From the NCBI GenBank assembly GCA_051382305.1, contig JBBCAV010000369.1:1-14038 (forward strand): 14,038 nt of DNA, written 5' to 3'. Of this stretch, positions 1 to 14,038 are shown one piece after another. The DNA comes from Bdellovibrionota bacterium FG-2 (GTDB lineage Bacteria > Bdellovibrionota > UBA1018). Made by a program: the position numbers and the translations under genes. The notes beneath the pieces are model-generated. The model made no database searches. It was not told where the DNA came from and saw only the letters and a list, made by a program, of their open reading frames with translations. Positions within the stretch are counted from its first letter, which is position 1; the number at the start of each line of letters is the position of its first letter.

Positions 1-38
1 ACATGATCTGGGAAATCAGCAAATCCGGGAGGCATCAT
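1..38 (-). CDS. Possible 5' end of the next gene of the mla operon (partial, runs off the window)
   Basis: Tandem ATGs at 38 and 35 on the minus strand lie 9 bp after the mlaD stop. The frame is open to the window edge (MMPPGFADFPDH). No clear SD, and too short to identify. Confidence 0.25.
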   Translation of the reverse strand, partial: MMPPGFADFPDH

Positions 39-47
39 GATTGAGAA

Positions 48-851
48 TTATGTAAAATCAATGCCCCGCAGCTTGGTAGCACTTCTTTCTGAGTCAATAC
101 GCCCCGATTTTTTTGATTCTCCTTCTTCGCCCTCTTTGCCTTCTTTGATGGTTTGCCGCACAAGGTTTCGCACGAGCCGATTGCGGTTTGCGCCGCCCAT
201 CAATGCCTTTGCGTCCTCATAGAGTCCTGGGTCGTTGACCAACGCGCCGAGCGTTCCTGTCCCATTGTCAATTTTTTCAAGTATTGCATCGAGGTGACCT
301 ACGGACTTTTTGAGCCCACTAAAAAAGATTTTGCTCTGATTCTCCGATTCAAAGTCTTTAAGCAATCTCTCCATGCTTGTCGCCACCTTCTCCAACGAGA
401 TGATCAGCTGATCCCCCTTGCTGATGAATTGTGTCATGCTTGTTGAGGCCAGTGCAGGAATCTCTGAGTGTTCCGCAAGTAAGCTCTGATCGCTGGCCCC
501 AGGCGAAATGGTCACGTATTTATCGCCTAGAACTCCTTGCGTTGAAATTTCGGCCTTAGACTCTTTTCGAATCCACTGCGCAGCATCTTCTCGTACTGAC
601 AATTCAACGCGCACCTCTTGTTGGCCTTTTTCAAATTTCACTTCATCTACGGTCCCTGCTTGGACTCCGCCGACCACAACTGTGGCTCCCGGGATTAGGC
701 CTTCGACAGATTTGAAGTGAACCATGTAGCTACGCTTACTCTGGGCTAATTGCTGGACGCTTCCCAAAACCAAAACCGCAATCATCACCAGACCTAGCCC
801 AAGGGCGACAAAAATTCCGACTTTGATCTCAATATCCAGCTGTTTTGCCAT
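48..851 (-). CDS. mlaD: MCE/MlaD family protein of a lipid ABC transporter, with helical C-terminal extension
   Basis: N-terminal KVGIFV plus a TM anchor. MCE motifs F..VEGL.PGA.V...GV..G.V and A.IS.QGVLGDKYV.I.PG. Helical tail with G.GTLG.L.ND..LY. Lies downstream of mlaE/mlaF-like genes. Confidence 0.93.
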   Translation of the reverse strand: MAKQLDIEIKVGIFVALGLGLVMIAVLVLGSVQQLAQSKRSYMVHFKSVEGLIPGATVVVGGVQAGTVDEVKFEKGQQEVRVELSVREDAAQWIRKESKAEISTQGVLGDKYVTISPGASDQSLLAEHSEIPALASTSMTQFISKGDQLIISLEKVATSMERLLKDFESENQSKIFFSGLKKSVGHLDAILEKIDNGTGTLGALVNDPGLYEDAKALMGGANRNRLVRNLVRQTIKEGKEGEEGESKKSGRIDSERSATKLRGIDFT

Positions 852-896
852 TCCTCTTTATCAACATGCAAATGTTCGTCCGTTGAGTTCGCCGCT

Positions 897-1631
897 TCAG
901 GCAGCGCCCTTGATGAAGGACTGAACGATGGGGTCCTGCATAAGTTGAAGGTTCGCAGGTGTGTCAATGGCGCGAATCTTTCCGCCGTCAAGGAGCGCAA
1001 TGCGATCGGAAATTTCGAAAGCTGACGGAATATCGTGTGTCACAAAAATCCCAGTGATTCCTCTCTTTTTCAAGCTGCGGATATTATCTAAAAGTCGTTG
1101 CGTGTTCACAGGATCGAGCCCAGCCGTGGGCTCATCAAAGAGAATGATCTCCGGGTCCAGGATGATGGCGCGCGCAAGTCCCGCACGTTTTTGCATTCCT
1201 CCCGAAAGCTCAGCTGGCAGCAATAAGTTTGTCCCTTTCATGTCAATTTTTTCAAGGTTCTCGTTAACCTTACTTAGAATCTCTGTTTCGCTAAGTTTCG
1301 TGTGCTCGCGAAGCGGATAAGCCAGGTTCTCTTCGACGGTGAGAGAATCAAAGAGCGCGCCATTTTGGAAAACGTAGCCGATTCGGGTCCGCACTTTTAA
1401 AAGCGCGCGCTCACTCAAATGAGTGAGCGCGCGCTCTTCAAACAAGATTTCACCTTGATCGGGCTGTTCAAGCCCAATAATTGAGCGCAGGATAATACTT
1501 TTGCCGCTTCCTGAGCCTCCCAAAAGGCCCAAGACTTCACCTTTGAAGAGTTGAAAACTTACCCCTTGATGAACGATTTTTTCACCGAAGGCTTTGTGCA
1601 AATTTCGGACGTCGAGGGCAATTTTTCCCAT
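897..1631 (-). CDS. mlaF: ABC transporter ATP-binding protein, MlaF/Mkl family
   Basis: Walker A GGSGSGKS, Q-loop FQNGALFDSLTV.EN, signature LSGGMQKR, Walker B ILFDEPTAGLDP and H-loop VTHD. SD-like AGGTG overlaps the mlaE stop. Confidence 0.95.
   Translation of the reverse strand: MGKIALDVRNLHKAFGEKIVHQGVSFQLFKGEVLGLLGGSGSGKSIILRSIIGLEQPDQGEILFEERALTHLSERALLKVRTRIGYVFQNGALFDSLTVEENLAYPLREHTKLSETEILSKVNENLEKIDMKGTNLLLPAELSGGMQKRAGLARAIILDPEIILFDEPTAGLDPVNTQRLLDNIRSLKKRGITGIFVTHDIPSAFEISDRIALLDGGKIRAIDTPANLQLMQDPIVQSFIKGAA
1402..1435. repeat. Perfect 16-bp inverted repeat with 2-nt spacer inside the mlaF CDS
   Basis: AGCGCGCGCTCACTCA (1402-1417) - AA - TGAGTGAGCGCGCGCT (1420-1435). The arms are exact reverse complements. 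Confidence 0.9.
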
Positions 1632-1636
1632 AGCAC

Positions 1637-2455
1637 CTAATATTGTGGATAAACGGTAACAATAAAGAACTTGGTTAAAAAGAAATCACTAATCATGATA
1701 AATATGCTCGACGTCACCACGACCCACGTCGTGGTGGATCCTACGGCCTGCGTCCCTCCTTCAGTATTGAGCCCCTTCCAACAGGCGGTGATTGAAATAA
1801 AAAAGGCAAAAACGACAGTCTTTGCCATTCCTGTTAAGAAGTCATACATCCGTAAAGTCTCGGTCGATTTTGCGAAAAAGTATTCGACGTTGATTCCTAG
1901 TTCGGTCGTGCAGACGAGCATCGCGCCAAACAGTCCTATGTAGTCAGCAAAGAGCGTGAGAATGGGCAACGCGATGAGGCTTGCCAGTAGCCTCGGGATT
2001 ACAATTCGTTTGATAGGACTGGTGCCCAATGCCCGAATCGCATCAATTTGCTGGGACACTTTCATAGATGCAACTTCAGAAGCAATCCCCGAGCCGATGC
2101 GTCCAGCAACCAAGAGACTTGTAAAGACGGGTCCCATTTCTCGAATTATGGTGAGGCCTACAATACTGGGGACATAGAGTTTGCCACCGAATTTCGAAAG
2201 CCCATATCCAAACTGCAAAGCCATCACGGATCCCGTGGCAAGCCCGGTGACTAGAACGAGCATAAAGGATTCAACACCAATTGCGTAAATCTGCTGGAGC
2301 GTCAGTGGGATATAGAAGGGTGGCCGAAACAGCTCGATTGCAACCTGGAAACAAAGGACGCCAAAACCTCCGGCAAATCTAATCATCGACAGTGCGCTTT
2401 TTCCTATTCTGCGCAAAAAAGAGAGAGGAGTACTTATGAGAGGTTCTGCGACCAT
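1637..2455 (-). CDS. mlaE: ABC transporter permease, MlaE family
   Basis: Hallmark motifs REMGPVFTSLLVAGRIGSGIASEVASMKVSQQIDAIRALG..P...V.PR and GG...VG..TT..VV, with multiple TM segments. Confidence 0.96.
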   Translation of the reverse strand: MVAEPLISTPLSFLRRIGKSALSMIRFAGGFGVLCFQVAIELFRPPFYIPLTLQQIYAIGVESFMLVLVTGLATGSVMALQFGYGLSKFGGKLYVPSIVGLTIIREMGPVFTSLLVAGRIGSGIASEVASMKVSQQIDAIRALGTSPIKRIVIPRLLASLIALPILTLFADYIGLFGAMLVCTTELGINVEYFFAKSTETLRMYDFLTGMAKTVVFAFFISITACWKGLNTEGGTQAVGSTTTWVVVTSSIFIMISDFFLTKFFIVTVYPQY

Positions 2456-2467
2456 GGTGGCGCGAGC

Positions 2468-3031
2468 TTACTCCTTGATTTTGAGCGAAGCAACGAAATG
2501 AGCAAATGCTGCTTCGCCCTTGGCAAAATATTCGGGGCGCGCGATGAGCATTAGGTCATAGATGCAGGCGCGTCGCTGCAACACGACAGCTCTTAGCATC
2601 ATTTCTTTACCGCCAAGTTTTCCGCGAATAGTTGTTTGGAGCGCAGGGCCCTTGAGGATCGTGATCTCTTCTTCGTCCCGAAGCGTTATATGGGAAACGC
2701 CGAAAAATAGCGGATTAGAAAAACTTTTTAAGTCACCCATGGTATTGCTGGAATGCTGCTCCCGACACGAAGAATTCACTGATATGATCGAAGCGTCGGT
2801 CTTGGACTGATATGCGGCATCAGAAATTCCGATAGTGTTCGCCTCTGCCGTGTTGTCACTCTGAATTTGCACCCAGTCAGAATTTTCGTGAGCGAGATCC
2901 TGGATTTCGTAGTTTTTGGATTTTTCTTCAATGGGTTTGATGTTTCCTAGTAGTAGGCTGCAGGCAGATTGCGACAACATAAAAAGAATCAGGAGCGTTC
3001 GTTGAAATCCAGATTGGGTTAAAGCTATCAT
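2468..3031 (-). CDS. Putative lipoprotein (PsbP/DcrB/DUF1795-like fold suspected), first gene of the mla operon
   Basis: Hydrophobic signal with lipobox-like SQSA-C and two further Cys (VNSSC, ACIYDL). The C-terminal pattern IYDLMLIA.PEYF......F..FV.SLKI resembles PsbP-like proteins. Ends 12 bp before mlaE. Start is ATG 3031 or TTG 3034. Confidence 0.75.
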   Translation of the reverse strand: MIALTQSGFQRTLLILFMLSQSACSLLLGNIKPIEEKSKNYEIQDLAHENSDWVQIQSDNTAEANTIGISDAAYQSKTDASIISVNSSCREQHSSNTMGDLKSFSNPLFFGVSHITLRDEEEITILKGPALQTTIRGKLGGKEMMLRAVVLQRRACIYDLMLIARPEYFAKGEAAFAHFVASLKIKE

Positions 3032-3084
3032 CAAGAATCAACATATAATAGAACGTGCTGCGGCGGCAATCCCGTTGATTCTTG
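3032..3084. promoter_or_regulatory. Divergent promoter region with an 11-bp inverted repeat flanking a TATAAT
   Basis: CAAGAATCAAC (3032-3042) and GTTGATTCTTG (3074-3084) are exact reverse complements with a 31-nt spacer. A perfect TATAAT lies at 3044-3049 on the + strand. The element sits between two divergent operons. Confidence 0.55.
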
Positions 3085-3118
3085 CATTTTTTTAGATACT
3101 AAAGATAGAGTGTCGGCG

Positions 3119-3487
3119 ATGCTAAATCTAAAAGATCTTTTTTTATTGTCAGGGGTTTTCGCGCTGGTGGTACCCGGACTGGGATGTGGCTATCGGCCTA
3201 GAAATACTGAGCTGAGTCCGGGGGGCGCTGCGCAACCCACTTATTCTTGGATTCAACAAAATATTATTTTGCCGAAATGCTCTCAGTGTCATGGCGGGAG
3301 TGGCGGTGAGGATAGTCTTTCAACTCACGAGGCGCTTGCGGATAGTGTGCGGGTCGGCAATCCTGAAAAAAGTGAGTTTTATAAAGAGGTCAGCAGTGGA
3401 GCAATGCCTCCGCTTTCGCCCATGCTAAGTGATGATGAAATTTTGGCTATCTACCTTTGGATTAAGAATGGAGCTTTAAATGATTAA
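3119..3487 (+). CDS. Monoheme c-type cytochrome lipoprotein (planctomycete-type cytochrome c domain-like)
   Basis: Signal with lipobox GLG-C. Heme motif CSQCH at 3278-3292. Pattern I...I....C..CH...V..G.PE.S.....V..G.MPP....L...EI..I..WI..GA, with distal Met in MPP. Start is ATG 3119, or alternatively GTG 3110. Confidence 0.85.
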   Translation: MLNLKDLFLLSGVFALVVPGLGCGYRPRNTELSPGGAAQPTYSWIQQNIILPKCSQCHGGSGGEDSLSTHEALADSVRVGNPEKSEFYKEVSSGAMPPLSPMLSDDEILAIYLWIKNGALND

Positions 3488-4079
3488 TTCTATTTTCGCG
3501 GTTCTCGCTATGGGGTTTTCCTCAAGTATTTTAGCCGCCCCCGCTGCCGCTCCGCTTGAAGTGATCATCCAGAAGGCAAGCGGCAGCGTTGAGTTTCTCG
3601 CGATTGGCCGCCCTAGCGCACTTCGCATTCGAGGAAAAGGCGCGGGGCCTGAGGGAGTGGTCAAAGTCAGTCGCGCAAGTGGGAAGCCCGTGGCACAGGG
3701 TTTGTTGAGATTTGAACTCGCTTTGTTGGACACTGGGATTGATTCGCGGACGGAGCACATGAAGGAAAAGTATTTGGAAGTTGCAAAGTTTCCACAAGCA
3801 GTACTTAGCTTTTCTGATTTGGCGCTTCCCGATTCGAGTCCGGTAAAGGGTAAGGTTGCTTTTAAGGGGGAGTTAACTTTTCATGGCGTAACTCACGCTA
3901 TAGCGGGGAGCTCTGAAATTATGGAAATAGAGAAAAGTTTTGTTGTTGAAGCAGAATTCCCGGTAAAACTGAGTGAGTTTAAAGTTGAGATTCCTAATTT
4001 TGCGGGGATCACGGTGGCCGAAGATGTTACCGTCACTGTTCACTTCGATGCTCCGTTTGCGGCTTCGGGGGTGCGCTGA
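3480..4079 (+). CDS. YceI family periplasmic lipid/polyisoprenoid-binding protein
   Basis: Sec signal peptide. YceI motifs S.VEF, LDTGI..R..HM...YL.V.KFP.A.L and G.LT.HGVT, plus C-terminal ..EF.V..P......VAE.V.V. GGAG SD at 3470-3473 and an 8-bp overlap with the upstream gene. Confidence 0.9.
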   Translation: MINSIFAVLAMGFSSSILAAPAAAPLEVIIQKASGSVEFLAIGRPSALRIRGKGAGPEGVVKVSRASGKPVAQGLLRFELALLDTGIDSRTEHMKEKYLEVAKFPQAVLSFSDLALPDSSPVKGKVAFKGELTFHGVTHAIAGSSEIMEIEKSFVVEAEFPVKLSEFKVEIPNFAGITVAEDVTVTVHFDAPFAASGVR

Positions 4080-5155
4080 TGGTTTTCCGATTTGTTTTTA
4101 TTTTCGTTCTCATCTCTTTTCTCAGTTTCTCGGCACACGCCTTTACCGAAATGGTTCGTCACGGTTACGTCAATTGTATCTCCTGTCATGTGAGCCCGAG
4201 CGGGGGTGGGGCCATGACTCCCTACGGACGGCAGATCTCTTCGACTTTGATGAGTAGCGGCTCTGCAGGAAAAGAAGCTGAGTTCCTCCATTTTTTGCCT
4301 TTGCCGAGCTGGTTGCGTGTGGGCGGTGATGTTCGCGGAGTGGGCATTTATCGAGATACCCCGCAGGTGCGAAATGGTCGCTATCTCTTGATGCAAGCCG
4401 ATCTAGAGGTGGCAGGTGTCTACGGGCCATGGACCGCCGATGTGAGTGCCGGCGCCTATAATGGTGTTGCGCAATCGCGAAAACACTATGTGAACTATAG
4501 ACCCACCGATGAACTCTCGTTTCGGGCGGGGAGGTTTCAGCAAGCATTTGGTCTCATGGCCCCCGATCATCGCTCCTCGATTCAACGTCATTTGGGGTGG
4601 GATGAAGGGAGCGAGAGTTATAACGTTGAGGCGGCGTGGCTAGGAGAGCAGTTTTCAACATTCTTGACTGGAAATTTTGGTCGTCCCGATGATGCGGCCT
4701 TAGATGCCGAAAAGGGAATTTCTGTGCGTCCTGCGATGGCGTTTTGGGATCGCTTTCAAGTGGGGTTGAGTTATTATGCTGGGACCAAGACGGGTCTCAA
4801 TCGGCAAATTGGGGGGCCGTTTGCGGTCTTGGGCTTTACTCCGCGTCTTGCGCTGATGTCAGAATGGGTGCTTCAGAAAACATCGTCGGTCGATACGCGC
4901 TCTCAAAATGGTTTCTCTACGTTGAATCAACTTAACTACGAGCCGCTAAAGGGCCTAGTTTTTTATGTGGAGCAAGAATCAGCGCGGCGGGATTTTTTGG
5001 ATTCGCGAACTCAATTTTCCGCTTACGGTTTGGGCACCCAGTTTTTTCCTCGTCCGCATTTTGAATTTAATTTGTTATGGCAACGGCAAAAGCTCCCTGC
5101 GTTTCCTCTTGATTGGAGCGAGTACGTGACGGTACAGTCGCATTATTATTTTTAG
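4079..5155 (+). CDS. Outer-membrane beta-barrel with N-terminal c-type heme-binding site (cytochrome-porin fusion)
   Basis: Signal peptide ending AHA. CISCH at 4175-4189, 12 residues into the predicted mature protein. Amphipathic beta-strands, the porin-like FRAGRF..AFGL motif and a C-terminal aromatic beta-signal (VQSHYYF). TGATG coupling to yceI. Confidence 0.82.
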   Translation: MVFRFVFIFVLISFLSFSAHAFTEMVRHGYVNCISCHVSPSGGGAMTPYGRQISSTLMSSGSAGKEAEFLHFLPLPSWLRVGGDVRGVGIYRDTPQVRNGRYLLMQADLEVAGVYGPWTADVSAGAYNGVAQSRKHYVNYRPTDELSFRAGRFQQAFGLMAPDHRSSIQRHLGWDEGSESYNVEAAWLGEQFSTFLTGNFGRPDDAALDAEKGISVRPAMAFWDRFQVGLSYYAGTKTGLNRQIGGPFAVLGFTPRLALMSEWVLQKTSSVDTRSQNGFSTLNQLNYEPLKGLVFYVEQESARRDFLDSRTQFSAYGLGTQFFPRPHFEFNLLWQRQKLPAFPLDWSEYVTVQSHYYF

Positions 5156-5163
5156 GAGCACTT

Positions 5164-5604
5164 ATGAACCTTACCCTTACCTGGAACGATAAGATGAGTT
5201 TCGAAGCCGACATTCGCGGTAAAGTAGTCCCGATGGATGTTAAGCCCGAATCCGGGGGCGATGATTCTGGACCTACCCCCAAAGAGCTTGTGCTCGCGGG
5301 CCTTGCGGGTTGCACCGGTATGGACGTAGCCTATGTGCTAAATAAAATGCGCGCAGAATTTAGTGGGATCTCCATCGACGCAGATGCTCAAACCACAAAA
5401 GGTGAGCCTTCCGTGTTTGATACCGTTCATCTCATTTACAACGTGACCTCACCAAGCTTGCCTGAAGATAAACTGATGCGGGCGGTGGAACTTTCCCAAA
5501 CGAAGTATTGCGGCGTGAGTGCGATGATCGCAAAATCTGCGCGAATTAATTATGAAGTAAGGCTCAATGGGAAAACGATTGGAACGGGCGCCGCGAAGTT
5601 CTAG
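5164..5604 (+). CDS. OsmC/YhfA family protein
   Basis: Motifs GG.D.GPTPKEL.LAGLAGCTGMDV and AVELS..KYC.V carry the two conserved Cys. AGGAG SD at 5154-5158 overlaps the upstream TAG and supports ATG 5164. Confidence 0.93.
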   Translation: MNLTLTWNDKMSFEADIRGKVVPMDVKPESGGDDSGPTPKELVLAGLAGCTGMDVAYVLNKMRAEFSGISIDADAQTTKGEPSVFDTVHLIYNVTSPSLPEDKLMRAVELSQTKYCGVSAMIAKSARINYEVRLNGKTIGTGAAKF

Positions 5605-5614
5605 ACCGCCAGCC

Positions 5615-6619
5615 TTACCACGTAAACATCATGGATGCTGCCGTAAAGAACCCTGAAGTTAAGTCAAAAGTCTGTGGATCGGCTGAAGCCATCCCTTCAG
5701 AACCCCACACGGATCGTCCGACTGTCCAGTCAAAGCTTGCGCGGCCCACATGAAATCCTGCTCCCAGTCGACCCGTCGTAGAATCGAGTTGGCTCTGATC
5801 TCCCACGCGATCGAAGATGCGATAGGATAGCCCCGCGCGCAGTGTGAGCCACACTGCAGGATCTGCCTCAACTGAAAAATCAAGGGGCACGACAGAACGG
5901 CCTTGCGCGGTAGAGCGAAAGAAGCCTAGTGCCGTGTTTGTTTTGATTCCTTCCGCAAGTTTTGCGTTTCGGGCAATTCCGGACCCAAAGGAGCGGGTGA
6001 GGGTTCCGTTAGTTTCGGTAGCGCGATAAGCAATATAGGGAACCCATTCGCCCCATTTGTAGCGCGTTCCGAGAGACCATCCCTTATAGGTGTTGTCTGC
6101 CACGATCCGTTCAGTTCCCTTGAGTTTGTAGGAAAAGAAGGGTTCAAATTCCGCGAACTGAATGCCCCCGCGAAGGGTCATATCTGAATCGGATTTGCCT
6201 TCCGTAGAGAATCCAGCTGTCGCCAGAGAAACTCCCCATTTAACGCCCATGTCAGAGCCTAAAAGGATTTCAATAGGGCGCATGTCCGGACCCGTGGCGT
6301 AGGGTTCAGCAATCGTTTGCCTGCGATTCATGTAGACGCCAAAACTAAAATTGAAAAAAGAGTTGATGAAGCCGCCTTGGGCCGTGAGGCCTGGGAAATT
6401 GGATTTCTCAATGATCCCAAAATTCTTGAAATCGTTAACATAGGAGGGATTGTAGAAAATGTTGTACTCGGTGTCATAGTACAAGCTCCCCCCGTTGAGG
6501 ATCAGGCCAGCGTCTCCCGTTCCAAGGGCTAATTCTCGGGCGCGAGAAGCGAAGACGGGACGCTCAAAACTCAATATAAATAGACCGGCGATTAGGGCAG
6601 AGGTGATGAATCGGTTCAT
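5615..6619 (-). CDS. Outer-membrane beta-barrel protein, Bdellovibrio major-OMP (PopA)-like or FadL/PorV-like N-terminus
   Basis: Signal peptide ending VFA. Mature N-terminus SRARELALG...GSLYYD...NIFYNPS.VN, alternating beta-strand pattern, C-terminal W. AGGAG SD at 6630-6634. Confidence 0.8.
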   Translation of the reverse strand: MNRFITSALIAGLFILSFERPVFASRARELALGTGDAGLILNGGSLYYDTEYNIFYNPSYVNDFKNFGIIEKSNFPGLTAQGGFINSFFNFSFGVYMNRRQTIAEPYATGPDMRPIEILLGSDMGVKWGVSLATAGFSTEGKSDSDMTLRGGIQFAEFEPFFSYKLKGTERIVADNTYKGWSLGTRYKWGEWVPYIAYRATETNGTLTRSFGSGIARNAKLAEGIKTNTALGFFRSTAQGRSVVPLDFSVEADPAVWLTLRAGLSYRIFDRVGDQSQLDSTTGRLGAGFHVGRASFDWTVGRSVWGSEGMASADPQTFDLTSGFFTAASMMFTW

Positions 6620-6650
6620 TGGGTGAAGTCTCCTGTGTCTTGTATCCTAT

Positions 6651-6684
6651 ATCTTAAGCTTGAACGAAATAAGCCGCCTGTCAA
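6651..6684 (-). promoter_or_regulatory. Possible sigma70 promoter for the outer-membrane barrel gene
   Basis: A perfect TTGACA (6684-6679) overlaps the ROK stop codon. Candidate -10 boxes are CAAGCT (16-nt spacer) or TAAGAT (6656-6651, 22-nt spacer, too long). Confidence 0.35.
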
Positions 6685-7625
6685 CCCTTTCGGTGCAGGG
6701 CTACGTAGGCCCCTCCAATGAGGCCGGCTTGGTTATTTAAACTTGAAACGACGAGTTGGGGCATAAAGTCGATGCCTTCGCGTCGGCGTTGAAGCAAAGA
6801 TTGAAGATTAATCTGAGTTTTTTCGAGGAATAGATCTGCGGTTTCGGCGAAACTCCCGGTAAAAACTACGATTTCGGGAGCATAGAGGACGACGTAACTT
6901 GCGATCGCCACCGCCATGGCTTGTGCGTACTCTTCAAAAGCTTGAAGGGCAGCGCGATCGCCACGTCTTGCCTGGTCGGCGATTTGCGGAGCCGTGATTT
7001 TGGAGTTACGGTTTTTCTTCTGATAGCGAAGGGCAAAATTTCTTCCCGAAAGATAGGCCTCGGCGCAACCAAAATTGCCGCATCCACACGGGGCACTGAG
7101 GTCTTGATAGTTGAGAATCACGTGTCCCGCCTCGGTATGCATGTTTCTGCCTGCGCGTACGAGCGTTCCATTAGCGATCACGCCCGTTCCAAGTCCTGTT
7201 CCGAGCGTCAAAATCATGGCGTTATCGAAACCACGCGCTGCACCTTTCCAGTGTTCAGCCAAAATGGCGGCTGCAGCGTCATTTTCAAGTCGAACTCGGA
7301 TCCCGAGTTTCTTTTCTAGAAGCTGGGCGAGTGGGACCTCTCCCCACGTCCCTTTCGTGGGGGTTCCGAAGTTGGTGGGATCCAAAAGTACCCCGCGAAC
7401 AGGATCCAACGGTCCGGCAGAGGCGATTCCAGCCACTTTTATCGCGGGAAAACGGCTCATGAAGCCTTTTCCCAGGTTCGCAAGCTGTTGGATGACCGCA
7501 GTTTTGCCTCGGGCCGTTCCGACGGGGAGGCGAACTTCTTCCAAAACCTTGCCGGCGCCGTTGACCGCACCCACGGCGACTTTCGTTCCTCCTAAATCAT
7601 AAGCCAAAACTACTTTCTGAGTCAT
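6681..7625 (-). CDS. ROK family sugar kinase (glucokinase-like)
   Basis: DLGGTK phosphate motif, ENDA.AA..AE...GA, TLGTGLG.G and the Zn motif E.GH...CGCGNFGCAEAY. No N-terminal HTH. C-terminal AGLIGGA. Start is ATG 7625, or alternatively TTG 7628. Confidence 0.93.
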   Translation of the reverse strand: MTQKVVLAYDLGGTKVAVGAVNGAGKVLEEVRLPVGTARGKTAVIQQLANLGKGFMSRFPAIKVAGIASAGPLDPVRGVLLDPTNFGTPTKGTWGEVPLAQLLEKKLGIRVRLENDAAAAILAEHWKGAARGFDNAMILTLGTGLGTGVIANGTLVRAGRNMHTEAGHVILNYQDLSAPCGCGNFGCAEAYLSGRNFALRYQKKNRNSKITAPQIADQARRGDRAALQAFEEYAQAMAVAIASYVVLYAPEIVVFTGSFAETADLFLEKTQINLQSLLQRRREGIDFMPQLVVSSLNNQAGLIGGAYVALHRKG

Positions 7626-7648
7626 CAATCCCCATGTACCATAGGAAT

Positions 7649-10153
7649 ATGGAAAGCAGACAGAATTCCTCTAAGGCAAATGGAAAATCACTTGGGGTTG
7701 AGGGCGCGAGTATTTTGGTTTTTGCGCTCGGCGTTTTTACGTTATGCGCGATGCTGACGTTTCACCCTTCGGACCCTTCTCTTTTTACGAGTACCCACGT
7801 GGCGGTGCAAAATGCGTGTGGTCGCGTCGGGGCGTATCTCGCCGCTGCGCTTCTGCAATGTTTTGGGATGGGATCGTTTCTACTCCCCGCAGCACTTTTT
7901 TTCATTGCCTCTTCGATTCATCGGCGCGAGGGGGGCTTAAGGGTTTTTGGAACATTGGGCGGAATGTCTGTTGCCGTCATGGGCCTCACCGTTTTTCTTG
8001 GCCTTCAATGGAAGTATTGGCCACTCGGTGGCAGTCTTCTATTGACCGGTGGAATTGCGGGAACTTACGTAGCCGAAGGGCTACTTAAACAGTTTAATCC
8101 TCTAGGATCATCAATTGTTTCCCTTCTTGCTTTTTGCTTGGCGTTTGCCTTTGCGACGCCCTTTAGTGTGGCGCGGGCAGGAGCGCGCGTGTTGAAGGCA
8201 ATGGGCATTCTCGGGTTTGCGCTGTCTAAAGGGGCTTTTCGGATTTTGCGTCTTGCAGGTGCTTACGCAATATATTTTATAGGAATTCTCTTCATGCGCA
8301 CCGCGCACGCCTTAGGTGATGGGATTCAGAAGTTGTTTGAAGCGGCCCTGCGCAAAGCTCGTGAGAGGCGTGAGACAGTTTTAACCACTAAAGTTACGCA
8401 GGTTGCGATTCCCTCTGAAGGGGTCATTGAACTGGAAAGTGCTCCTTTACCCCCGCCCGCACTGATGCCCCCCTTGACTACCTCGGAGGCGCCTAATGTT
8501 TTTCCGGAACTTGAAAAATCTCAATCCAGGTCTGTTGGCTCTAGCTCCTCCAAAGAACCGGAGATTTTGGCGCACGATCACACCAAGCGTTCCGCGGATG
8601 TGGTCCCCAAAAGTGCGATCAAGAGCAGACGAGGCGCATGGAAGCTGCCTACGATCGAGTTTTTGTCCAAACCTCCCAAAACCGAGTCCCTTATTGATAA
8701 AGATCGTCTGCTCAAAAATTCAAAAATTTTAGAGCAAAAGTTTGCTGATTTTGGAATAGGCGGTGAGGTTGTTGCGGTACGGCCGGGGCCCGTGATTACG
8801 CTTTATGAGTTTCGCCCAGGGCCGGGCGTCAAAGTTTCTCGAATAGCGGCGTTGGCGGATGATCTCTCCATGGCGCTATCGGCGCAAAGTGTTCGTATTC
8901 TTGCACCGCTGCCGGGTAAGTCAGTAGTGGGGATAGAGATCCCAAGTGATCATCGTGAGACGGTATTTATGCGCGAATTTTTGCAGCAGACTGATTTTCA
9001 AGGTAGTCGTCATCAGATTCCGCTCGTTATGGGAAAAGACATTGGTGGGCAGCCCTTCTTTTCTGATCTCGGGCGCATGCCGCACCTTTTATGTGCCGGT
9101 CAAACGGGTTCCGGAAAATCTGTCTTCATGAACGGTTTGATCTGCTCGCTCTTCTATCGCTTTACGCCGGATGAGCTTCGGATGATTTTAGTGGATCCAA
9201 AATTTATTGAGTTTCGTTCATACCAAGATGTTCCTCATCTTCTGCTCCCCGTGGTGGATGACGCAAAAGAGGCGAGTACGGCACTCAAATGGGCCGTGCG
9301 CGAAATGGATCGGCGTTATCGTATTTTGGCTAAAATCGGGGCAAAAAATCTCGCCGGATTCAATCAGAAAGTTCAGGAACTTGGGGCAGATGCGGTTCAT
9401 GATCTCTTGCTTTCCGAAGAAGAAGACGCGGAGATGCTTCCGATTAAAATGAATTCGTCGGATTGGATGGAGGCCTTTGAGCCTGACGAACAGGGTGTTC
9501 CTCAGGTCGGAAAACTTCCCTATATCGTAATTATTATCGACGAGCTTGCGGATTTGATGATGATCGCAAGAAAAGAAGTTGAAATTTCCATTGCGCGGAT
9601 TGCCCAAAAAGCCCGTGCGGCGGGGATTCATTTGGTGGTCGCGACTCAGCGTCCTTCGACGGATGTGATCACGGGATTGATTAAGGCCAATCTACCGTCC
9701 CGTGTTTCGTTTCAGCTTGCAAGCTATGTGGATTCAAAAACAATTTTGGATCGAGCGGGAGCGGAGAGGCTTTTGGGACAAGGGGATATGCTCTTTATTC
9801 CTCCGGGCGTTTCTCAATCTGTGCGTCTTCATGGGGCCTATTTGACTGATGATGAGATCAACAAAGTGACGGGGTTCCTGAAGTCGCAGGGTAAGCCTAA
9901 TTATCGGAACGAGATTCTGCTTTCGGATGACGAGGACGAAGAATCAGGTGGAGACGCCGAGAATCAAGATGACGAACTTTTTGGTGAAGCCGTCGAGCTG
10001 GTTAAGAATTCGGGCCACGCTTCTGCCAGCTATCTTCAGCGTCATTTTAAGGTGGGCTACAATCGCGCCGCGCGTCTCATCGAAAAAATGGAGAATCGAG
10101 GAATCGTGGGACCCGCTGATGGTGCGCGCCCGCGGGAAGTATTGATGAGGTAG
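7649..10153 (+). CDS. ftsK: DNA translocase FtsK
   Basis: N-terminal TM domain (DPS...N..G.VGA) and a Pro-rich linker. Motor motifs GPVIT.YE..P..GVKVS.I, PHLL.AG.TGSGKS, IIDELADLMM, AQKARAAGIHL..ATQRPS.DVITGLIKAN. Gamma domain LQR...GYNRAARLIE.ME..G.V. Start is ATG 7649 or 7634. Confidence 0.97.
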   Translation: MESRQNSSKANGKSLGVEGASILVFALGVFTLCAMLTFHPSDPSLFTSTHVAVQNACGRVGAYLAAALLQCFGMGSFLLPAALFFIASSIHRREGGLRVFGTLGGMSVAVMGLTVFLGLQWKYWPLGGSLLLTGGIAGTYVAEGLLKQFNPLGSSIVSLLAFCLAFAFATPFSVARAGARVLKAMGILGFALSKGAFRILRLAGAYAIYFIGILFMRTAHALGDGIQKLFEAALRKARERRETVLTTKVTQVAIPSEGVIELESAPLPPPALMPPLTTSEAPNVFPELEKSQSRSVGSSSSKEPEILAHDHTKRSADVVPKSAIKSRRGAWKLPTIEFLSKPPKTESLIDKDRLLKNSKILEQKFADFGIGGEVVAVRPGPVITLYEFRPGPGVKVSRIAALADDLSMALSAQSVRILAPLPGKSVVGIEIPSDHRETVFMREFLQQTDFQGSRHQIPLVMGKDIGGQPFFSDLGRMPHLLCAGQTGSGKSVFMNGLICSLFYRFTPDELRMILVDPKFIEFRSYQDVPHLLLPVVDDAKEASTALKWAVREMDRRYRILAKIGAKNLAGFNQKVQELGADAVHDLLLSEEEDAEMLPIKMNSSDWMEAFEPDEQGVPQVGKLPYIVIIIDELADLMMIARKEVEISIARIAQKARAAGIHLVVATQRPSTDVITGLIKANLPSRVSFQLASYVDSKTILDRAGAERLLGQGDMLFIPPGVSQSVRLHGAYLTDDEINKVTGFLKSQGKPNYRNEILLSDDEDEESGGDAENQDDELFGEAVELVKNSGHASASYLQRHFKVGYNRAARLIEKMENRGIVGPADGARPREVLMR

Positions 10154-10161
10154 GGCGAGAG

Positions 10162-10434
10162 ATGAGAGTATTTCTTTTGGGCCTGATTTTCTTAGCGTCA
10201 AGTGTGAGCAGTGCAGAGGAGCCTATTCAAGGAGAGCCTCAGGGCGTAAGTGCGGAGTCGGCCCCAGCCCCAGAAAGCCCTACGGAGAAGCCTACGAAAA
10301 ATAAAAAGAAAGGCACGAAAACCGGTGACAAAGAAACCGAAGGTACCCAAGCGCGTAACCGCTTCGAAGCGGATACGGTCATCCGAAGCAAGTACCAGCT
10401 TAACGGAGAGCAACTCGAAGTGGATCCGGATTGA
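10162..10434 (+). CDS. Small secreted hypothetical protein (90 aa)
   Basis: Clear Sec signal peptide (MRVFLLGLIFLASSVSSA), a low-complexity E/P/K/T linker and a more structured-looking C-terminus (RFEADTVIRSKYQLNGEQLEVDPD). Starts 8 bp after the ftsK stop, with purine-rich AGGG/GAG upstream. Confidence 0.7.
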   Translation: MRVFLLGLIFLASSVSSAEEPIQGEPQGVSAESAPAPESPTEKPTKNKKKGTKTGDKETEGTQARNRFEADTVIRSKYQLNGEQLEVDPD

Positions 10435-11761
10435 TCGCCCTTTTCCGCTACCGACTTACGTTAAACGCGCTTTAGAAAAACTGGATCGTGCAGGGCATTT
10501 GGCTTACCTGGTGGGCGGAAGTGTGCGCGACTTTTTGCTGGGTCGAGAGCCAAAGGATCATGACATTGCTACAAGCGCTTCGCCCGATGAAATTCAGGCG
10601 TTGTTCTTAGATGCCGTCACTGTGGGTAAGGCGTTTGGGGTGTTGAAGGTTCCGGTTCGCGAACAGAATGTTCCTCCTTTGGAAATTGCAAGTTTTCGGG
10701 AAGATCTCGATTATGAAGATCACCGGCACCCCAAGAAAATAAAACTTTCTGGGCCTGCAGAAGATGCCGCTCGCAGGGATTTTTCAGTAAATGCGTTGTT
10801 CTTTGACCCGAAGTCTTCACGTATCTTGGATACGGTTGGAGGTTATGAGGATCTCAAAATTGGGGTCATCCGTGCTATTGGGAGGCCCGATGAGCGTTTT
10901 CGTGAGGACGCCTTGCGACTGCTACGAGCTATTCGCCTGAGTGTGGCCTTGGGTTTTGGCATTGAAAAAACCACGAGTGATGCATTGAAACAGCGCGCCC
11001 GGTTGATCACCCGAATTAGCTTCGAGCGCGTTCGTGACGAATTGACTCATCTGTTTGTAGGCCCGCATCCGGATCGGGGTTTGCTGGCCTTGCATGAGTT
11101 CGGCTTATTGAACTTTGTGCTGCCCGAGCTTGAGAATTTGAGAAAACTTAAAGCCGAAGGTGATCCCTGGAAACATGCCCTCAGGGTCGTTGCACGCGTT
11201 GCGGAGCAGAATCAGAAGCGCAGTGAAGCCTTGGCTTGGGCTGCGGTGTTGCACGATATCGGTAAGCCCATCGTTTTTAGAAAAACAGGTGGGAGAAATT
11301 TTCAGAGTCATGAACTGGAGAGTGCAGACGCAGTCCGGGAAGTGGGGCTTCGTCTCAAGTTCTCCTCAGAGCAGGTCGATCGTACGGCCGCCATCGTTGG
11401 GGATCATTTGAAATTTCGTGGAGCTTTTCAGATGCGAGAGGCGACGTTACAGCGATTTATCCGCGAGCCGCACTTCGAGGAGTTACTGGCTTTTCATCGG
11501 GCGGATGCCACGGTGTCTGATGGCAATCTGGCCACTTATGAGTTTTGTCATTCGCGGTGGCTTGAGATGAAGGCCAAGGGGAAAAACGCCGATCTCAAGT
11601 TCATGAAGTTGGTGGACGGAAAAGACCTGATCCAAATGGGATTTAGTCCGGGGCCGGAGTTTTCTGGAATTTTGAGAAAAATTGACGACCTGACGCTTGA
11701 GGGAAAGCTCACAAGCAAAGATGAGGCGCTGGAGTATGTGCTAAAGAATTTTGTGGAGTAG
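10430..11761 (+). CDS. cca: CCA tRNA nucleotidyltransferase (class II) with HD domain; start codon uncertain
   Basis: Motifs LVGG.VRD.LLG..P.D.DIAT, ED..RRDF.VNA, the templating RF.ED.LR.LRA.R, IS.ER..EL, and HD motif LHDIGK. In-frame start candidates are GTG 10250, GTG 10325, ATT 10430 and TTG 10499. Confidence 0.88.
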   Translation: MDRPFPLPTYVKRALEKLDRAGHLAYLVGGSVRDFLLGREPKDHDIATSASPDEIQALFLDAVTVGKAFGVLKVPVREQNVPPLEIASFREDLDYEDHRHPKKIKLSGPAEDAARRDFSVNALFFDPKSSRILDTVGGYEDLKIGVIRAIGRPDERFREDALRLLRAIRLSVALGFGIEKTTSDALKQRARLITRISFERVRDELTHLFVGPHPDRGLLALHEFGLLNFVLPELENLRKLKAEGDPWKHALRVVARVAEQNQKRSEALAWAAVLHDIGKPIVFRKTGGRNFQSHELESADAVREVGLRLKFSSEQVDRTAAIVGDHLKFRGAFQMREATLQRFIREPHFEELLAFHRADATVSDGNLATYEFCHSRWLEMKAKGKNADLKFMKLVDGKDLIQMGFSPGPEFSGILRKIDDLTLEGKLTSKDEALEYVLKNFVE

Positions 11762-12046
11762 GCCGAGCGCTTCGGTTTTCATACCCTTACATAGAACTTC
11801 TTTATTTCTCCCGGTGTCTCCCCTTAAAATAATGATCTGAGAACTGGGGATTTTGAGCGTTTTTTTTAAAAACCTCACGACTTCGTCGTTGGCTTCCCCC
11901 TCTACGGGGGGCGCGGCGATTCGAATCTTAAGTCGAGGCGGTTCCCCATGCAATCCAACGACTTCAGTGCGCGAGGCGCGGGGTTGTATATAAAGGAGCA
12001 GTACAATGCCTTCGGGCGTTTCCCGATACCAATTAGGTGTTTGCAT
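11741..12046 (-). CDS. DUF167 / YggU (UPF0235) family protein
   Basis: Motifs IQPRASR.EV.G, LKIRIAAPPVEGEAN..V..FL.K.L and I.RG.T.RNK.V. ATG 12046 overlaps the NFACT gene end by 14 bp. The 3' end overlaps cca by 21 bp. Confidence 0.92.
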   Translation of the reverse strand: MQTPNWYRETPEGIVLLLYIQPRASRTEVVGLHGEPPRLKIRIAAPPVEGEANDEVVRFLKKTLKIPSSQIIILRGDTGRNKEVLCKGMKTEALGLLHKIL

Positions 12047-13529
12047 ATTGCGATAATAAGCGTTGAAGCCTGATGGGGTCGGGCTCAATGACGAGCGTAC
12101 GATTTTGAGTGTAGCTTACCTCATCTGAACCCTTGATCCGTTTGACATGTTTTCGGAAGGTGTAATCAACTTCGGTTTTTCCGGCGTCTTTCCCGCCACT
12201 GTAGTAGACGCAAAGGTGCGCGGCATCTAAGAGGGTTTCAAGCGGGACAGATTTGCCAGAGCGGCAGGGAATGAGCACATGGCTGCCTGGTTTGCCGCGC
12301 AAATGCAGCCAAATGTCGTTACCCTTTGCTAATCTTACGGTGAGTTCCAAGTTTTCGTCTTTGTTTCGCCCCACCCGAATAAGCCAGCTATCGAGGGAGT
12401 TGAAGGCGCGCCCTGGGTGAGTGTCTTCTTCTGGCTTGGTTTTGGTGTCCCCTTGGGAAGTGCCCAGCCCAAGTTCCGATTCGAGGGATTCTAGCGTGCT
12501 CCATTCGCCGGGGGGCAGCTCGAGTTCCGCGAGTTTTTTAAGGCGTTTGAGTTTCTGAGAAAAGTCCTCAATGCGCATTTGTCCTTGCGCGATTCGCGTT
12601 TTCGTTCGTTTTGAGTTTGCAAAGAATCGCGCTGCTTGAGATTTCGCATCAAGTTTGGGATCGCAGGGAATTTCGACGAGCGTCTCCGTTCTGAAATCAT
12701 GCACGCGGCGAATGTCGGGATACTTGCTCTTTGCGCTGGCCCGCTCAAGAAGGGGGGGATCATGCAATACCTGGGTCAGGAGGGCGCCCATTCTATGCCA
12801 ATCGGGCTCGGTCTGAGCTTCTTTGAGAGCCGTTTCTGCTTGCCTAAAACGGGTTTCGCAGTCTTTGATTTGATGCTTGAGGATTTGCGTCGCACGTTGA
12901 ATGCGAAGCTTCAAAACTTCCGCGAGATGCTCTTGTTCTACAAATTTGAAAAACAGTTCAGGGGTGGAAGTCTGTGGACGTAGCGGCAGGTCTTGGGGGG
13001 CAGGTTTACCTTTTGGAATTTCAAAGCTGCCTCGGAGTGATTCGTCTATAGTTCGCGTGCGGGCCATGACATTAGTGAAGTGATCCGCGCGCAGGTTTTC
13101 GGGACGATCCAAGACTAGAAGAGCTTCGGGAGAGGCGGGAATCAGATTAAGAAACAACCCCAGTTCCGTCTGCGGCTGATCGCAACTGAAGGTAAAGATC
13201 ACCATTCGCTCTTGGTCCAGGGCTCTTAAGTCCAAGAGCTTGGAACCTGCCAAGTGCTTGGAGAGGGCTAGATCAAAAGCCGAACGTGACGCGTCTCGGG
13301 CAGGCTTGAAGGTCTTTAGTGGTGCCAGAGCGAAAAAGGCGGTTTGTGGACGCACACTGATGAAGAGTTCACACGAACTTAAGCGCAAAACCCATTCGGA
13401 TTTTATGAAGCCTTGAGGGTGCCTGGGTCGTGCGGGGACAAAGACGCGGTCCACGAATTGGCCGCGGACTTTTGGGAGCGTTGTTAGCGCGAGATGGGCG
13501 ATCTCTTTCCAGTTGAGTGAAGGTTGCAT
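12033..13529 (-). CDS. NFACT family protein (RqcH/Rqc2/FbpA-like ribosome quality-control factor)
   Basis: NFACT-R motifs VGRN...N..LT...A..NDIWLH....PGSHV.I, AA.L..YYS and VDYT..K.V.R. Coiled coils, an I.CDP......A.RFF...KR middle region and a divergent NFACT-N (F...L.KHL.G......ER.V.F.F). Confidence 0.9.
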   Translation of the reverse strand: MQPSLNWKEIAHLALTTLPKVRGQFVDRVFVPARPRHPQGFIKSEWVLRLSSCELFISVRPQTAFFALAPLKTFKPARDASRSAFDLALSKHLAGSKLLDLRALDQERMVIFTFSCDQPQTELGLFLNLIPASPEALLVLDRPENLRADHFTNVMARTRTIDESLRGSFEIPKGKPAPQDLPLRPQTSTPELFFKFVEQEHLAEVLKLRIQRATQILKHQIKDCETRFRQAETALKEAQTEPDWHRMGALLTQVLHDPPLLERASAKSKYPDIRRVHDFRTETLVEIPCDPKLDAKSQAARFFANSKRTKTRIAQGQMRIEDFSQKLKRLKKLAELELPPGEWSTLESLESELGLGTSQGDTKTKPEEDTHPGRAFNSLDSWLIRVGRNKDENLELTVRLAKGNDIWLHLRGKPGSHVLIPCRSGKSVPLETLLDAAHLCVYYSGGKDAGKTEVDYTFRKHVKRIKGSDEVSYTQNRTLVIEPDPIRLQRLLSQYANT

Positions 13530-13675
13530 AGGGTATGGGTATTAAATTGCACTTTGGGTGTGGTGTACGCAAGGGGTTTGTCAGGAAATCATCCCCTCAC
13601 AAGTCAGTGAGGGCTATCTGGCGTTTGTGAGTTTTCAACATTGCTTTTGTGAGTGGCGCATCCGATAACTAAAGC

Positions 13676-13927
13676 ATGAACACAGTGCTTGAATACGGAG
13701 ACTATCGAACCTATCTCAAAGATCGCTTTGAGTCAGAAAAGAAACGACGCAAACACTGGAGCTATGGTGTTTGGGCGAAGGAGCTGGGTCTTCAAAGCTC
13801 TTCGACGTTGATCATGATTCTCAACGGCGATCGAAATCCTGGGCCGAAGCTTATCCAGCAGTTGGCCAGGTATTTGAAGCTTAATAATACTGAGAGCGCA
13901 CATTTTGAGCGTACATTCCGCACTTAG
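13676..13927 (+). CDS. HTH-only protein resembling the N-terminal domain of the TIGR02147 family
   Basis: Pattern V.EY.DYR.YL.D.....K......S...WA..LGL.S.S.L..IL.G.RN......L...LKL...E..HF matches the XRE-like N-terminus of TIGR02147 proteins. It stops after 83 aa. Confidence 0.75.
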   Translation: MNTVLEYGDYRTYLKDRFESEKKRRKHWSYGVWAKELGLQSSSTLIMILNGDRNPGPKLIQQLARYLKLNNTESAHFERTFRT

Positions 13928-13970
13928 AACGCGCAAGTTTTCGATCTGATTGTTCTAGTATTTCAGTTGC

Positions 13971-14038
13971 TTAAGTTTTTGACACCTTAGTCCATGGTGC
14001 TTCTAAAATCGACTTTTTCAACTTTTCATCTAGTTCTT
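13971..14038 (-). CDS. Possible 3' end of a minus-strand gene entering from the right (partial)
   Basis: Open frame ...ELDEKLKKSILEAPWTKVSKT ends in TAA at 13973-13971 with protein-like composition. Too short to identify. Confidence 0.3.
   Translation of the reverse strand, partial: ELDEKLKKSILEAPWTKVSKT

What the first reader, a model, noticed from the sequence alone, without database searches (positions are those of the whole stretch)
3119..5604. Four-gene coupled operon (cytochrome c lipoprotein + YceI + heme-bearing OM barrel + OsmC): candidate undescribed trans-envelope redox system
Seen in sequence: four same-strand genes are all translationally coupled (8-bp overlap at 3480-3487, TGATG at 4077-4081, and TAG overlapping the AGGAG SD at 5153-5158). 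Two carry a single CxxCH, and three are predicted to be exported. Established: YceI proteins bind polyisoprenoids/quinones and are normally paired with a cytochrome b561 (YceJ); OsmC-fold proteins are two-Cys thiol redox proteins; porin-cytochrome conduits move electrons across the outer membrane. Inference: this is a minimal module linking an OM heme to a membrane-anchored periplasmic cytochrome and a soluble lipid/quinone carrier. It could serve extracellular electron transfer, or sensing and detoxification of oxidised lipids or metals. I know no characterised system with this composition.
Basis: partly seen in the sequence, partly recalled or inferred. Interest (0 to 1): 0.85.

Follow-up and report, generated by a model that had tools for sequence, protein, structure and literature searches.

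The report
Cyc2-like heme porin three-gene cassette
Three of the four genes form an unstudied unit common in predatory-type bacteria, pairing an outer-membrane pore that carries its own heme (like the iron-oxidising protein Cyc2) with a small anchored cytochrome and a lipid/quinone carrier, while the fourth gene is only a local neighbour.

Summary
The four genes and their overlaps are real, but the conserved unit is three genes. Among 80 relatives of the barrel, YceI lies beside it in 71, the cytochrome in 64, and OsmC within 5 kb in 2, adjacent in neither. Cytochrome-YceI fusions exist. The cassette-type YceI occurs in 18 of 22 barrel-positive and 0 of 20 barrel-negative genomes. The barrel has the Cyc2 design: signal peptide, one invariant CxxCH, and a porin whose best structural match is OprP. 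It is distantly homologous to Cyc2 in the heme domain but fails the defining Cyc2 motif (0 of 117), so it works like Cyc2 without being filed as Cyc2. No inner-membrane partner recurs, so 'trans-envelope' is unsupported. Best reading: an outer-membrane one-electron conduit that oxidises a dissolved metal (Cu(I) or Fe(II)) for envelope protection; copper genes recur nearby in 8-10 of 80 loci. Substrate and direction are inferred. I found no paper on it. This scan already noted the same cassette in several other genomes. New variant of a known kind, testable in Bdellovibrio.

The parts
3119..3487 (+). Monoheme class I cytochrome c lipoprotein (lipobox Cys23; C54-C57-H58; likely distal Met96 in an MP motif; PSCyt1/FoxE-like domain). 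Relatives carry 1-4 such hemes, and two are fused to YceI.
   Evidence: Lipobox by eye.
3480..4079 (+). Exported YceI-fold lipid/quinone-binding protein of a cassette-specific subfamily; the only YceI found in this genome.
   Evidence: Pfam E 2.6e-15; profile hits E. coli YceI 1Y0G at E 1.2e-11; model pLDDT 90 with best Foldseek match 1WUB; own-genome search; reciprocal presence test.
4079..5155 (+). Cyc2-like fused monoheme cytochrome-porin: signal peptide, N-terminal C33-C36-H37, OprP/OprO-type barrel; R86, M105, H164 and H355 kept in both subfamilies.
5164..5604 (+). Two-cysteine (C50, C116) OsmC-fold protein without a signal peptide; probably co-transcribed here but not part of the conserved module.
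   Evidence: (1VLA E 3.9e-25).
3002..3031 (+). Possible sigma-70-type promoter (TTGAAA-18-TATCAT) in the divergent gap upstream of ORF1; a weak candidate.
   Evidence: 10 of 12 matches; 6 such sites found in the region against 2.6 +/- 1.7 in shuffles.

Best explanation
A three-protein outer-membrane electron conduit that works like Cyc2 but serves envelope protection and not energy gain. SHOWN: a porin with one invariant N-terminal heme motif, kept with a cytochrome lipoprotein (CxxCH plus conserved Met) and a dedicated YceI. INFERRED: the heme domain sits at the periplasmic end of the pore, as proposed for Cyc2. A reduced metal ion entering the pore (Cu(I) or Fe(II), the Fenton-active forms) binds near conserved residues (M105, H164 and H355 are candidates for heme or metal ligands) and gives one electron to the barrel heme. 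The lipoprotein cytochrome takes it. The YceI, holding an isoprenoid quinone, serves as redox buffer or antioxidant beside it; otherwise the electron leaves through shared periplasmic carriers to the respiratory chain. OsmC is a local passenger.
For: Architecture: model pLDDT 92; best structural match OprP 2O4V (Foldseek E 4.4e-11; VIA Z 24.6, rmsd 2.6, 281 aligned), the templates also named for Cyc2 in 10.1101/228056 (passages). Heme-domain homology to 57 Cyc2-motif proteins: hhalign 86%, E 5.1e-6, 68 columns, with A-x-P-x-x-x-R in the same register before CxxCH. Linkage: YceI 71 of 80, cytochrome 64 of 80, both 58 of 80, same order as here 43 of 80; fusions L150 and L152; cassette-type YceI in 18 of 22 barrel-positive and 0 of 20 barrel-negative genomes. 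The cytochrome profile's top solved match is FoxE 5MAB (E 1.8e-16), an Fe(II)-oxidation cytochrome according to PMC10654088 (passages). CsoR, multicopper oxidase or P-type ATPase genes lie within about 5 kb in 10 of 80 loci (8 on a strict reading), against 27 of 2450 gene-centred windows in this genome, and on several branches of the barrel tree. This genome has a second domain of the same cytochrome type in a Cus-like efflux island and a cytochrome c assembly gene.
Against: No activity, heme loading or expression is shown. 70 of 80 loci, and this window, have no copper gene nearby. The copper clusters were picked after seeing the data, and the background comes from one genome. The P-ATPase profile also catches non-copper pumps, and the L003 'oxidase' is a cupredoxin-cytochrome fusion. 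Other clades have other neighbours: a cardiolipin-synthase-like PLD in 7 loci and a periplasmic binding protein in 4. The barrel-only comparison with Cyc2 is weak (8.8%, E 0.004; reversed control 0.3%). The FoxE score adds two domains; the best single domain is E 1.3e-7, only slightly above other cytochromes, and the domain type is widespread. A His/Met cytochrome is usually too oxidising to reduce a quinone (general knowledge), which fits poorly with YceI as the electron sink.
Confidence: 0.4

Rival explanations
1. Outward conduit with a soluble quinol shuttle. YceI picks up quinol from the inner membrane, crosses the periplasm and reduces the outer-membrane-anchored cytochrome, which reduces the barrel heme. 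The heme then reduces Cu(II), Fe(III) or another outside acceptor, for uptake or to dump electrons.
For: No recurring inner-membrane partner in 80 loci, so the link to the quinone pool must come from elsewhere. YceI is the tightest partner (directly upstream in 61 of 80) and is fused to the cytochrome twice. YceI proteins hold ubiquinone-8 or related isoprenoids (PMC9113575 passages). Quinol to His/Met heme is downhill (general knowledge). Four loci place a periplasmic metal/B12-type binding protein directly upstream.
Against: Characterised Cyc2 proteins oxidise metal. Copper-resistance islands would not be expected to make more Cu(I). PMC9113575 calls the evidence for YceI as a respiratory quinone carrier inconclusive. 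The ligand of this YceI is unknown.
Confidence: 0.22
2. A BcnA/LcoA-type antioxidant system. YceI-bound quinol quenches lipid peroxyl radicals in the outer membrane, and the two c-type hemes replace cytochrome b561 in recycling it. Metals are not substrates.
For: YceI with cytochrome b561 protects against membrane lipid peroxidation and is sometimes fused to it (PMC9113575 passages). Here YceI is fused to a c-type cytochrome in two genomes. Lipid-related or peroxide-related neighbours occur (PLD in 7 loci; AhpF in 1; OsmC in this window).
Against: It does not explain why a heme is built into a pore. No source of reducing power is encoded. Barrel-negative genomes keep ordinary YceI genes (15 of 20), so the general antioxidant job seems covered separately.
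Confidence: 0.17
3. The barrel is a heme-plugged or redox-gated channel (or sensor) for a small or hydrophobic molecule that YceI collects. The cytochrome sets the redox state of the plug and there is no net electron flux.
For: The fold is that of ordinary solute porins, and many charged barrel positions are conserved. In the second subfamily a further unannotated exported protein, barrel-like by eye, follows the heme barrel.
Against: Heme-domain homology to redox-active Cyc2 and partner cytochromes with up to four hemes fit electron flow better than gating.
Confidence: 0.12
4. A true energy-conserving iron oxidase, so that these bacteria gain energy from Fe(II) like Cyc2-bearing iron oxidisers.
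For: Both cytochromes resemble iron-oxidation proteins (Cyc2; FoxE).
Against: The Cyc2 motif is absent in 117 of 117. No terminal oxidase or rusticyanin cluster recurs among the neighbour clusters annotated. The family occurs in 194 of 301 genomes of a phylum known as predators and heterotrophs (lifestyle recalled). 10.1101/228056 section 13 warns against assigning iron oxidation to distant homologs.
Confidence: 0.06
5. The first reader's four-part system, with OsmC as the cytoplasmic thiol-redox end.
For: OsmC follows the barrel by 8 nt with a good ribosome site and no room for a terminator. The two other loci with OsmC nearby (L002, L003) belong to the same small clade as this barrel.
Against: 2 of 80 and 0 of 40 loci. 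In L002, the closest relative, a 449-codon opposite-strand gene separates the barrel from osmC, and DNA similarity breaks exactly at this junction (window 3155-5153 and 5164-8680). OsmC is in a different compartment, with no membrane link encoded.
Confidence: 0.03

Closest known systems
Cyc2 fused monoheme cytochrome-porin (Acidithiobacillus ferrooxidans Cyc2, Mariprofundus Cyc2PV-1, Ghiorsea Cyc2TAG1_1, Leptospirillum Cyt572)
   Same: Signal peptide, one N-terminal CxxCH, OprP/OprO-like porin, A-x-P-x-x-x-R register before the heme motif and L-T-x-[YF]-G-R after it, and a small partner cytochrome gene nearby (cyc1 in the rus operon).
   Different: Motif is A-F-P-E-M-V-R-H-G-Y instead of AXPXFAR[Q/K][T/Y]; a GGG insert replaces PXL; shorter (median 347 against 428 residues from the motif on; 358 aa here, under FeGenie's 365 limit). 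Partners are YceI and a lipoprotein cytochrome; none of the 120 Cyc2-motif loci held a YceI hit (many are short). Hosts are not known iron oxidisers.
FoxE of Rhodobacter ferrooxidans (foxEYZ; PDB 5MAB)
   Same: Top solved match to the partner cytochrome profile, aligned across the whole domain in both FoxE hemes; Met distal ligands; relatives here also have two-domain forms.
   Different: FoxE is a diheme protein working with FoxY and FoxZ. Here the protein is a lipoprotein, often monoheme, and no FoxY/FoxZ-type family appeared among the recurring neighbours annotated. The similarity may only reflect the broad PSCyt1-type domain.
YceI/BcnA with cytochrome b561 (LcoA/YceJ)
   Same: A YceI-fold protein genetically coupled, and sometimes fused, to a heme protein.
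   Different: The heme partners are a c-type lipoprotein and an outer-membrane heme porin, not an inner-membrane b561. The YceI is a separate subfamily.
Porin-cytochrome conduits MtrCAB, MtoAB, PioAB
   Same: Outer-membrane barrel plus periplasm-side cytochrome.
   Different: Those use about 26-strand barrels that hold a separate decaheme wire. Here a small porin carries one heme of its own; MtrB scored only Z 11.9.

Membership tests
Cyc2 | Signal peptide and a single N-terminal CXXCH | tested here: met
   One CxxCH in 119 of 120 listed homologs; signal peptide judged by eye.
Cyc2 | Fused 16-stranded porin most like OprP/OprO | tested here: met
   Model pLDDT 92; top hits are OprP 2O4V and other general porins. 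The strand number is taken from these matches; DSSP lists 17 strands of 3 or more residues, one of them a 3-residue piece.
Cyc2 | AXPXFAR[Q/K][T/Y] motif upstream of CXXCH (called unique to Cyc2 in 10.1101/228056) | tested here: not met
   0 of 117 have PXFAR[QK][TY]; only A, P and R keep their places.
Cyc2 | PXL motif four residues after CXXCH | tested here: not met
   The consensus after CH is VSPxGGGVLTxYGR; the spacing to L-T is 8 residues in 103 of 117, against 5-7 in Cyc2-motif proteins.
Cyc2 | Detectable homology to Cyc2 sequences | tested here: inconclusive
   Heme domain yes (86%, E 5.1e-6), barrel weak (8.8%, E 0.004). The comparison set was fished with one motif variant and is not verified Cyc2. 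In the tree the 116 family rows stand apart from 12 such proteins on a long branch, which does not exclude nesting among long-branched Cluster 3 sequences.
Cyc2 | Score above FeGenie Cyc2 HMM cut-offs; length at least 365 aa | not testable with these tools
   HMMs not held. This protein is 358 aa and many relatives are 355-390 aa.
Cyc2 | Fe(II) oxidase activity | not testable with these tools
   Needs biochemistry.
YceI | Pfam PF04264 above cut-off and lipocalin-like barrel fold | tested here: met
   57.5 bits against 23.7; Foldseek 1WUB E 6.6e-12.
YceI | Bound isoprenoid or quinone | not testable with these tools
   Known for relatives only.
YceI-cytochrome b561 (BcnA/LcoA) system | Adjacent cytochrome b561 membrane protein | tested here: not met
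   None in this window; 5 of 80 same-strand runs hold a protein with two or more predicted helices, of which two are P-type ATPases and three were unassigned in NCBIfam or not scanned.
FoxE | Diheme cytochrome in a foxEYZ operon | tested here: not met
   Monoheme lipoprotein here; domain similarity only; no foxY or foxZ in the window.
LIC11213 family lipoprotein (NF047812) | NCBIfam cut-off of 100 bits | tested here: not met
   43.3 bits.
OsmC peroxiredoxin (TIGR03562) | NCBIfam cut-off of 85.8 bits | tested here: not met
   28.4 bits; closer to PRK10738 (62 of 138 bits) and to 1VLA/1ML8. Pfam OsmC superfamily met.

The most novel reading that the evidence does not exclude
YceI is a soluble, quinol-carrying shuttle that wires the inner-membrane quinone pool directly to an outer-membrane heme porin through a lipid-anchored cytochrome. 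This would be a trans-envelope electron path with no inner-membrane cytochrome and no multiheme wire, widespread in predatory Bdellovibrionota, and it would give the YceI family a true respiratory or metal-redox role.
Probability: 0.2. Interest if true: 0.85.

Novelty: new variant of a known kind. Interest (0 to 1): 0.55.

Why it matters
Cyc2 is used as a marker gene for microbial iron oxidation. This is a large sister family (2384 clusters at E <= 0.001; 194 of 301 genomes of the phylum) that escapes the published motif and length rules. It sits with different partners in bacteria not known to oxidise iron. If it handles copper, or runs outward, the cytochrome-porin design is more versatile than assumed. 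It would also offer a direct test of whether YceI-bound quinone is a real electron carrier. Named, culturable Bdellovibrio species carry a member annotated only as hypothetical protein or porin, so the question can be tested genetically.

Tried and rejected
Complex prediction of barrel + YceI + 2 hemes with the cytochrome as partner gave no verdict (score 0.01, mark 0.32, controls not run). The job had three chains and ligands, unlike the tool's calibration, and I do not use it either way; no heme-heme distance was obtained. Sequence searches of the barrel against PDB found nothing significant, and the plasmid collection gave no match. A search for longer, fused YceI forms found none among 7183 candidates (weak evidence, and the 388-aa fusion L150 was found by another route). 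The Leptospira lead (LIC11213 family hit) gave one paper with a table row only, and the Leptospira neighbourhood was not examined. The two heme domains are not detectably related beyond CxxCH (16.6%). The recurring unknown neighbours (clusters c3, c4, c6, c8, c19, c31) had no Pfam or NCBIfam hit, and c4 had no useful PDB hit. The divergent MlaD-type transporter genes upstream are not shared by L002, so I rejected them as part of the module. No structural coordinates were available to me, so M105, H164 and H355 could not be placed relative to the heme.
Full report
Observation. The third junction is a stop codon overlapping a ribosome site, with the OsmC ATG 8 nt further on. Pfam gives YceI and OsmC above cut-off, cytochrome c-type hits just under cut-off for ORF1, and a weak Porin_O_P hit for ORF3. 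Signal peptides were judged by eye. The closest named relatives are Bdellovibrionota (best barrel hit L002, 81% identical, 'Oligoflexia bacterium'), and the downstream gene resembles the PopA porin family below cut-off.

The barrel. A homolog search found 421 proteins and listed 120. 119 of these carry exactly one CxxCH; the exception is the window's own protein called from an internal start. Among 144 further cluster representatives (from the best 150 of 2384 hits at E <= 0.001), 130 had CxxCH in the first 90 residues, and none of 340 residues or more lacked it in the first 130. The model is confident (pLDDT 92) and matches OprP best (Foldseek E 4.4e-11; VIA Z 24.6, rmsd 2.6, 281 aligned). 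A profile search hit 194 of 301 genomes of the phylum, G000 included, at E <= 1e-5 (a sample of related genomes). A second, divergent subfamily exists (19 rows). It shares CxxCH, R86, M105, H164 and H355 with the first, and named Bdellovibrio species carry it as 'hypothetical protein' or 'porin'.

Relation to Cyc2. Passages of 10.1101/228056 define Cyc2 as signal peptide, one CXXCH and a 16-stranded porin like OprP/OprO (4RJW, 2O4V), with AXPXFAR[Q/K][T/Y] upstream and PXL downstream. 119 gave a motif-bearing ORF, and 57 complete ones were aligned. Against 117 family members (3 of 120 dropped for truncated N-termini), hhalign gave 86%, E 5.1e-6 over 68 N-terminal columns; barrel against barrel gave 8.8%, E 0.004, and the reversed control 0.3%. 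A, P and R keep the Cyc2 register, but 0 of 117 have the strict motif. The comparison set is motif-selected and not verified Cyc2. In a quick tree of 128 rows (12 of the 57 included), the family stands apart on a long branch. It therefore works like Cyc2, and probably shares ancestry in the heme domain, but fails the membership motif. The supplement and figshare alignment of that paper were not seen and bear on whether the family lies inside Cluster 3.

What is conserved around it. In the best 80 of 154 confirmed genome loci, YceI lay within 1.5 kb in 71, a CxxCH cytochrome of this type within 2 kb in 64, both in 58 and either in 77. YceI was directly upstream in 61, and the window's order was found in 43. 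OsmC lay within 5 kb in 2; 14 of the 80 have short flanks. In 40 further loci that I chose (20 low-scoring, 20 higher-scoring and mostly on long contigs), no OsmC was detected, and two single ORFs fuse the cytochrome to YceI (L150, L152). The reciprocal test: a YceI profile built from cassette members scored above 70 bits in 18 of 22 barrel-positive genomes and in 0 of 20 barrel-negative ones (best 46 bits), although 15 of those 20 hold ordinary YceI genes. The positive side is partly circular and kin are not independent; the negative side is not circular. For OsmC, 12 of 41 genomes had a match, and none of the 11 outside G000 had a cassette gene within 1.5 kb. In L002 an opposite-strand gene of 449 codons lies between barrel and osmC, and DNA similarity to the window breaks at that junction. 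OsmC is probably co-transcribed here, but it is a passenger.

The partners. The cytochrome has invariant CxxCH and W114 and a near-invariant M96-P97, and occurs with one to four hemes. Its profile's top solved match is FoxE (5MAB, E 1.8e-16 summed over two domains; best single domain E 1.3e-7, next protein E 6.4e-7). PMC10654088 describes FoxE as the diheme cytochrome that takes electrons from Fe(II) (passages). The domain type is widespread, so this is a lead only. The YceI has the canonical fold. Passages of PMC9113575 state that YceI structures hold octaprenyl compounds or ubiquinone-8, that YceI with cytochrome b561 limits lipid peroxidation, and that a respiratory role was inconclusive. 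A crude hydropathy scan found a protein with two or more helices in only 5 of 80 same-strand runs, with no recurring redox partner. The cassette thus has no dedicated inner-membrane end.

Clue to substrate. Recurring neighbour clusters include a metal-sensitive repressor (CsoR-like; name recalled), a heavy-metal P-type ATPase, a multicopper oxidase, a cupredoxin-ankyrin protein and an efflux porin. Profiles built from them hit 10 of 80 loci, or 8 after dropping L003 and L078, whose pumps lack the CPC motif in the stretch held; they also hit 5 of the 40 further loci, one of which repeats a map already counted. The background is 27 of 2450 gene-centred windows in this genome. These loci fall on several branches. 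Against this: 70 of 80 loci and this window lack such genes, the choice was post hoc, the background is one genome, and other clades carry a PLD or a periplasmic binding protein instead. This genome also has a related cytochrome domain in a Cus-like efflux island.

Mechanism. I commit, at 0.4, to an outer-membrane one-electron conduit that oxidises Cu(I) or Fe(II) in the pore and passes the electron to the anchored cytochrome, with YceI-bound quinone as buffer or antioxidant, for envelope protection. Only the anatomy, conservation and linkage are shown; heme position, contact, substrate and direction are inferred. The main rival (0.22) reverses the flow, with YceI as a quinol shuttle. It fits the missing inner-membrane partner and the usual potential of His/Met hemes, and measured Cyc2 potentials span -130 to +560 mV (PMC13692758 passages), so direction cannot be read from the fold. 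Together the two conduit readings and true iron oxidation hold about 0.7.

Prior knowledge. Nine library searches gave no paper describing this family or cassette, as judged from listings; 'Bdellovibrio' with 'YceI' gave none. The library lacks most subscription journals. I read passages of PMC5348505, 10.1101/228056 (plus section 13), PMC13692758, PMC10654088, PMC13741234 and PMC9113575, and no supplements. Earlier notes of this scan reached the same Cyc2-like reading in other genomes. I had stated that reading, including copper or iron, before opening them, and they are not independent support. Their reports of related cassettes in other phyla were not tested here.

Verdict. This is a real, conserved, uncharacterised three-gene variant of the Cyc2 design; the OsmC part and the 'no precedent' claim fall. 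New variant of a known kind, interest 0.55.

Noticed in passing
window 5615-6619 (-): PopA-family porin-like gene (NCBIfam E 3.8e-20, 72.6 of 150 bits), convergent with osmC; the osmC-popA adjacency is also seen in L277.
   Followed up: partly
window 48-3034 (-): MlaD gene (Pfam) with ABC ATPase and permease genes that look like MlaF and MlaE (by eye), led by an unannotated 188-aa probable lipoprotein, divergent from the cassette.
   Followed up: partly
L116-L131: Second barrel subfamily: the heme barrel is followed by an unannotated 210-305-aa exported protein ending in an aromatic or hydrophobic residue (small-barrel-like by eye), often facing a convergent cytochrome + YceI pair; in several loci further large one- or two-heme proteins lie upstream.
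   Followed up: partly
L018, L029, L034, L035, L036, L065, L066, L071, L134, L144: An unannotated histidine-rich exported protein of about 305 aa (cluster c4), usually with other unknown genes (c3, c6, c8), recurs near the cassette, often with copper genes; a candidate new metal-binding family with no Pfam, NCBIfam or PDB hit.
   Followed up: partly
L273 7084-17919 (G000:C133): Cus-like RND efflux island with a P-type ATPase, small cysteine-rich lipoproteins, a second cytochrome of the cassette type and a divergent Haem_bd gene, without barrel or YceI.
   Followed up: partly
L139-L141, L074: Variant cassette: PBP-family binding protein, an 860-aa four-heme protein, YceI, diheme cytochrome, barrel, and in L139 a Porin_5 gene.
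   Followed up: no
L028 (barrel match at 5001-6066): Barrel and YceI appear split into shorter ORFs, possibly long-read frameshifts.
   Followed up: no
G000, whole genome: Sixteen six-frame ORFs with three or more CxxCH motifs, up to 24 in C123 and 19 in C293; some may be spurious frames.
   Followed up: no
window 6681-13529: ROK-family kinase and NFACT protein (Pfam), FtsK-like and tRNA nucleotidyltransferase-like genes (by eye); housekeeping context.
   Followed up: no
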